Source: Chrysochromulina tobinii
Lineage: Eukaryota
Direction: 5' to 3'
Length of the DNA: 50,060 bases
Assembly (NCBI GenBank): GCA_001275005.1
Contig: JWZX01003125.1
Location: forward strand, 1 to 50,060
Position numbers and translations under genes: made by a program
Shown: positions 1 to 50,060 of the stretch, one piece after another
Numbering within the stretch: position 1 is the first letter of the stretch
Layout of the letters: the number at the start of each line of letters is the position of its first letter
Notes under the pieces: model-generated
Told to the model about the DNA's origin: nothing
The model's database searches: none
Seen by the model: the letters and a program-made list of their open reading frames with translations, nothing else

Positions 1-1312
1 TAACCTCAATAGGGGTCGCGTCCGCGCCGCTGCTCAGCGCGAAGACCTTGGGCTGCAGCTTATCGAGGTGCACCCGTAGCGCGGGGTACGCCGTCAACCT
101 CTTGATCAGCTCCCTGCTCAACGAGTCCTCGCAGCAGCACCTGCGTGTGTGGGACAGTGTGGGGCAGTCGCGTGCGAGGGGGATCACGTCTCGGTGGTGC
201 CAAAATAGGAGTGTGGGCAGCGCTCACCATCCGCGAGAAAAGTACGGCGTCTCGTTGTAAAGCGTGTCGAGCCCCGCGCAGAGGCCGGGCGGTGCACCCG
301 CGTCCTTGGCCGCGACGGCAGACTCGTGCAAGGCGAAGCGCACGCGCACGATGGCGGGGCTGCGGCTGAGGTCGCAGCTCTCAATGGTTCCGAACCGGAT
401 GAGCGCTGCGCGTACCACGCTCTCGTCTGCGTTTGATTTCAGCTCGAACAAGCAGACAACCCCATCAAAATCGGCTGGCCGGGGTGGGATCTCCTCAATC
501 TGGAGCACGGTCGTTGCAAGGATCGACGCGTAAAGCTGATTCATCGCTCCTCCCTTGAGTGCGATCTCAAAGAACTCCTTCTGCTCCGCTGTCCTTGGGG
601 CCTGATACAAGGATCCAAAGTCCCAGAACAAGGCTTCAATTGCCAGCCTTGCCAGAGCGCGTCGAAGCACGCGGATGCGCGACCCGGCCGGATCTGGATC
701 GCCTGACATGAGCCAGCCATAGGTAAGCGCGCCGATGCTCCGGTCTCCACGGCGAACGAGCGCTGCGGCCGCTTCACGGCTCAGCAGCGGCGAAGGCGAG
801 GCCCCGCTCTTTTCCAATGCCTCGAGCTCCTGGCGGTTGGGCATCTTGAAATTATCCGGCTGCTTCAGCAGCCACTTGACGCAAAGCAACCGAATCGCTC
901 CACGCATGAGGACTTGTATGACGATCTGGTCGAGCTCTGCGAGCGCCCGATGCAGCTTTGGCGGCAGCGGTGTACAGACTTGCGGAGAAATCTGCTCGGA
1001 CTGTGCGTCCATGGCCTCGGTGGACCGCACAGCGTCGTCGTCGTCGTCGTTGATGTCGTCGAGGTTGGTGTCGTCCCCGTCCTCCAAGGCTCCCTCTGAG
1101 ACAGCGTCCAACGCAGGCTTCCCCTTTTTCTTGACGTTGACGCGGCTGGATTTCTCCTTCTTGCTCGGACTGTTGCCGTGATGGCTCGGGGTGGTGCCGC
1201 GATGGCTCGGGGTCCCGCCGCGATGGCTCGGGGTCTCGCGGCGGTGCGAGCTACTGCCTAATGCTGGCAGTTTGCCCTTGTCCTTCTTGCCCGTGTCCTT
1301 CTTTGGAGCCAT
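1..1312 (-). CDS. HET/TIR-like domain protein with an inserted RRM-like segment; 3' end runs off the window; intron 141-227
   Basis: ORF 224..1540, likely start MAPKKD at 1312. Motifs LTYGW..DPDP.G, LFWDFGSLYQ, MNQLY and Y.SRGW. Removing GTGAGC...ACGCAG (227-141) restores RGW-CCCE and an open frame to base 1. Confidence 0.6.
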
Positions 1313-1598
1313 GAATTCGGTTATCACCAAACCCTTTCGAAGCCGCGGCGGCTTGATGATCCGCTTGGTGAGCAGCGAGGTTGGCACGCACGCACGCCTT
1401 GAAGGCAGCCGCACACGTCGCGGCCGACCTTTTCGGAGAAACAAATTGGAAAGAACTTTGCCTGCCGACAAATCAAGTTTGGATAGTGAACATGTACCGG
1501 TAGCCTCATTCTCGAGAAGGCGGCAACTCACACTGTTCATAAAAGGTCGTATTCATACCTCGATTCATACTTGAGAATCTGTCATTTCAGAATTTGCA

Positions 1599-2123
1599 AT
1601 GACCTTGTTTTCCTTGACTCGATCGCTGCGTGGTCGGTGGTTTAGCACGCGTCAAACAATAGGTCTGGGATACGTCAGGGAAGTTTCGGACGTCTCTCGG
1701 ACTCACCTCGTGAGAGAGCTGCTCGCATCCGTCGACCATCCCCAGAGGCACATTCCAGGAGTCGAGAACGTCATCGTGCAGCCGGCTACTGGGACGGCGG
1801 GCGACGACGGAGCCCTTTGGAGGCGCATGACTCTCAACGGTAAGTGCATCACTGAGCATATTTACTGCAACCCCGCAGCGGGTTTGGTGCGACGGGTGGC
1901 GTTGGAGAAGGATGGACATGAAGGCGAGCTCGAGATCATCAGCGCGGTACTGATGAAGCCGCTTCGCCTTGAGATGTATCAACGTCATCGTGACACGCTC
2001 GAGAGAGCAGACTGGCCGATCTCGGTGCAGCTCGCCGAGATTGCCTTTGAGCAAGTAGTGTCGCTGGCACGAGCCAAGCAGGCGCAAGACACGGATGCAT
2101 GCTTCCATGGCTCGAAAGCCTGA
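1599..2123 (+). CDS. DUF1857/AtaL-like START (SRPBCC) fold protein
   Basis: 174 aa ORF with LLASVDHPQRHIPGV...LWRRMTLNG..ITEHI, recalled as resembling DUF1857. Confidence 0.6.
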   Translation: MTLFSLTRSLRGRWFSTRQTIGLGYVREVSDVSRTHLVRELLASVDHPQRHIPGVENVIVQPATGTAGDDGALWRRMTLNGKCITEHIYCNPAAGLVRRVALEKDGHEGELEIISAVLMKPLRLEMYQRHRDTLERADWPISVQLAEIAFEQVVSLARAKQAQDTDACFHGSKA

Positions 2124-3271
2124 GGTTAGCCATGAGCCTGCCCTCGGACATGGCCAGCGCGTGTTGCTATATGATGCGTGCTGCCTCCAGCAACCAATTC
2201 ATTGCAGGCAGACATGCGGATCGCAGCCCGCTTGCCCGACTCCAGTTATTCACCCGCGAGATTGTTCGCGATTTTCCGCCGTGTGCCTCAATGGGCGACA
2301 GGGCGAGCGTGCCCACAGGTCGACCATACACGACGGCCGTCGCCGCGCCGCGCGTTCATGCGACGTTTCTGCCTTGACCCGGGGCCTTACGGCTGTACTA
2401 AGGGTTATCTCCGCAACAATACGGTTCTCTATTGTACACATACACAACATACACGATGTGCAGTGTGCACCGACCGCGAGTCCGCGACCCGCCCGACCGC
2501 TCTGGACGTCCCTGCGACATGCGCCCTGCGACCACAGCACCACACGAGGGGGGCGCGGCGCCGGGCGCGCCCACGGCGCAGGGGCGCCAGGGCGGGTGAC
2601 AGGGCGGGCTCGGGACGCGACGACTAGAACCGACAATCGTATCGAATCGAACATGTCTTCCCCGTCACGCGTCAGCCGACGGCCGCGGCCGCGCACGCAC
2701 GAACACACGCCCGCCCGCAAAGCGCGCGACGCGGCGGTCGACGCGACGAATCGGCGCGGCGATTACGATTTACGTATGTGGAATGTGGCCGCGCGTGCTC
2801 GACATGCACATCCGACGTCGACGACGCATGCGCGCGAGAGCCGACAGCTAAGCACAGCCAGACACACGACACTACCTCACGACACGCGAGTGGACGTTAC
2901 CCCACCCCAGTGCATGCATGTATCTACACGCACCTCACGCACGCAAACACACCCGCCGCCAGGCGCCAGCACAGAGCGGACACCGGCAGGCACGGGCTTT
3001 TGCGCTTTTCTCGGAGCTACAGCGCACTTCTGCGCGAAGGTCAATGCAGCGCAGAGAGTACTGCAGGGCAACGCGGCAGCATGCCGCCGCCCGCCACGCC
3101 CACTCGGCGCTCAGTGACGCCCACCCCTTTCCCCGCCCTCAGCATTGTTTTTCCGAACTTTCGTCTCCCCCCCCACTAGAGCTCTACACAGTTGCCCCGG
3201 CTTGCCCGCCTCGTACGAACCCCCCTGCCGAACCTGCTGCCGCCGGCCTCGCCGCCGCCGCCGCCGCCTTG

Positions 3272-5956
3272 CTAGCCGTACTGAGGCTGTGGCGCGTACT
3301 GAGGCTGCTGACTGTACTGAGGCTGCTGACCGTACTGAGGCTGCTGACTGTACTGAGGGTAGTATTGCGCCTGAGGGTAGTATTGCGACTCGGCACGCGC
3401 GCCGGCGCCACCACCCATCTGCGGCGAATAGCCTCCTGACGTGCCGCCTGCTGCTTGTACCATTCCCCCCACACCCAACTGGTTGTACGGGATGCCGTAG
3501 TCGGGGCCGCCCATGCTCATGCTGTTCGGCGCGTACAGGCAGCCGGCTTTGGCGTTGTGCATACCGGCCATAAAGCCGCCCTGCATGGCGCCGTACATGG
3601 CACCGCCCATGCCGCCGCCCATGCCGCCGCCCATGCCGCCGCCCATGCCGCCGCCCATGCCGCCGCCCACGCCGCCGCCCATGCCGCCGCCCATGCCGCC
3701 GAACCCGGCCGAGTTGTGGCGGTACTGGCGCACCTGCGCATTCTGCCGGAAGTCGCGCCCGCCGAACTTGGAGCCGCGGCTGCCACCATAGCCCCTAAAC
3801 GGCGCGCCACCCTCGGCAGCCAGCTGAAGCAGCCAGTCAGGGCACTCTTGATTCGCCTCCTGTAGCAGCGTGACGAGCTCCCGCGCTACCGGCTTGTTCG
3901 CATAGGAGAAGAGTGACGTGGCAGTGCCATGGCGGCCCATGCGCCCCGTGCGCCCAATGCGGTGTACGTATGAGGTGATCTCGCGCGGCAGCTCGTAATT
4001 GATCACATGCATGCACTCGGGCACATCCAGACCGCGCGCGGCCACGTCGGTCGCGACGAGCACCGACGGGCTGCCTCGCCGGAAGGCCAAGAGCGCCTGC
4101 TCGCGCTCACGCTGGGATCGGTCGCCGTGGATGGAGGTGGCGGGCACGGAGGAGCGATGTAGGAATTCCTCGAGCTGCTCGGCCGCGCGCTTGGTCTCGA
4201 CAAAGATAATGGTGCGCCCGGTGCAGGCGGCCAGCTGCTCGAGGAGCACGCGCCGCTTGTCCTGCTCCTCTGCCCATACGACCGTCTGCGTGATCAGCGC
4301 CGTCGTGGAGCCCACGCGCCCGACGGCCACAAAGATGTAGCGCGTCATGAACTCCGACGCGAGCCGTTGGATCTCTTTCGGAAAGGTGGCCGAGAACATG
4401 AGCGTCTGGCGCTGGCCCGCGGGCGGCATGCCCTCCCGCTCGACCACGCGCCGAATCTGCGGTTCGAAGCCCATGTCGAGCATCCGATCAGCCTCGTCCA
4501 AGATGAGATGGTGCACCCGATGCAGCGACACCTTGCCTCGCTCGACCAGGTCGCACAGCCGGCCGGGGGTGGCCACAAGCAGATGGCAGCCGCGGTCGAG
4601 CTGGTTCATCTGCTGGCGGATGTCGGCGCCGCCGTACACGACGTAGGCGTGGATGGGCGTGCGCTGCGCAAACTTGCGCGTCTCGGTCATGATCTGGTTC
4701 GCAAGCTCGCGCGTAGGTGCAAGGATGAGCGCGCGAGGCTCGGCGCGTCCCTGGGAGACGCCCGGGTCGGGCTGCGCGTCGAGCGCGTGCAGCATCTGGT
4801 GCAGGGTGGGGAAGAGGAAGGCGCCCGTCTTGCCGGAGCCCGTCTGCGCGCAAGCCATGAGGTCACGCCGCGCGATGCCCACCGGTAATGAGTGCCTCTG
4901 CACCGGCGTCGGTTTGGTGAACCTTGCTTGCTGGATGTTGGCCATGAGCGACGGGTGGAGCGCGATCTCGCCGAACTGCTCAATGGGCGGAGGGCAGTCC
5001 TCGCCCGACGCCTCCACGGGGATGTCGTCGTACGCCTCCATGTCTACCGGCGCGTGTGGCTCCTTTGGTTGAAACGGCTTCGCGCCGCCGCCAGTGGCAC
5101 CGCCAGTGGCGCCACCAGTGGCGCCATTGCCGCGCTTGGTACCGCCGACGCCCGACGCGCCGGCGCCGGCCGCGGCCGCGCCATCCGACGCGCCGCCGGC
5201 TGCGGCTGCGTTGCCATTGCCACCGCCTCCAGCAGCAGACCCGGCGCCGGCGCCGGCGCTGTTGGGCGCTGTGTTGGGCTTGCCGCCGTGGCCGCCCTTG
5301 CCGCCCTTGCCGCTGACGAAACGAGGCTCGTCGGCCGCTACGTTGACGCTCATCTGCTCGAAGAGCCCTGGCATCTGCGCCGCCTGCGCTGCCAGGTTTT
5401 GAGGCCCCGCACCCGGCACGGTGACGCCGTCGTAAAAGGGCGATGACCAATCGCGACCGTTGGTGACCCGCCACGAGCCCTCTGCCACGTGGCCGTCCGA
5501 GACGACCTGCAGACCGGGTACAAAGGTCTTGAGCGACATGTTGATGCCTTTGAGCGTCTGGTGTGTGCGCCAGCCGCCCGAGGAGAGGCTCACGTCGCCG
5601 TTGGCGCGAATCGTCACGATGTTGGTCTGATGCAGCCGCACGACCGAATCGCCACCCTCGGAGAAGACCTGCGTGTGCTGGTGGCTGCGCTGGTGCGCGG
5701 CCATCGCGCCGCCGCCCGCGCCGTTGCCATCGTTGCTGACTCCCGGCGCCATTTCCGACGGGTCGAATCCAAAGCCGTCCTGAGGACCCATCACGTCGCC
5801 GGATGCACCATCGGACGCGACATCTGGCGGCATGCCCGCTGGCAGCGGCGGCGGCGGCGATGGCATGCTCGCTTGCTCGTCGGACAGCGGCGGCGGCATC
5901 GCGCCGGTAGAGGCGTTGGCAGGCGGCTTCGCGTCCACTCCGTTGGTCTGCGGCAT
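3272..5956 (-). CDS. DDX3: DEAD-box RNA helicase, DDX3/Ded1 subfamily, with an extra N-terminal domain and a Gly/Met, Gln/Tyr low-complexity tail
   Basis: YDDIPVE, PTPVQ, AQTGSGKT, PTRELA, LDEADRMLDMGFEPQIR, RQTLMFSATFPKEIQ.LA, VGRVGST, YVHRIGRTGR, FGGRDFR. Confidence 0.92.
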   Translation of the reverse strand: MPQTNGVDAKPPANASTGAMPPPLSDEQASMPSPPPPLPAGMPPDVASDGASGDVMGPQDGFGFDPSEMAPGVSNDGNGAGGGAMAAHQRSHQHTQVFSEGGDSVVRLHQTNIVTIRANGDVSLSSGGWRTHQTLKGINMSLKTFVPGLQVVSDGHVAEGSWRVTNGRDWSSPFYDGVTVPGAGPQNLAAQAAQMPGLFEQMSVNVAADEPRFVSGKGGKGGHGGKPNTAPNSAGAGAGSAAGGGGNGNAAAAGGASDGAAAAGAGASGVGGTKRGNGATGGATGGATGGGAKPFQPKEPHAPVDMEAYDDIPVEASGEDCPPPIEQFGEIALHPSLMANIQQARFTKPTPVQRHSLPVGIARRDLMACAQTGSGKTGAFLFPTLHQMLHALDAQPDPGVSQGRAEPRALILAPTRELANQIMTETRKFAQRTPIHAYVVYGGADIRQQMNQLDRGCHLLVATPGRLCDLVERGKVSLHRVHHLILDEADRMLDMGFEPQIRRVVEREGMPPAGQRQTLMFSATFPKEIQRLASEFMTRYIFVAVGRVGSTTALITQTVVWAEEQDKRRVLLEQLAACTGRTIIFVETKRAAEQLEEFLHRSSVPATSIHGDRSQREREQALLAFRRGSPSVLVATDVAARGLDVPECMHVINYELPREITSYVHRIGRTGRMGRHGTATSLFSYANKPVARELVTLLQEANQECPDWLLQLAAEGGAPFRGYGGSRGSKFGGRDFRQNAQVRQYRHNSAGFGGMGGGMGGGVGGGMGGGMGGGMGGGMGGGMGGAMYGAMQGGFMAGMHNAKAGCLYAPNSMSMGGPDYGIPYNQLGVGGMVQAAGGTSGGYSPQMGGGAGARAESQYYPQAQYYPQYSQQPQYGQQPQYSQQPQYAPQPQYG
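3605..3700 (-). repeat. Coding 12-bp tandem repeat (GGGM)n in the DDX3 tail
   Basis: (GCCCATGCCGCC)n directly visible on the plus strand. Confidence 0.9.
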
Positions 5957-6591
5957 ATGCGGCAGGGGAGGTCAGAGGCTGGAGATGCTGGAGATCAGGT
6001 CCGTGCTGCTCGTGGCGGCGTGCTGCTCAGCGCAGCATGCAGTGGCAGGCCACCGTCTTGGCCGGCGAGGCGCGTGCAGCGATTTCACCGCACCTGAAGC
6101 ACAGCCAACGTTTCCTCACCTTGCATCTCCATGAGCTGCACGAGCTGCACCAACTCCCGGGGGATACAACGAGCTTTTTCCCTGCGAATCATGAGCAGCC
6201 AGGAGCAGGTCAGACACTGGCGCGCGAGCACCCAACCAGCGAGCTGGGTGGAGTGGGGACACGTGTAGGTCGTGTACTGGCCAGGCAGGCCGAGGACGGC
6301 CGGGTGCGAGCGAGCGCGCCGTCACACCGAGCGCGCGGATGGATTGCAGCCTCTGAGCGAGAGGAAGCGCGATCGCGTTCACAGAAAGTGTGTGTGAGAA
6401 CGTCGCATACGAGGATTTTGCATACACGTGTCACTCGGAATACATCTCAAAGAGTACAGTAATAGGGACTATAATCATCGTGTACTAGATCTAAAAGAAA
6501 TGAGCACATGGTTTGCGGATCCTGCGGGCACGTCGCCTCCTCCAAGCCCCCTGCCTCCATCTAGGGTCCTCACCGCACATTCTTGCATCGT

Positions 6592-8387
6592 CTAGGCAGA
6601 GCGCTTGCGGGGTTTAGCGAGACAGCTGACGGCGCCCGAACCCCAAATAGCGCCGCCGCGCCACGAGTCAGTTGCGTCGATGAAGGAGACCGTCTGCTTC
6701 TTCTCTTTAAACTCCTTGAGGGCCGCGGCCTTCTTCTCCTCCTCGGCCAGCTCCGCCACCACCCTCTCATCCTCCTCCGCCCTCTCGGCCACCCTCCTCT
6801 GCTCCCTCTCCTTCTCCGCCCGCACCCTAGCCTTGGCCGCCGCCTCCTCGGCCATCTTGTCCGCCAGCACCCTCTTCGCCGCTAGCGCAGCTTCCGCCCG
6901 CTCGGCCGCTCGCTGCTCATCGGCTGCCTGTATGGCCGCCGCCCTGTCGGCCGCCGCCTTCTGCGCGGCCTCCGCATCGGTCTTCGCCCTCCTCTCCGCA
7001 GCCTTGGCCGCAATCACCCTCGCTAGGGCTACTCGGCGGGCTGCCGCGATCTCGGCCGCGGCCGCGTCGGCCACAGCCTGTTCGGCCACTGCGGCCTCGG
7101 TCGCAGCAGTCTCTGCCGCGGCCGTGGCGGCCGTTGCTCGTTCCGTGTCAGTCAGAGGCGCGACGCTCCTCCTCGGCCTTCTCCGCCGCCACGCGCGCCA
7201 GCTCCGTCTTAATGCTCGCCAGCCGCTCCGCCCCCGCCTTCAGTGCCGCGAGCTTTTGCAGCTGCGCCTTCTCCGCAGCGAGTCGCTCTATCTGGGTCTT
7301 CAACTTCGCCATACGCTCCGCCTCAGCCTTGGCGGCGGCAGCGCGCTCCGCTTCGGCCCTTCGCGCGAGGACGCGCAAACTCTCCGCCTCCTCCGCCGCC
7401 AGCCGTGCCTCCTCCGCCTCCTCCGCCGCCACGCGCGCCGCCTCTGCCGCCGCCGCCTCAAACTCGGCTTTCGCCCTCATCGCCTCCTCCTCCGCCGCCT
7501 TCTGCCTCGCGATGCTCTCCGAGAGCTCCTTCTCTCTCGCTTCCTCCTCGGCGAGCCACGCGCGCGCCTCCTCGAGCCCGTCCGCTTCAATGTCGTCAAT
7601 CGTGCCCTTCGCAACCGTTGAGTACCAGCGACGTGCCTGCTTCATGTCCCTCGGATAGCCGTCGAAGCCCAGCGCGTAGTACTTGCCAAGGTTGAGGCGT
7701 GCGTTTTGGCTGCCGAGGATGGCGGCCTCCGCCATGAGCACGAGCCCGTGCACGCGGTCCTGCTTGACGCCCTGCCCGTTGAGGAAGCACAGACCGAGCG
7801 CCGCGGTGCCACCCGCGTACCCGGCATCGTGGCTCTGCTCGATCCACTTGAACGCCTTGTCGAATTCGCGCTTCGTGGCGTAGTGGTGCCCCCAACGCGT
7901 GCATCGCCCAGCCGTCGCCACCTTCCGCCTGCCGGCGCAGCGATGCCACCTCTTTCTCCTCGGCCACCTTCTCCTTCAACGCCTCGAAGAACATGTCGAC
8001 AAACTCGCCCTCTTCCTCAGCTATCTTCTCCTGCAATACCTCGGCAAACGCCTCGTCGATGGCGGTGCGCTGGAAGTTCGTATCCTCGACGGGGTCCTGC
8101 CATGGACTCAGCGCTGGGTTCGCAATGGGCATGTGCTCTCCAACTTCGTGGCGCAGCAAGTCAACGTCGAGTCTGTCCGGAAACGCGAGGATCTCATTGC
8201 GCAGCTCGGTGAGCTCGGGACTCTCGTGACCCATGGCCAGCGACGAGGAGGCGAAGAAGCGGACGAGCGCCTTGTTGGCGTCGAGCAGGAGCTTCACCTC
8301 GCTCGGGAGCTTGGCCGTCTTGACCGACAGCGCCGACGCCTCGCTGGCGAGCACGAGGATGACCAGTGCGGCTACGAATCGGAGCAT
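6592..8387 (-). pseudogene. Signal-peptide Sel1-repeat and Ala/Glu-rich coiled-coil protein with two frameshifts (pseudogene or sequence error)
   Basis: Starts MLRFVAALVILVLASEASA. Sel1 repeats (GDGWAMHALG.HY...AFKW..., ALGLCFLNGQGVKQD, LGKYYALGFDGYPRDMKQARRWY). The frame breaks at the 5-C run 7889-7893 and at the GTCA tandem duplication 7147-7154; correcting both joins ORFs 7596..8420, 7148..7921 and 6592..7089. Confidence 0.65.
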
Positions 8388-8547
8388 CGATAGAAGATTG
8401 CACACAGATCGCTTCTCCAATTCCTTCTCCGCTGTGCAGGGAGACCTAATCTGCCGTACCGGTACAGTATCGGGTTTAAATCGGGTACCAAGTTTTTGTT
8501 GATTGGCCTGACGCCGTAACGGTACCGTCTCCGCCGTTCACGTTAAA

Positions 8548-8965
8548 TTGCCGTCTCGGCAAGACGCACAGCCACAGGTCCCGTGGAGACACAGCGTGGG
8601 GGGCGCAGAGTGCGGCGCGCGCACACAACCAGTCAACCACCCCGACGCGGTGGGGATGCTGTACGCGTGGCACGCCGAGACGCGCGCCGAGGGATGCATC
8701 GACCGCACGGTCTACGGCACGTCGCGCACGGCCACCACCTCCTTCTTCACGCACCACCTGCGCCTCATCTCGCTCGCCGCCGTGATCGGCGCGGCGCTCC
8801 CCGTCGCCATCTGGGCGAAAGCCAGGAAATCTCATCTCCTTAGCGGCGCCCCGCTTGCTGGCCTGTTGCCAGTAGTCATGTAAGCGCGCCCCCCCGGGGA
8901 CGCGCCTGCATGAGCGCCGCTGTAGTGTGTGGTCCTGTTTTCAATTCACACAGACACACACATTC
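8548..8965 (+). mobile_element. Probable 3' remnant of a non-LTR retrotransposon (CRE/RLE-type C-terminus) with a CA-rich tail
   Basis: Peptide DRTVYGTSRTATTSFFTHHLRLISLAAV resembles the end of restriction-like-endonuclease retroelement ORFs. It is followed by CACACAGACACACAC at about 8948-8962. Recalled similarity only. Confidence 0.35.
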
Positions 8966-9321
8966 GTCCCCTTCGACTTTGCTCGTAGGGTTTTCGTATG
9001 AAGGGTTCATGTACTCACGACATTTCGTATGAACGTTTTATTAGGTACGACCCGAACTTTGACGAAGGTCGACTTACGGGGTCATACTACCAGAAGTACC
9101 GGTATCCGGTAAAATCCGGTAAGTCCAGACCGCGGGCTCTCGTCTCTCCTGCACGGGTCTGCACTCTCCCTCGACCCGGAACCCTTGAGCGTCCGGCGTT
9201 CGGTGTTGCATAGGATACCTAACACGCCACCGTGCGAACTGCCACGCACTGAAGGCGTGAACGGTGCAGAGCCGCGGCTGAGCCTGCCCATTGCCAGGCT
9301 CTCGTCACAGAGACGTAGCGC

Positions 9322-10548
9322 ATGAGCTATCGCAGCTGCTTCAAGTCACGCACCCACGCTGGCTATTTACCAGGTCGCTGGAGGCAGGGCTCAATGAGCG
9401 ACGAGGGTGATGAGGGCTCGTATATCCTTCGTGACAGGTTGAGACACCGCATCGAGCTGAGTTCTAGGAATGCTGCAGATGTCTGCTACAACGCCCACAA
9501 TCTTCGTCAGAATCAAAAGCGGTTCGGACTGCCCTTGAAGCCTGCGATCAGCATGCCTGGCACTGGGCGTGGGCCGTATGAATGGGTGCCAGATCATTGC
9601 GATCTCGTGCGGTTCAACAAAGCAACTGGCTGCTCGCTGCTCAAAGAACGTAGCGTGCTATTTGTTGGCGACTCGGTCACCTTCCAACTGTTCCTATCTT
9701 TCGCATTGCTCCTCAACGCGAGCTTCCCCGCAAGGGCGTACGGCCATCGTTCTGAATTTGTAGTTGCCGCGACAGCGTGCGACGGCCTCCTGCACTTGGA
9801 TTGGCATCGTAATGATATGCTGATGTCTCACGTGGAGGCAAGTCGGTTGCTTGGCAGAAAGATTCGGTATGGGGAGCTTGCATACGCACCATTCATGCGA
9901 AAAGCTGTGGAGTCGGACATCGTGGTGCTTGGTGGCGGTCACCATTTTGACGGTGCTGATGGAACCCCATTGTACTCACTGGCCAATGACACGCGCTCAT
10001 GGAAAGAGCGCTGCATTCACAGCGCGCTAAGCAAGCTGATAGTGCTGCGGGCCATGCGCGGCTTGATGCCGGCTTCGGTCGTGCTCACATCGACTACTCG
10101 CGCGATCGTCAGGTGCACTCAATTCGATAAGCCGATCTCACCTTCATCGCTTGGAAGCACCATTATAGCTGAGCGCAACACGTCCACCACCAACAGGGTG
10201 GAAGACGCATCGGAATGGCGCTATGCGCGGCAATGGGCCGTTTGGGCGGCTTCAGTGCCTACAATACGAAAGATCGCCCGCATTAACAATGTATCCTTCC
10301 TCGACATCGACGCGATCGCCGCAACGCGTCCGGACATGCACTTGGGCCACTACAAGCGCTGGGAAGGATACCCGAGTGCCCTGCTTGCCGCGGCGGATGC
10401 CGATTGCGTCCACTACTGCCTTCCGGGCGTACCTGACACATGGTCGCGACTATTGTTCAACCTGCTAATTCACTCCCTGCCCCCAAATATGTCGCGCGCA
10501 CCACATCCGTCTCCCATTGGCTTGAAAATGTACAAACATGACTTTTGA
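9322..10548 (+). CDS. PC-esterase / trichome-birefringence-like (SGNH) polysaccharide O-acyltransferase or esterase
   Basis: VLFVGDS (GDS) and DCVHYCLPGVPDTW (DxxH) motifs, preceded by YEWVPDHC.L. Start codon uncertain (9322 or 9394). Confidence 0.85.
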   Translation: MSYRSCFKSRTHAGYLPGRWRQGSMSDEGDEGSYILRDRLRHRIELSSRNAADVCYNAHNLRQNQKRFGLPLKPAISMPGTGRGPYEWVPDHCDLVRFNKATGCSLLKERSVLFVGDSVTFQLFLSFALLLNASFPARAYGHRSEFVVAATACDGLLHLDWHRNDMLMSHVEASRLLGRKIRYGELAYAPFMRKAVESDIVVLGGGHHFDGADGTPLYSLANDTRSWKERCIHSALSKLIVLRAMRGLMPASVVLTSTTRAIVRCTQFDKPISPSSLGSTIIAERNTSTTNRVEDASEWRYARQWAVWAASVPTIRKIARINNVSFLDIDAIAATRPDMHLGHYKRWEGYPSALLAAADADCVHYCLPGVPDTWSRLLFNLLIHSLPPNMSRAPHPSPIGLKMYKHDF

Positions 10549-11228
10549 GGGCTTTGCAGTGGCACCTGCCCGGTTGGACGCAGCGCAGAGCCCGTACCAC
10601 GACAGATACGAGATATACATGCATATAGAGCGTACAGAGGCCAGTGTGCACAGTGCGTCCAGTGAGCAGTGTGAGCCTTACTACTGCTCAACGTGTACTC
10701 AACGTGAGTGTGGTCCCTCGAGTTGGTCCGCGGCAGCGCCGCAGCCGCGGGAGGAAGAACAAGAAGATCCGGGTTTGAAAGACATTACTCTTTTACTGTT
10801 TGATGCATTGATGCGATGCCCGAACATGCGCGTAAGGTACCGGCTTATAGTAAACCCGAACTTGAGCCCTGGCTCGGTCGAGCTGTCCGAACGAGCTGTC
10901 GAGAGGCTCCGTCAAGGCGCTGTCGAGGCGCTGTCGAGGGCGGCTGTCGAGGCCACCCTTGCCTGTTCGGAGAACCTCTGTTGTGGGCCTGTCAAGACCC
11001 TCCAGACTCGAGTTCCTCTGTCGAGTTCCTGTCGAGCCTGTCGAGGCTGAATCCATGGACCATGCGCCTAGCACGCGTCCAACCGCCACGATTAATAGTG
11101 ATGTAGCATTGCAAATGCGACGTACTTCGGCACACGCGGGCATTCGCACCACAACAACCCCGGGTTCTATAGCTTTGCATGTGAGGCACTCTGACTCTCA
11201 TAGCAGCGCCTAGAGGACCCACACAAAA

Positions 11229-11834
11229 CCCTACCTAAACCCTACCTAAACCCACCTAAACCACCAACTAATATGTGTAAGTAAACTAGGTCAAACGGAT
11301 AAAGAACTCGGACGGCTCGAGATTTTGACCCTGGGGGAGGGTTTCGACACTCAGGTAATTACCCTATGGTGTTTCAACATAGTGGGGCGCGAGATTTTGA
11401 CCTTGGGGGAGGCAACACTCAGGTAATTACCCTAGGGTGTTTCAACATAGTGCTCGGTCGAGGCTAGGTCTAAAAGGCACTAAAGCTATACAAGGTCATT
11501 TACATGTACCCTAACCCCTAAAACCCCTAACCCCTACATAGCCACTGATTTCTTTTCTGTTATTTTTGTAATACCCACCCTAAACCCCGCCTACCTTGTA
11601 GGAACTAGGTCGGAGGTACCAACCCAAAGGGGCAGATCTCCAACCAAAAGTCGTCTCAGCGAGGCACGAATCCTCGTGCCTCAGTGAGACGGAAAATCTG
11701 ACAATTCTGACTCACCGCACTGTGTAGGAAATCCGCCTCACTGAGCCGGAAACTGACTCACTGAGTCGGATTTCCGCTTATTTCCGCCTGCTCACTGAGT
11801 TAACACTGAGTCGGAAGATTTCCGTCTCACCGAG
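11229..11834. repeat. AT-richer non-coding island: degenerate CCCTAA-like runs, a ~72-bp direct repeat pair, a hairpin and an inverted-repeat-bounded CTCACTGAG cluster
   Basis: Direct repeats 11318-11384 and 11390-11452. Stem GAGGCACGA/TCGTGCCTC at 11661-11682. Imperfect inverted repeat 11680-11699 and 11816-11834. Confidence 0.7.
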
Positions 11835-12158
11835 CCGCATTGTGCGCAGGCACCTGCACTGGGATCAAGATGATCCTCGTATGATTGAACATCTTCGCAT
11901 CAAATATCGATGGCTGCGCTGGAGCCAGCCGAAGCTGCTCTGCCGCGCCGGGTGGAGCGCGGCGGGTATAGCGAAGTGGACGTGCGCAAGGCGCTCTCGC
12001 AAACTGCTCGCAGCTCGCGCACGTCGAGAAGGGCAGGGAAGGGCATTCATGTGCCGCCGACCCCGTCACACCTTCTCCTTTGCCATGAGACCAACTAGGC
12101 CTTGACGTCCTAAGTTTTCATTTACAGCAGCGTTCACACCGCTTTCTTTTCACCGACG

Positions 12159-14841
12159 ATGAACTTCGTCCACGGCGCGTCGTCGGACACGGCCGAGAAG
12201 GGCGAGCGGTACGGCTGGTCGAGGCCCGTGCCGGCTGCTCGTAGAGGCCGCAAACGGCCGCATGACGACGAGAGCGATGAGGATGCCTACTTTGACAAGG
12301 ACGAGGAGCCACAGCATTCCAGAGCGGCAGCACCAACGCCCGAAGAGGACCCTCTGGATGCCTTCATGGCCGAGCTACACGGGCGCAACGCGCGCACTGC
12401 TCCGCAAACTGACGACCCTGCTGCGCCTGCTGCCACTCGCCCTGCCACGGCTGGCGCCGTAAAGCCGTGGGATGCAGCTCCACCTCCTCCCCCAACGGCG
12501 GATGACTTGGAAGAGGACCCTCTGGACGCGTTCATGGCCGGTCTCGCATCGGCGCCCTCACAGCCCAAGGGCAGGGAGCGCGCCGTCCAGCAGTGCGACG
12601 AAGAGGAGGATCCGGTCGCGTCGTACCTCGAAGAGAGCGGGCTGCGCGCGGCGGAGGCCGAGGCCGAGGCCGAGGCCGAGGTTGACGGTGGCAGCGTACG
12701 CCGGCAGCTCAAGGGCCAAAAGGGTGGCGGGAGCTCCATCGGCGCGGAGCTGCTTCCGGTGGACCACGCGGCCATTGAGTACGATGCATTTGAGCGCGAG
12801 CTCTACGCTCCACACCCGACGATCCGTGAGCTGAGCGCCGAGCAGGTGCGCGAGCGGCGAGCTGTGCTACGGCTGAGCGTGAGCGGCTTCGACGTGCCCT
12901 CGCCCATCGCGCGCTTCGAGCACGCAGGCCTGCCACGCGAGCTGCTCGCGACGGTGCGTAAGCTCGGTTACGAGGAGCCCACATCCGTGCAGATGCAGGC
13001 GCTGCCGGTGGCCATGTCGGGCCGTGACCTGATCGGCGTGGCTGCGACTGGCTCGGGCAAGACGGTGGCGTATCTGCTGCCTCTCGGATGCCACGTGATG
13101 GCACAGCGCCGTCTCGAGCACGGCGAGGGCCCGATCGGCCTCGTGCTCGCGCCCACGCACGAGCTCGCCGAACAGATTGCCCTCGAGTGCCGCAAGCTGC
13201 TGGGTCGCTCCCTCGGCCTCAATTGTGCGTCACTCATCGGGGGCGTCGGCAAGTACGAGCAGCTCAAGGCCCTCCGGGCGGGCTGCGAGGTCGCGGTGGG
13301 CACGCCCGGCCGCCTCGTCGAGCTCCTCGCGATGAAGAACGGCCTGTGTGCGCGCCGTGTGACCTTCGTGGTCCTCGACGAGGCCGACCGCATGTTCTCG
13401 CTCGGTTTCGAGCCGCAGGTGTGAACACGGCTGTGAGCACGGCGGGGCCGAGGTTCAGCAGACACTCTGAGCCCATCAGATGGCCTCCCGATGGCCTCCC
13501 GATGGCCTCCCGATGGCCCCCGATGGCCTCCCGATGCCCCCCCGATGGCCCCCCGATGGCCCCCCGAGCTGCTCCCGAGCTGATCACATTCGGTGGCCCT
13601 CGCCCGATCGCTTGCAGGTGCGCGCGATCTTGCAGCAGGTGCGCCCGGACCGCCAGGCCCTCCTCTTCTCCGCCACCTTCCCGCCGGCGCTCGAGCGGCT
13701 CGCGCGCGATAGCCTCTCGGAGCCCATCCGGCTGGCTATCGGCACGGCGGGCGACGCGAACGAGGACGTGACACAGCTCGTCGAGGTGCTGCCGACCGAG
13801 GAGCTCAAGTGGCCGTGGCTTGCCGCGCGCCTCGAGCACTTTCTGCAGCAGGGCACTGTCCTCGTCTTCGTCTCGACACGGCTTCAGGCGGATGGACTGG
13901 CGGCACAGCTGCAGGCGCACATGGGACGCGCCGTCGTGGCGATCCACGGAGAGAAGAGCCAAGCCGAGCGCCAGGAGACCCTGTATGACTTCAAGCGCGG
14001 CAAGATGCCGCTGCTCGTGGCGACGGACGTGGCGTCACGCGGCCTCGACATCCCCACTATCAAGACTGTCATCAACTTTGACGTGGCCAAGCGCCTCGAT
14101 GACCACACGCACCGCATTGGACGTACGGGCCGCGCCGGCGCCACTGACGGAACCGCGTACACGCTGCTGACGGCGGGTGAGATGGATGCTGCCGTGGACA
14201 TGGTGCGCAGCCTGCGGACGGCGCGGCAGGTGCCCTCAGAAGAGCTCCTTCAACTGGCCCGGCGCTCGCGCAGGTGGGCCGCCTCTGGCCTCGATGACAG
14301 CTCTATTGGCGGCGGGAGCGGCGGAGGAGACGGCGTTGACAGAGGCTGCGGGAGCGGCGGCGCCGGCGAGGCTGGCCGTGGTTTGCGCCATCAGTTTGCG
14401 CCACCATCGCAGCATCGCGTCGCCTTGCTCGAGCACTCCACATCAGATCCTGTAGCGCGTGCACAAGCTTTCGCCGCGAGACTCAGTTCGCAGTTGGGCA
14501 CTGCCGCCGGTGCCAACGGCTACTCCTCTCACCAGTTTGCACCGCCGCCGTCGCATTTCCTGCCGCCGCCACGACCACCACCGCCGCAGCCACCGCCACC
14601 ACCACCGCCACCACCACCGCCACGGCTGGCAACCTCAGCAGCAGCGTGCGGCGGTGAAGTACCCCCTGGCATCCCCCCCGCCCTCCCGACGTGCCAGGCT
14701 GCTGCAGTTGCCGCAGCGCGTGCAGCAGCTGAAGCGATCGCCTCCCGGCTATCGGCCTCGGCTGCAAACGGTGGCGCCGCTCCGCCGCCCCCAGCACCCC
14801 CCGACAGTGGCGGCGGCGCACGTTCGAGCCGTTGGAGTTGA
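12159..14841 (+). CDS. DDX42: DEAD-box RNA helicase DDX42 (SF3b125)-like, two exons (12159-13418, 13618-14841)
   Basis: EEDPLDAFMA repeats, VDHAAIEY..FER, ATGSGKT, DEADRMFSLGFEPQ|VRAILQQVRPDRQALLFSATF, ANEDVTQ, KWPWL, HTHRIGRTGRAG. Confidence 0.88.
13419..13617 (+). other. GT-AG intron of DDX42 containing an array of GATGGCCTCCC-type repeats
   Basis: Removal joins FEPQ to VRAIL in frame; GCAGGTG occurs at both junctions. Confidence 0.85.
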
Positions 14842-15418
14842 ACTTGATTGAAGACTTGAACCGCCGAGCGGAGTGTGGGCTGTGGCGGGGCGACGGTCCT
14901 GCGTGACCTCACGAACTCACCACGTATCATGATCTTCAACGATCGCGGAACCTCCAACCTCGCCTCGTGCTAGCCGCCGATTTTTCTCGCATCTCGGATT
15001 GGGATTCCGTCGACGCTTTGCACCGGTTCGAGATCACGTTGAGACCTCTTAGCTCTTTTACATTTTGAGAGTGATACACCACATTTTTGCATGAATCCAC
15101 CAATGCCATCACATTCGCACCCTCATGACTCATGTCATGTGGGGGCCCCTTCTGAGCGAGTGCCCTGTGAAGTCGCCCGCCGGCATACAACTGGTGCGCA
15201 CCTCGCCCTCGCGAAACAGGCGCCTCCATACACCCATGTGGCGCGGGACCGCGGTGAGGTCAGTCGGCACATGATGGCAGCTGGGCATGCCTTTTCTGCT
15301 CTCCCTTGCAACTTGCAGGTCCGCGCATGCCGTCCACTCCTCGCTCTCTCTCTCTCGCCTGACACAGTGCGCCGAGGACCTCCCGCCAACGGGGCGCCTC
15401 TCGCGCGCGCAGACTTGC

Positions 15419-16276
15419 TCAGCAGGTGCCGATGGCGATGCCGCCGTCGACGTTGATGCAGTGCCCTGTGATGTAGAGGGCGCTCGGGTCGAGGGCAAGG
15501 TACTTGACGAGGCCGGCGACCTCATCGGGCTTGCCGAAGCGGCCAAGCGGGATGTTCTTCATAACGCCGTCCACAATCTCCTTGGGTAGCTCCGCAGTCA
15601 TGTCAGACTCGATGAAGCCAGGAGCAATCGCGTTCACCGTCACGCCACGCGAGCCGAGCTCGCGCGCCATCGACATGGTCATCGCGATCACACCACCCTT
15701 GGCCGCAGCGTAGTTGGCCTGGCCAATGTTGCCGAAGCGGCCGACCACCGAGGCAGTGTTGATGATGCGCCCCTTGCGTGCCTTCATCATGATCTTGGTG
15801 GCCGCCTGGGAGGCGTAGAAGACGCCGTTCAGGTTGACATCGATCACCTCCTGCCACTGCGACGGCTTCATGCGCAGGACGAGCGTGTCGCGTGTGATGC
15901 CTGCGTTGTTGACGAGCACGCCAACGGGCTCATCCCACTTTTCCGCCGTCGCCTTGAAGAGCTTCTCAATGCCCTCCTGGGTCCCCGTGTCGGCCTGCAC
16001 CGCCACACCGTCACCACCCATCGCCTTGATCTCCTCGACGACCTTTTCGGCGGCAGCTGCGGACGCGGCGTAGTTGACCACCACCTTGCATTTCTCCTTG
16101 CCCAGCGCCAGCGCGATCGCGCGGCCGAGCCCTCGCGAGCCGCCGGTGACGATGCACACCGGGCCTGTCGCCTCCATCACGGGGGTAGCGGCGCGGCTGG
16201 TCACCGCCAGCGAGCGCGAACCGAACGTGTAGCCACGAGCGGCCACAGACAGACCGAGGAGAAGCATGGCCCGCAT
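15419..16276 (-). CDS. fabG: 3-oxoacyl-ACP reductase, probably plastid-targeted
   Basis: TGGSRGLG, NNAGITRD, NLNG, GQANYAAAK, VNAIAPGFI.SDMT, PLGRFG. N-terminal hydrophobic signal followed by a Ser/Thr/Arg-rich transit-like segment. Confidence 0.93.
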   Translation of the reverse strand: MRAMLLLGLSVAARGYTFGSRSLAVTSRAATPVMEATGPVCIVTGGSRGLGRAIALALGKEKCKVVVNYAASAAAAEKVVEEIKAMGGDGVAVQADTGTQEGIEKLFKATAEKWDEPVGVLVNNAGITRDTLVLRMKPSQWQEVIDVNLNGVFYASQAATKIMMKARKGRIINTASVVGRFGNIGQANYAAAKGGVIAMTMSMARELGSRGVTVNAIAPGFIESDMTAELPKEIVDGVMKNIPLGRFGKPDEVAGLVKYLALDPSALYITGHCINVDGGIAIGTC

Positions 16277-16348
16277 TTCGATCGGGGTCGGCGGGATCTG
16301 CTCCTCGGCCCGCGAGGTAAAATCCTTCGCAACGAGGAAGTCCGCAGG

Positions 16349-18292
16349 ATGCAAAACTGTAGCACCCCCTCCAGCCGAGGCGCCTCACAGCGAGGGCTGC
16401 TCTTCGGGCTGCTTCTCGGGCTGCTCATGGGCGCCGTGGGCCTTGCACGACCGGCACTAAGACAGCAAAGGCGGACAGAAGAGAGGCGAGTTCCTGTCGT
16501 GGCGGCTCCTGCCCCGGTGCAGATAGTTCCCAAGCTGTCTGATTTGGTCTCAGCGACGGGTTCGCGGCTCGCCGAGAGCCAACACAGGATGAGGCAAGCT
16601 CCTGTAGTTGCGGCTCCGGCTCCGGTGCAGGCAATTCCCAAGCTGTCTGATTTGGTCTCAGCGACGGGCTCGCGGCTCGCCGAGGGCCAACAGCGGAATG
16701 GCAGGCAGACGTTCGTCGAAACGCCGCCACAGCGGCTCGAGGCGCACAGGCCTGTGCGAGGCAGCGACAAGAACAGCAGTATCATCGTCTGGGTGTGCCT
16801 TGGCAAGCCGCTCATCCGCGACCAGCTCAGCCTCGAGCTGGGCACACGCGTTGGCAAAGTGGTGCGGCTGCTCGCAGCAGCTCATGAGCAGCCGAACGCG
16901 ATCTGCTTCTGTGGCGGCGAGATCGATAGCGGCCCCATGACGGCCGCCGCCTCCGCGCAGCCGCTCGTCTCGAGCGCGCCTTTGGCCTACTCCTTCTTCC
17001 GCACGGCGGCGGAGGCGCAGGCGCTCGGCAGCTGCTTGACGGACGTCCGTTTCATTATAGAGCCGCGCTCGCCTAAGGTGCGCGACGGTGTGCTCGCTGC
17101 CGCCATGCAGATACGACAGACGTTGCGAGAGCGGAACGAGGCAACGGCGCGTGCCGCGAGTGCCGCCGCGAGCGCTGCGAGTGCCGCGGGCGCAGATGGT
17201 GGGGCGGCGGCAGCGGCGGCAGCGGCGGTCAAATCGAAGGCGTCGCCGCCCTTGATCCTCGTGAGGCTCGTCGCCACCGACCATACGCTCCAGCGACTGG
17301 TCGATATCGAGAACCTCACGCCGCGCGACTCGCCGTTGCGCCCACTGCGCGACCTCGGCGCCCAGATTGCGTATGAGCACGTGGCCGATCCGTATTCGTA
17401 CTCGCGCTCGGTCGACGCGAAGCGGCAGGCGCGCCACGTGCGCCTCTCCGAGCAGCTCTGCGTCACGCTCGCCAACTTGCGGGGCGTCGAGGCGAGCACT
17501 GACCTGCTGCACGCGGAGAATGCCAATCTGCTCTCTGGGGTGCGGAGGCAGCTCAACGAGGAGCTGTGGGAGCTTCTGCCCACGGGCATGCAGCGCCCAC
17601 TGCTGCACTCGCCGCTCACGCGTGGCTCGCGCGGGTACGGCGACGGCGCCAATCAGCCAGCGGCCGCGCAGCAGACTTGCGAGGTGGCATGCATCGAGGC
17701 GGCCGTCAGTTGTCTCGGCAAGGCGCAGGACGCACTGGAGCCCATGCTCAACGACCCGATCGGTGGAAGGCGCAAGGTCTCGGATGCGGCGCTGCGCCAG
17801 GCACAGGAGTGCCTCGCCGCCGCCATCTCGGCGCTACGTCTCACCGATCCCGATCGTCCCATCTCGACTGATGAATGGCTCAATTTGGTCAATGGGGGAG
17901 TGCTCACCGACTGCCCCGTTGCGCGCACTGAGGCGACGGCGGCGGCGTCGGCAGTCGGCCGACGGCGGCGGGACCTCGCCGAGGCCACGGCGAGGGCCGA
18001 GCGCGTGGCCGAGCGAGCGGCTGCCATGAAGACGGCCGACGAGAAGGCGGCGGCCGAAAAGGTAGAGCAGGACAAGGCGGCGGCGGCGTGGCTGGCCAAG
18101 GCGCAAACGCCGAGTAAGCGGCGTGCCAAGGTTCCGATGCCTGTGCGGACGGCGCAGCCGCGGCCCGAGCCCGAAAAAGGCCGTGCCGCGGAGGAGCAGG
18201 TCAAGAAGCATGCGACTGCGGCGCATGCTCCGGTGGAGCATGTCGCGGCTTCAGAGGATGTCAGCGCAGAGTCAGTGTCTGAGCAACTTTGA
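16349..18292 (+). CDS. Membrane-anchored protein with a divergent DUF218/YdcF-like domain and a 108-bp internal duplication
   Basis: 647 aa ORF with an N-terminal hydrophobic helix. IIVWVCLGK.L...LGTRV, ICFCGG, FIIEPRS and LVATDH follow the DUF218 pattern. Duplicate segments start at about 16492 and 16600. Confidence 0.5.
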   Translation: MQNCSTPSSRGASQRGLLFGLLLGLLMGAVGLARPALRQQRRTEERRVPVVAAPAPVQIVPKLSDLVSATGSRLAESQHRMRQAPVVAAPAPVQAIPKLSDLVSATGSRLAEGQQRNGRQTFVETPPQRLEAHRPVRGSDKNSSIIVWVCLGKPLIRDQLSLELGTRVGKVVRLLAAAHEQPNAICFCGGEIDSGPMTAAASAQPLVSSAPLAYSFFRTAAEAQALGSCLTDVRFIIEPRSPKVRDGVLAAAMQIRQTLRERNEATARAASAAASAASAAGADGGAAAAAAAAVKSKASPPLILVRLVATDHTLQRLVDIENLTPRDSPLRPLRDLGAQIAYEHVADPYSYSRSVDAKRQARHVRLSEQLCVTLANLRGVEASTDLLHAENANLLSGVRRQLNEELWELLPTGMQRPLLHSPLTRGSRGYGDGANQPAAAQQTCEVACIEAAVSCLGKAQDALEPMLNDPIGGRRKVSDAALRQAQECLAAAISALRLTDPDRPISTDEWLNLVNGGVLTDCPVARTEATAAASAVGRRRRDLAEATARAERVAERAAAMKTADEKAAAEKVEQDKAAAAWLAKAQTPSKRRAKVPMPVRTAQPRPEPEKGRAAEEQVKKHATAAHAPVEHVAASEDVSAESVSEQL

Positions 18293-18398
18293 TGTGGAGT
18301 GCCCTTATTCTCTGGGATCCGTTCATAGCTTCTAGAGTCGTATTTCAAGAATACTTCACAGCCCTGCTTCACACGTTTCCTCCTTGTTCCCGCCCACA

Positions 18399-19538
18399 AT
18401 GCTGAGCCGCGCCACGACGCCGTCGGTTGCAGGCCCGATCTATCTCGTGGCAGCGGCCGTGGGCGAAGGACCGTTGCTGCAGTCGCGCCTGGCTGCCCAG
18501 CTTCAAGATTGCGCGGGTGGCGCGGTGCTGACCGCCTCGTCAATCCTGGCCGCAGTGCGCGCTGACGTTGGTGAGGAGATCGGCGTGGCGGGAGCCCGGC
18601 GCCTGGCTGCCATCGACGCAGCAGAGCTCGTGGTCGCCGACGTGAGCGATGCGGATGCAACGGTCGGTGCCGAAGTGTCGTACGCGCTCTTTAGACGTCG
18701 CTGCCTCACGCTCTGCCTCTGCCGGCGCGGCTCTCCGGGCAGCACCTTCATGCAAGGCCTGGCGGGGCACCCGCTGCTGACGACCTTCGAGTACGAGGAC
18801 GCCACTCAGGCGGAGGCGGAGGCCGTCGCCTTTGCCACGCCGCCCGAGAGCCCCGGGCGTATCTTCGTCATCGAGGGCGGCGACGGCGCGGGCAAGCAGA
18901 CGCAGTCGCGCATGCTGCTCGAGCGGCTGCGGGCTGAGGGCTACCCGTGCTCGACGCTGGACTACCCGCACGACGCGGCGCTGCACGGCAAGCTCATCCG
19001 CACGCTGCTCAGCGGAGCCAAGGGTGACATCAAGTCCGTCAACCCGCTCCTCTTCGCGTCGCTCTACGCGCAGAACCGCGCCGACACGGCACCTCTGCTG
19101 AGCGCGTGGCTCAAGCGGGGACACAACGTGATCCTCGACCGTTACGTCGAGGCCAACTTCGGCCACCAGGCGTCCAAGCTGCCCTCAGACGAGCGCCCCG
19201 CGCTCATCGCGCAGCTCGCTGCCTTCGAGCACGACTGGCTCGACTTGCCGCGTGCACACCGCGTCGTGTACCTCGACTTGCCGCCGGAGGAGGCGCTCAA
19301 GGCGATGGCCCTGGACGCGTCGCGTGCGGCACTCGACATCCACGAGACGGCTGGCGACGACTACAAGACGGCGGTGCGCAACACCTTCGTGTGGTGCTCC
19401 GACCAGTTCGAGCACTGGCGTCGGATGCCGTGCGTCGACGACGCGGGCGAGCGCATTAGCAAGGAAGCGCTGCACGAGAAGCTCTATGGTGAGCTCTCGT
19501 CGAGCTTCGTCAACAGGCGCGAGTCGGTGAGCAAGTGA
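18399..19538 (+). CDS. tmk: Fusion of a DNPH1/nucleoside-deoxyribosyltransferase-like domain and thymidylate kinase
   Basis: C-terminal IEGGDGAGKQTQ P-loop and ILDRY. N-terminal IYL...AIDAAELVVADVS...TVGAEVSYA...LTLCLCR matches the DNPH1/Rcl pattern. Confidence 0.8.
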   Translation: MLSRATTPSVAGPIYLVAAAVGEGPLLQSRLAAQLQDCAGGAVLTASSILAAVRADVGEEIGVAGARRLAAIDAAELVVADVSDADATVGAEVSYALFRRRCLTLCLCRRGSPGSTFMQGLAGHPLLTTFEYEDATQAEAEAVAFATPPESPGRIFVIEGGDGAGKQTQSRMLLERLRAEGYPCSTLDYPHDAALHGKLIRTLLSGAKGDIKSVNPLLFASLYAQNRADTAPLLSAWLKRGHNVILDRYVEANFGHQASKLPSDERPALIAQLAAFEHDWLDLPRAHRVVYLDLPPEEALKAMALDASRAALDIHETAGDDYKTAVRNTFVWCSDQFEHWRRMPCVDDAGERISKEALHEKLYGELSSSFVNRRESVSK

Positions 19539-20322
19539 GCGAGCAGGTGGGGGTTGGCGGAGGCTGCGAGAACCGGGAGGACGGGCGCCTTCCGACGCGG
19601 GGCCCGAGTTTGGGAGCGCTCGCGCGGGCGCCTGGGATAGAACGATGGCGTAGCTCTAACGCTACCTATCGTGTACCGTACCAATTGTACCGTACGCTAC
19701 CACGCCAGCACGCACCACAGGCCCGGCTGGTGCACCGCGCACCTGCACTGGCTGAACTTATGGTGCACGCCTGATTTGCTTAGTAAGTGAAACGAAGTGA
19801 AACGTGAGCGTGTCGAACAAGCGCGAGGTCCCCCCACAGATCACACGCGTCGACAGACGACACCCCGGTTGCGACACCGGTCTCTAGCGACTAGCCAGCA
19901 CGCACCGCGCAGGCACCGCCCACCGGCGGCCGGCCGGCTGGCCAAGGCTGGCCGGCTGCGCGGTGCCCGCGCCCGCCCGTGGCGCGGCGCGCTCCCCGCC
20001 TAACTCCCCGCCAGGCCACGCGCCACGGCCCACGCGGCGCAAGCTCCGGTCCCATCGCCCCGGCCCCGCGCCCGAGCCGACCCCGGCGCGACGAACACGC
20101 GACGAACGGTCTGGAAACGGTGCGCCCCTCTGCCTCTCTGCTCTCTCGCACGAGTCCGCTGCACGTGCTGAGCATCCCACCGCACACATGCTGCTCTCCG
20201 CACCCGCCTCAGCACAGCACACGTTGCGCGCCGAGTCACAGAGAGGAGTGAGAGCAGATGCGCTGCGCCTCGATCCTCTGTCATCCGATGCCAGTGTCGC
20301 GCTCACGCGCGCGCCTTGCTCC

Positions 20323-21708
20323 TCACGGGCGTCCGCGGCCTGACGAGGTGCGCGCGGGCATCGGCGTCTTGGACGCACGCGGCGCGGGCGCGGGCGGTTG
20401 CGAGGGCACCGTGAGCACCGTTGCGCTCACCTTGCGCGAGGCCGGCGCCTCCTCCTCTTCCTCCTCGGCCCGCCGCGCCTTCTTGAGCAGACGGCCGGGT
20501 GTCATGGCGGCAGTCGCCCCGATCTCGAACGTGCCGGGCGTCGTGGTGGCGGCCGCCGCGGCCGAGCAGCGAGCCGAAGGGTGAGGCGACTGCGAGCCGT
20601 CCGACTGCGACTGCGAGCCATCGTCAGTGCCCTTGACAGTGCGGCCAGTCCGCTGCACGAGGCGCGCCGACTCGCGAGGACGGAACTCGGTAAGCAGGCG
20701 CTCGCGCTCGAGCACGTGGAGCACACGCTCGGCGCCGGCGCGCGAGCAGCCGAGCTCGCGGGCGAGGGCGACAGAGGTGAAGGGCGCGCCCTCCTCCTCC
20801 TCCTCCACCAGGCGGCGCGCGCATGCGACGTACTCGGTCATCGTTGGCTCGTCGAGCTCGTCGGCGTGAGCGCCGAGCTCGCCCGCGACCGAGGCGCCGA
20901 GGTCGAGCTGCCAGCTCTGCTGCTCGCGCGGGCCGGCGGGGGCCTTGCGTTTGAGCCCGCTCGGCGCGAAGGCGTCGTCCTCCAAGAACGAGCTCACCAC
21001 ATGCATGCGGTACGAGTGGTGCCCGGTGGCAACGGGCTGGGCGACGGTGAGCTGCATCGGCTTCGTGAGGAAGCAGAGGGATGCACGGTCGTCAGCCGCC
21101 GCGCTCTCGAAGCCGCTAGGCTCGTAGTCGGCCGGCGTCAGGCCGTCGCGGTAGAGGAGGCGCATGAACACGAAGTGGTTTGATGGTAGCGCCGGCAGCG
21201 TGCACAGCATGAGCGAGATCTGCCGCAGCATGAGCGAGGACATCTGCCGCACACGCGCCTTGGTGACCTTGGCCTGTGGCTCGAGTACGCCGGTGAGCGC
21301 GGCCGCTCGGCGCTTGTCCGGGCCGAAGGTGATGGTCGGCTTCTCGACGCCCTGCTCATCGACCTCCCAGGCGATCGAGAGCACCCACGCCTCGAGCACG
21401 TGCTTGCCCGCCTCGTCCTCCGAGAAGCAGAGCACGGCCTTCTCTAGGAAGCGTTTGGAGAGCGCGGAGAAGATGCCCTTCTCGATCCACGCGATCAAGG
21501 TCTCTGCCGTCTTCGAGATCTCCGGGCCGCCAAGTGATTGCACGCGCATGCCCTCCACGTCTTTCGTCTCGAAGTCGGACTCGGGAAGGCAGCCGCGCGC
21601 GTACAGAATCTGCGAGACGTTGAGCCGGAGGAGGTTGCGGATGACCGCAAGCGACTGCACCTCGGTGGCCGTCGCCTCGGCGGTGGCTGTGGATGTTGCT
21701 GATGGCAT
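20323..21708 (-). CDS. HOP1: Meiotic HORMA-domain protein (Hop1/ASY1/HORMAD-like) with a winged-helix-like segment
   Basis: TEVQSLAVIRNLLRLNVSQILYARGCLPESDF, LIAWIEKGIFSAL.KRFL, LEAW, MRLLY...TPADYEPSGF. C-terminal SRKVS resembles a closure motif; the 3' end may be spliced. Confidence 0.85.
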   Translation of the reverse strand: MPSATSTATAEATATEVQSLAVIRNLLRLNVSQILYARGCLPESDFETKDVEGMRVQSLGGPEISKTAETLIAWIEKGIFSALSKRFLEKAVLCFSEDEAGKHVLEAWVLSIAWEVDEQGVEKPTITFGPDKRRAAALTGVLEPQAKVTKARVRQMSSLMLRQISLMLCTLPALPSNHFVFMRLLYRDGLTPADYEPSGFESAAADDRASLCFLTKPMQLTVAQPVATGHHSYRMHVVSSFLEDDAFAPSGLKRKAPAGPREQQSWQLDLGASVAGELGAHADELDEPTMTEYVACARRLVEEEEEGAPFTSVALARELGCSRAGAERVLHVLERERLLTEFRPRESARLVQRTGRTVKGTDDGSQSQSDGSQSPHPSARCSAAAAATTTPGTFEIGATAAMTPGRLLKKARRAEEEEEEAPASRKVSATVLTVPSQPPAPAPRASKTPMPARTSSGRGRP

Positions 21709-21906
21709 CGGAGAGGTCGCGTAAGTAGACGCTCGCTTTCACGCGCATGCAATTCGAAGTTAACACGCGCAACTCGGGTTCAAACAGCCCCGCGTAGCCC
21801 CACGGGAAGTGCTCGTTTCGGCGCGCGCGCGCTTCGCATATGAGCGTTCAAAGGTGCAGGCTCGAAAAGCGGTCAAGCCCCGACGCGGTTCAGTCCAACT
21901 GGGGTG

Positions 21907-24303
21907 ATGACGACCGCCGCACCGCCACCGATCAAGAAGAAGGCGTCGCACTTCTTCAAACCAGTCATCCCTACGCTACCGACGCCGCGGCGCGATCCTT
22001 TGAAGAATTTCGAGCAGCCCTCACTTCTACCGCTGTCGGTACGGCCTGCTTCCTCACCCAACTTGAGAGGGCCTCGAGCACGCTCTCCTCCTGCGCGTCG
22101 CCGGCTGGACTTGGCCATGCCAGGAGCCTCGCCTCGCGAGAGCTCAACATTCTCAGTAGAACAGTCCTCTGCAAGCATCGACCGTCCCTGCACGCCACCG
22201 CCCGACCTATCGAACGTCCACGACTACTTCAGCGCCCTTGAGATGCAAATCGAAGAGGCGTTCAAGCAGCAGCTTGAGGGTACCGTACCTATTGGTATGC
22301 TCCCAGAAGAGCACAGGGAACTGATGCGGCTTCGCGAACAGGCGGCTCGAGACGAGCTCGTCTCACGACGATGTAAGAACCATCCGAGAGAGAGTGGTAA
22401 GAACCATCCGATCGGAGTATCCGCAGCGGCACCGTCAATGGCTGCTGCAGCGACCAGGCCGATGCAGCCGCCACCCCGACCGCCCTCCGTCAGCCGGCTC
22501 CTGTCCCGCGCACGACACGCCGCGCACGCCGCGCGTCAGTCTCTCTTCAGCGCTGGCACCATCGCCAGCTGGGACCCCGTGCTGTCCCAGTACCAGGAGC
22601 CCGACTCTGCGGGCCCGAGTAGCGCGCCGCCGCCGCCGCCCAAACCCAAGAAGAGCGAACACCTCTGCGCCCTGCTCGAGCAAGCGTACGTGGATCTCGA
22701 TCCCCTGCCGTGCGCGGACCGCCGGACAACCATGCACACGGATTCGCTGCGCCAGGTGGTGAACGCCAACCTTCAGCGCGTCATGGACATCTTCCATCAA
22801 TTGGACACTGACGACTCTGGCGAAGTCGACCGCCGTGAGTTCCATACTGGCATCCTCACTCTGGTTGGCAATGAGCACCCCACATCGGAGCTGGACGAGC
22901 TCTTCGACACGATCGACACCTCCGGCGACGGGCGCATTTCATATCGGGAGCTCTACCGCACTATCCGCGGGGGTGTCCAGTCAAGCACGCAGCCGACGGC
23001 GACCGCGGCGCTCCCTATAAAGCCACAGGCGCTGCCACAGCAAGCGCCGCAGCAACAGCCAGCACAGCCAACACAGCCGACACAGCCGATACAACCAGTG
23101 TTCACCCTTCGTCCACAGCCGCCATCGGTGCCGCGGAGTGCCGGCCGCCGCCTCAGCACTAACGGCTCTCGAGGCTCCGCGGGGTCAATGGGCTCTGCGG
23201 GAGGGCTCGCGCCAGTCGATGAGTCATCCGCCTCCATTTCTTCACAACCGCTGCCGCTGGCAGCCGCGACCCTGGTCGCCGCGCCGCCGGTCGCCGCGCC
23301 GCCGGTCGCCGCGCCGACATCCCTACCGCCGCTGCGACCATCCACCAGGTCTGCCTCAGCCACTGCTATCAAGCGAACCGCGGTGCTGGAAACGGAGCCG
23401 CAGGTAGCTCTCGCGCGCGGCACGCCGATGAGAGCAGCGTCCGCCACCATCATCCAACACTCGCGGCGCGCGAATGAGCTACGCGCAATGACGGCCGCCG
23501 CTGCTGCGATGGTTGGACCTCCGGCGCCGAGCGCGGCCGCAGCCAACGTCATCGCTTCCGCCCACGCCGCCGCCGCTGTTGCAACAGCAGCGACGGCGAA
23601 TGCTGAGGCCGCTGAGAGCGCCGCCGCCGCGGCGACCGCCCAGGACCCTTCGATGCTGCTGCACCCGCAGCGCCAGCGCGAGGTGATCAAGCTGTACAAG
23701 CACTTTCGCCTGCAGCACCAGGAGGGCGTGTGCCGCGTGGCTCGCTTCTCGCAGCTGCTCAAGCTCAAGTTCCCGACGGAGGACCGCGCGCACCGTGAAG
23801 CGATGCTTCAGCTCTGCGCAGCGCACGAGCAGGCGGAGGCCGAGGCCGCCGCCAAGGCACGCACGCACAAGATCAACGTGGAGAAGCTCTTTTGCGCTCT
23901 CGACGTTGGCGGCGAAGGCACAATCGACCTTGACGAATTCCTCAATCTCTCCAAATTGCTCGACGTGCCGCGCTCGCGACTGCGCGCCATGTTCCTCGCG
24001 CGCGACGTCGACGGCTCGGGAGATCTCGATCTGGACGAGTTCTCGCGGCTCGTGGACGATATGGGCCTGCTCGAGCACGCCGAGACGCTCGCCGAGCACG
24101 CTGAGGCGCGGCGCACCGACCTGCGCTCCCAGAAGGAGCTCTGGCGTATCGGACTGCCCGAGGAGAAGCCCAAGACCAAAGCGATTCCAAAACTGACAGA
24201 GCGACCCTCTCTCGCCACCCTCTCGTGCGCGATGGGGAACGTGCGACGAGCGATGACCCTCGGGGAGGCGGGAACCCCCTTGCGCGCGGAGCGGCTGATC
24301 TGA
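21907..24303 (+). CDS. EF-hand calcium-binding protein (two EF-hand pairs) with Pro/Ala-rich linkers
   Basis: Loops DTDDSGEVDRREF, DTSGDGRISYREL, DVGGEGTIDLDEF and DVDGSGDLDLDEF. Confidence 0.85.
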   Translation: MTTAAPPPIKKKASHFFKPVIPTLPTPRRDPLKNFEQPSLLPLSVRPASSPNLRGPRARSPPARRRLDLAMPGASPRESSTFSVEQSSASIDRPCTPPPDLSNVHDYFSALEMQIEEAFKQQLEGTVPIGMLPEEHRELMRLREQAARDELVSRRCKNHPRESGKNHPIGVSAAAPSMAAAATRPMQPPPRPPSVSRLLSRARHAAHAARQSLFSAGTIASWDPVLSQYQEPDSAGPSSAPPPPPKPKKSEHLCALLEQAYVDLDPLPCADRRTTMHTDSLRQVVNANLQRVMDIFHQLDTDDSGEVDRREFHTGILTLVGNEHPTSELDELFDTIDTSGDGRISYRELYRTIRGGVQSSTQPTATAALPIKPQALPQQAPQQQPAQPTQPTQPIQPVFTLRPQPPSVPRSAGRRLSTNGSRGSAGSMGSAGGLAPVDESSASISSQPLPLAAATLVAAPPVAAPPVAAPTSLPPLRPSTRSASATAIKRTAVLETEPQVALARGTPMRAASATIIQHSRRANELRAMTAAAAAMVGPPAPSAAAANVIASAHAAAAVATAATANAEAAESAAAAATAQDPSMLLHPQRQREVIKLYKHFRLQHQEGVCRVARFSQLLKLKFPTEDRAHREAMLQLCAAHEQAEAEAAAKARTHKINVEKLFCALDVGGEGTIDLDEFLNLSKLLDVPRSRLRAMFLARDVDGSGDLDLDEFSRLVDDMGLLEHAETLAEHAEARRTDLRSQKELWRIGLPEEKPKTKAIPKLTERPSLATLSCAMGNVRRAMTLGEAGTPLRAERLI

Positions 24304-24592
24304 ATCCTCCGCCCTCCCGCGAGACGGAAGCTCGAGAACAGCGGCGCGACCCGCCATCCCAACCACCACCAGCCTGCGTGTACTTGTGCCACAAGGGATA
24401 GGGCGGCTCAGGGCTCGTCCCCAGCATGTTGACTAGGAGCATGAGTAGCACGCTCGTACACGATGATGGACTGCACGAATAATAATCGCGCGTTCGTCGC
24501 GCTTTCGTGTCCCGGCGGCCCTTCCGGACCGGATCCCGTATCGGAGCTCTAATCAAGTTACATTTTATAATCTTTCTTCGGTTCTTGGAAAT

Positions 24593-26872
24593 CTAATCGA
24601 ATGAATCTAAGTATGTTCTACGTATCTTAGCGCCTAATTTCGCAATGGCCTCCGCTGGCTCGAAGCCACCATCCGCATCGAGCTCGATCGCGTGCCGCAT
24701 GCCCTGGCGCGCGCCACGTGGGAATCGCTTCCATCCCGCACGGCTGAGAACGAGGCCACTCGAGAGCACCGCCGCCGCGAGGGAGAAAGAGGAGTCGGAC
24801 GCAATGAGCACGTCTGCCTTGACCATGTGGAGCAGCGAAGCTACAGGATCCACCTCCAAGTGCATCTGGAGCGTCCAGTGCGGCCACGCGGGCGGATGGA
24901 TGCCCACTAGCCGCACCAGCTGCTCTCGCAAACTGGTAGCACAGCCCAGCTCGTCGACGTACGGCGCGCCGCGCCCCTCGAGCGGCACCCGCGCATCGCC
25001 TGTCCACGAGCTCACTGGCGGCAGCTGTGAGAACACATGGAAGACCACTCGTGGACTAGCTGGAGACGCAGCCGTGCCGGCGGCCGCAGTGGTGTCCACA
25101 GTGCTGACATGGCGCGCGGACGCAGCCGCGTGCACACACGTGAGCACATGCCACATCGCTTGGACGTAATACTCATCAGGAGAGAGTTGCGTGGCAAAGT
25201 TGCGGTAGACCATATCGCCGCGTCGGATGTGCACTGCCACGTGAAGCATGCGGCTGCGCGCCGATGTCGCCGCCCATGCGGCCGTTGCTCCCCTTGCCTG
25301 TGCTCCAGATCCAGCTCCTGCTACCTCTGCCGCGGCAAACAGTGGCGTCGAGTGCGCCTCGGGGTTCGCCTTGGCGGCGGCGGCCAGCCGTGCGCGCCAC
25401 CAAGCCCCCGTGAAGCCAAAGTCATATTTGGCGCTCTTGGCAGGAGAGCCCTCCACGAGGACAGTGCGGAGGTCACCGCATACGTGAAAGATGGACGGCA
25501 CGGCGCGCTGCGCTTGCACGGCGCGTACGACCGTTGCCCACTCAGCACCGCCACCGACATGCTTTTTGGCGCCGTCGGGGCACGGGCGCGAGAGTCGCCG
25601 CACGGGTATCGTACGACCATTGGCGCGGAGCTGTGGGGCATTCTTGAGAGGCACGGCACCCCGCCCGAGCCCAAGGACCGCCTCGAGCGCCGCCGCTAAT
25701 CCACGGAGCTCGGCGTGGTCGCCACGTTCGCTCGAGGACAGCAGCGGCGAGTGAAGCAGTGTCAGATTCAGCTCCGCCGCCAAGCGGACGCCCAGGTTAT
25801 ATACGAGCAGCTCATGCCCGAGCCCATGCGCGAAGCTGCGCTCGAAGGCCAGGTACCTGTGGCCCGAACCCGCCGGATCGGGCAGCGCGAGCCCCAAGCG
25901 CTCCACCGCGCCGGGGCGTGGGCCGTCGTTAGTAATGGCAGCAGCGACGGCGGCGGCGGCGGCACGTGCGACGAAGTCGAGGCGCCGTTGGATGCTCAAT
26001 GGCTGCACGCGATGAGAGAGGGCGTCGGCGCCAAATGCGATGGCCCTGCGGTGGCAAGCCAATGTCGCCGCATGGCTGTCACTGTCCCCGCCCGCCTCAG
26101 CAGTCGTCGACCGAGCCGTCGGCGTCGGTGGCGGCGACCCCTCAAACGCGTCGTCAGGCAGCGTAACGGCGGCCGCGGCGCTGGCGCCCTGCATGGCCAC
26201 GCCGGATCGTGCGAGTGCGGACAGCCATGCGGCGCGCTCGGCCTCCGAGCTCAGCTGCAGCACCGCCTCCTGCGCCCTCGTGCCGCCATCGCCGGCACTG
26301 CGCACGCGCACTGAGAAGCCCATGGATGCCTTTGCGCTCGAGCCGAGTGTTGACGCGACGCTGCCGGCGCCTAGCGTCAACTCCACCGCCGGTGAGCTGG
26401 AGCGCTTGCACACGCTCAATCGCCCGTCGCCGATCGACACGAAGCGTCGCACCATGAGGCCGTGGTGATTTTGCCAGAACACGGCCGCTTGCACGTCTGA
26501 GGTGCCATCGCCGCATAGACGCTGCACGGATGAGCTCGCGAACGCTGGTCGTGGAGCTGGGACGGCAGGCGCATTTGGAACTGGCACCGGTGCTCGTTGC
26601 TGCACTGGCGCCGGTGCTCGTTGCTGCACTGGCACCGGTGCTCGTTGCTGCGCTAACTTCCTCTTTAGCACCGCATTCTCTGTCGCCAGCTCGTCTCGCT
26701 CCCTCTGAAGGCTCGCTAGAGAACGATCGAGAGCTGCGTAAACGTCGGCCTCGAGCTTCTGCAGGCGAGCAGCTGGCACGTCGTGCGGGCTTTGCCGTCG
26801 CAAGAACCACGTGGCGAGGACGATGCCTATGCAGACGACGCCGCAAAGGCGCCACAAGCCCGTGTCCGACAT
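24593..26872 (-). CDS. Type II membrane glycosyltransferase (GT11/GT23 fucosyltransferase-like) with a coiled coil and a PH-like domain
   Basis: N-terminal TM helix; HGLGHEL, VAVHIRRGD, HMVKADVLIASDSSFSLAAA; PH-like RRFVSI.DGRL...SSEAERAAWLSAL. Confidence 0.7.
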   Translation of the reverse strand: MSDTGLWRLCGVVCIGIVLATWFLRRQSPHDVPAARLQKLEADVYAALDRSLASLQRERDELATENAVLKRKLAQQRAPVPVQQRAPAPVQQRAPVPVPNAPAVPAPRPAFASSSVQRLCGDGTSDVQAAVFWQNHHGLMVRRFVSIGDGRLSVCKRSSSPAVELTLGAGSVASTLGSSAKASMGFSVRVRSAGDGGTRAQEAVLQLSSEAERAAWLSALARSGVAMQGASAAAAVTLPDDAFEGSPPPTPTARSTTAEAGGDSDSHAATLACHRRAIAFGADALSHRVQPLSIQRRLDFVARAAAAAVAAAITNDGPRPGAVERLGLALPDPAGSGHRYLAFERSFAHGLGHELLVYNLGVRLAAELNLTLLHSPLLSSSERGDHAELRGLAAALEAVLGLGRGAVPLKNAPQLRANGRTIPVRRLSRPCPDGAKKHVGGGAEWATVVRAVQAQRAVPSIFHVCGDLRTVLVEGSPAKSAKYDFGFTGAWWRARLAAAAKANPEAHSTPLFAAAEVAGAGSGAQARGATAAWAATSARSRMLHVAVHIRRGDMVYRNFATQLSPDEYYVQAMWHVLTCVHAAASARHVSTVDTTAAAGTAASPASPRVVFHVFSQLPPVSSWTGDARVPLEGRGAPYVDELGCATSLREQLVRLVGIHPPAWPHWTLQMHLEVDPVASLLHMVKADVLIASDSSFSLAAAVLSSGLVLSRAGWKRFPRGARQGMRHAIELDADGGFEPAEAIAKLGAKIRRTYLDSFD

Positions 26873-27353
26873 TTTCACAAAGACAACCGATCCAAGTGTG
26901 AACAGTCTGTACTTTGAATATAGTCCACATGGGGTGAACTTTTTCTTGAAACGAAAGCCACCCTGCATGCCGTGGCTGCTGCGCGTCCGAGCTCTGCGCG
27001 TAAACGCGTTCGGAAGTAGTTGCCGCTTGGGAATTTGGCACGAATTTTGGCATTGTCGCTAATTGTCGCTACCTTCTGGGTCTAACTGTGCGTCCTACCA
27101 CGTCACAGACCCGAACGGAAACGTACCGGCGACGCGAAACACGCTCATCTCGAGACACGAAAGCGGACAGGCCGACGAAACCTCTCAACCTCGACTCTCA
27201 GCCCAGAGACCTGTAACCTACGCTCGCTGACCGGTGGTGGGCGCCCAGACACTCGACGCGTGCTCGCACACAGCCCAGGCCGCCGGAGCATCGCCAGCTG
27301 CCAGGTGCGTCCCGATGTGTGAAGATCGACCCGAGGTGAGAAGAGCCTCGAGC

Positions 27354-28628
27354 TCAAGTGTACATGGCAGAGGAGGGCAAGGGCGCGGTGCCTCGCACGC
27401 GTCCAAAGTCGGCAAACGCTCGAGCGCGGTCGTTGAGCGCGTCCTCGGCCGATGGGCGGTTGGACGGCGCTTTGGAAGGGAGCGGCGTGCGGCAGCACGG
27501 GCAGGTGTGCTGCTTCTTGAGCCATTGGCGCACACAGTCCTCATGGAAGAGATGATGACACGGCAATCGGACCGCCAATTCGTCCGCCATCATCTCCATC
27601 AGGCAGACGGCGCAGCTCGTGTGGTGATCGTGTGCACGCGCGAGACCGACGCACGCCTCGCCTGCCGCCGCCGCCGCCTCGAGCTCGTGCAGCAGCCGCG
27701 CGCCGTCAGCAGCCGAGACCATGAGCGAGGGCAACACGAGATCGCCACCCGCACCCGCCGTGTCCGACATGGTGAACGGCCACTTCTGACCCGCAGTCTG
27801 CACAACGCACGCCGCGGCGGCACCGGCAGCCTGCGCACGGCGCACCTTTTCGACAAACGAGCAGCCGCCGCGCCACATGACAACGAGCTTCCCGCGCAAT
27901 TCGGCGGCATTGGCAAAGGCGGTCGAGCCGTCACGGGGATCGGCGAGAGCTAGGACCCCACTCACGCCCGCCTCCCCCACGTCACCGATGGGCGTGCCGA
28001 AAGCTGAGCCCGTGCCCTTGACCTCGAGCAGCGGAGCGGGCGGCTCGGCAGGCGCGGGCGGTGCCGCTTCAGGTGGCGGCGGCGGTGGCGGCGGAGGCAG
28101 CGGAGGCGGCGGCGGCGGCGCTGACACTGCCGCGTCGTCACCCTCTGCATCCGCGGCTGCGGCCGCGACCGCACGGCGCTCGGCAGCCTCCGCGAGCAGC
28201 GCACGACGTGGCGCACCAATCGGATCCGCTGCGTCGGAACCGGCCTGGCCGCGGGTCACTCGGAGCGAGATGTACGGCTCGATCTTGTGGAGCGGCAGTG
28301 ACGCCAGGATCTCGTCATCAGCGGGCTTGCTGGCGCCGTCCGCGAGGGCTCCGAGCAGGTCGGTCGGCAAGATAGACATCAGAATTTGCTCAGCCTGGCG
28401 CTGCACCTCCTCATTGGCGGCGGCCGCCTCCGCGGCAGTTGGCAGCGACGTCGCAGTCCGAGAAACGGTCCTCCCGAGAGGACGCAGCGTGCCACCGCAC
28501 ATGGAGCAGCTCGCATCCGGAGCTGCAATCGGCATCTGCATGCCGCACTCCTGGCAGCGGAACATGGGGATGGAGCTGCCCGCGGCGGCCGCCCGCTGTG
28601 CGAAGTAGGCCGGACCGAAGTCTCCCAT
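27354..28628 (-). CDS. Zinc ribbon, PA domain and RING-H2 E3 ubiquitin ligase
   Basis: CQEC..CSMC; LRGKLVVMWRGGCSFVEKVRRAQAAGA (PA); CAVCL...LPCHHLFHEDCVRQWL...CPCCR (RING-H2). Confidence 0.9.
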   Translation of the reverse strand: MGDFGPAYFAQRAAAAGSSIPMFRCQECGMQMPIAAPDASCSMCGGTLRPLGRTVSRTATSLPTAAEAAAANEEVQRQAEQILMSILPTDLLGALADGASKPADDEILASLPLHKIEPYISLRVTRGQAGSDAADPIGAPRRALLAEAAERRAVAAAAADAEGDDAAVSAPPPPPPLPPPPPPPPPEAAPPAPAEPPAPLLEVKGTGSAFGTPIGDVGEAGVSGVLALADPRDGSTAFANAAELRGKLVVMWRGGCSFVEKVRRAQAAGAAAACVVQTAGQKWPFTMSDTAGAGGDLVLPSLMVSAADGARLLHELEAAAAAGEACVGLARAHDHHTSCAVCLMEMMADELAVRLPCHHLFHEDCVRQWLKKQHTCPCCRTPLPSKAPSNRPSAEDALNDRARAFADFGRVRGTAPLPSSAMYT

Positions 28629-28864
28629 TGGCTCGCGATCAAGGACGGCCGCGCTGACGTCGCGATTCGCTCCGGCGCCTCGAGCGCTCGCTGTGGCGAT
28701 GTGTTCACATTCACAAGTTCAAGTTCGATAGGCTTCCGTTAGGTTGTCTGTTGTTTATGTAGTAACTTGAACTTGAACTTGAACACATTCACAAACCACA
28801 TTCACACCAATTATGGGCGTTAACCAAAATAAGTTTGGGTCGAGTACCGGTACGGTATTTTTTG

Positions 28865-29045
28865 CCTGTTCACAGCCAATACTTCGACACCCAAGACACC
28901 GGACCGGCGTACATACGGATGCGGTTACCACTAGCTCGGGGACGACCCCCTGTTCACAGCCAATGGTTATAATTCGACACCCAAGACACCGGACCGGCGT
29001 ACATACGGATGCGGTTACCACTAGCTCGGGGCCCCCTGTTCACAC
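28865..29045. repeat. Intergenic ~84-bp tandem direct repeat (two copies and a partial third)
   Basis: CCTGTTCACAGCCAAT...CGACACCCAAGACACCGGACCGGCGTACATACGGATGCGGTTACCACTAGCTCGGGG at 28865 and 28949; CCTGTTCACA again at 29035. Confidence 0.9.
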
Positions 29046-29139
29046 TCCGCCTTCTCCTCCCAGTACAGTACCGTACAATTGTACAGTAATCTCTCTCTCG
29101 CTCGCATTTCGGCCCTTGCAAGCTCGCTCTCTGGAGAAG

Positions 29140-30060
29140 ATGTACTTCGACACCTTCATTTTACCAGCAGAGCCCACACGGCCTGTTGCAGAATGGAGTG
29201 CCCGCGCCATGAAAGCTTGGCCACCTTACTTCGGCGGCCGCCCGATCGTCACTGGGGAGACTGTCTTCGTACGCGGCACACGGTATGGCTCCGCACTCGC
29301 AACCGTCCTGGAGCCTGTTGTTGCAGCTGACGACGATGTGCTCGTACAACGTCGTGACGCTGCCGCACGCATCGAACGTATTCCAAAACGCCGATTGGAG
29401 CGTTGCTATGGACGATCTGGTCGGCCGGCTATATTGCTTTGTGAAGAGACCTCGTCATTTCGCAAGCTCGCCCGCTCGCAGACACAGCCCAGTGACGCAG
29501 CGTTTGAGATCGGCTGCTCGTTTGGTGCTTCGACCAAGCTGCTGGCGGCGCATGCCAAGTCGGTGTACGCCGTGGACATGGCGTCAGAGCCCCTCAAGCA
29601 GGCGGCAGCAAGCTGTGCAGGCATGAGCAATGTGCGATTTGCTAAGCTCGATGCATTGCTTGAACGCGAGCGGCTGCTCGACGCTGCCGCGGGTTCGGAC
29701 TCCCTGTTTGTCGATATCAATGGCAACCGAGCCGCCGCGACGGTGTCGGCACTCTTGCGCTTGCTGCTGTACGAGCGTGCTGCGACGGCCCGGCCGCGCG
29801 TGACTGTCGTCAAGTGCAGGGCTCTATGTCGGGCGGCTGAGTATTTTGAGGACACGACACGCACGGAGGGCATCACGATGAACGACGCCCCATCGAGCGA
29901 CCACGCTGGCACTGCCTTCACCTCGGGCGCTGGGAACGCACATGTGAACGGCGACGCACTCATGAGTAGGGGGGCTGCGTTCTGGCGAGGGATTTGGGAG
30001 GGCGCCGCTGCTGAGGTGGAATGGGAGACGCGAAACTTGCAGCGTGTGCGGCGGCCATGA
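29140..30060 (+). CDS. Class I SAM-dependent methyltransferase-domain protein
   Basis: AFEIGCSFG, VYAVDMA, VRFAKLDAL, LFVDINGNR. ATG 29140 preferred because the upstream part of the ORF runs through a repeat. Confidence 0.75.
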   Translation: MYFDTFILPAEPTRPVAEWSARAMKAWPPYFGGRPIVTGETVFVRGTRYGSALATVLEPVVAADDDVLVQRRDAAARIERIPKRRLERCYGRSGRPAILLCEETSSFRKLARSQTQPSDAAFEIGCSFGASTKLLAAHAKSVYAVDMASEPLKQAAASCAGMSNVRFAKLDALLERERLLDAAAGSDSLFVDINGNRAAATVSALLRLLLYERAATARPRVTVVKCRALCRAAEYFEDTTRTEGITMNDAPSSDHAGTAFTSGAGNAHVNGDALMSRGAAFWRGIWEGAAAEVEWETRNLQRVRRP

Positions 30061-30492
30061 GCGGCCAGGCAGTGTCTCGCGGTCCTGCGCCATGTGGTAA
30101 GAGTAAAGGGTTCAGTGAGGGGCGTCCAGCTCTGCCATATTGTATGTGCACATGCACCAGCACTCAGCCAGACGTCGAGCGGAGTTTGCCGGCAGGGCCG
30201 GCCCGCGGGGGGAAGCGGGGGGACGCCGGGACCGCCGCCCCGGGATCATGGCTCAGAAGCGAAGCGGTACGGACGCAAATAGTCGTCGCCGTAACCGCCG
30301 AAAGCCCATGCGAAAGCCGTATCAATGTGTCGCCCCCCCTCGTGGTGCGAATACACGGCGGTGCGGATTTATGATTTAAATTCGCCGTTATATAGTGTTA
30401 AACATCATGACCCAAGGACCTGCGGGCTTGGGACTCTTTATTTGCCGTCCTCGGGGCGTCGGGGGGCGCGGGCGGTCCGGTCGTTGTGTCGT

Positions 30493-31941
30493 TCACAAGT
30501 CAATATAGTCATCGCGTGCCGATCTGCGTGTCAACTCTTCGCTGGGCTGAACCGTGCTCTGGGACGATGCGTGTGCAACGCATCGTACTGTAGCGTAGGC
30601 AATCACGAGCCCTCCAAGGGCGAGTAGGATGCCTGCAGCTGCGGTACTAGCATTGAGATCATCCACCCCAGCGTAGACCACGTCAGGTGATGACGGCGAC
30701 GCCAACGGCTGCAGGAGGGCGTCTGCCCAAGTTGGCCTGATCTCTTCATCCTCGGGACAGGGACGCGGTGCAGAGACGGCATCGATCGAGGGCAGCAGGG
30801 GGCTGGGTGGGTGCGCCGGCCATACCAGGCCGTTGCATGCTTCGGCCACATGACGAAACCGGTGCTCATCGGCCACGTCGAGTGCAGCCGCCGCAAGCGG
30901 GCTGCGATCCCAAATACAGAGCCGATGGCTCGCACTCGGACCATCCGCCAACCCGTTCTTGGTGCCAAAATAGGTCCAGACCGCGAAGCCGAGTGCGTTC
31001 GCCAGACGGGCGGCGGCCATGCGAACAGAGGCAAGCCATAGCGCCCCTTGGATTGAATCTACTGCGCCCACGTCCAACCCAAATTCGCCCAAGTACACCC
31101 GAGCACTTGTGGCATTGGCCACTCTCTCGAACGCCTCGAACATGATTGCGCGCTTGCGCAGCAGGTCGCCCGGCTCACCGTTCGTCCAGTTCGGCGGCGC
31201 CCCGCCGGCACCTGGCGCAAGCGCGAGCACGAAGGGCCGTGGCTCGTAGTAATGAAAGGTGACGTGACATAAGTGATTGCAGCCGGGCGGCACTAGGCCG
31301 CTGCGCAAGTCGGCCAGTAGCCCATCGAGGCTGCTCACCGAAGGTGCATCCGAGCTGCGCTTTCCTTGTTTGCCCGTGAGTATCAGGTGGCGGTGGGGCT
31401 GTCTTGAGTGGACCTGAGCAACCCATCCAGCAACGATTTGGGGCCAGGGCGGACTGTCAGCCACGTGCCGCGGGCCATAGTTTGCTGGCTCGTTGACCAT
31501 CTCAAAAGCCACACGGTTGGTCGGGAACTCATGCTCCGGAAACTCGCGAAGAACGGCAGCCCAGATCCATCGCACGGATTCGCTGCTCACCTCCGCAAGG
31601 TGCCGCTGGTGAAACGGATTGAGGACAACGAGGAGCCCGGCGGCGAGCGCGTCACGTGCCGCTTGCTTCAGATTCGAGAATGCTCTCGGGGCGTTCGCAT
31701 CGGGTGCGTCACGGCCGCCTGCAATAATGACACGAACCGCCTCGTCTTCGTCTGTTGGCATATGACGCGTGCGTGCAGGGCACGTGCTCCAATCCATGAG
31801 CGGTTCAGCGACCCATCCACAGAGGCGTACGTGCTGGATACCTCGCTGTGCCAGTCCTTGCCAGTCGGAAGGTCCGAGCTGTGCGTATCTCACGTTGACG
31901 GGCGCAATGTTGACGCCAGGTCCGAGGACGAGGTCGTGCAT
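30493..31941 (-). CDS. Glycoside hydrolase family 5 (cellulase-like) with a C-terminal membrane anchor
   Basis: GVNI, HVRL, VVLNPFH, AFEMVNEP (acid/base), TFHYYEP, VYLGEFG (nucleophile), GFAVW; hydrophobic C-terminal helix. Confidence 0.88.
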   Translation of the reverse strand: MHDLVLGPGVNIAPVNVRYAQLGPSDWQGLAQRGIQHVRLCGWVAEPLMDWSTCPARTRHMPTDEDEAVRVIIAGGRDAPDANAPRAFSNLKQAARDALAAGLLVVLNPFHQRHLAEVSSESVRWIWAAVLREFPEHEFPTNRVAFEMVNEPANYGPRHVADSPPWPQIVAGWVAQVHSRQPHRHLILTGKQGKRSSDAPSVSSLDGLLADLRSGLVPPGCNHLCHVTFHYYEPRPFVLALAPGAGGAPPNWTNGEPGDLLRKRAIMFEAFERVANATSARVYLGEFGLDVGAVDSIQGALWLASVRMAAARLANALGFAVWTYFGTKNGLADGPSASHRLCIWDRSPLAAAALDVADEHRFRHVAEACNGLVWPAHPPSPLLPSIDAVSAPRPCPEDEEIRPTWADALLQPLASPSSPDVVYAGVDDLNASTAAAGILLALGGLVIAYATVRCVAHASSQSTVQPSEELTRRSARDDYIDL

Positions 31942-32085
31942 GTGAAGAGACGGCCCTCCATAACGGGGGGGGGCTTCAATTTCGTACAGAAAAGGAAATA
32001 TTCCTTTTGCTCAAACAACAAGGATCACACCGCCTCAGAGCTTCTCATACCGGTAGGGTTCTTTCGTGCGACACGCGAGAGTTGC

Positions 32086-32835
32086 ATGTTTCCCCCTCAA
32101 CAATATACGAGCGCGCGTGCGTCAATGCCTTACAACCCTACCATGACGGGGATGCCAGCGCCTAATCGTCGCACGCCCCCATCAAGTGGGCGAGCGCCCG
32201 CAGTGCTGGCGGATCAGCCTGCCACGCACCAACCCATGACCGTGAAAGTGCCGGCGGGCATGAGGGGGGGCGCCAATATGCGCATTGTCACTCCCTCAGG
32301 TGAAATGCAAGTGACGATCCCAGACGGTCTCAGTCCCGGCCAGACATTCACAATGCTCGTGCCAGCGGCACGCCCGGCGGTTGCACGCGTGGCCCAGGGG
32401 CAGTTGCCCGTCGTTCAGGGCCAGCTGCCTGTGGCACAGGGCCAGGTAATCCAATCCCAGCGTTCCCAGACCCCGTCGATCGCGCAGGCGATGCCTATGG
32501 GCCAACCGCCTATGGCTCAGCAAATGTATGGACAGCAGTATCAGCAGCCGCAGTACCAGCAGCCGCAGTACCAGCAGCCGCAGTATCAGCAAGCGCCCAT
32601 TTACGTGCAGCAGCAGCCGCAGGTCGTATACCAGCAGCAACCGAACGTGGTGGTCGTCGGCGGTGGCTACGGCTACGGGCCCTACGGCGGTGGCTACGGC
32701 TACGACAGCGGTGGGTTGGCCCTCGGCGTGGGCGCGGGGTTGGTGGGCGGCATGATGTTGGGATCCGCTCTTGACGGCGGCTTCGATGGGGGATACGGAT
32801 TTGACGGCGGCTTCGACGGAGGTGGGTGGGATTAA
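32086..32835 (+). CDS. Pro/Gln/Gly/Tyr-rich low-complexity protein with a small beta-rich domain
   Basis: MTVKVPAGMRGG...MQVTIPDGLSPGQTF, (QQPQY)n, LGVGAGLVGGMMLG, GGFDGG tail. The upstream part of ORF 31408 is antisense to the GH5 gene. Confidence 0.7.
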   Translation: MFPPQQYTSARASMPYNPTMTGMPAPNRRTPPSSGRAPAVLADQPATHQPMTVKVPAGMRGGANMRIVTPSGEMQVTIPDGLSPGQTFTMLVPAARPAVARVAQGQLPVVQGQLPVAQGQVIQSQRSQTPSIAQAMPMGQPPMAQQMYGQQYQQPQYQQPQYQQPQYQQAPIYVQQQPQVVYQQQPNVVVVGGGYGYGPYGGGYGYDSGGLALGVGAGLVGGMMLGSALDGGFDGGYGFDGGFDGGGWD

Positions 32836-33155
32836 AGCGGCGCAGCACGCAGTGATCCGTGGACCGTGCTGTCTGTGTGCAGTGCCTGGCCCTGAGCTGT
32901 GCATCAGTTGGGCCTTAGTTGGGCCATCGATCGAATCGCATTGTAGGCGCAAGAGAGAAAATGCAGGTCCAGCTCCATGTGTTTAAGTGTTTTATTCAGC
33001 AGAGAGTCCACTACATCATGCCACACACCGCGCGTCCGGAGACCGCGGTGGGTCGATACAATTGTAACGGTATTCGGAGGGCCTTCACGCGTACAGGGAG
33101 GGCCTTCACAGTCACGCGTGAGAGTTCGCGTGAGGTCGCCACAACTGCCGCCTGC

Positions 33156-36100
33156 ATGCCCCCGCCCTCGGCGACGCTCTTCGGCGCGCCACAAGGGCTG
33201 CATGCCTCACTCCCACGATCCAAAGCGGTCCACCGGAGCATCCCCTCGAGTGGTACAGGTAAACCATCCACTTCAGAACTCGGCGCGGACGTGGAAAGAA
33301 AGCCGGTTCCGCTGGCGAACCAGTGGCCCGGCGGCCGCGGACTGACGAATATGGAGCAGACTCTGAAAAGGGCCGAACAGGATCTGATGCAGAAACAGTC
33401 GGAAACTCCGCGTCCCGTGGTTGGCATGGTCGCGACAGCATATGGCGTGCAGCACTCGCTGCAGCTCGAGCAGAAGCTCGAGGTTCTGCAGCGCCAGGTG
33501 CACGGCGGGGCTCGCGGGATGCCGTCGGCCTGGCGGCGCGCGTCGGAGGTCGAGAGGAAGCTCAACGCGGCGCGTGAGACGGGCGCGGCGGCGCGGGTCC
33601 AGGTGGCCATGCTGCGCGGCGAGAGCAAGCGCAAGGGGCAACGCATCGCTCAGCTCCAGGCGCTAATCGACGATCTCGAAAAGGACAACCGGGCGCTCCG
33701 GGCGCGGCTGAGCGCCGAGGGTCAGGGCAGCATCGAGAAGCCGCTGCCCGGATTTGCGGCTACCGCGGTCGACACTTGCCTGAATGCGGCCGTGCGTGCG
33801 AGCGAGCGGCTGCTGGCGGCAGGGCTCGGTGACATTCGTCGGCCAGGTGTTGGCATGATGCCCAGGCGCCGCGACCTCAACGGTGGCGTCTTTTTCGCTG
33901 GCAACGACGCAGGCGGCGAGGTGGAGGATGAGGAGGGCGCGCGCGGCGCGGCGAGCCACGCGCCGCCCCTCGTCGGCAAACCGCCGGTCGCGGTTTGGTC
34001 TGCAGAGCTCTGGGTACGCTCTCTGCAGCTCGAGGAGCTGGTCGTGCCAGCGCTGCTCCGGCACGTGCATTCGGCCACGTCACTTGTACCGGCCGAGCTG
34101 CCCTTTTTGTGTGGGCTGGGCGCGCACACGAATGCGCATTCGGTCGTGCTCGCCCTGCTGCGCGAGGGCACCCTGCTTGAGAGGCTGGCCGACCGTTTGG
34201 CTGCCGGCGCAGTCAAGATGCACAATGAGCGCTCGCGTCTCTTCAGCCCTTCTCCTTTCCCTGCGTCATCGAGCACCCTCACGAGCGTGGCCATGGCGCT
34301 GCGCTCGGTGCACCCGCTGCGTCTTCATCGGCTCGCGCACACGCTTTCCGATCTCGCGCCGGCCCCGGCCACGCATGACCTGGCCACGCTAGAGGCGCTC
34401 TTCACACCCGCGCCCACAGATGAGCAGGTGGCACTGCATGCAATCCGAGAGGAGCACACAGCCGGTGCCGACGCAAAGCTGCGCTTCACAGCCGACGACC
34501 TGGCTGAGCCGACGTTCGCGCTCGCGGAGTACTGGTTTGTCGCGGATCCGATCAACGGCCTCAAGAGCGCAGGGCTCGTCGAGTGGCCGCCTTTCCACTC
34601 GCGCCGCGCCGCTGTGCCGGTGCCGAGCGAGCCGTATCACCCAACCACCCTATCGGCCGCGACGGCGCGAACGATTCCGCGCAAGGGCAAGACGTGGGCG
34701 CAGCTCAGCCCTGCGGTGCAGGAGGTCAACGCGCGGCTGGCTGAGCTCGGGCACGCGCCGCTCTCGTCCGCAGAGAGGATCGCCGCACGGCTGTTCACAG
34801 GGCCCATGGGTGTGAAGTACGATGCCCTCTTGAAGCATGCGACGCACCCGTCGGCGGACAATATGCGCCGCTGCGACGAGCTCTGCGCAGGCAACGGGTA
34901 CCGCGTGACGTTGGCGCTGCTGCATAGCACGCTCTCTCGCCTCGCCCTCCTTGGTCCGACTGGTACGCCTCTCTACCGCACCCTCACGTGCACCGAAGCG
35001 GCGGCGGTCTGGCGTGCGGCCGCGTCGAATGACACGTGTTCTGCAGGCGCGCTGGGCTGCGTCGTCGAGCGTTCGGCCGCGCTCGCAGTCGCCGACGTGG
35101 CGGCGCTGGCCATCGATGCGCTCGTCCATCGTGCAGGCGAGAAGACGGCAGATGCGCCTTGGCGGCGGGACGGCGAGGTGCCGGCCGACCCGTTGCGATC
35201 ACTCCTTGGGAAGCTTGAGCCTCTCCTCGTCGCATGCGGCGATGGCGGCGAGGCGAATGCTGCTGGTGGCAGGAGCGGCGGTGGCGGCAGTAGTTGCAGC
35301 GGCGGCAGCGGCGGCGGCGGCGGCGCGAGTGCCGCGTCGACGAGCGCCGCGACGAGCGCCGTGACGAGCGCCGTGGGCTCCGCCATTCTGCGCATCGAGA
35401 CGCCATCCAACCAGCCCATCGCCGCCTCGCTCATCTTCCTCTCGCAGCGTCCACTCCCCGAGTGCAACGAGGTTACACTTCTGCCCCTCACGCCACTCCG
35501 ACTCACGGCGGTACGGGCCGAGGCGTCAGTGCTGGTGCTCGTGGCGACAGCTGGCGTCGCGTACCGTCCGACTCGGAGGCCTACCGACGGTCACTCGATG
35601 CCACTGCCGCGTGTCGGCGGGAGCGGCACATCTGCTCTTGCGGCTTTTGGTTCCTGGCCTGGCGGCAGCGACACCGCCAGCGCGCCAACGATGGACCAAG
35701 CCGTCACGAGAGCGCTCGACGCCACGCGAGCCGCCGCCCCGCGGAGTCTGTTGCCGCCCAAGATAGAGCCGCCGCCGCCGCCCGTGGTCGCGCCGGCTGA
35801 GCCGGAGCCGCCGGGTGAGCTGCTCGAGGAGGCGAGCGCCGTCTTGGGCACGGCGTGGTGTGCGACGCGCACCGAGAATGCGGGCTGCTGCGTCTTTTGG
35901 TTCCACCTGCCCAGCCCGTCGGGCACCGTCGTGATGCGCTGGCGACCGGTCGGATCGAGTCGCTGGATGCGCCACGCGGCCTCCATCCAAGTGCTCCCAG
36001 GTGGCTGGTGGCGAACGGGCGAGTGGGACCATGCAGGTGACTCCACCTACGAACAGGGCTGCTGGGTGGGCGATCAGTGCGTCATGATGGGCATTCGAGG

Positions 36101-37208
36101 GCCCCCGGAGTATCAGCTCCTACCGCCTCTGCCGCCAGGGACGGCGCCTCCATCTCCCCATGGCACCGGCCGAGTGGATAGCGGCGGGCGGCCCGCGCCC
36201 AACGAGAGCGCATCGCCCAGCATCCCAGTTCGCTCTGGCTCGGGGGCCGCCTTCAGCGGGGCCCTCCTCGGTCTAGGGAGGGCCGAGTCGACCGGTTCGG
36301 GCGCTCGCGAGGGCGCGTCTGCCGCCATGGCCGGCAGCAGTGGCGGCGCCGGCGCTTGCGGCGGCGTCGAGCCTTCAAACTTTGCTGGCGACGTGCCGGT
36401 CGTTTGGCACGACCCGCCCCCGTCACTGGCCACAGCCTCCTCTCCCTCGCGTACACCTGCACGCGCCGGTGCCGACCAATCCGACGATGCGGGCGCGCGG
36501 GCGATCATCTCCGAGCGATTGGAGGTCAGCCTCGGCCCTCAGGCGTGGGGAGGCCAGCCTCAGCTACTCGCAGGAGAGTCTGGGTACCAAACCGCGGTCG
36601 AGCAGCAGCAGCAGCAGCAGCAGCGCAGGCGCACCGAGGTGGAACTCAGCCAGCGCATGGATCGGAGTGCTAGCATGAGGTTTACTGGCATGATGTGGCA
36701 CGGGCTGCGCTACACGCGCATCTGGTCGCTACAGGCGCCCGGCCGGGGCAGCGCGGGTGGCGGTTTTGATCTGCCCATCGATGCGATCATGCACCTAGCA
36801 GAGACAGCCACCTCCATCCACATCCGCATCGCTGGTGACGAGTCTGAGAGCGTCACTCTCAAACCAGGCGTCGTGTGGCCACTTCAGCAGCTGCGGCGCG
36901 GCCTGCCCTTCGACAAGACGCTCCATGGCGTCGACGTGACCCCAGCAATCGCACGCGTCACCTGGCATGGGCCTCCCGCATGCGTCGAGCGCCTGTGGAA
37001 CAAAGGCGTCGACCGCCATCGCGAGTCGGAGACCCTCAGGCAAGGGCGGCTCTACCTCGGCTGTGGAAACCCAAACGGCCTCCACCTGGTCGCCGGCCAG
37101 CACTGCGACTTCAGCTCGGGCGGCCAGCAGACGGGTGGCAGCGCCGTCGAGGTGTGGCTTGGCGAGCCGCCCGAGCCACTGCTTGACGAGGGACCCACCG
37201 GATATTGA
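33156..37208 (+). CDS. Large coiled-coil protein with a degenerate ADP-ribosyltransferase-like domain
   Basis: Open 1429-codon frame, likely start MPPPS at 33156. ERIAARLFTGPM..KY, GNGY, LYR and FLSQ...EVTLLPLT follow the ART-like pattern seen in algal proteins. Confidence 0.6.
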   Translation: MPPPSATLFGAPQGLHASLPRSKAVHRSIPSSGTGKPSTSELGADVERKPVPLANQWPGGRGLTNMEQTLKRAEQDLMQKQSETPRPVVGMVATAYGVQHSLQLEQKLEVLQRQVHGGARGMPSAWRRASEVERKLNAARETGAAARVQVAMLRGESKRKGQRIAQLQALIDDLEKDNRALRARLSAEGQGSIEKPLPGFAATAVDTCLNAAVRASERLLAAGLGDIRRPGVGMMPRRRDLNGGVFFAGNDAGGEVEDEEGARGAASHAPPLVGKPPVAVWSAELWVRSLQLEELVVPALLRHVHSATSLVPAELPFLCGLGAHTNAHSVVLALLREGTLLERLADRLAAGAVKMHNERSRLFSPSPFPASSSTLTSVAMALRSVHPLRLHRLAHTLSDLAPAPATHDLATLEALFTPAPTDEQVALHAIREEHTAGADAKLRFTADDLAEPTFALAEYWFVADPINGLKSAGLVEWPPFHSRRAAVPVPSEPYHPTTLSAATARTIPRKGKTWAQLSPAVQEVNARLAELGHAPLSSAERIAARLFTGPMGVKYDALLKHATHPSADNMRRCDELCAGNGYRVTLALLHSTLSRLALLGPTGTPLYRTLTCTEAAAVWRAAASNDTCSAGALGCVVERSAALAVADVAALAIDALVHRAGEKTADAPWRRDGEVPADPLRSLLGKLEPLLVACGDGGEANAAGGRSGGGGSSCSGGSGGGGGASAASTSAATSAVTSAVGSAILRIETPSNQPIAASLIFLSQRPLPECNEVTLLPLTPLRLTAVRAEASVLVLVATAGVAYRPTRRPTDGHSMPLPRVGGSGTSALAAFGSWPGGSDTASAPTMDQAVTRALDATRAAAPRSLLPPKIEPPPPPVVAPAEPEPPGELLEEASAVLGTAWCATRTENAGCCVFWFHLPSPSGTVVMRWRPVGSSRWMRHAASIQVLPGGWWRTGEWDHAGDSTYEQGCWVGDQCVMMGIRGPPEYQLLPPLPPGTAPPSPHGTGRVDSGGRPAPNESASPSIPVRSGSGAAFSGALLGLGRAESTGSGAREGASAAMAGSSGGAGACGGVEPSNFAGDVPVVWHDPPPSLATASSPSRTPARAGADQSDDAGARAIISERLEVSLGPQAWGGQPQLLAGESGYQTAVEQQQQQQQRRRTEVELSQRMDRSASMRFTGMMWHGLRYTRIWSLQAPGRGSAGGGFDLPIDAIMHLAETATSIHIRIAGDESESVTLKPGVVWPLQQLRRGLPFDKTLHGVDVTPAIARVTWHGPPACVERLWNKGVDRHRESETLRQGRLYLGCGNPNGLHLVAGQHCDFSSGGQQTGGSAVEVWLGEPPEPLLDEGPTGY

Positions 37209-37647
37209 TAGAATGCTGAGCCTACGCAGCGACACGCACGCGCGTTCCGCGCGCTGAAAATTCCTTGGCGGCCTAGGAGACAGTATTGACACGCAGCCAG
37301 ATTTCTTGCGGGTCACAGCGCTGAACAGCACTCCCGTTATCTTTTAGTTTTACCCGACCGACACCTTTGCGGAACTCGAACCCATGTTCCCGCACGGCAG
37401 CCGGTTCTTTTGACTTTTCCGCGGACGCGGGACGGCAGTTATCGTATCGCATCCACCATGCAAGCCGAAGTATAATCAATAATCTATAATGGCCGCTAAA
37501 CCCGCTCAGACACACACAAGTCACATTGACGGTATAGTGGCCGAGTGGAGTTAGTGCAGTACTGGAAACGTATACTGAGCAAGCGGTTCGAGTCCTACAA
37601 AACCATCGACAAAACCAGCCATGAGCCAACAACCCTTCCCGGCAAAC

Positions 37648-40086
37648 TTACTCGATTGTCATCAGCGCGCCTGTGACAGCTACCATAGTCGCCACAGCGT
37701 TCGCTCCACCTGGACCGATGCCATTGTTCTTGAAGTTGAGCGACGCGAGCTTGGTTTCCTTGTTACTCTGGATGGCCTTGCAGACTGCCCTTACGCCCTC
37801 ATCCTTGAGGTCATTGGACGACAAATCCAGGGCCGTCAGCCCGTCTGTGACGGCTACCATAGCCGCCACAGCGTTCGCTCCACCTGGACCGATGCCATTG
37901 TACTCAAAGTTGAGCAACGCGAGCTTGGTCTCCTTGTTGCTCTGGATGGCCTCGCAGACTGCGTTTATGCCCTCATCCTTGAGGTAGTTGAACGACAAAT
38001 TCAGGGCCGTCAGCTCGCCATTGACACGCAGAGCGTCTGCAACCACTGTGATGCCCTCTGCAGTGTAAGTTCCATAGACAGAGCCGCACAGCTGGTTGGA
38101 GCTGAGGTCGAGGCTCGTCAGCCCGCCTGTGACAACGGTCTGTGACAGGTCCGACGCCAGCAGGATCGCATCGGGCGGCTTCAGGTTCTTGTGGGAGAAG
38201 TCAGCGGTGGTCTGGTCGCGCTGGATGCCGCAGAGCGAGATGCCCTTCTGCTTGGCGACTTTGGCAAGCATCTTGGCGGACTCCGCATCAAGCTGATTGC
38301 CCAGGAGGTTGGTCACCGTCAGCGCGCCATTGACGCCAAGCATCTTGGCCACATGCTTGGCACCTGCTGCCCCTCCGATGTTGTTGAAGCTAGGGTAGCC
38401 TCCACTCAGATCGAGCTCCATGAGCGTCGTGTTCTGTTCTAGTGCCTCGCATATGGCCTTGGTGCCCTCCTCCTCCAACCCGTTTTGGGCGAGCGACAGC
38501 TTCGTCAGCGCGCCGTTGACGCGAATGGCGTTGGCAATCGCTATGATGCCCTCTGTGGTATAGGTGCCATGTTGGTCTCCTCTCCAGTCAGTCCAGATGC
38601 CACACAGCTGGTTTCCGGAGAGGTTGATGCTCGTCAGCCCGCCGTTGACTCCAAGCATCTTGGCCACGTGCTTGACTCCTGCTGTCCCACCAATGTTGCT
38701 GTTTCCTGTCATGTTGCCGCTGATTTCAAGCTCCTTGAGCGTCTTGTTCTGTTCTAGAGCCTCGCAGATGGCCTTTGTGCCCTCCTCCCCCAACTCGTTT
38801 AACGCGAGTGATACTTTGGTCAGCCCGCCGTTGACGCCAAGCATGTCTGCCACATGCATGGCGCCTGCTGCCCCTCCGATATTGGTTTTCATGAAGCCAG
38901 ACAGATCGAGCTCCTTGAGAATTTTGTTCTGTTTGTTCTGTTTGAGTGCCTCGCAGATGGCCTTGGTGCCCTCCTCCCCCAACTCGTTGAAGGCGAGTGA
39001 TATTTTGGTCAGCCCGCCCATGACGGGCACGAGGTACGCGATAAGCATGCCGCCCGGAACGCCGATGTTTTGCCCATGCAGGACGAGCTCAGAGACGGAG
39101 TCGTCGCGCATCATCTGCACCGGAATGCCGTGCACCTCGCCAGAGCCGGCGCAGGCGACAGCTGCAAGCAGGAGCTTGAGCGGCAGCTCACCATTGCCCT
39201 CGATGCAGCTGAGGAGAGCAGCTTTGGCACGGCCTCCAAGGAACGGCGTCTCGTCCTCGTCCTCGTCCTCGTCCAGATCCACCTCGCGGACCGCGGCCAC
39301 ACTCACCGTGAAGCCCTCCCAACGCAGTCGGGCCAGGCTGGGCAGCATTCTCCCCGCCGCCGCCGCCTCCCATGGCCGACCCGCGTCGACGAGGACCTTG
39401 ATGTTGAGATCGGTGATCTCAGCCATCTGAGTCGGCACGGACTGACCCTCGCAGCGGCTGAGGCGGGAGCAGAGCACGCGCCGCGCGAGCGCCAACCACG
39501 ATTGGCTCACGCCCTTGAGCTCGGCCAGCGTGCCCACGTCGACCATGCCCAGCGCCACCTCCTTGGCATCGTCTGTGACTGCAATCCCCGACAGAGAGGG
39601 CTGCGGCTGCAGCGCGGGTGGGTCCGCAGCAGAGCCCGCCGTGGCTACTGATAGCTGCCCCCCCGGCGAGAACGCCGGCTCGGCGAGTGCCGCCACACGA
39701 TTCTCCGCACTGCCAAAGTCATCCGTCGCGCCGAGCAGCTCTCTCAGCTCATCGGCACGTTTGCCGTTGAGGCGTGTGGCGAGGGCGCACTGCGCGTGAT
39801 TGAGCGCCCCGGGGGCGTCGAGGAAGCTGGCGCCCTCGACGAGCCTGAAGAGCTCCGAGATCGAGCACTGCTCGAGTCTCGCCGGCATGGAGTCGGCCTC
39901 GCACATCTCCCGGAGCACTACCAGCTCTTCCGCCGCAATCGTCGGCACCGGGTAGACGCCATCTTCGGGTGGAGCGTCGTCCATCATGTCTTTGAGCGTG
40001 CCAGCTCGCTGGGCCACCCGGCGCGTCCACTCGACAGCCTCGCCCTCGCGCGCCCGCAAGCGCACGCGCTCCTGGTCGTCGGACAT
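37648..40086 (-). CDS. Skp1-like, F-box-like and ribonuclease-inhibitor-type LRR (NLRC3-like) protein; possibly spliced further at GTAAG 37651
   Basis: VRLRAREGE...AGTLKDMMDD...PVPTI, LFRLVEGASFLD, LNGKRADELRELLGATDDF (Skp1); LAELKGVSQSWLALA (F-box-like); many LT.L.L..N.L.EEG..AICEAL repeats. Confidence 0.8.
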   Translation of the reverse strand: MSDDQERVRLRAREGEAVEWTRRVAQRAGTLKDMMDDAPPEDGVYPVPTIAAEELVVLREMCEADSMPARLEQCSISELFRLVEGASFLDAPGALNHAQCALATRLNGKRADELRELLGATDDFGSAENRVAALAEPAFSPGGQLSVATAGSAADPPALQPQPSLSGIAVTDDAKEVALGMVDVGTLAELKGVSQSWLALARRVLCSRLSRCEGQSVPTQMAEITDLNIKVLVDAGRPWEAAAAGRMLPSLARLRWEGFTVSVAAVREVDLDEDEDEDETPFLGGRAKAALLSCIEGNGELPLKLLLAAVACAGSGEVHGIPVQMMRDDSVSELVLHGQNIGVPGGMLIAYLVPVMGGLTKISLAFNELGEEGTKAICEALKQNKQNKILKELDLSGFMKTNIGGAAGAMHVADMLGVNGGLTKVSLALNELGEEGTKAICEALEQNKTLKELEISGNMTGNSNIGGTAGVKHVAKMLGVNGGLTSINLSGNQLCGIWTDWRGDQHGTYTTEGIIAIANAIRVNGALTKLSLAQNGLEEEGTKAICEALEQNTTLMELDLSGGYPSFNNIGGAAGAKHVAKMLGVNGALTVTNLLGNQLDAESAKMLAKVAKQKGISLCGIQRDQTTADFSHKNLKPPDAILLASDLSQTVVTGGLTSLDLSSNQLCGSVYGTYTAEGITVVADALRVNGELTALNLSFNYLKDEGINAVCEAIQSNKETKLALLNFEYNGIGPGGANAVAAMVAVTDGLTALDLSSNDLKDEGVRAVCKAIQSNKETKLASLNFKNNGIGPGGANAVATMVAVTGALMTIE

Positions 40087-40571
40087 TTTGCGACACCTGG
40101 ACCGTGAAAGTCGCCCAGGCAGACCTTTTCAACTGTGAGTTGATGCCTTATCGGTCGCTCGCTCCGGCTCACAGCCGTTTCACACAGAGCTGACTTTTTG
40201 ACCACAAAGTATTCTTCTCCACCCGAGTTTGGCGCGCTCGGTCAAAACAGCTATCGTATAACGTAAGGGGGTGGGCGGGAAGGACTTTTAACCGTAATAC
40301 ATTACGTAGTAGCTCTAATGGTCTCTCTAATGTTAGGAACCTAATGCATCTGCAAATGCATGTTAGTGTCCAGCACCTTCCGCATCTTTTCCGCATCCTC
40401 TCGTCTTCCAAGGCTTTCGTCTTCCATGGCATCGAGGAAGATGCCGGCGAGACCGGAGAGCGGAGAGTACCGCTTCTCCCGGATCGTTCATGGCGGCGAC
40501 CGGCGGCGGCGAGCAGACCCGTCCCACTCCCACTCATCATGCTGCGCGGGAGGGCTGACTTCTCCTTGAAC

Positions 40572-43004
40572 TCAGCCCTGCGTACCTCCTCCGCCTCCCT
40601 CGCCGCCGCCTCCGCCTCCCTCGCCGCCACCTCCGCCTCCCTCGCCGCCGCCGCGTCTTCCCACAGGCTCTCGGCTCGGGTTCGGACTCCTCCCTCCTCG
40701 TACTACAGTAGTGCGCAGCGGCTCAGGGCTCGGGGACGGCGTCTGGTCAGCCCGCAGAGGCTCAGGGCTCGGGGTCGGCGTCTGGTCAGCCCACCGTGCC
40801 GGCGCGACTTCGCGCGTGCTGGTCTGCGGCGCGATCCTGACGCCCTGCCGGGCATGGGGACTCGAGCTCCTACTCATAGGTCGTGGCCGAGCAGAGGTCA
40901 GCAACCTGAACTGATCGACGTACTCCTGCATGGGCACCGGAGCGACTGTCCAAGGGGCTCCGTCCCGGGCGGCGCCTCCTCCTCTGCCCTCGGCCACACG
41001 CGCCGCCTCGAGCGCGTCCTCGCTCTCCTGCAGCGCGTGAAAGATGGGCAGCAGCAGCTGCTGGCAGCGCCGAATGATCGTGCTCACGCGAGGGAATTCG
41101 CGCGAGTAGAGCTTCGAGTGCAGCCCTGCGACCGCGCTCCGGAAGTCGAGCCCGGCCCCAGCCGACGACGCGCCGCTCGCCGGCACGTGGTTCACGATCA
41201 GGTACACTTCAAAGGCTCCCAGCCGATTGGCGCGCGCCGTGGTCTTTGCCGCGGACGGGCCCGTGAACGAGACGTTCGTGGGCATGAAGCCGTGTGGCGC
41301 GTGCGGGTACGAGCTGAGCCGACGTGAATCGAATATCTCCTCCTCGACCGCGACGGCCCGCACGACCTTGGCGGGGATGTAGCGCGACGGCCTCTGCGTC
41401 GTCGCCGACGAGAAGGAGAGGGCGCCCTCCCACTTGGCGAGAGGGCTCACGATCGCCTCCCCGATGGCATCGGCTAGGCGTCGGTAGGTGCGCTCATACA
41501 TCTCGGGATCGTGCGAGAGGCTATGACCCAATGAGAGCCCGGTGCCGCGCAGACGTGCAGAGCCGCCTAATCGGGGAGACCCCCCCAAAGCACCGCTCAC
41601 GCCGCCGCCCGGATGATAATTCATCTCGACCACCACCAAGACCGACGGGCGCGGCTCGCCAACCTTCCGAGGAGCGCTCAGTGGGGAAATCGGACGCTCC
41701 CGCAACGACTCCGAGGCCATGCGCTGCAGCATCGCCTTCACGGCGGGGGATTCGAGCATGTTCGCCCTCCACGCGCCCTTCTCGCCGTAGATCTCGGCCT
41801 CGAGCACCTTCATCACGGCCTCATGAGGGGCGCTCTTCGTGTTGCTGCCGCCCTTCTTCGCACTGCCTCCCGAGCCCTTGGCCTTACCCGCATTGGCAAC
41901 CTCGCGACTCCACGCCTCCTTGCCGGCCTCCTTGACGGTCGTATTCACAGCGCACAGCTTCTTGGGCAGGTCTTGGATTGCGGGACGATAGGCCGAGCGC
42001 GGAGGGAGGGACGATCGCGCCGGGAAGGCGATCTTGGCGGCACGATGGGCGCGGCTCGCGAGTGCATTGGCGACTGATCGCTGATGGCTCTTGTAGATCA
42101 TCACCGTGTGCTGTATGTCCGGAACGCCGCCGCTCTCCGCCGCGCCGATCACCAGGGCAGCCGGCCGCGCGATCGTAGCCTCATAATCGATGGGCCACTG
42201 CCATTGCTGCCCGCTGATAGTCCAGGCGGGCCGCTCGTTGTCGGTGCCTCCGCGCCGACGCATCTGTTGACGGCGCAGTTCGATCGACGAGGCGGTGGAC
42301 ACGTGGGAGAGCGCCTCCAGTTCCGGCGGCTGCTGCGGCGGCTGCGGCTGCCCGGAGCGTGGCGAGAAGATGGCGGGCCTGGGGGTCGCTGGCCGGCGGG
42401 GTGTGGAGCTGGAGGGCGAGGTTGGGATGTAGATATGTGCCCCGTGCTCTTGCGACGGCGAGGAAGGGACGATCCTTGGTGCCCTCTTGGGCGCGCGCAC
42501 CTTGTCCAGTGGCCATCCGCAACTGTGACAGAACTTGTGCGTCGCCAAACTTCCCTCCTCTCCGCATGCGAGGCAAGCGTCGTGGAACACCTCCTCGAGC
42601 GTATCCGGGAGCTGATGACCGCACAGGCAGCAATGCGTGGCATTCTGGGGATGCAAGAAGGATTGGCAGCCAGGGCACACGGTGGGCGTCTGGAACCCTC
42701 CCAATGGATCCACCGAGAGCTCCCGGAAGCTCTCGGCCGTCGCATCTGGGCTTGCGGGTCGAGGTACCGGGTCTAACGGCAGCGGCCAGCCGCACTGGCA
42801 GCAATAGTTTCCGTCCTCCTGATCGGTGCCGCAGCGAGTGCACATGAGTTGATGGTGAATGGCAGACTCTTTGGGCAGCTTGTGGCCGCAGCCGCAACAA
42901 TGTGACGCAAAGTCGGGATGAGTCTCGAGCCCGCAATACGAACACGGCCGCGGGGTTGAGACGGCGTTCTTGGTCGCTCGTTTGGAGGTGCGAGAGTCGA
43001 TCAT
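40572..43004 (-). CDS. Multiple double-zinc-ribbon protein with an Rdx/SelW-like segment; 3' end ambiguous (frame switches near 40700 and 40390)
   Basis: Four CxxC...CxxCG units; SHDPEMY...RLGAFEVYL...LHSKLYSREFP. Likely start MIDSR at 43004. Confidence 0.6.
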   Translation of the reverse strand: MIDSRTSKRATKNAVSTPRPCSYCGLETHPDFASHCCGCGHKLPKESAIHHQLMCTRCGTDQEDGNYCCQCGWPLPLDPVPRPASPDATAESFRELSVDPLGGFQTPTVCPGCQSFLHPQNATHCCLCGHQLPDTLEEVFHDACLACGEEGSLATHKFCHSCGWPLDKVRAPKRAPRIVPSSPSQEHGAHIYIPTSPSSSTPRRPATPRPAIFSPRSGQPQPPQQPPELEALSHVSTASSIELRRQQMRRRGGTDNERPAWTISGQQWQWPIDYEATIARPAALVIGAAESGGVPDIQHTVMIYKSHQRSVANALASRAHRAAKIAFPARSSLPPRSAYRPAIQDLPKKLCAVNTTVKEAGKEAWSREVANAGKAKGSGGSAKKGGSNTKSAPHEAVMKVLEAEIYGEKGAWRANMLESPAVKAMLQRMASESLRERPISPLSAPRKVGEPRPSVLVVVEMNYHPGGGVSGALGGSPRLGGSARLRGTGLSLGHSLSHDPEMYERTYRRLADAIGEAIVSPLAKWEGALSFSSATTQRPSRYIPAKVVRAVAVEEEIFDSRRLSSYPHAPHGFMPTNVSFTGPSAAKTTARANRLGAFEVYLIVNHVPASGASSAGAGLDFRSAVAGLHSKLYSREFPRVSTIIRRCQQLLLPIFHALQESEDALEAARVAEGRGGGAARDGAPWTVAPVPMQEYVDQFRLLTSARPRPMSRSSSPHARQGVRIAPQTSTREVAPARWADQTPTPSPEPLRADQTPSPSPEPLRTTVVRGGRSPNPSREPVGRRGGGEGGGGGGEGGGGGGEGGGGGTQG

Positions 43005-43341
43005 CGCGCGCGTGTGGTACAGCGGATTGGGGTTGCAGCCACCTGCCGTGACTGGGCGAACTGTCTGTTCATCCGCGTTTTCAACGGTTCCATAAATAGC
43101 ATTGGCACATATCCAAGCATGCATGCGCCGACCGCCGAGCGTGACCAACAACAGATACACCTCCATACATTGTACTACTAGCACTATTACGTACTTGTAC
43201 TTTATTTCTTCATTCCCATGCAGCCTACTTGTATTCGGTCAGTTCTGAGACCTCTCCCGCGACGGTCGCGCCTCTCTGCTTTTATCCGCTTACGAAAGCC
43301 AGATCTGTCGAAGCAGCACCTCCTGCTCCTGCTCCTCCTGC

Positions 43342-46300
43342 TCAGGAGATGACAATCTCGAAGAGCTGCGCGTCCTGAATCGACCACGCGCTCGCATCGA
43401 GCTCCGTGAGCCCCGCCCCCTTCTCCGCAGCGCCGTCGCGCCGAGGGCAACGCAGCAGCCGGCCGGTGTGCGCGCGGAAGGAAACGATGTCCCCATGCCG
43501 CAGCAGATGGGGCGGCTTATGGCGCGGCGCCGTCGTGGGCGGCGGCGCGCCCGGCCAGCTACCCGTCGACGGCGCCGTCGTGGGCACCAGTTCGATCCGA
43601 AACGCTTGCCATTCGGCAACCTCCGTCCACCGAGCCTGCACCGCGCTGCCCTCGACGTCCAAGCAGTAACCGTTGCCTCCGCGCAGGCTCACCGTCTCGC
43701 CTGAGAAGAGGGGACCGCCCGCCGTGGTGAGCACTTGCATGCAAGGCAGCTCATCCGTGGCAATCAACGTACCTGAGAAGAGGGGACCGCCCGCCTTCTT
43801 CTCGATGAGCACTGCGCCGTAGTGGCGGTGCGCGGGCGTGAAGTGAGCGGGTAACGGCGCAATCCCCACCTGATGAGGGGAGCAATCATGGGCAATGAGT
43901 GCGGTCATCAGAGGCCATCAAGTGGGCGGGTGACGGCGCATTCCCCACATGGTTGGCAAACAAAAGATAGACGGGAAGCTCAGTCGCGCGCTCGGAACAG
44001 CGCTCGGTGGCGGCGGTCGCCGGGCGGGCGTCTTCGTGCAAGGGCTTGGGACGGTCCGCCTCAAACGCAGCCCACGTGTCCGCTCCTCCAGCGCCGTCCT
44101 GGGCGCCGTCCTGAGCACCGTCCCGAGCGCCTTCCCGAGCACCACTCGCGGGCTTGGGGCTCTCTTCGAAAGATTCGGCGGCGGAGATCACGCCAGATTC
44201 GGCGGCGGAGATCACGCCAGATTCGGCGGCGGAGATCACGCCAGATTCGGCGGCGGAGATCACGCCAGATTCGGCGGCGGAGATCACGCCAGATTCGGCG
44301 GCGGAGATCACGCCAGATTCGGCGGCGGAGATCGGCGAGGCGAAGCCGAAGGCGAACGATTCCGAGGGCGAGCCTGATGAGTGGCGTCATCAGAGGCGAT
44401 CAATGGCGCGTCATCAGAGGCAATCAGTGGCGCGTCATCAGAGGCCATCCACGGCAGCTGCAGGTGGCGGCGCACCCAGTGGTGAAGCGAAGGTCGCCGC
44501 GAGAGTCGCATTCACGATCGTCCCTTGCTTGAACGCGGCGCTACCTTTCCTGACGGAGGTCCCAAGGGTGCTCCCGAGGGCAGGGCCGATGGCAGCCGCA
44601 CTCTCAGCCTCGCTCAGCGCGCGTAGCATCACCTGTGCAACGAGTGGCGTCATCAGAGGTCATCAAAGGCCATCAGAGGTCATCAGAGGCCATCCGAGAC
44701 ACATTAGGAGCTGAGTGCCCAAGTGCCATCGGTGGCCATCAGAGGCGATCAGAGGCGATCAGAGGCGATCAGAGGCGATCAGAGGCGATCAAGAGGCGAT
44801 CAAGAGGCGATCAGAGGTCATAAGTGCCAATTGCACCTACGTGCCCGAATGGAGCGTGGGACGTCATCAGCAGTCATCATTATTCAACAGCAATCATCAG
44901 CCGTCATCAGCCGTCATCAGCCGTCATCAGCCGTCATCATGACGCACCTTAGTGCCCGAATGGAGCGTGGGACGAACGCGTGGCGCTCCTGCCAACGCCT
45001 GCAGAGACTCGGGGCAGTGGTCCGTGCCGGCCTCGAGCGCCGACAGCCTGATCCGAAACAGAGGAGCGCTGATGAGGGAGGCAATCAAGGACCATCAGAG
45101 GCCATCCGAGGCAATCAGACCTGATCCGAAAATAGGAGCGCTGATGAGGCGAGATGAAGTACGGCTCACAGACCGTCTTGAGCGCCGTCCACGAGTCATG
45201 ACCACCCACGCCCATATGGAGAGCATCGAGGTGGACGTAGATCGAGGGCTCACGCCACTCGCGGAGTCGGTCGGTCGGCGGCGGCTGAGGGCGCGGCGGC
45301 GGCGGCGGCGGCACTGGCGCGCCGTGCTGGCGCGAGATCGTGAGCTCGTCCAGCGAGATGTTGTGTACCGTCATCAAGCTGGGCGGCAGCTCGGGCTGGC
45401 GGAGCGCCGTGCTGGGCAGTACCATGTCGGGCCACAGCACCGTGTTGGGCGGTGCCATGTCGGGGCGCAGCTCGCGCTCGTGTTTCGCCTCGGTGAGCGC
45501 CCCGACCGAGTAGGCGGACACGCTCACCTGGAGAGGGGGCGTGAGTGGCCCCGTGGCCAGCAGCAGCCCGCCGCCGCCGCCCCTGCCCTCGCCGCCGCCC
45601 TCGCCCTCGCCCTCCTCCTCACCGGGCGCCGTATTGGGCGCGCGCACCGCCAGCCAGCGCACGCCGCCCCGCCCGCCGTTCTCACTGGGCACCACGTAGG
45701 CAGTGTGCATGCCCTCGAGGGGTAGCGTGTGCACGCCGAGCCACGCCGAGGCCATCCGATCGGGGTAATTCTCGTGAGGGCCCAGCCCATACCTAATGAG
45801 GGAGGCACTCAGATGCAATCATACATGCGATTCCGATCGGGGTCATTCTCGTGAGGGCCCAGCCCATACCTAATGAGGGAGGCACTCAGATGCAATCATA
45901 CATGCAATTCCGATCGGGGTCATTCTCGTGGGGGCCCAGCCCGTACCATGTGACGAGTGTCGAAGTGCCGCCGTCGATGCCGCCGCCGGTGCCGCCGCCG
46001 GTGCCACTGCCGGTGCCAGTGCTGGTGCTGGTGCCAGTGCTGATGCCGGTGGCTCCGGTCGGTCGAGGAAGTTCGAGGATGACTCCAACGCGAGGTATGC
46101 TCGCAGGGCTCTCAGACGAAGGGTCGCCATTCGCCGCCGGCAGGCGCACCTGCAGCCGTCATCAGCCGTCATCAGTCGTCATCAGTCGTCATCAGCCGTC
46201 ATCAGCCGTCATCAGCCGTCATCAGCCGTCATCAGCCGTCATCAGCCGTCATCAGCCGTCATCAGTGACCATCGGCGCACCTGCAGCTGCAGATGACAGC

Positions 46301-49300
46301 AGACCTCGATGCTCGCGTCCCCCGCGATGAGATACACGAACGTCGCCGTACCAAGGCGCTGCCCCTTGTCGCCGAGCAGCCCCCAGTCGACGAGGACCGA
46401 CACGAGGGAGCGGCACGGCTGCCACGCACGCAGCCCCTCGAGGGTGCGGCTCATGTTGTGAAGCCCCGCCGCTCGCCATTGGTCGGCGTAACGGCCGAGT
46501 TCGTCATTGTCCGTTGGCGCGCGCCAGAGCGACGGGATCGGCCCCACCTGATGAAGGACGCAATCAGAGGTCATCAGTGGTTATCAGTGGTCCTCAGTGG
46601 TCCCAAAACGGTCATCAGAGGTCATCAGAGGTCATCAGCGGTCATCAGTGGTCATCAGAGGTCATCAGAGGTCCCAAAGCGAAGGGATCGGCCCCACCTT
46701 GGCCTTGAGCCTGCCGTCCACCACGTAGTTACGAAGCACGCCGTCTGCATCCACAGAGACGTCGAAGTGCTCTCCCGAGACGCTCCATCCGCCATGGCCG
46801 TCTGCAGCGAGCGTGAGCGGCGCCAGCGCATCGAGCTCGAGAAAGGGCGACGCGCCACTCTTCGTCAGCGCACCAGCACCGCCGCCGCCGCCGCTGCCCG
46901 CGAGGACGCACGGCGCACAGGGCGGCGGCGTGACCTCCCATGTGAAACGACCGACGGTTTCACCTCGGGCGGCCCACGCGTGCTCATCGCGCCAGATCGT
47001 GACGAGATCGATGGCCAGGGTGCCGCCAATCGGCGCCGCAAACGCCGCCGAGAGCGCCGCATGCCATGGAAGCGACGTCGCCGCAATCGACCACGTGGCA
47101 CCGGGCGGCAGGGCAGGGGTGCTCGCAAAGGCACCGTCGGCCATCGGGAGCCCGTCGCGGCGCAGCTGCCAGCGGAGCGCCGTGGTGAGCACTTGCATGC
47201 AAGGCAGGTCATCGGTGGCAATCAGCGCAGCTGCCAGCGAAGCGCCGTGGTGAGCACTTGCATGCAAGGCAGGTCCTCGGCGGCAATCAACGTACCTGCC
47301 AGCGGAGCGCGTACAGTTCGTCGAAGCGCCCGAAATCGAGCATCGAGCGCAGCGTGAGCAGCCGGCCTGTGGGCGCGAGGGTGGCGTACAATGGCTGCTG
47401 CAGATGGCGCACCTGATGGGGGAGGCAATCATGGCCCGTGGGCGCGAGGGTGGCGTACAATGGCTGCTGCAGATGGCGCACCTGATGAGGGAGGCAATCA
47501 TGGACCCTCAGAGGTCATCAGCAGCGTGAGGATGGCGCTACAGGGGCTGCTGCAGACGGCGCACCTCCTCTAGCGCAGGGTGTGGCGTCCGGTCGGGGAA
47601 CGTGAGGCCATTGATGCAGAACTGGCGATCGTGCTGGTAGGAATGGGGCCCGAAGTCGCCGCCGTACGCCCAGCGCATCGTGCCATCGGAGAGCCGTTGG
47701 AGCAGCCCCTGGTCGCACCTGATGAGGGAGGCAATCATGGATCATCCATGGCCATGAGCAGCAGCAGCAGAGAAGCCGATGGAGCAGGCCCTAATCGCAC
47801 CAGCCCCAGATGACCCCTGATGAAGGAGGCCATCATGTATCATCAGTGGTCATCAGTGGGCGCACCAGTCCCAGATGAAGCCGCCTTGCACGTGCGCATG
47901 CTCCCGGAAGAGCGCCCAATAGTCCGCAAGCCCGCCGTTCGAATTGCCCATGGCATGCGAGTACTCGCACAGGAGCAGCGGCCGGTCGTCATTCCCCACA
48001 GCGTCGACCAAATGGGCGCAGTGCTCGGGGCGCGCGTACATGGGCGAGATCACCTGGGAGATACATGGGAGATACATGGGAGATACATGAGCGATACATG
48101 GGCGAGATCACCTGGGAGTCACTCAGCGGCACTCAGCGGCACTCAGCGTCACTCAGCGGGGTTCAGAAGAGAGACTAGGGCGACCAGAGGGGCCTTAGAA
48201 GAGAGATTAGGGCCATCCGAGGGCATCGGAGGGCGATGCCGAGGCGATCCGAGGGCATCAGAGGGCGATGCCGAGGCCATCCGAGGGCCATCACCTCGGA
48301 GGCGCCGTTGTGGCAGTTGCCCAGCCCTTCGTAGTGAGAGGGACGCGTCGGGTCGCGCGCGTTGATCCACTGCCGCATGAGCAGATGGGTGGGTCCAACG
48401 CCACTCTCATTCCCCAGAGACCACATGAAGATGCATGCGTGGTTCTTCTGCGACTCGACCATACGTGTGACGCGAGCTAGCAGGGCACGCCGCCACTCGG
48501 GCGACGCGTTCAGATGGAGCTTGTTCGAGGGGGCGGGCAGGGAGACGAGGCCGTGCGTCTCGATGTTGGCCTCGTCCATGACGTACAGACCCACCTCATC
48601 ACAGATCTCGTACCTGATGAGGGGCGCAATCAAAGGTATTGAGGGACGCAAACAAAGGTAATGAGGGACGCAATCAAAGCTGGGCGCGCGGCCGCACCTG
48701 ATGAGGGACGCAATCAAAGCTGATGAGGGACGCAATCAAAGCTGATGATGAGGGGTGCACTCAGGGGACGCACTCAGAGGGCGCAGCTCAGGGGCACTCC
48801 GAGCCAGATCGCGAGCTCGTCGCAGATCGCGAGCTCGACGCAGATCGCGAGCTCGTCGCGGAGGTCGCGTACCAGCGCGTCGCGTTTGGATAGTGCGAGC
48901 AGCGCCTCGCGTGATGAGGGAGGCAATCGAGGGTGGCAATCACGTACCAGCGCGTCGCGTTTGGATAGTGCGAGCAGCGCGTCGCGTTGAAGTTGTACTT
49001 CTTCATCATCAGCGCGTCCGTCCACATGGACGCATCGCTCACGTACCTGATGAGGGGGGCACTCAGGTGCAATCATGCATGCAATCAGATGCCATTCGAG
49101 GCACTCTGTATAGCACGACCCCGCTCACGCACTTGCCCGTGTGCTCATCGTGCTCGTGCCGGTTGACGCCCTTGAAGATGACCGGCACGCCGTTGATCAG
49201 CAACTTCTTGCCTTGCACGCAGCATGTGCGCGCACCCAGCCGCTGCCATTCCCACTCGAGCACCCCACCAGGCTCCTCGCCCGCGTACCTGTGATGAGGG

Positions 49301-50060
49301 AGGCAATCCGAGGCACTCAGAAGCACTCAGAAGCACTCCGAGGCACTCAGAAGCCCTCAGAAGCAATCCGAGGCACTTCCACACGAACATCCCCACAGGC
49401 CCTCGCGCGCGCGCACCGCTCAACCGCGGCCATCAGCGGCCATCAGCGGCCATCAGCGGTCATCAGTGGCCATCAGTGGCCATCAGCGGCCATCAGTGGC
49501 CATCCGCGGCCATCAGTGGTCATCAGTGGTCATCAGAGGTCATCAGTGGTCATCGGTGGTCATCAGTGCGCGCGCACCGCTCATCCGCGGCCAGCATCGC
49601 GCCCGTGACGACGCCATCGGGCGCCTCGGCTGCGGCGTCGCTCACGTCAAGCAGAGCGAGGCTGAGAGTGTACCTGATGAGGGAGACCATCAGGCGTCAT
49701 CAGGCGTCATCCAGGCGTCATCCAGGCGTCATCAGAGGTCATCAGAGGTCATCAGAGGTCATCAGAGGTCATCAGAGGTCATCAGAGGTCATCAGAGGCC
49801 TTCCGAGGCGATCCGAGGGGTCATAAGGGCCATCCGAGGCGATCCATCCGTCCACAGAGGCCATCCGACGTACAGGTAGGGCGACTCGGCCGACCAGAGC
49901 TGCGGACTTTCGAGCGCCGTCTCGATTTCCAGGGGCAGCACATCCGCGCGTGCCGCCGTCGTCTCCTCCTGGCCCACCCATACGCGCGGCGCGCGGGCCC
50001 AGTTTGGAAAGAGGCCGCCGCCGCCGCCGCCGCCCCCGCCGCCGCTGCCGCCACCGACGC
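43342..50060 (-). CDS. lacZ: GH2 beta-galactosidase (LacZ-like) with a C-terminal fascin/beta-trefoil-like domain; 5' end outside the window; 16 predicted introns
   Basis: The spliced frame gives [154 protein letters not shown] and [15 protein letters not shown]. Confidence 0.92.
43701..43772 (-). other. Intron 16: 49-nt donor cassette and a perfect duplicate of the upstream exon end
   Basis: 24-bp direct repeat at 43700-43723 and 43772-43795. The 72-nt length is in frame, so retention would also read through. Confidence 0.75.
43870..43948 (-). other. Intron 15: 29-nt exon duplicate and acceptor cassette
   Basis: Intron start GTGGGGAATGCGCCGTCACCCGCCCACTT vs exon start GTGGGGATTGCGCCGTTACCCGCTCACTT (26/29); ends ATGATTGCTCCCCTCATCAG. 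Confidence 0.85.
44171..44333 (-). repeat. Perfect 24-bp tandem repeat (six full units and one partial) encoding (ISAAESGV)n
   Basis: AGATTCGGCGGCGGAGATCACGCC repeated head to tail on the plus strand, with no spacers. Confidence 0.92.
44374..44475 (-). other. Intron 14 (donor position least certain)
   Basis: G|GTGCGC...GACGCCACTCATCAG|GC keeps the frame into the ISAAESGV repeat exon. Confidence 0.5.
44633..44947 (-). other. Intron 13: two repeat arrays and a copy of the upstream exon end
   Basis: AAG|GTGCGT...TTGCACAG|GTG; duplicate GTCCCACGCTCCATTCGGGCAC at about 44841-44862. Confidence 0.65.
45048..45120 (-). other. Intron 12: ends in a ~30-nt duplicate of the upstream exon end
   Basis: ATCAG|GTCTGATTGCC...CCTCATCAGCGCTCCTCTGTTTCGGATCAG|GCTG restores FRIRLSAL. 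Confidence 0.75.
45793..45946 (-). other. Intron 11: two 77-nt units, each a 38-nt exon duplicate plus a 39-nt acceptor cassette
   Basis: Restores [15 protein letters not shown]. Confidence 0.88.
46150..46280 (-). other. Intron 10: (TGATGACGGC)n body flanked by a 14-nt junction repeat
   Basis: GCTGCAG|GTGCGCC at both ends; restores LQLQVRLP. Confidence 0.85.
46548..46697 (-). other. Intron 9: 24-nt exon duplicate, repeat array and acceptor cassette
   Basis: Intron start GTGGGGCCGATCCCTTCGCTTTGG vs exon start GTGGGGCCGATCCCGTCGCTCTGG; restores [16 protein letters not shown]. Confidence 0.88.
47166..47295 (-). other. Intron 8: donor cassette (two units) and a duplicate of the upstream exon end
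   Basis: CAG|GTACGTTGATTGCC...GTGCTCACCAC-GGCGCTCCGCTGGCAG|CTG restores ALRWQLRR. Confidence 0.82.
47413..47564 (-). other. Intron 7: ~40-nt exon duplicate and two tandem acceptor cassettes 69 bp apart
   Basis: GAG|GTGCGCCGTCTGCAGCAGCC...CATCAG|GTGCGCCATCTGCAGCAGCC restores EEVRHLQQP. Confidence 0.8.
47719..47865 (-). other. Intron 6: acceptor cassettes and a degenerate copy of the uninterrupted junction
   Basis: TG|GTGCG...ATGATTGCCTCCCTCATCAG|GTGCG restores WDWCDQG. Confidence 0.88.
48054..48294 (-). other. Intron 5: repeat-rich, with a duplicated acceptor junction
   Basis: GAG|GTGAT...CTCCCAG|GTGATCTCGCCCATGTA restores ASEVISPMY; a second CTCCCAGGTGATCTCGCCCATGTA lies at about 48096-48119. 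Confidence 0.8.
48614..48947 (-). other. Intron 4: stacked acceptor cassettes and a copy of the upstream exon end
   Basis: TG|GTACG...TGATTGCGCCCCTCATCAG|GTACG restores NATRWYEICDE. Confidence 0.85.
49047..49132 (-). other. Intron 3: acceptor cassette; 11-nt duplicate of the downstream exon start
   Basis: AA|GTGCGTGAGCG...CTGAGTGCCCCCCTCATCAG|GTACGTGAGCG restores HTGKYVSD. Confidence 0.85.
49289..49577 (-). other. Intron 2: acceptor cassette; internal copy of its own donor junction; TGATGGCCRC-type arrays
   Basis: CG|GTGCGCG...GATTGCCTCCCTCATCACAG|GTACGCG restores DERYAGEE. Confidence 0.75.
49674..49873 (-). other. Intron 1 (within window): acceptor cassette; GTAC duplicated at both ends; (TGATGACCTC)n body
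   Basis: CT|GTACGT...TCTCCCTCATCAG|GTAC restores PYLYTL. Confidence 0.85.

What the first reader, a model, noticed from the sequence alone, without database searches (positions are those of the whole stretch)
43701..49873. Candidate intron-generating system: exon duplication plus a portable splice-site cassette
Seen: the beta-galactosidase frame needs 16 GT-AG excisions, and nearly every intron duplicates the neighbouring exon at or near a junction (about 4, 5, 11, 14, 15, 24, 24, 29, 30, 38 and 40 nt). The rest of each intron is built from a small shared vocabulary (TGATTGCC, CCTCATCAG, CATGCA, TGATGACCTC). One splice site comes from the duplicated host sequence and the other from the inserted cassette, so splicing restores the original mRNA exactly. 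Known: introner elements (e.g. in Micromonas and Aureococcus) are mostly non-autonomous DNA transposons with short fixed target-site duplications, often with TIRs. Inference: long, highly variable duplications with no evident TIRs and repeat-polymer bodies point to a different route, such as target-primed reverse transcription or templated repair of staggered breaks. I cannot tell whether this family has already been catalogued.
Basis: partly seen in the sequence, partly recalled or inferred. Interest (0 to 1): 0.92.

Follow-up and report, generated by a model that had tools for sequence, protein, structure and literature searches.

The report
Exon-duplicating cassettes that build introns
In one gene of the alga Chrysochromulina tobinii, most of 16 introns are a copy of the gene's own neighbouring sequence plus a short shared repeat cassette and are cut out of the RNA exactly where this could be checked, which likely marks an ongoing, retrotransposon-like way of making new introns that a published survey did not record in this species.

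Summary
The window is Chrysochromulina tobinii. Sixteen GT-AG excisions give an open GH2 beta-galactosidase frame. RNA contigs show six of them spliced; six more fit contig breakpoints. Five more introns lie upstream. Twelve of 16 introns carry host copies of 15-60 nt, beyond every control. In introns 2 and 6 the copy spans the uninterrupted exon joint, a fossil of the intron-less state. Non-host parts come from a shared, sense-only vocabulary: a 10-nt repeat array with a fixed 3' end, and a second cassette of about 50 nt. New here: microhomology sits at the cassette 3' junction only; a related contig differs by whole cassette-plus-duplication units; and the 19 other ORFs and the intergenic DNA in 43 kb lack the cassettes. 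There are no terminal inverted repeats and no fixed duplication length. The best reading is target-primed copying of intron-derived RNA into staggered nicks (about 50%); DNA-templated repair is the main rival. No enzyme was found. The 2025 introner survey lists zero families for this species. Verdict: new variant of a known kind.

The parts
43342..50058 (-). GH2 beta-galactosidase coding region, 3' part (17 exons); 5' part with 5 more introns lies beyond the window end, in L003
49674..49873 (-). Intron 1, 200 nt; 4-nt duplication supplies the donor; 10-nt array and fixed 3' end
   Evidence: no RNA joint among rows shown
49289..49577 (-). Intron 2, 289 nt; holds a 60-nt copy (51 identical) of the uninterrupted joint at 49379-49438; two nested events
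   Evidence: RNA piece breaks at the boundary
49047..49132 (-). Intron 3, 86 nt; 11-nt duplication; carries an extra 76-nt cassette-plus-exon unit in L001
   Evidence: RNA offset fits
48614..48947 (-). Intron 4, 334 nt; several nested units; internal acceptor followed by GT at 48698/48697
   Evidence: RNA offset fits
48868..48942 (-). 75-nt unit in intron 4 (30-nt cassette plus 45-nt host copy, 44 identical), absent in L001
48054..48294 (-). Intron 5, 241 nt; 5-7-nt primary and 24-nt secondary duplication; filler built from local sequence
   Evidence: RNA joint in 4 of 4 runs
47719..47865 (-). Intron 6, 147 nt; holds a 40-nt copy (35 identical) of the uninterrupted joint at 47774-47813
   Evidence: RNA joint in 4 of 4 runs
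47413..47564 (-). Intron 7, 152 nt; two host copies (41 nt with 35 identical; 51 nt with 50 identical); internal acceptor followed by GT at 47482/47481
   Evidence: RNA piece breaks near the boundary
47166..47295 (-). Intron 8, 130 nt; donor from the second cassette family (47246-47295), acceptor from a 15-nt host copy; 4-nt microhomology
   Evidence: frame backed by homologue P0011; no RNA joint among rows shown
46548..46697 (-). Intron 9, 150 nt; 24-nt duplication (22 identical) supplies the donor
   Evidence: RNA contig X15 record 18 joins across it
46150..46280 (-). Intron 10, 131 nt; both splice sites lie inside a 14-nt duplication; body is a 10-nt array
   Evidence: RNA joint in 4 of 4 runs
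45793..45946 (-). Intron 11, 154 nt = two 77-nt units (38-nt host copy plus cassette); internal acceptor followed by GT at 45870/45869
45048..45120 (-). Intron 12, 73 nt; donor from cassette, acceptor from a 29-30-nt host copy
   Evidence: no RNA joint among rows shown
45141..45149 (-). 9 exon bases identical to the cassette's fixed 3' end; the host copy in intron 12 starts exactly here (9-nt microhomology)
44633..44947 (-). Intron 13, 315 nt; 30-nt nested host copy at 44834-44863; two arrays
   Evidence: RNA piece breaks at the boundary
44374..44475 (-). Intron 14, 102 nt; cassette vocabulary but no detectable host copy
   Evidence: RNA piece breaks at the boundary
43870..43948 (-). Intron 15, 79 nt; 29-nt duplication (26 identical) supplies the donor
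   Evidence: RNA piece breaks near the boundary
43701..43772 (-). Intron 16, 72 nt; second-family cassette (43724-43772) plus perfect 23-nt host copy; in frame and stop-free, so splicing is inferred only

Best explanation
These are spliceosomal introns, most built of a copy of the neighbouring exon plus a shared cassette, and they likely arose when a reverse transcriptase copied short intron-derived RNA into staggered nicks in the gene. Shown: the anatomy, splicing at six sites, differences between strains, sense-only orientation and one-sided microhomology. Inferred steps: two nicks 4-50 nt apart open the gene. The 3' end of the template strand primes on a sense RNA, either at that RNA's acceptor end or at an internal microhomology. 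Copying stops at a variable point, and fill-in duplicates the host stretch between the nicks. Insertions survive when the duplication begins with GT or ends in AG, so that splicing restores the message. Repeated hits and slippage between the long direct repeats then add nested units, arrays and whole-intron doublings. The enzyme is unknown and would act in trans.
For: Variable duplications of 4 to about 50 nt. 11 of 20 cassette introns end in the same 10-nt terminus (6 exact, 4 with one change, 1 with a 2-nt insert) while 5' ends vary. Microhomology at cassette-to-host junctions: mean 3.3 nt against 0.47 in controls (10 of 12 junctions testable); at host-to-cassette junctions 0.56 against 0.77 (9 of 14 testable). 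It stays at p = 3.6e-4 on 7 junctions after dropping introns 7 and 11 and the second copy in intron 8. Vocabulary 11-mers: 6 antisense hits in the 21 introns and 1 hit in the other 43.3 kb, against 3.25 in shuffles. Fossil uninterrupted joints in introns 2 and 6. Unit-sized differences from L001. Long variable duplications flank non-LTR insertions in Chlamydomonas (PMC9977147, passages).
Against: No reverse transcriptase or transposase among 22 ORFs scanned, and no genome was available. No poly(A) tail by inspection and no hammerhead ribozyme match. The microhomology test is post hoc, rests on few events and takes the best donor. One-sided microhomology also fits an element antisense to the gene that is 5'-truncated. 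Some filler is clearly local (3' part of intron 5), which is typical of DNA repair. Splicing selection alone explains sense orientation for exonic insertions. Nearby introns are only weakly more alike than distant ones (P 0.025-0.22).
Confidence: 0.5

Rival explanations
1. DNA-templated repair. Staggered breaks are mended by polymerase-theta-like end joining or replication template switching, which duplicates the host stretch and copies filler from existing intron DNA nearby or elsewhere. Splicing selection keeps the spliceable products.
For: Locally built filler and iterated units in introns 4, 5 and U3; exact doubling of intron 11; microhomology. Daphnia neointrons show staggered-then-staggered nesting (PMC4202315 section 19).
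Against: It predicts both orientations and no favoured junction. Antisense copies are at background, and microhomology is on one side only. It does not explain a fixed 3' terminus or the empty intergenic DNA. Daphnia filler is AT-rich and mostly sourceless.
Confidence: 0.28
2. The introns are old; a 10-nt minisatellite and local slippage later colonised them and copied exon ends, so few new introns were made.
For: P0004 and P0006 appear to be interrupted at position 4, and P0002 ends just after position 7. Nested doublings are local.
Against: Introns 2 and 6 hold the uninterrupted joint, and in U2, U5, 7, 9, 11 and 15 the host copy begins at the intron's first base. P0001 and P0003, which end in apparent intron read-through and so look genomic, run unbroken over positions 1, 3, 4 and 5.
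Confidence: 0.08
3. A decayed cut-and-paste DNA-transposon introner (MITE type), later scrambled by slippage.
For: Marine Chrysochromulina MAGs carry introners with 4-bp duplications and no inverted repeats (PMC9860276). Introns 1 and 5 have 4-7-nt duplications.
Against: Duplication length is not fixed. Terminal inverted-repeat scores are no higher than for swapped ends (4.75 against 5.07). A recent unit (44 of 45 identical) already has a 45-nt duplication.
Confidence: 0.06
4. A HUH-endonuclease element such as a non-autonomous Replitron, which inserts in one orientation after RG with variable duplications and fuzzy ends.
For: Replitron-1 shows those signatures, and one Replitron protein was recovered from a single C. 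tobinii locus (PMC10288648). Introns 8, 12 and 16 start after AG.
Against: AG there is forced by splicing. No short direct terminal repeats define the cassettes. Replitron insertions were under-represented in coding sequence and introns (PMC9977147).
Confidence: 0.05
5. Assembly artefact.
For: Repeats cause chimeric joins: L001 switches to another gene inside intron 5, and L081 ends in a cassette.
Against: L003 and L004 match the window over the whole region but for one base and the copy number of a coding repeat, and L002 over its 3850 nt. 11 DNA runs hold 82-87% of the sampled words. Host copies have diverged (44 changes in 554 nt). RNA is spliced at the predicted sites.
Confidence: 0.01

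Closest known systems
Introners (Gozashti et al. 2022, PMC9860276; 2025, PMC12130899), including the marine Chrysochromulina sp. type
   Same: Repeated intron sequence; one splice site carried and one taken from the target duplication; message restored; same genus.
   Different: No end-to-end similar copies; duplications 4 to about 50 nt instead of 4 bp; 10-nt array body; nested re-insertion. The 2025 dataset lists 0 families for C. tobinii GCA_001275005.1.
Non-LTR retroelements with long variable target duplications (Dualen-4b in Chlamydomonas; R9 in rotifers; as described in PMC9977147)
   Same: Variable long duplications flanking the insert; one fixed and one variable end.
   Different: Inserts here are 20-200 nt, non-coding, lack a poly(A) tail, are sense-only and end in splice signals. 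No partner enzyme was identified.
Neointrons from staggered double-strand breaks in Daphnia pulex (PMC4202315)
   Same: Direct repeats, nested secondary events, polymorphism within a species, possible parallel gains.
   Different: Daphnia repeats are 4-17 nt and the filler is AT-rich with almost no source. Here filler is 54-64% GC and drawn from shared cassettes that carry an acceptor or donor.
Intron gain by tandem genomic duplication of a proto-splice site (reviewed in PMC3443670)
   Same: Intron 10 takes both splice sites from a duplicated AG|GT; intron 11 is an exact doubling.
   Different: Nearly all introns here add foreign cassette sequence, and only one site comes from the host copy.
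Dinoflagellate introners of Polarella and Symbiodinium (Roy et al. 2023; seen only through review PMC11282704)
   Same: Diverse ways of recruiting splice sites; many introns per gene.
   Different: Could not be compared in detail: the paper is not held. Some of its 15 families may resemble this one.

Membership tests
Introner (Gozashti definition) | Inserted sequence is spliced out and restores the message | tested here: met
   6 of 16 shown by RNA joints or offsets, 6 more fit contig breakpoints, 4 not seen among rows shown
Introner (Gozashti definition) | Copies highly similar over their whole length at different sites | tested here: not met
   Only cassettes are shared, such as about 50 nt between introns 8 and 16; survey lists 0 families for this species
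Introner (Gozashti definition) | Introns at new positions, absent from orthologues | tested here: inconclusive
   Homologue ORFs run unbroken over positions 1-8, but some may be transcripts; position 4 and perhaps 7 are interrupted in one relative lineage each; 9-16 untested in eukaryotic relatives
MITE-type DNA-transposon introner | Terminal inverted repeats | tested here: not met
   Own ends score 4.75, swapped ends 5.07
MITE-type DNA-transposon introner | Fixed short target duplication | tested here: not met
   4 to about 50 nt
Non-autonomous non-LTR or Penelope-like retroposon | Variable-length target duplication | tested here: met
Non-autonomous non-LTR or Penelope-like retroposon | One fixed end and one variably truncated end | tested here: met
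   11 of 20 share the 3' terminus; 5' ends vary
Non-autonomous non-LTR or Penelope-like retroposon | Poly(A) tail or hammerhead ribozyme | tested here: not met
   No tail by inspection; no hammerhead among 11 weak Rfam matches, all below gathering score
Non-autonomous non-LTR or Penelope-like retroposon | Copies in both orientations and outside genes | tested here: not met
   1 vocabulary hit in 43.3 kb, shuffle mean 3.25; antisense at background; one window only
Non-autonomous non-LTR or Penelope-like retroposon | Autonomous partner with reverse transcriptase sharing an end | not testable with these tools
   No genome held; none among 22 window ORFs
Tandem genomic duplication introns | Both splice sites from one duplicated AG|GT, no foreign filler | tested here: not met
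   Both sites from the duplication only in intron 10, which also has array filler
DSB-repair neointrons (Daphnia type) | Flanking and nested direct repeats | tested here: met
DSB-repair neointrons (Daphnia type) | Filler unrelated between introns | tested here: not met
   19 of 21 introns clearly share sequence in sense, U3 is marginal, U1 does not
Replitron | Insertion after RG with short direct terminal repeats | tested here: inconclusive
   AG precedes introns 8, 12 and 16 but splicing forces it; no terminal direct repeats seen

The most novel reading that the evidence does not exclude
Introns beget introns without a dedicated transposon. Spliced or nascent intron RNA is reverse-transcribed into staggered nicks mostly in the gene that made it, so a gene that gains one cassette intron snowballs (20 in 5.85 kb of coding sequence) while its neighbours stay bare (at most 1 in 32.8 kb). 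The long flanking repeats also allow exact doubling and exact loss.
Probability: 0.2. Interest if true: 0.92.

Novelty: new variant of a known kind. Interest (0 to 1): 0.72.

Why it matters
How new spliceosomal introns arise is a long-standing question, and current surveys find only families of near-identical introns. This system leaves a readable record of each event (duplication, cassette, microhomology, nesting order), differs between strains and sits in a cultured, sequenced alga, so the mechanism can be tested directly. It also shows a class of likely recent gains that similarity-based surveys score as zero, and a strong gene-to-gene clustering that random transposon insertion does not explain.

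Tried and rejected
No whole genome is held, and the records behind L001-L004 are not searchable, so there are no genome-wide counts. Hammerhead or snoRNA reading: 11 Rfam matches, all far below gathering score; the C/D-box hits reflect the array. Conserved RNA structure: z-scores from -1.74 to +1.22 in 8 of 16 introns folded, so none. Terminal inverted repeats: rejected. Cis copying within the gene: weak and inconclusive; introns of other genes share as many 10-mers. Viral carrier: 1 hit at a contig end, probably chimeric, and 0 for the array. Prokaryote genomes: 0 and 3 hits; two look like eukaryotic contigs inside MAGs and one is a chance three-unit repeat. My recollection that Penelope-like elements had been tied to Chrysochromulina introns was not borne out; it stays an unverified memory that lowers my confidence in novelty.
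Full report
Identity. A named record for a window protein is KOO24103.1 of Chrysochromulina tobinii on a 50,060-nt contig, and another window protein clusters with C. parva. No whole genome was available. The finding covers the 3' part of a minus-strand GH2 beta-galactosidase gene: 6 of 9 exon pieces scanned hit PF02836 or PF02929.

Observation. Removing 16 GT-AG introns of 72-334 nt gives 1354 codons with only the final stop. Fifteen are needed for the frame; intron 16 is in frame and stop-free. Junction repeats average 15.2 nt against 4.5 nt in 240 swapped pairs. Twelve of 16 introns contain a host-derived segment that scores above all 240 controls; 1, 3, 10 and 14 do not. Locus L003 extends the gene to 21 introns and 1950 codons. 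U1 is an ordinary-looking intron without the vocabulary.

Splicing. Contigs of 4 RNA runs were laid. Introns 5, 6 and 10 are skipped exactly in 4 of 4 runs. Intron 9 is joined in X15, and introns 3 and 4 together fit an offset of 258 against 258 predicted in X12. Contig pieces stop at or a few bases past the predicted boundaries of introns 2, 7, 11, 13, 14 and 15 and carry on beyond them. Introns 1, 8, 12 and 16 were not among the rows shown; 71 joints and 2845 pieces were not displayed. The three introns whose acceptor comes from the host copy are therefore not confirmed by RNA. Intron 8's frame is backed by homologue P0011.

Not an artefact. L003 and L004 match the window over the whole region except one base and the copy number of a 24-nt coding repeat, and L002 matches over its 3850 nt. 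These may come from the same culture, so they test assembly, not biology. Host copies have diverged at 44 of 554 positions, which an assembler would not produce.

Anatomy. After masking host copies, 19 of 21 introns clearly share sequence with another intron in sense, U3 marginally and U1 not. The non-host parts have a 10-nt period (autocorrelation 0.49, 0.45 and 0.43 at lags 10, 20 and 30). Eleven of 20 end in the same 10-nt terminus. A second cassette of about 50 nt opens introns 8 and 16; its 3' continuation to an acceptor appears in U4, in another gene on L001 and at the end of L081. RNA contigs with loose ends at this cassette (11 in X12) and summed depths in the thousands over the arrays indicate many other copies in the transcriptome. 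In most introns the host copy begins with GT and gives the donor; in 8, 12 and 16 it ends in AG and gives the acceptor; in 10 it gives both. There are no terminal inverted repeats and no conserved fold in the 8 introns folded.

Evidence of gain. Introns 2 and 6 contain copies that span the uninterrupted exon joint (-22 to +37 and -13 to +27). In U2, U5, 7, 9, 11 and 15 the host copy starts at the first intron base. Homologue ORFs run unbroken over positions 1-8. P0001 and P0003 end in what reads as intron read-through near residue 343, so they look genomic, and both cross positions 1, 3, 4 and 5. Against this: P0004 and P0006 appear interrupted at position 4, P0002 ends just past position 7, other hits may be transcripts, and positions 9-16 were not tested in eukaryotic relatives.

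Evidence of ongoing change. L001 is 559 of 565 identical over exons 3-5. It lacks a 75-nt unit in intron 4 (30-nt cassette plus 45-nt host copy, 44 identical), lacks a further 47 nt there, and has an extra 76-nt cassette-plus-exon unit in intron 3. Direction is not polarised, and L001 looks chimeric after base 990, so it is one imperfect witness.

Mechanistic clues. Microhomology lies where the cassette's 3' side meets the host copy: mean 3.3 nt against 0.47 (10 of 12 junctions testable). It is absent on the other side: 0.56 against 0.77 (9 of 14). Dropping introns 7 and 11, where the match is the acceptor itself, and the second copy in intron 8 leaves 7 junctions and p = 3.6e-4. The clearest case is 9 nt in intron 12. 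The test was designed after I noticed that case. Vocabulary 11-mers give 6 antisense hits in the introns and 1 hit in the other 43.3 kb, against 3.25 in shuffles; the 623 sense hits are by construction. Twenty cassette introns fall in 5.85 kb of this gene's coding sequence and at most 1 in 32.8 kb of 19 other ORFs (binomial p = 7e-16). Since most exonic insertions should be unspliceable, a randomly inserting element would be expected to leave many copies in the roughly 10 kb of non-ORF DNA; none were found. Similarity between introns falls only weakly with distance (P 0.025-0.22), so copying in cis is not shown. No reverse transcriptase or transposase is among 22 ORFs scanned.

Interpretation. 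Variable long duplications, one fixed end, one-sided microhomology and sense-only placement fit target-primed copying of intron-derived RNA into staggered nicks (0.5). DNA-templated repair explains the local filler and doublings well and the asymmetries poorly (0.28). Both may act, the first seeding and the second elaborating. It works like an introner but fails the operational test of end-to-end similar copies, and it fails both MITE tests.

Literature. Ten searches found no description of these introns. PMC9860276 (passages and supplement rows; file cut when stored) reports marine Chrysochromulina MAG introners with 4-bp duplications and lists C. tobinii among the genomes surveyed. PMC12130899 (passages, section 6, 12 of 14 supplements searched) gives C. 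tobinii 0 families. PMC4580454 (passages) mentions introns once, about one per gene. PMC8557442 and its preprint (term look-ups) do not mention the genus. Also seen: PMC10288648 (passages, section 9 part 1), PMC9977147 (passages), PMC4202315 (abstract, passages, sections 19, 23, 25), PMC3443670 and PMC11282704 (passages). Roy et al. 2023 was not held. Subscription papers, theses, repeat databases and bioRxiv supplements were not visible, so prior description cannot be excluded.

Verdict. The mechanism is inferred. New variant of a known kind; interest 0.72.

Noticed in passing
window 13419-13617 (+): The only other array-bearing intron seen in the window, in a DEAD-box helicase gene; removal restores the frame. 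It has an 11-nt array, shares only 1 of 145 10-mers with the beta-galactosidase introns and has no long host copy.
   Followed up: partly
window 48698/48697, 48112/48111, 47482/47481, 45870/45869 (-): Internal acceptor directly followed by GT in introns 4, 5, 7 and 11: possible recursive-splicing points with zero-length exons.
   Followed up: no
window 44171-44338: 24-nt coding repeat in exon 15; L003 has 48 nt more and L004 48 nt less than the window, either collapse in assembly or real variation.
   Followed up: no
L001 975-1345: After the start of intron 5 the contig switches to what reads as an ABC-transporter-like gene (my reading, not scanned) with two more cassette introns; probably a chimeric join at the cassette.
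   Followed up: partly
L084 977-1440 and L082 4114-4353: Contigs filed in prokaryote MAGs carry the same array and 3' terminus; they look like eukaryotic contamination and show the family at other loci.
   Followed up: partly
L081 1500-1560: A viral-collection contig ends in the second cassette with an acceptor; likely a chimeric end.
   Followed up: no
P0001 and P0003 C-termini: Both stop aligning near residue 343 in apparent intron read-through at a site where C. tobinii has no intron; P0001's last residues resemble cassette translations, a weak hint of the family in a relative.
   Followed up: partly
window 43342-43700 (-): The last exon encodes a C-terminal domain with no Pfam match at E 0.01.
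   Followed up: no
window introns 1, 2, 9, 10, 13: The 10-nt arrays place stop codons in all three frames, so retained introns would end translation early.
   Followed up: no
window about 141-227 (-): Possible ordinary intron without the vocabulary near the end of ORF 224-1540; boundaries not settled.
   Followed up: partly

Follow-up and report, generated by a model that had tools for sequence, protein, structure and literature searches.

A spliced intron of two tandem 77-nt units in a Chrysochromulina tobinii beta-galactosidase gene, and its probable origin from a short intron-making element

The window, by which we mean the whole stretch of 50,060 nt that was analysed (Chrysochromulina tobinii contig JWZX01003125.1), carries on its minus strand a gene for a LacZ-like GH2 beta-galactosidase. 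Removing 12 introns by coordinates (between 49873 and 45048) gave a frame of 1008 codons with no stop, in which Pfam recognised Glyco_hydro_2_C (6.8e-29) and Bgal_small_N (2.6e-27). The borders of introns I1, I7, I8 and I12 were set by the open frame. Besides the intron studied here, RNA contigs leave out five further introns of the gene, with joints that include 49577-49289, 48294-48054, 47865-47719 and 46280-46150, and contig pieces are consistent with introns 49132-49047, 48947-48614 and 46697-46548. The gene and those of its other introns that bear on the argument are as follows.

43340..50060, minus strand: host gene, encoding a LacZ-like GH2 beta-galactosidase that is extended at its C terminus; the 5' end of the gene is outside the window
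49047..49132, minus strand: intron I3, with the closest cassette relative in the window (35/39 identical to C1 below); its insert is longer, and its duplication of 11 nt begins with GT
47413..47564, minus strand: intron I7, same class as the 154-nt intron below, with a 69-nt tandem duplication that covers the cassette and 49 nt of exon start (Tandem Repeats Finder: period 69, 2.0 copies, 97%)
47166..47295, minus strand: intron I8, of another class, in which GTACGT is supplied by the element and the AG by a 15-nt duplication; it consists of two units of 65 nt (Tandem Repeats Finder: period 65)
46280-46150, minus strand: intron I10, both splice sites from a 14-nt duplicate containing AGGT (a 7+7-nt repeat around AG|GT)

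The duplication in I7 is a simple one of 69 nt that spans the acceptor. The second unit of I8 starts with the exon's own first six bases, which replace the GTACGT of the element; the GTACGT class is also found at 43700-43770.

The intron at 45793-45946 is built as two tandem 77-nt units. Its parts, read in the direction of transcription, are listed below.

45793..45946, minus strand: the whole intron, 154 nt, GTACGG...CATTAG, phase 2, splitting a TGG codon; skipped exactly in RNA contigs of runs X12, X15 and X16
45909..45946, minus strand: T1, a 38-nt copy of the downstream exon's beginning and the first of two; its first 2 bases are the donor GT in use, as given by the RNA joint
45870..45908, minus strand: C1, 39-nt cassette ending CCTCCCTCATTAG, with a predicted branch-site-like motif, a pyrimidine run and YAG, all with putative roles in splicing
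45832..45869, minus strand: T2, second 38-nt copy, a mosaic that is exon-like at positions 4 and 16 and T1-like at position 26
45793..45831, minus strand: C2, second cassette, with 1 difference from C1; its last AG is the acceptor in use, as given by the RNA joint
45755..45792, minus strand: T3, the original 38 nt, which start the downstream exon and encode part of the beta-galactosidase small-chain domain (Pfam Bgal_small_N, 2.6e-27, on its frame)

Tandem Repeats Finder reported the region 45755-45947 with period 77, 2.5 copies, 96% matches and a score of 358. Compared by coordinates, T1 has three mismatches to T3 (positions 4, 16 and 26) and T2 has one (position 26). The two cassettes agree at all but 1 of 39 positions and both end in TTAG. 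The repeat stops after 38 nt, where T1 is followed by the cassette and T3 by unrelated exon sequence. A sequence-only reading of this DNA had described the intron as two 77-nt units, each a 38-nt exon copy (3 and 1 mismatches) plus a 39-nt cassette, and our coordinates agree with it.

One contig in each of the three RNA runs (X12, X15 and X16) joins 45789 to 45944. The joint omits 154 nt and has the ends CT..AC when the cut is moved by +3, which corresponds to an intron at 45793-45946 with GT..AG on the minus strand. The shorter side of these contigs measures 82-161 nt, and they contain no other differing letter. All 154 nt are removed from the RNA. Removal restores the reading frame across the junction, and the retained intron would place stops in all three frames. 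The joint runs from the GT of T1 to the AG of C2, which bears out the proposed anatomy of the unit, with the exon-start copy giving the GT and the cassette giving the AG.

Copies of the cassette were searched for in the window with a 19-nt core, allowing at most 4 mismatches on both strands. The 18 matches were confined to the minus strand and to the beta-galactosidase gene, where they lie from 43870 to 49692; at the same threshold the core was absent from either strand of the remaining 43 kb of the window. Thirteen related acceptor cassettes had been claimed from sequence alone. Twelve of these lie at the end of a core match or 2 nt from it (at the one listed at 49289 the core ends at 49291 and AG follows), and the one at 44374 shares only the end ...CTCATCAG.

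Outside the window, a degenerate form of the 19-nt core was used to scan metagenomes as a proxy for a whole-genome census. The core was found in at least 149 metagenome stretches with at least 229 matches, and its copies stood in at least 208-215 unique contexts. The 80 rows listed carried 27 different assembly prefixes in their contig names. These copies probably come from one species complex, so that they sample a genome rather than many taxa. In general, a conserved intron-end module of about 20 nt stands behind repeats of about 10 nt, and the inserts consist mostly of these repeats. The sense-strand count was 86 of 124 copies, which is weak, the classifier being correct in 21 of 26 known cases. 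Three exact matches in viral contigs (two identical AT-rich stretches of 43% GC and one of 62% GC) had no decamer context or duplicate and were set aside as chance.

From the matches listed, 126 terminal, unique and usable copies were examined for an anchored upstream match, with a score of at least 9, to the sequence after the AG. An initial control with 12-mers taken 30-75 nt downstream was contaminated by long duplicates and tandem units (16-33 hits in 184) and was replaced by permuted upstream/downstream pairs. An upstream copy was present in 66 of the 126, versus 1.6% of permuted pairs, and at the stricter score of at least 20 it was present in 30 of the 126, versus 0.08%. In these metagenome copies, then, the predicted excess of similarity between the start of a cassette-bearing intron and the start of its downstream exon was found. 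The cassette is a multi-locus family, each copy with its locus-specific duplicate of the sequence after the AG. The other 60 copies had no duplicate of score 9 or more; they could be old, have short duplications or be of different origin.

Among the 66 duplicates, 48 started with GT, 8 with GC and 10 otherwise, against a GT background of 4.2%, in line with the earlier observation that the downstream exons mostly begin with GT. The duplicates were donor-like beyond the GT as well, with a purine at +3 in 90% versus 59% and G at +5 in 52% versus 30%. The GT excess fits a tolerance of GT-containing duplications only, and it fits equally a target preference for AG|GT sites. Since 18 of the 66 duplicates start otherwise than with GT, the insertion step itself needs no GT. 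In the 44 single-unit predicted introns with GT or GC, the duplicate measured 9-55 nt (median 21.5; 9-48 nt for mismatch-free ones), and the inserts measured 28-190 nt, with a common 3' end and heterogeneous 5' ends.

The cassette could also have reached this site without any mobile element. It would then have been copied in cis from an intron of the same gene, as filler during break repair by template switching or end joining, and the 38-nt duplicate would be a by-product of the repair. Several features speak for such copying: the closest relative of the cassette in the window (35/39) is in I3 of the same gene, 3.2 kb away; 18/18 window copies are in one gene, with none in the other 43 kb; and family introns contain extra pieces of nearby exons, as in loci L004 and L118 and, as additional copies inside the introns, in I4 and I6. 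However, predicted introns end in the same core at no fewer than 149 stretches, spread over many contigs, and each has a duplicate of its own, which argues that the sequence moves between loci. Filler would also not be expected to end at an AG every time, including in copies whose duplicate does not start with GT. We therefore regard copying in cis as unlikely.

The sequence-only reading held that the unit had been inserted twice. Our comparison does not support this: T2 is a mosaic of its neighbours and C1 and C2 differ at only one position, which fits one insertion followed by tandem duplication. T2 is exon-like at positions 4 and 16 and T1-like at position 26, exactly as one tandem duplication or unequal exchange with its breakpoint between 16 and 26 would leave it; with that breakpoint the 38-mers need zero extra changes. 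C1 and C2 also carry the same four differences from their nearest relative, the I3 cassette. Elsewhere in the family, 16 of 66 loci have at least two units, and in 7 of these 16 the units are of equal length and at least 94% identical; in one more, L091, they measure 77, 78 and 78 nt.

Two independent insertions would have to hit the same site and duplicate the same 38 nt each time. The units are complete and in register, as such insertions would leave them, and nested second insertions do seem to occur at other loci. L038 and L118 have units with unequal duplicate lengths and inserts, which fits nested second insertions and suggests that repeated insertion near one site happens; the second insert of L118 has its own 35-nt duplicate across the old donor. 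For the 154-nt intron, however, both events would have had to yield the same duplicate of 38 nt and the same truncation to 39 nt, although loci range over 9-55 nt and 28-190 nt in these lengths, and position 26 of T2 would have had to change from T to G in parallel. The four private differences common to C1 and C2, and the 1/39 difference between them, would be left unexplained. The other multi-unit introns of the host gene, I7 and I8, are plainly segmental duplications. A double insertion is thus quite improbable here.

Taken together, our results describe a real, spliced intron of two units. Most likely a short, non-autonomous intron-making element was inserted once, and the resulting unit was then duplicated locally. 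The insertion event itself is read from its footprint. A 3'-anchored element ending ...CCTCCCTCAT(C/T)AG would have been inserted in the exon, between ..CACATG and GTATGGG.., and would have made a staggered target duplication of 38 nt. The upstream duplicate, adjoining the old exon end and starting GTAYGG, would then act as the donor, and the branch region, pyrimidine run and acceptor would come from the cassette. The predicted branch point is one of the CTGA(T/G) motifs, 16-30 nt upstream of the AG. Duplicate and insert would be spliced out exactly, leaving the protein unchanged. The duplicate may later have diverged at three sites, after which the 77-nt unit would have been copied once, by unequal exchange or replication slippage between the 38-nt repeats, or equally by any tandem duplication breaking between positions 16 and 26. 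The same mRNA would result from either donor/acceptor pairing or from stepwise removal. An empty site was not encountered among the at least 149 metagenome loci, all chosen for holding the cassette and not including the window's own gene. All-against-all BLAST of the metagenome loci and the window gave 17 matching locus pairs, 7 of them aligned over at least 250 nt, and no presence/absence of a whole insert among them.

The chemistry of insertion is the weakest step of this proposal. Duplications that vary from 9 to 55 nt, and inserts with an exact end and a ragged one, resemble the products of target-primed reverse transcription of the SINE/LINE kind and not those of a cut-and-paste transposase. 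Non-LTR retroposition leaves variable, often long target duplications and copies with a constant 3' end and a variable 5' extent, including very short non-autonomous copies; most retroposons carry a poly(A) or simple 3' tail. The 44 single-unit predicted introns resemble such retroposons in their variable-length duplication, constant 3' end and variable 5' extent. They differ in that the constant end ...CCTCCCTCATCAG has no poly(A) or simple 3' tail, and in that the inserts go down to 28 nt. Introners derived from non-LTR elements have been reported (PMC12130899).

One tentative and rather doubtful possibility is that the template was excised intron RNA, or its 3' part, reverse-transcribed by target priming at nicks in transcribed genes. 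This would account for the exact AG ends, which also occur with duplicates that lack an initial GT, for the ragged other end and for the long variable duplications. It would also explain the pile-up of copies in single genes (18 here and 0 in the neighbouring 43 kb). If it were true, introns would breed introns, and the long repeats on either side would promote tandem multiplication of units and, through reciprocal exchange, the exact loss of introns.

Published systems share part of this anatomy. In Symbiodinium, and in classes 4/5 and 6/8/10 of Polarella glacialis, the 3' splice site of introner-like elements belongs to the element and the 5' site is recruited from the target duplication (bioRxiv 10.1101/2020.10.14.339549). 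As described there, those introners have in common with the present family a short multi-copy element whose end is the acceptor AG, a donor made of the first bases of the upstream duplicate, splicing out of duplicate plus element with an unchanged mRNA, and a single orientation that yields an intron. They differ in having a fixed duplicate of 4 or 8 nt (GHNN, GHN6) and inverted repeats, whereas here the duplicate is 9-55 nt, one end is exact and one ragged, and the inserts consist largely of repeats of about 10 nt. Introners of marine Chrysochromulina sp. metagenome-assembled genomes are present in hundreds of copies per genome, mostly in genes, with 4-bp duplications (PMC9860276, Supplementary Table 5). 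These duplications, as they are described, differ from those of our cassette family. Family 5 of those genomes has an element-borne donor and an acceptor supplied by the duplicate (PMC9860276), an arrangement that resembles the GTACGT class of I8 and 43700-43770. A literature search of limited scope, on haptophyte introners and repeat-rich haptophyte introns, found no description of long-duplication introners.

An ordinary cut-and-paste, MITE-like introner DNA transposon, as in Micromonas, Aureococcus and Symbiodinium, would follow the published logic of AG from the element and GT from the duplication, and a 7-nt sequence of the internal decamers, CTGATGA, is the reverse complement of the TCATCAG end. 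However, published introners have target duplications of 3-9 bp in the survey of Gozashti et al. 2022 (PMC9860276), or a fixed 3, 4, 5 or 8 nt per class in the classes described in bioRxiv 10.1101/2020.10.14.339549, and the 9-55-nt duplicates here vary even among mismatch-free pairs. The 5' insert ends are ragged, and no terminal inverted repeat was seen at the insert ends. The fixed 3-9 bp duplication and terminal inverted repeats of MITE-type introners are thus not what this family has, and such a transposon is a very unlikely source. CTGATGA and CTGA had also suggested two RNA candidates, both rejected: a hammerhead retrozyme gave no covariance-model match at E up to 1, and C/D-box snoRNA hits of 21-24 bits compared with gathering scores of 36-41.

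Introns formed by tandem duplication include a potato case and fission-yeast introns that span 2-4 tandem duplicates (PMC4974935). Three units of our gene are like the potato case, as it is described there, in being tandem duplicates over the 3' part of an intron plus the exon start: the second one of 77 nt in the 154-nt intron, the 69-nt one of I7 and the 65-nt one of I8. The first 77-nt unit departs from the tandem-duplication (Rogers) model, since its 39-nt cassette, which holds the AG, is not exon sequence and is a member of a dispersed family. That model derives both splice sites from a duplicated exon segment containing AGGT and involves no foreign sequence; this arrangement was seen in I10 only and not in the 154-nt intron.

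That the repeat is an assembly artefact, or a tandem repeat with no role in splicing, is hardly credible: short-read assemblies do break at this repeat, and DNA run X9 covers the region only in contig pieces, but contigs from three RNA runs join exactly across it, and the X9 pieces show no differences from the window, the one with the repeated junction having a depth of 54.7 versus 25-31 in neighbouring pieces, about 2x.

The origin of new spliceosomal introns is a long-standing question, and introners are their best-documented source. The cassette family belongs to the introner kind: the same short sequence is found at many loci, the element boundary is one splice site and the duplicate supplies the other, and removal from RNA was seen at 45793-45946. 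Its duplications are far longer and more variable than the published 3-9 bp. Introners as described in the sources considered here have the short, fixed target duplications typical of transposases (bioRxiv 10.1101/2020.10.14.339549; PMC9860276). Here a family of tiny elements duplicates 9-55 nt of coding sequence, which is then used as the 5' end of the intron, and the long variable duplications point to an insertion chemistry different from that of transposase-type introners. A simple rule for the survival of insertions may follow, namely that the duplicate must begin like a donor. The flanking repeats would let units multiply in tandem, and exchange between repeats would offer a route to both intron growth and exact loss.

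One further copy of the class-A module was noted at L043, within an apparent intron and without a clear duplicate. Near-identical metagenome contigs differ in internal repeat copy number, with an 80-nt array difference in one case and a 19-nt cassette difference in another.

The intron at 45793-45946 (minus strand) belongs to a beta-galactosidase gene (43340-50060, minus strand), whose LacZ-like GH2 product is recognized in Pfam through exons matching Glyco_hydro_2_C (E 6.8e-29) and Bgal_small_N (E 2.6e-27). In each of three metatranscriptome runs (X12, X15 and X16), a contig joins 45789 to 45944, with 154 nt skipped, GT..AG borders on the minus strand, a shorter side of 82-161 nt and zero mismatches. 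Joining ...ACATG to GTATGGG... gives a 14-residue protein reading across the junction, and retention brings stops in all frames. Five other introns of this gene are skipped in the same runs and three further ones fit contig pieces; when all 12 introns, set by coordinates (I1-I12), are removed, the part of the gene inside the window forms a 1008-codon open frame. In conclusion, 45793-45946 is an intron that is spliced whole. The RNA evidence consists of assembled contigs, so rare forms, e.g. with one 77-nt unit retained, may exist.

The intron and the start of the next exon are made of three copies of a 38-mer (T) and two copies of a 39-mer (C), the latter a cassette, i.e. a short intron-end module ending in AG:

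45946-45909, minus strand: T1, 38-mer, directly after ...CTCGTCACATG
45908-45870, minus strand: C1, 39-mer, by sequence comparison
45869-45832, minus strand: T2, second 38-mer, by sequence comparison
45831-45793, minus strand: C2, second 39-mer, by sequence comparison
45792-45755, minus strand: T3, third 38-mer, continuing into coding sequence

Tandem Repeats Finder reported period 77, 2.5 copies and 96% matches for this array. By coordinates, T1 has three mismatches to T3 (positions 4, 16 and 26) and T2 a single one (position 26); between C1 and C2 one position differs. The sequence-only reading described this doubled unit of 38-mer plus 39-mer exactly.

That reading also held that the unit was "inserted twice". 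From a start state T1-C-T3, duplication of any 77-nt segment would give a middle 38-mer with the left part of T3 and the right part of T1. T2 is exactly the predicted mosaic, with its breakpoint between positions 16 and 26, and this single duplication needs zero further changes in the 38-mers and one in the cassette. Two separate insertions, in contrast, would need the identical 38-nt duplicate twice, the identical 39-nt cassette, truncated alike and sharing four private differences from its closest relative (that of I3, 35/39), and a parallel T-to-G change. One insertion followed by duplication of the 77-nt unit is therefore the likely course, in place of the earlier proposal. The two other multi-unit introns of the gene agree with this order of events: in the second unit of I8 (47166-47295, minus strand), the exon's first six bases stand in place of the element's GTACGT, and I7 (47413-47564, minus strand) simply duplicates 69 nt, made up of the cassette and 49 nt of exon.

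Multiple units were also found at metagenome loci carrying the conserved 19-nt cassette core. Among the matches listed, 16 of 66 loci have at least two units; in 7 of these 16 the units are of equal length and at least 94% identical, one locus (L091) has units of 77, 78 and 78 nt, and other multi-unit loci have duplicate borders in common and differ in repeat number. L038 and L118 look like nested second insertions. Near-identical contigs of different assemblies show repeat-number polymorphism in these introns: L004 and L006, otherwise 97% identical, differ in a 20-nt intron repeat, of which one has 80 nt more, and L105 and L136 differ by a single 19-nt cassette unit. The introns thus undergo slippage or unequal exchange, and the reciprocal product of such exchange would be exact intron loss.

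For the duplication test beyond the window, a degenerate core pattern was scanned against metagenome contigs, giving at least 229 matches in at least 149 stretches. Among the matches listed, 126 copies were usable (identical contexts removed, last cassette per array, at least 200 nt upstream and at least 60 nt downstream). For each, the best ungapped match of the post-AG sequence was sought anywhere in 380 nt upstream; as control, each upstream was paired with the downstream of another locus in 20 rounds. Among these listed matches, an upstream duplicate scoring at least 9 was found in 66 of 126 copies versus 1.6% of control pairs, and one scoring at least 20 in 30 of 126 versus 0.08%. The excess similarity between intron and exon starts that had been predicted from the sequence was thus observed, and its absence, named beforehand as the contrary outcome, was not seen. 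The 66 listed duplicates start with GT (48), GC (8) or other dinucleotides (10), versus a downstream-exon background of 4.2% GT and 12.6% GC. The 48 GT starts look like donors by their sequence: among the matches listed, 90% have a purine at +3 (59% of background GT sites) and 52% a G at +5 (30% of background). The preceding exon ends in AG in 27 of these 48, some cases preceded by another cassette included. The downstream flank was called sense-coding in 86 of 124 listed copies by a rough codon-position test that classified 21 of 26 known windows correctly; this weakly supports a sense bias. Several metagenome contigs carry at least two listed cassette loci within a few kb.

The shape of the insertions was described for 44 single-unit introns starting with GT or GC among the matches listed. 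Their duplicates are 9-55 nt long (median 21.5); mismatch-free duplicates themselves span 9-48 nt, so this spread is not decay. Inserts are 28-190 nt long (median 53.5), with a common end of about 20 nt (CTGATTGCNTCCCTCATCAG), locus-specific variants of a roughly 10-nt repeat 5' of it, and no fixed start point. In 50 listed single-unit loci, longer duplicates tend to go with shorter inserts (Spearman -0.59) and the total has a median of 79.5 nt, which may reflect a splicing length optimum, ageing (arrays grow, duplicates decay) or the mechanism. Four C/T changes, at positions 9, 19, 29 and 37, separate C1/C2 (45793-45908) from the I3 cassette (49047-49085, minus strand); three of them share one phase of the 10-nt repeat, and each intron across the listed loci has its own homogeneous repeat variant; this pattern suggests concerted change or reiterative synthesis. 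A C/D-box snoRNA reading of decamer arrays (46587-46655 and 49750-49799, minus strand) was rejected at 21-24 bits versus Rfam gathering scores of 36-41; CTGATGA and CTGA probably mimic C and D boxes by chance.

The proposed role of the cassette is that of a portable 3' splice module, with branch-site-like CTGA(T/G) motifs, the CCTCCCTC pyrimidine run and YAG, and the first bases of the duplicate would become the donor. In 45793-45946 these bases are GTAYGG, the donor used in the RNA joint. The coding sequence stays untouched, because duplicate and insert are both removed. Insertion by target-primed reverse transcription is conceivable at somewhat under even chances: the exact end opposite a ragged one and the long duplicates of variable length bear its signature, but the cassette elements have no tail and no known partner enzyme. 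A transposase is unlikely, because published introners have duplications of 3-9 bp (PMC9860276) or class-fixed lengths (bioRxiv 10.1101/2020.10.14.339549).

The splice-site logic is shared with Symbiodinium and Polarella introner-like elements (bioRxiv 10.1101/2020.10.14.339549) and with introners in general (PMC9860276); marine Chrysochromulina MAGs carry introners by the hundreds, '4-bp' duplications being given for one family (PMC9860276). Unit duplication in the host gene matches the tandem-duplication route to introns (PMC4974935) and also published intron gain by repeat expansion. Our literature search, limited in coverage, turned up no report of introners whose duplications are long and variable, or of such introners growing in tandem. 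The present analysis contributes the cassette family, RNA proof of splicing, the lengths of the duplicates and their donor-like bias, and evidence that units were duplicated in tandem.

Across the host gene, a direct repeat spans both borders in 12 of 12 introns (total 4 to 39 nt). Nine (I1-I4, I6, I7, I9, I11 and, in part, I10) begin with a repeat of the start of the next exon, and most of these end in a cassette. In I8, I12 and the intron at ~43700-43770, the GT is at the element's beginning, and a 15-22-nt duplicate ending in AG provides the acceptor. With at most 4 mismatches, the core has 18 matches in the window, all on the minus strand within the host gene. The remaining 43 kb has none; at least ten genes with long uninterrupted frames lie there, among them genes for DEAD-box helicases and for HORMA, EF-hand, LRR, RING and other proteins. 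Likewise, 43 of 45 minus-strand CTGATGAC matches lie within the beta-galactosidase gene (window 1-43000 versus 43340-50060).

A second class of element is 50 nt long and runs from GTACGTTGATTGCC to ...GCAAGTGCTCACCACG. Its copies at 47166-47295 and ~43700-43770 (minus strand) are flanked by 15-nt and 22-nt duplicates ending in AG, the acceptor source; I8 has the element twice, in two 65-nt units, and its 3' half has one more copy in a metagenome locus (L043:704-725). I10 (46150-46280, minus strand), skipped in RNA contigs, is a pure CTGATGACGG array between two copies of a 14-nt segment containing AG/GT; the duplicate supplies both splice sites, as in the classical tandem-duplication model. 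I6 (47719-47865, minus strand) has degenerate extra copies of surrounding exon sequence across the junction, and I4 (48614-48947, minus strand) degenerate extra copies of ~33-38 nt of the upstream exon end; both have several cassettes in a row and look like nested or repeated events. The gene's C-terminal extension holds 6.8 copies of a 24-nt unit, 100% identical, at 44171-44333. In a DEAD-box helicase gene, the intron at 13421-13617 (plus strand) has eight copies of an 11-nt GATGGCCTCCC repeat and an ordinary end, ...GCTTGCAG, and its borders have only CAG/GTG in common.

What the first reader, a model, noticed from the sequence alone, without database searches (positions are those of the whole stretch)
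43701..43795. Class A mirror design: 49-nt donor cassette plus a copy of the upstream exon end (gives AG)
Seen: GTACGTTGATTGCCACGGATGAGCTGCCTTGCATGCAAGTGCTCACCAC sits between perfect 24-bp direct repeats. A near-identical cassette occurs 3.5 kb away at 47166-47295 (two units) with a different ~15-nt duplication. Here the cassette brings the GT and the duplicated exon end brings the AG, the reverse of class B, yet both classes share TGATTGCC and CATGCA-like words. Inference: the same cassette at unrelated sites with site-specific duplications indicates mobility, and the perfect repeat suggests a very recent event.
Basis: seen in the sequence. Interest (0 to 1): 0.82.

Follow-up and report, generated by a model that had tools for sequence, protein, structure and literature searches.

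The report
Recent mobile intron with long duplication
A 72-base intron in a GC-rich eukaryote's gene consists of a short cassette found in over a hundred other gene sites plus a 24-base copy of the gene's own sequence; it is spliced out of the RNA and missing from close relatives, and the family likely spreads by repair-type copying rather than by a transposase.

Summary

- **Structure.** On the minus strand, 43701-43772 is a GT..AG intron. It consists of a 48-nt cassette and a perfect 24-nt copy of the upstream exon end, which supplies the AG.
- **Splicing.** RNA contigs of 3 of 3 RNA runs laid skip exactly these 72 nt. The DNA run laid does not.
- **Empty sites.** Four of 5 related read-through ORF clusters (90-98% identical) lack exactly the 24 codons and hold one copy of the duplicated residues. 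Two relatives also read straight through the second site, 47166-47295.
- **Copy number.** The 26-nt core occurs in at least 124 metagenome stretches, which group into 102 contexts.
- **Flanking repeats.** Of 66 solitary copies, 51 sit between locus-specific direct repeats of 12-41 nt. The repeat gives the AG in 29, the GY in 10 and both in 5.
- **Mechanism (inferred).** Repeat length varies, there are no terminal inverted repeats, and junctions show RGCG microhomology. Whole introns are also shared by unrelated loci that match only 9-14 nt. This points to homology-guided copy-and-paste by repair or replication, not a transposase.
- **Status.** It is a new variant of the known introner kind. 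The scan noted a sister case before on another piece of this genome (e1-2577349).

The parts
43701..43772 (-). Site-1 intron, 72 nt, GT (43772-43771) .. AG (43702-43701). It is phase 1 and has no stop in frame if retained.
   Evidence: Sequence read. RNA joint 43699>43772 skipping 72 nt, one contig in each of the RNA runs X12, X13 and X14, and none in the DNA run X1.
43724..43771 (-). 48-nt cassette lying between the repeats. It comprises the donor arm (G)TACGTTGATTGCCACGGATGAG and the 26-nt core.
   Evidence: The arm variant plus core plus GGCGGG is identical over 55 nt to loci L085 and L086.
43724..43749 (-). 26-nt core CTGCCTTGCATGCAAGTGCTCACCAC. It holds the 12-nt palindrome CTTGCATGCAAG and a CTCAC that could be the branch site (inferred).
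   Evidence: 3 copies in the window, 0 expected. (at least 124 metagenome stretches). (the palindrome is the only inverted repeat inside the cassette).
43700..43723 (-). Intron-side copy of the 24-nt duplication. It supplies the polypyrimidine run and the AG.
   Evidence: 24/24 identical to 43772-43795. In one search the joint has 'both' = 24.
43772..43795 (-). Exon-side (original) copy of the 24-nt duplication. It codes for ..AGGPLFS(G).
   Evidence: translation. Relatives without the insert keep one copy, EKKAGGP[LI]FSGETV.
47166..47295 (-). Site-2 intron, 130 nt, in a GH2 beta-galactosidase-like gene. It holds two 65-nt tandem units of cassette plus duplication. The inner unit also carries 6 nt (CTGCGC) of the downstream exon.
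   Evidence: (family D15, 95% identity). The X15 RNA contig piece starts exactly at 47296. Relatives P0009 and P0010 read ELYALRW[QE]LRRAG without it. Pfam GH2 domains lie on both sides.
47296..47310 (-). Exon-side copy of the 15-nt duplication of site 2. The intron-side copy is at 47166-47180.
   Evidence: 15/15 identical; the flanking bases differ.
43863..43941 (-). Neighbouring 79-nt intron of the mirror class. A 29-nt duplication with 3 mismatches supplies the GT, and an ..ATGATTGCTCCCCTCATCAG cassette supplies the AG.
   Evidence: Joint 43862>43942 in the same X12 contig that also lacks the site-1 intron. Boundary repeat measured.

Best explanation
The 72 bases at 43701-43772 (minus strand) are a spliced intron made of a 48-base copy of a dispersed cassette plus a 24-base duplicate of the upstream exon end, and the family likely multiplies by homology- and microhomology-guided copying from existing introns during DNA repair or replication rather than by a transposase.

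Shown:
- The cassette supplies GTACGT and the duplicated exon end supplies the pyrimidine run and the AG.
- The RNA lacks exactly these 72 nt.
- Close relatives lack them too and keep one copy of the duplicated segment.
- The same core stands in over 100 other contexts between locus-specific repeats of 12-41 nt.

Inferred:
- A nascent DNA end in the target (ending ..CAG) pairs with the exon end of an existing copy and copies the donor arm, the core and part of the tail. It then switches back to its own template at a short match (often RGCG) 12-41 nt upstream, so the target stretch is copied twice.
- Where the target already matches 9-14 nt of the source intron's tail, the whole intron is copied in.
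- Re-invasion out of register gives tandem units, as at site 2.
- Only inserts that leave a usable GY..AG pair, an adequate length (64-93 nt) and a branch site at a workable distance survive in exons. The branch site is possibly the CTCAC in the core, 17 nt or more before the AG.
For: Splicing. Joint 43699>43772, 72 nt, CT..AC, one contig in each of 3 of 3 RNA runs and 0 in the DNA run. One X12 contig lacks both this intron and the neighbouring one.

Empty sites. P0004-P0007, 4 of 5 related clusters, lack exactly 24 residues and have a single EKKAGGP[LI]FSG. They still read through the upstream intron, which argues that they come from DNA. Site 2 is absent in P0009 and P0010.

Family. The 140 core instances group into 102 contexts. 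Of 56 contexts with a donor arm, 39 have an exon-end copy above the 99th percentile of 2,000 mismatched-pair controls. Of 66 solitary copies, 51 have flanking repeats above the 99th percentile of 1,500 controls. The repeats are 12-41 nt long, median 22, and 30 of 51 are perfect.

Orientation. A GY..AG register exists in 44 of 51 in the sense of the core, against 13 of 51 in antisense. Only 15 of 44 lengths are multiples of 3, so the family depends on splicing.

Mechanism.
- There are no terminal inverted repeats.
- In 12 loci the right repeat copy starts within 3 nt of the core, so the target's own sequence supplies the first bases of the tail. In 10 of these 12 (9 of 11 without the tandem locus L013) the tail still reads RGCG, against a background of 0.022 per position.
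- Unrelated loci share whole introns including 24-26-nt tails: L002/L018, L007/L013/L029, L041/L093. Their exon ends match only the last 9-14 nt.
- L124 carries an old tail plus its own 15-nt repeat.
- 31 of 102 contexts have a further core-like copy within 110 nt.
- One locus differs by one 82-nt unit between two records that are otherwise identical at 324 of 327 columns.
Against: - No insertion was watched happening, so the template-switch route is inferred from junction anatomy alone.
- The loci were found with the core as the search key. 'The core is always present' is therefore circular, and fragments without it are invisible.
- 15 of 66 solitary copies show no repeat above control. Seven of the 51 repeat-flanked ones have no GY..AG register.
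- Long repeats may partly be a survivor effect, because short ones would give unspliceable introns in exons.
- The microhomology count rests on 12 loci, and maximal repeat extension inflates it slightly.
- Variable-length duplications are also made by target-primed reverse transcription.
- The empty-site evidence is at protein level only. The contigs behind P0004-P0010 could not be read.
- Splicing of site 2 is not shown by a listed joint. There is only a contig piece ending at its exon edge.
- Contigs cannot exclude partial retention of the 72 nt, which would be in frame and free of stops.
Confidence: 0.6

Rival explanations
1. It is a classical introner. A non-autonomous DNA transposon is moved by a transposase that makes staggered cuts, and the target-site duplication supplies the missing splice site, as reported for Micromonas, Aureococcus, Symbiodinium and marine Chrysochromulina.
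For: The logic is the same: one splice site comes from the element and the other from the duplication. Gozashti et al. report Chrysochromulina sp. introners of about 70 nt with no TIRs that carry the 5' site and co-opt the 3' site. They list up to 827 copies in one MAG.
Against: Published duplications are 4-8 nt and fixed within a class. Here they run from 12 to 41 nt within one family. There are no TIRs. Both ends of the inserted piece vary. Junctions show microhomology, and old tails are carried along.
Confidence: 0.1
2. It spreads through RNA. Excised or unspliced intron RNA is reverse-transcribed, either by target-primed reverse transcription from a non-LTR element or as cDNA captured at a staggered break. 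This gives variable-length duplications.
For: Duplication length is variable. Copies are almost always in the sense of the host gene (44 of 51 against 13 of 51). Copied units begin at the GT, and some are whole introns. The cassette is abundant in RNA-library contigs.
Against: There is no A-rich or other constant 3' tail, and the cassette has no tRNA/7SL/5S-like match. Both ends vary rather than only the 5' end. Targets share 9-14 nt of identity with the incoming tail, which implies DNA-strand annealing. The inner unit of site 2 includes 6 nt of downstream exon, so at least that step took place in DNA. The sense bias can come from selection alone.
Confidence: 0.2
3. It is a purely local event. 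A tandem duplication across an existing splice site (the Rogers model), or an in-frame coding repeat, happens to look like an intron, and the cassette similarity reflects shared splicing signals rather than copying.
For: This lineage makes many short tandem duplications: 24-nt x 8, 69-nt x 2 and 77-nt x 3 in the window, and 18-aa and 9-aa duplications in relatives. The two units at site 2 are a local tandem duplication. The 72 nt are in frame without a stop.
Against: The 48 nt between the repeats are foreign to the locus and absent from relatives. An exact 26-nt core in over 100 contexts cannot be convergence. The RNA removes the 72 nt.
Confidence: 0.04

Closest known systems
Introners that carry one splice site and co-opt the other from the target-site duplication. 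Sources: Micromonas pusilla / Aureococcus (Huff, Zilberman & Roy 2016, recalled and not read here); Symbiodinium / Polarella ILEs (bioRxiv 10.1101/2020.10.14.339549, passages read); Chrysochromulina sp. family 5 (Gozashti et al. 2022, 10.1101/2022.06.06.494994, passages and Supplementary Table 5 rows read).
   Same: It is a short, multi-copy, non-coding element that lies almost only in genes, and excision from the RNA is exact. The element gives one splice site and the duplication gives the other. Both orientations of that logic, and a 'both sites from the duplication' form, occur within one genome. The Chrysochromulina example is likewise about 70 nt, lacks TIRs, and carries the 5' site.
   Different: Published duplications are 4-8 nt and constant within a class. 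Here they are 12-41 nt (median 22) and vary within one family. The ends of the inserted piece also vary. Junctions show microhomology, earlier duplications travel with the copy, and tandem units are common. Whether this is the same family as the published Chrysochromulina one could not be tested, because no sequence of it was available.
Novel introns captured during double-strand-break repair, flanked by short direct repeats (Daphnia, Drosophila, Aspergillus). Reviewed in Farlow et al. 2011, PMC3020277; passages read.
   Same: Direct repeats overlap the splice sites, and microhomology sits at the junction between the captured DNA and the target. No transposase is needed.
   Different: In those cases the captured DNA is unique to each intron and the repeats are short. 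Here the captured DNA is one recurring cassette copied from other introns, and the repeats are long.
Intron creation by tandem duplication of an AGGT-containing exon segment (Rogers model; recalled, not read here).
   Same: Five of 51 loci take both splice sites from the duplicated segment. Secondary tandem units, as at site 2, arise this way.
   Different: At site 1 and in most copies a foreign cassette lies between the duplicates and supplies one splice site.
A 66-nt intron with a 15-nt duplication that gives the GT.
   Same: It has the same footprint, described from the mirror side. It also makes the same claim of over a hundred related introns in lake metagenomes.
   Different: That note concerns another locus. 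Here splicing, empty sites in relatives, junction microhomology and whole-intron copies were tested. Its 'haptophyte' label was not verified here.

Membership tests
Introners (intron-generating mobile elements) | Many near-identical copies forming introns at non-homologous gene positions | tested here: met
   The exact 26-nt core stands in at least 124 metagenome stretches, which group into 102 contexts. There are three copies in the window at two sites.
Introners (intron-generating mobile elements) | Precisely spliced from the host transcript | tested here: met
   Site 1: a 72-nt joint in 3 of 3 RNA runs laid. Site 2: only partial support. Other family members were not tested.
Introners (intron-generating mobile elements) | Presence/absence among close relatives (recent gain) | tested here: met
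   Four of 5 related ORF clusters lack exactly 24 codons at site 1. Two relatives lack site 2. This is protein-level evidence; the DNA of those contigs was not seen.
Introners (intron-generating mobile elements) | Target-site duplication that supplies a splice site | tested here: met
   51 of 66 solitary copies have locus-specific flanking repeats. The repeat gives the AG in 29, the GY in 10 and both in 5.
DNA-transposon (MITE-type) introners | Terminal inverted repeats | tested here: not met
   The only inverted repeat inside the cassette is the central palindrome CTTGCATGCAAG. The termini are unpaired in the fold.
DNA-transposon (MITE-type) introners | Duplication of fixed length set by the transposase | tested here: not met
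   Lengths run from 12 to 41 nt within one family.
SINE / non-LTR retroposed elements | A-rich or LINE-derived constant 3' tail and a small-RNA-derived head | tested here: not met
   No A run is present in the sequence. There is no Rfam match on the cassette at E up to 1. The tails vary and are GC-rich.
SINE / non-LTR retroposed elements | Variable-length target duplications | tested here: met
   12-41 nt.
Break-repair-captured introns (Daphnia type) | Direct repeats over the splice sites with microhomology at the junctions | tested here: met
   The tail still reads RGCG in 10 of 12 junctions where the target supplies those bases, against a background of 0.022.
Break-repair-captured introns (Daphnia type) | Captured DNA is a one-off fragment, not a family | tested here: not met
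   The same cassette occurs in 102 contexts.

The most novel reading that the evidence does not exclude
An intron family that breeds without any enzyme of its own. Each copy ends in a duplicate of its host exon, so the cassette sits between two identical short arms. Host repair or replication can then copy it into any gene that shares about ten bases with those arms. Microhomology slips create fresh duplications, which become the arms for the next jump. This would be a self-propagating, homology-hitchhiking way of gaining introns, distinct from transposase- or reverse-transcriptase-driven introners.
Probability: 0.35. Interest if true: 0.85.

Novelty: new variant of a known kind. Interest (0 to 1): 0.64.

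Why it matters
How bursts of new introns arise is a long-standing question. The accepted examples are transposons with short, fixed target duplications.

This locus offers three things together: an insertion with before-and-after states (relatives with the empty site), RNA proof of exact removal, and a family whose junctions look like repair products rather than transposase products.

If the copying route is confirmed, it would show that an intron can spread using only host repair and its own flanking duplication. It would also supply a sequence family that makes this testable in cultures and lake populations.

There is a practical point as well. Such 60-90-nt introns, some in frame and free of stops, are read through by prokaryote-style gene callers. 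The result is false 24-residue 'insertions' in metagenome proteins, as in P0003.

Tried and rejected
- **Own genome.** None is held, so no census of copies, intergenic copies or autonomous elements was possible.
- **Structured or known RNA in the cassette.** No Rfam match lies on the cassette at E up to 1; the five weak hits in 43000-48000 lie elsewhere. The folds are no better than shuffles, with z of +0.59, -0.48 and -0.55.
- **Pfam on the site-1 host ORF and on the 888-aa neighbouring ORF.** No family was found.
- **Naming the organism.** Homologue searches returned no informative names, and the cluster look-up of P0010 gave none. The 10-nt intron repeats and GC-AG donors fit my recollection of haptophyte genomes, which is recall only.
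- **First repeat test.** It was confounded by tandem cassettes (control maximum 46). I replaced it with tests on solitary copies. The script crashed while printing its last rows, after the counts had been given.
- **Literature.** I searched for introner + haptophyte (7 papers), introner + target site duplication (14 papers), haptophyte + introns + tandem repeats + splice, Chrysochromulina / introns / GC-AG, and intron gain / direct repeats / break repair / microhomology. None of the listed papers that I opened describes introners with 12-41-nt variable duplications. This holds for these searches only. The figures and most supplements of the introner papers were not seen.
- **Unresolved RNA contigs.** In X12-X14, contigs carry a site-1-like 72-nt intron between other flanks. 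They may be a further copy, or an assembly path through the 55 nt shared with L085/L086.
- **Depth as copy number.** The summed DNA-contig depth on the cassette is about 35,000 against about 46 beside it. It only hints at hundreds of copies.
- **Scan notes.** Look-ups by sequence and by relatives found nothing.
Full report
**1. What is in the sequence.**
On the plus strand the 24-mer CCTGAGAAGAGGGGACCGCCCGCC stands at 43700-43723 and again at 43772-43795. The copies are identical at 24 of 24 positions, and the flanking bases differ on both sides. Between them lie 48 nt.

Read on the minus strand, the stretch is exon ..GGCGGGCGGTCCCCTCTTCTCAG | GTACGTTGATTGCCACGGATGAG-CTGCCTTGCATGCAAGTGCTCACCAC-GGCGGGCGGTCCCCTCTTCTCAG | GCGAG.. 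This is a 72-nt GT..AG intron (43701-43772).

The 26-nt core occurs three times in the window, at 43724, 47182 and 47247. None of 100 shuffles gave a match. The donor-arm motif occurs only at these two sites.

The second site, 47166-47295, is a 130-nt GT..AG intron made of two 65-nt tandem units. A perfect 15-nt duplication of its own exon end flanks it. Its cassettes match the site-1 49-mer at 45/49 and 44/49 positions. Its inner unit also contains 6 nt of the downstream exon, so that unit arose by a local DNA duplication.

**2. Host genes.**
Site 2 lies in a beta-galactosidase-like (GH2) gene on the minus strand. Glyco_hydro_2_C lies upstream (E 6.8e-29) and Bgal_small_N downstream (E 2.6e-27). 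The site-1 ORF has no Pfam family. Whether it belongs to the same transcription unit is not shown. The rest of the window holds ordinary eukaryotic genes: DEAD-box helicases, HORMA, RING/PA, EF-hand and LRR. My calls did not name the organism.

**3. It is spliced.**
Public RNA-library contigs hold the gene. When laid on 43400-44100, one contig in each of three RNA runs (X12, X13, X14) joins 43699 to 43772 and skips 72 nt. The ends are CT..AC, which is GT..AG on the minus strand. There are 80-98 nt on the shorter side, and 24 nt fit either side.

The DNA run X1 has no such joint, and its contigs hold the unjoined form. One X12 contig lacks both this intron and the neighbouring 79-nt intron.

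If retained, the 72 nt would be in frame without a stop and would add 24 residues. Contigs cannot exclude some retention.

For site 2 the only RNA support is a contig piece that starts exactly at its exon edge, 47296.

**4. It is recent, and the duplication came with it.**
The read-through ORF of site 1 has five related clusters among metagenome proteins. In the alignment, P0003 (99% identical) has the 24 extra residues, with one substitution in the intron-side copy. P0004, P0005, P0006 and P0007 (90-98% identical in aligned columns) lack exactly those 24 residues and read EKKAGGP[LI]FSGETV once.

These four still read through the upstream intron (..[18 protein letters not shown]..). This argues that they come from DNA and not from spliced RNA. 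The contigs themselves could not be read.

At site 2, P0009 and the more distant P0010 read ..ELYALRW[QE]LRRAG.. straight across the junction.

That condition was that the 72 nt are retained in all transcripts and conserved in orthologues.

**5. The cassette is a dispersed family.**
With the window's three copies, that makes 140 core instances, which group into 102 distinct flank contexts.
- Of 56 contexts with a donor arm beside the core and at least 30 nt of upstream flank, 39 have a copy of their own exon end after the core, ending in AG. These score above the 99th percentile of 2,000 mismatched-pair controls.
- Copies with a second core nearby were set aside: 31 of 102. This left 66 solitary copies with at least 80 nt on both sides; 5 contexts had flanks too short.
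- Of the 66, 51 are flanked by a locus-specific direct repeat above the 99th percentile of 1,500 controls. The repeats are 12-41 nt long, median 22, and 30 of 51 are perfect.
- A GY..AG register exists in the sense of the core in 44 of 51, against 13 of 51 in antisense.
- The repeat gives the AG in 29 loci, the GY in 10 and both in 5. Seven have no canonical register.
- Intron lengths are 64-93 nt, and only 15 of 44 are multiples of three, so the family depends on splicing.
- A few copies (L081, L022) have a donor arm, the core and a pyrimidine-rich ..CCCACAG tail of their own, with no repeat.

**6. How it likely spreads (inferred).**
Four features argue against a transposase:
- Repeat length varies threefold within the family.
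- There are no terminal inverted repeats.
- Both ends of the inserted piece vary.
- The junctions show microhomology.

On the last point, the tail after the core begins AGCGC in 39 and GGCGC in 17 of 66 copies. In the 12 loci where the right repeat copy starts within 3 nt of the core, the tail still reads RGCG in 10 (9 of 11 without the tandem locus L013). In those loci the target's own sequence supplies these bases. The background is 0.022 per position. Site 1 itself shows this: GGCG is shared between the tail and the exon.

Copies are also templated from other copies. Among 40 class-A loci, six pairs with unrelated flanks share the whole intron, including a 24-26-nt tail: L002/L018, L007/L013, L007/L029, L013/L029, L013/L037 and L041/L093. 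Tail identity is 96-100% in five pairs and 88% in L013/L037, while flank identity is only 0.19-0.64. In these loci the exon end matches only the last 9-14 nt of the tail. L124 carries such an old tail followed by its own 15-nt repeat.

The closest sibling of site 1 among the fetched loci is L085/L086, identical over arm + core + GGCGGG, which is 55 nt.

Unit number is also unstable. L020 and L028 are the same locus (324 of 327 aligned columns identical) with two units and one unit respectively.

Together this fits copying from an existing intron by a DNA end that pairs at the exon end. It then returns to its own template at a short match a few tens of bases upstream, which makes a new duplication. 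Alternatively it returns at a pre-existing 9-14-nt match, which copies the whole intron in. Selection then keeps only spliceable products.

The minimum core-to-AG distance of 17 nt and the CTCAC in the core suggest that the core supplies the branch site. This is untested.

**7. Context in the gene.**
Of eight introns examined in this region, seven have boundary repeats of 10 nt or more: 24, 29, 39, 14, 15, 22 and 10 nt, some with 1-3 mismatches. Seven of the eight are backed by RNA joints or pieces, and site 2 by structure. Duplication-flanked introns are therefore the rule here, with several cassette types.

**8. Comparison with what is known.**
Introners that carry one splice site and take the other from the target duplication are established. 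Published duplications are 4-8 nt and class-specific. Marine Chrysochromulina MAGs are reported to hold up to 827 introners, including a roughly 70-nt, TIR-less type with a '4 bp' duplication that carries the 5' site. The 2025 survey lists families 'with unknown molecular mechanisms', but its main text does not mention haptophytes. The break-repair capture model explains repeat-flanked one-off introns.

The present family joins the two. It has a recurring cassette together with long, variable, microhomology-bounded duplications. I found no description of this in the searches, within their limits.

The scan itself noted the mirror-class footprint earlier on another piece of this genome (e1-2577349).

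**9. Verdict.**
The basic reading is close to certain: a recent, spliced intron made by a mobile cassette plus a target duplication. The copying mechanism is an inference, at about 0.5-0.6. The finding is a new variant of a known kind.

Noticed in passing
window 44147-44362: There are about eight perfect 24-nt tandem units (AGATTCGGCGGCGGAGATCACGCC). On the minus strand they read as an in-frame 8-residue repeat (..SAAESGVI..). RNA contigs cover part of the array (43942-44200), so it appears to be exonic.
   Followed up: partly
window 44641-44830, 46150-46290, 46556-46675, 49299-49600, 49700-49850: Long arrays of 10-nt units (CATCAGAGGC-like on plus, TGATGRCCNC on minus) fill the introns of the beta-galactosidase-like gene. 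The donor arm of the cassette (TGATTGCCAC TGATGAC..) is built from the same unit. Summed RNA-contig depths there reach thousands.
   Followed up: partly
window 45755-45947 and 47364-47501: There are tandem units of 77 nt (x3) and 69 nt (x2). Each holds an acceptor-type cassette plus the start of the next exon. The RNA joints 45789>45944 and 47405>47558 remove them.
   Followed up: partly
window 43863-43941: This 79-nt intron lies 90 nt upstream of site 1 and is flanked by a 29-nt duplication with 3 mismatches that supplies its GT. All five related ORF clusters read through it, so it is older than the site-1 insertion.
   Followed up: yes
P0004 and P0007 (relatives of the site-1 ORF): The relatives carry an extra 18-residue (P0004) and 9-residue (P0007) tandem duplication in the proline-rich linker. 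This suggests a high rate of short tandem duplication in coding DNA of this lineage.
   Followed up: no
L019 / L100: A 38-nt core-containing insert sits between perfect 28-nt duplications. It has no GY..AG register, and the added length is 66 nt (22 codons). It may be a retained in-frame insertion, a non-canonical intron, or non-genic.
   Followed up: no
window 43700-43775, RNA runs X12-X14: RNA contigs of 1,098-1,430 nt carry a site-1-like 72-nt intron, including the 24-nt tail, between unlike flanks. One flank equals the upstream exon of L085. This is either a further copy or an assembly path through the shared 55 nt.
   Followed up: partly
P0010 (NCBI-sourced relative of the beta-galactosidase-like gene): P0010 is about 50% identical. 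It reads without interruption across two intron positions of the window (47406-47557 and 47166-47295). It ends in a translated 10-nt-repeat array (..WPLMTPDGHLWPLMTPD..). The relative therefore has the repeat-type introns, but at other positions.
   Followed up: partly
window 1-40500: Most other genes of the window are long uninterrupted ORFs of up to 1,429 codons. The beta-galactosidase-like gene, by contrast, is densely interrupted, so intron load is very uneven between neighbouring genes.
   Followed up: no
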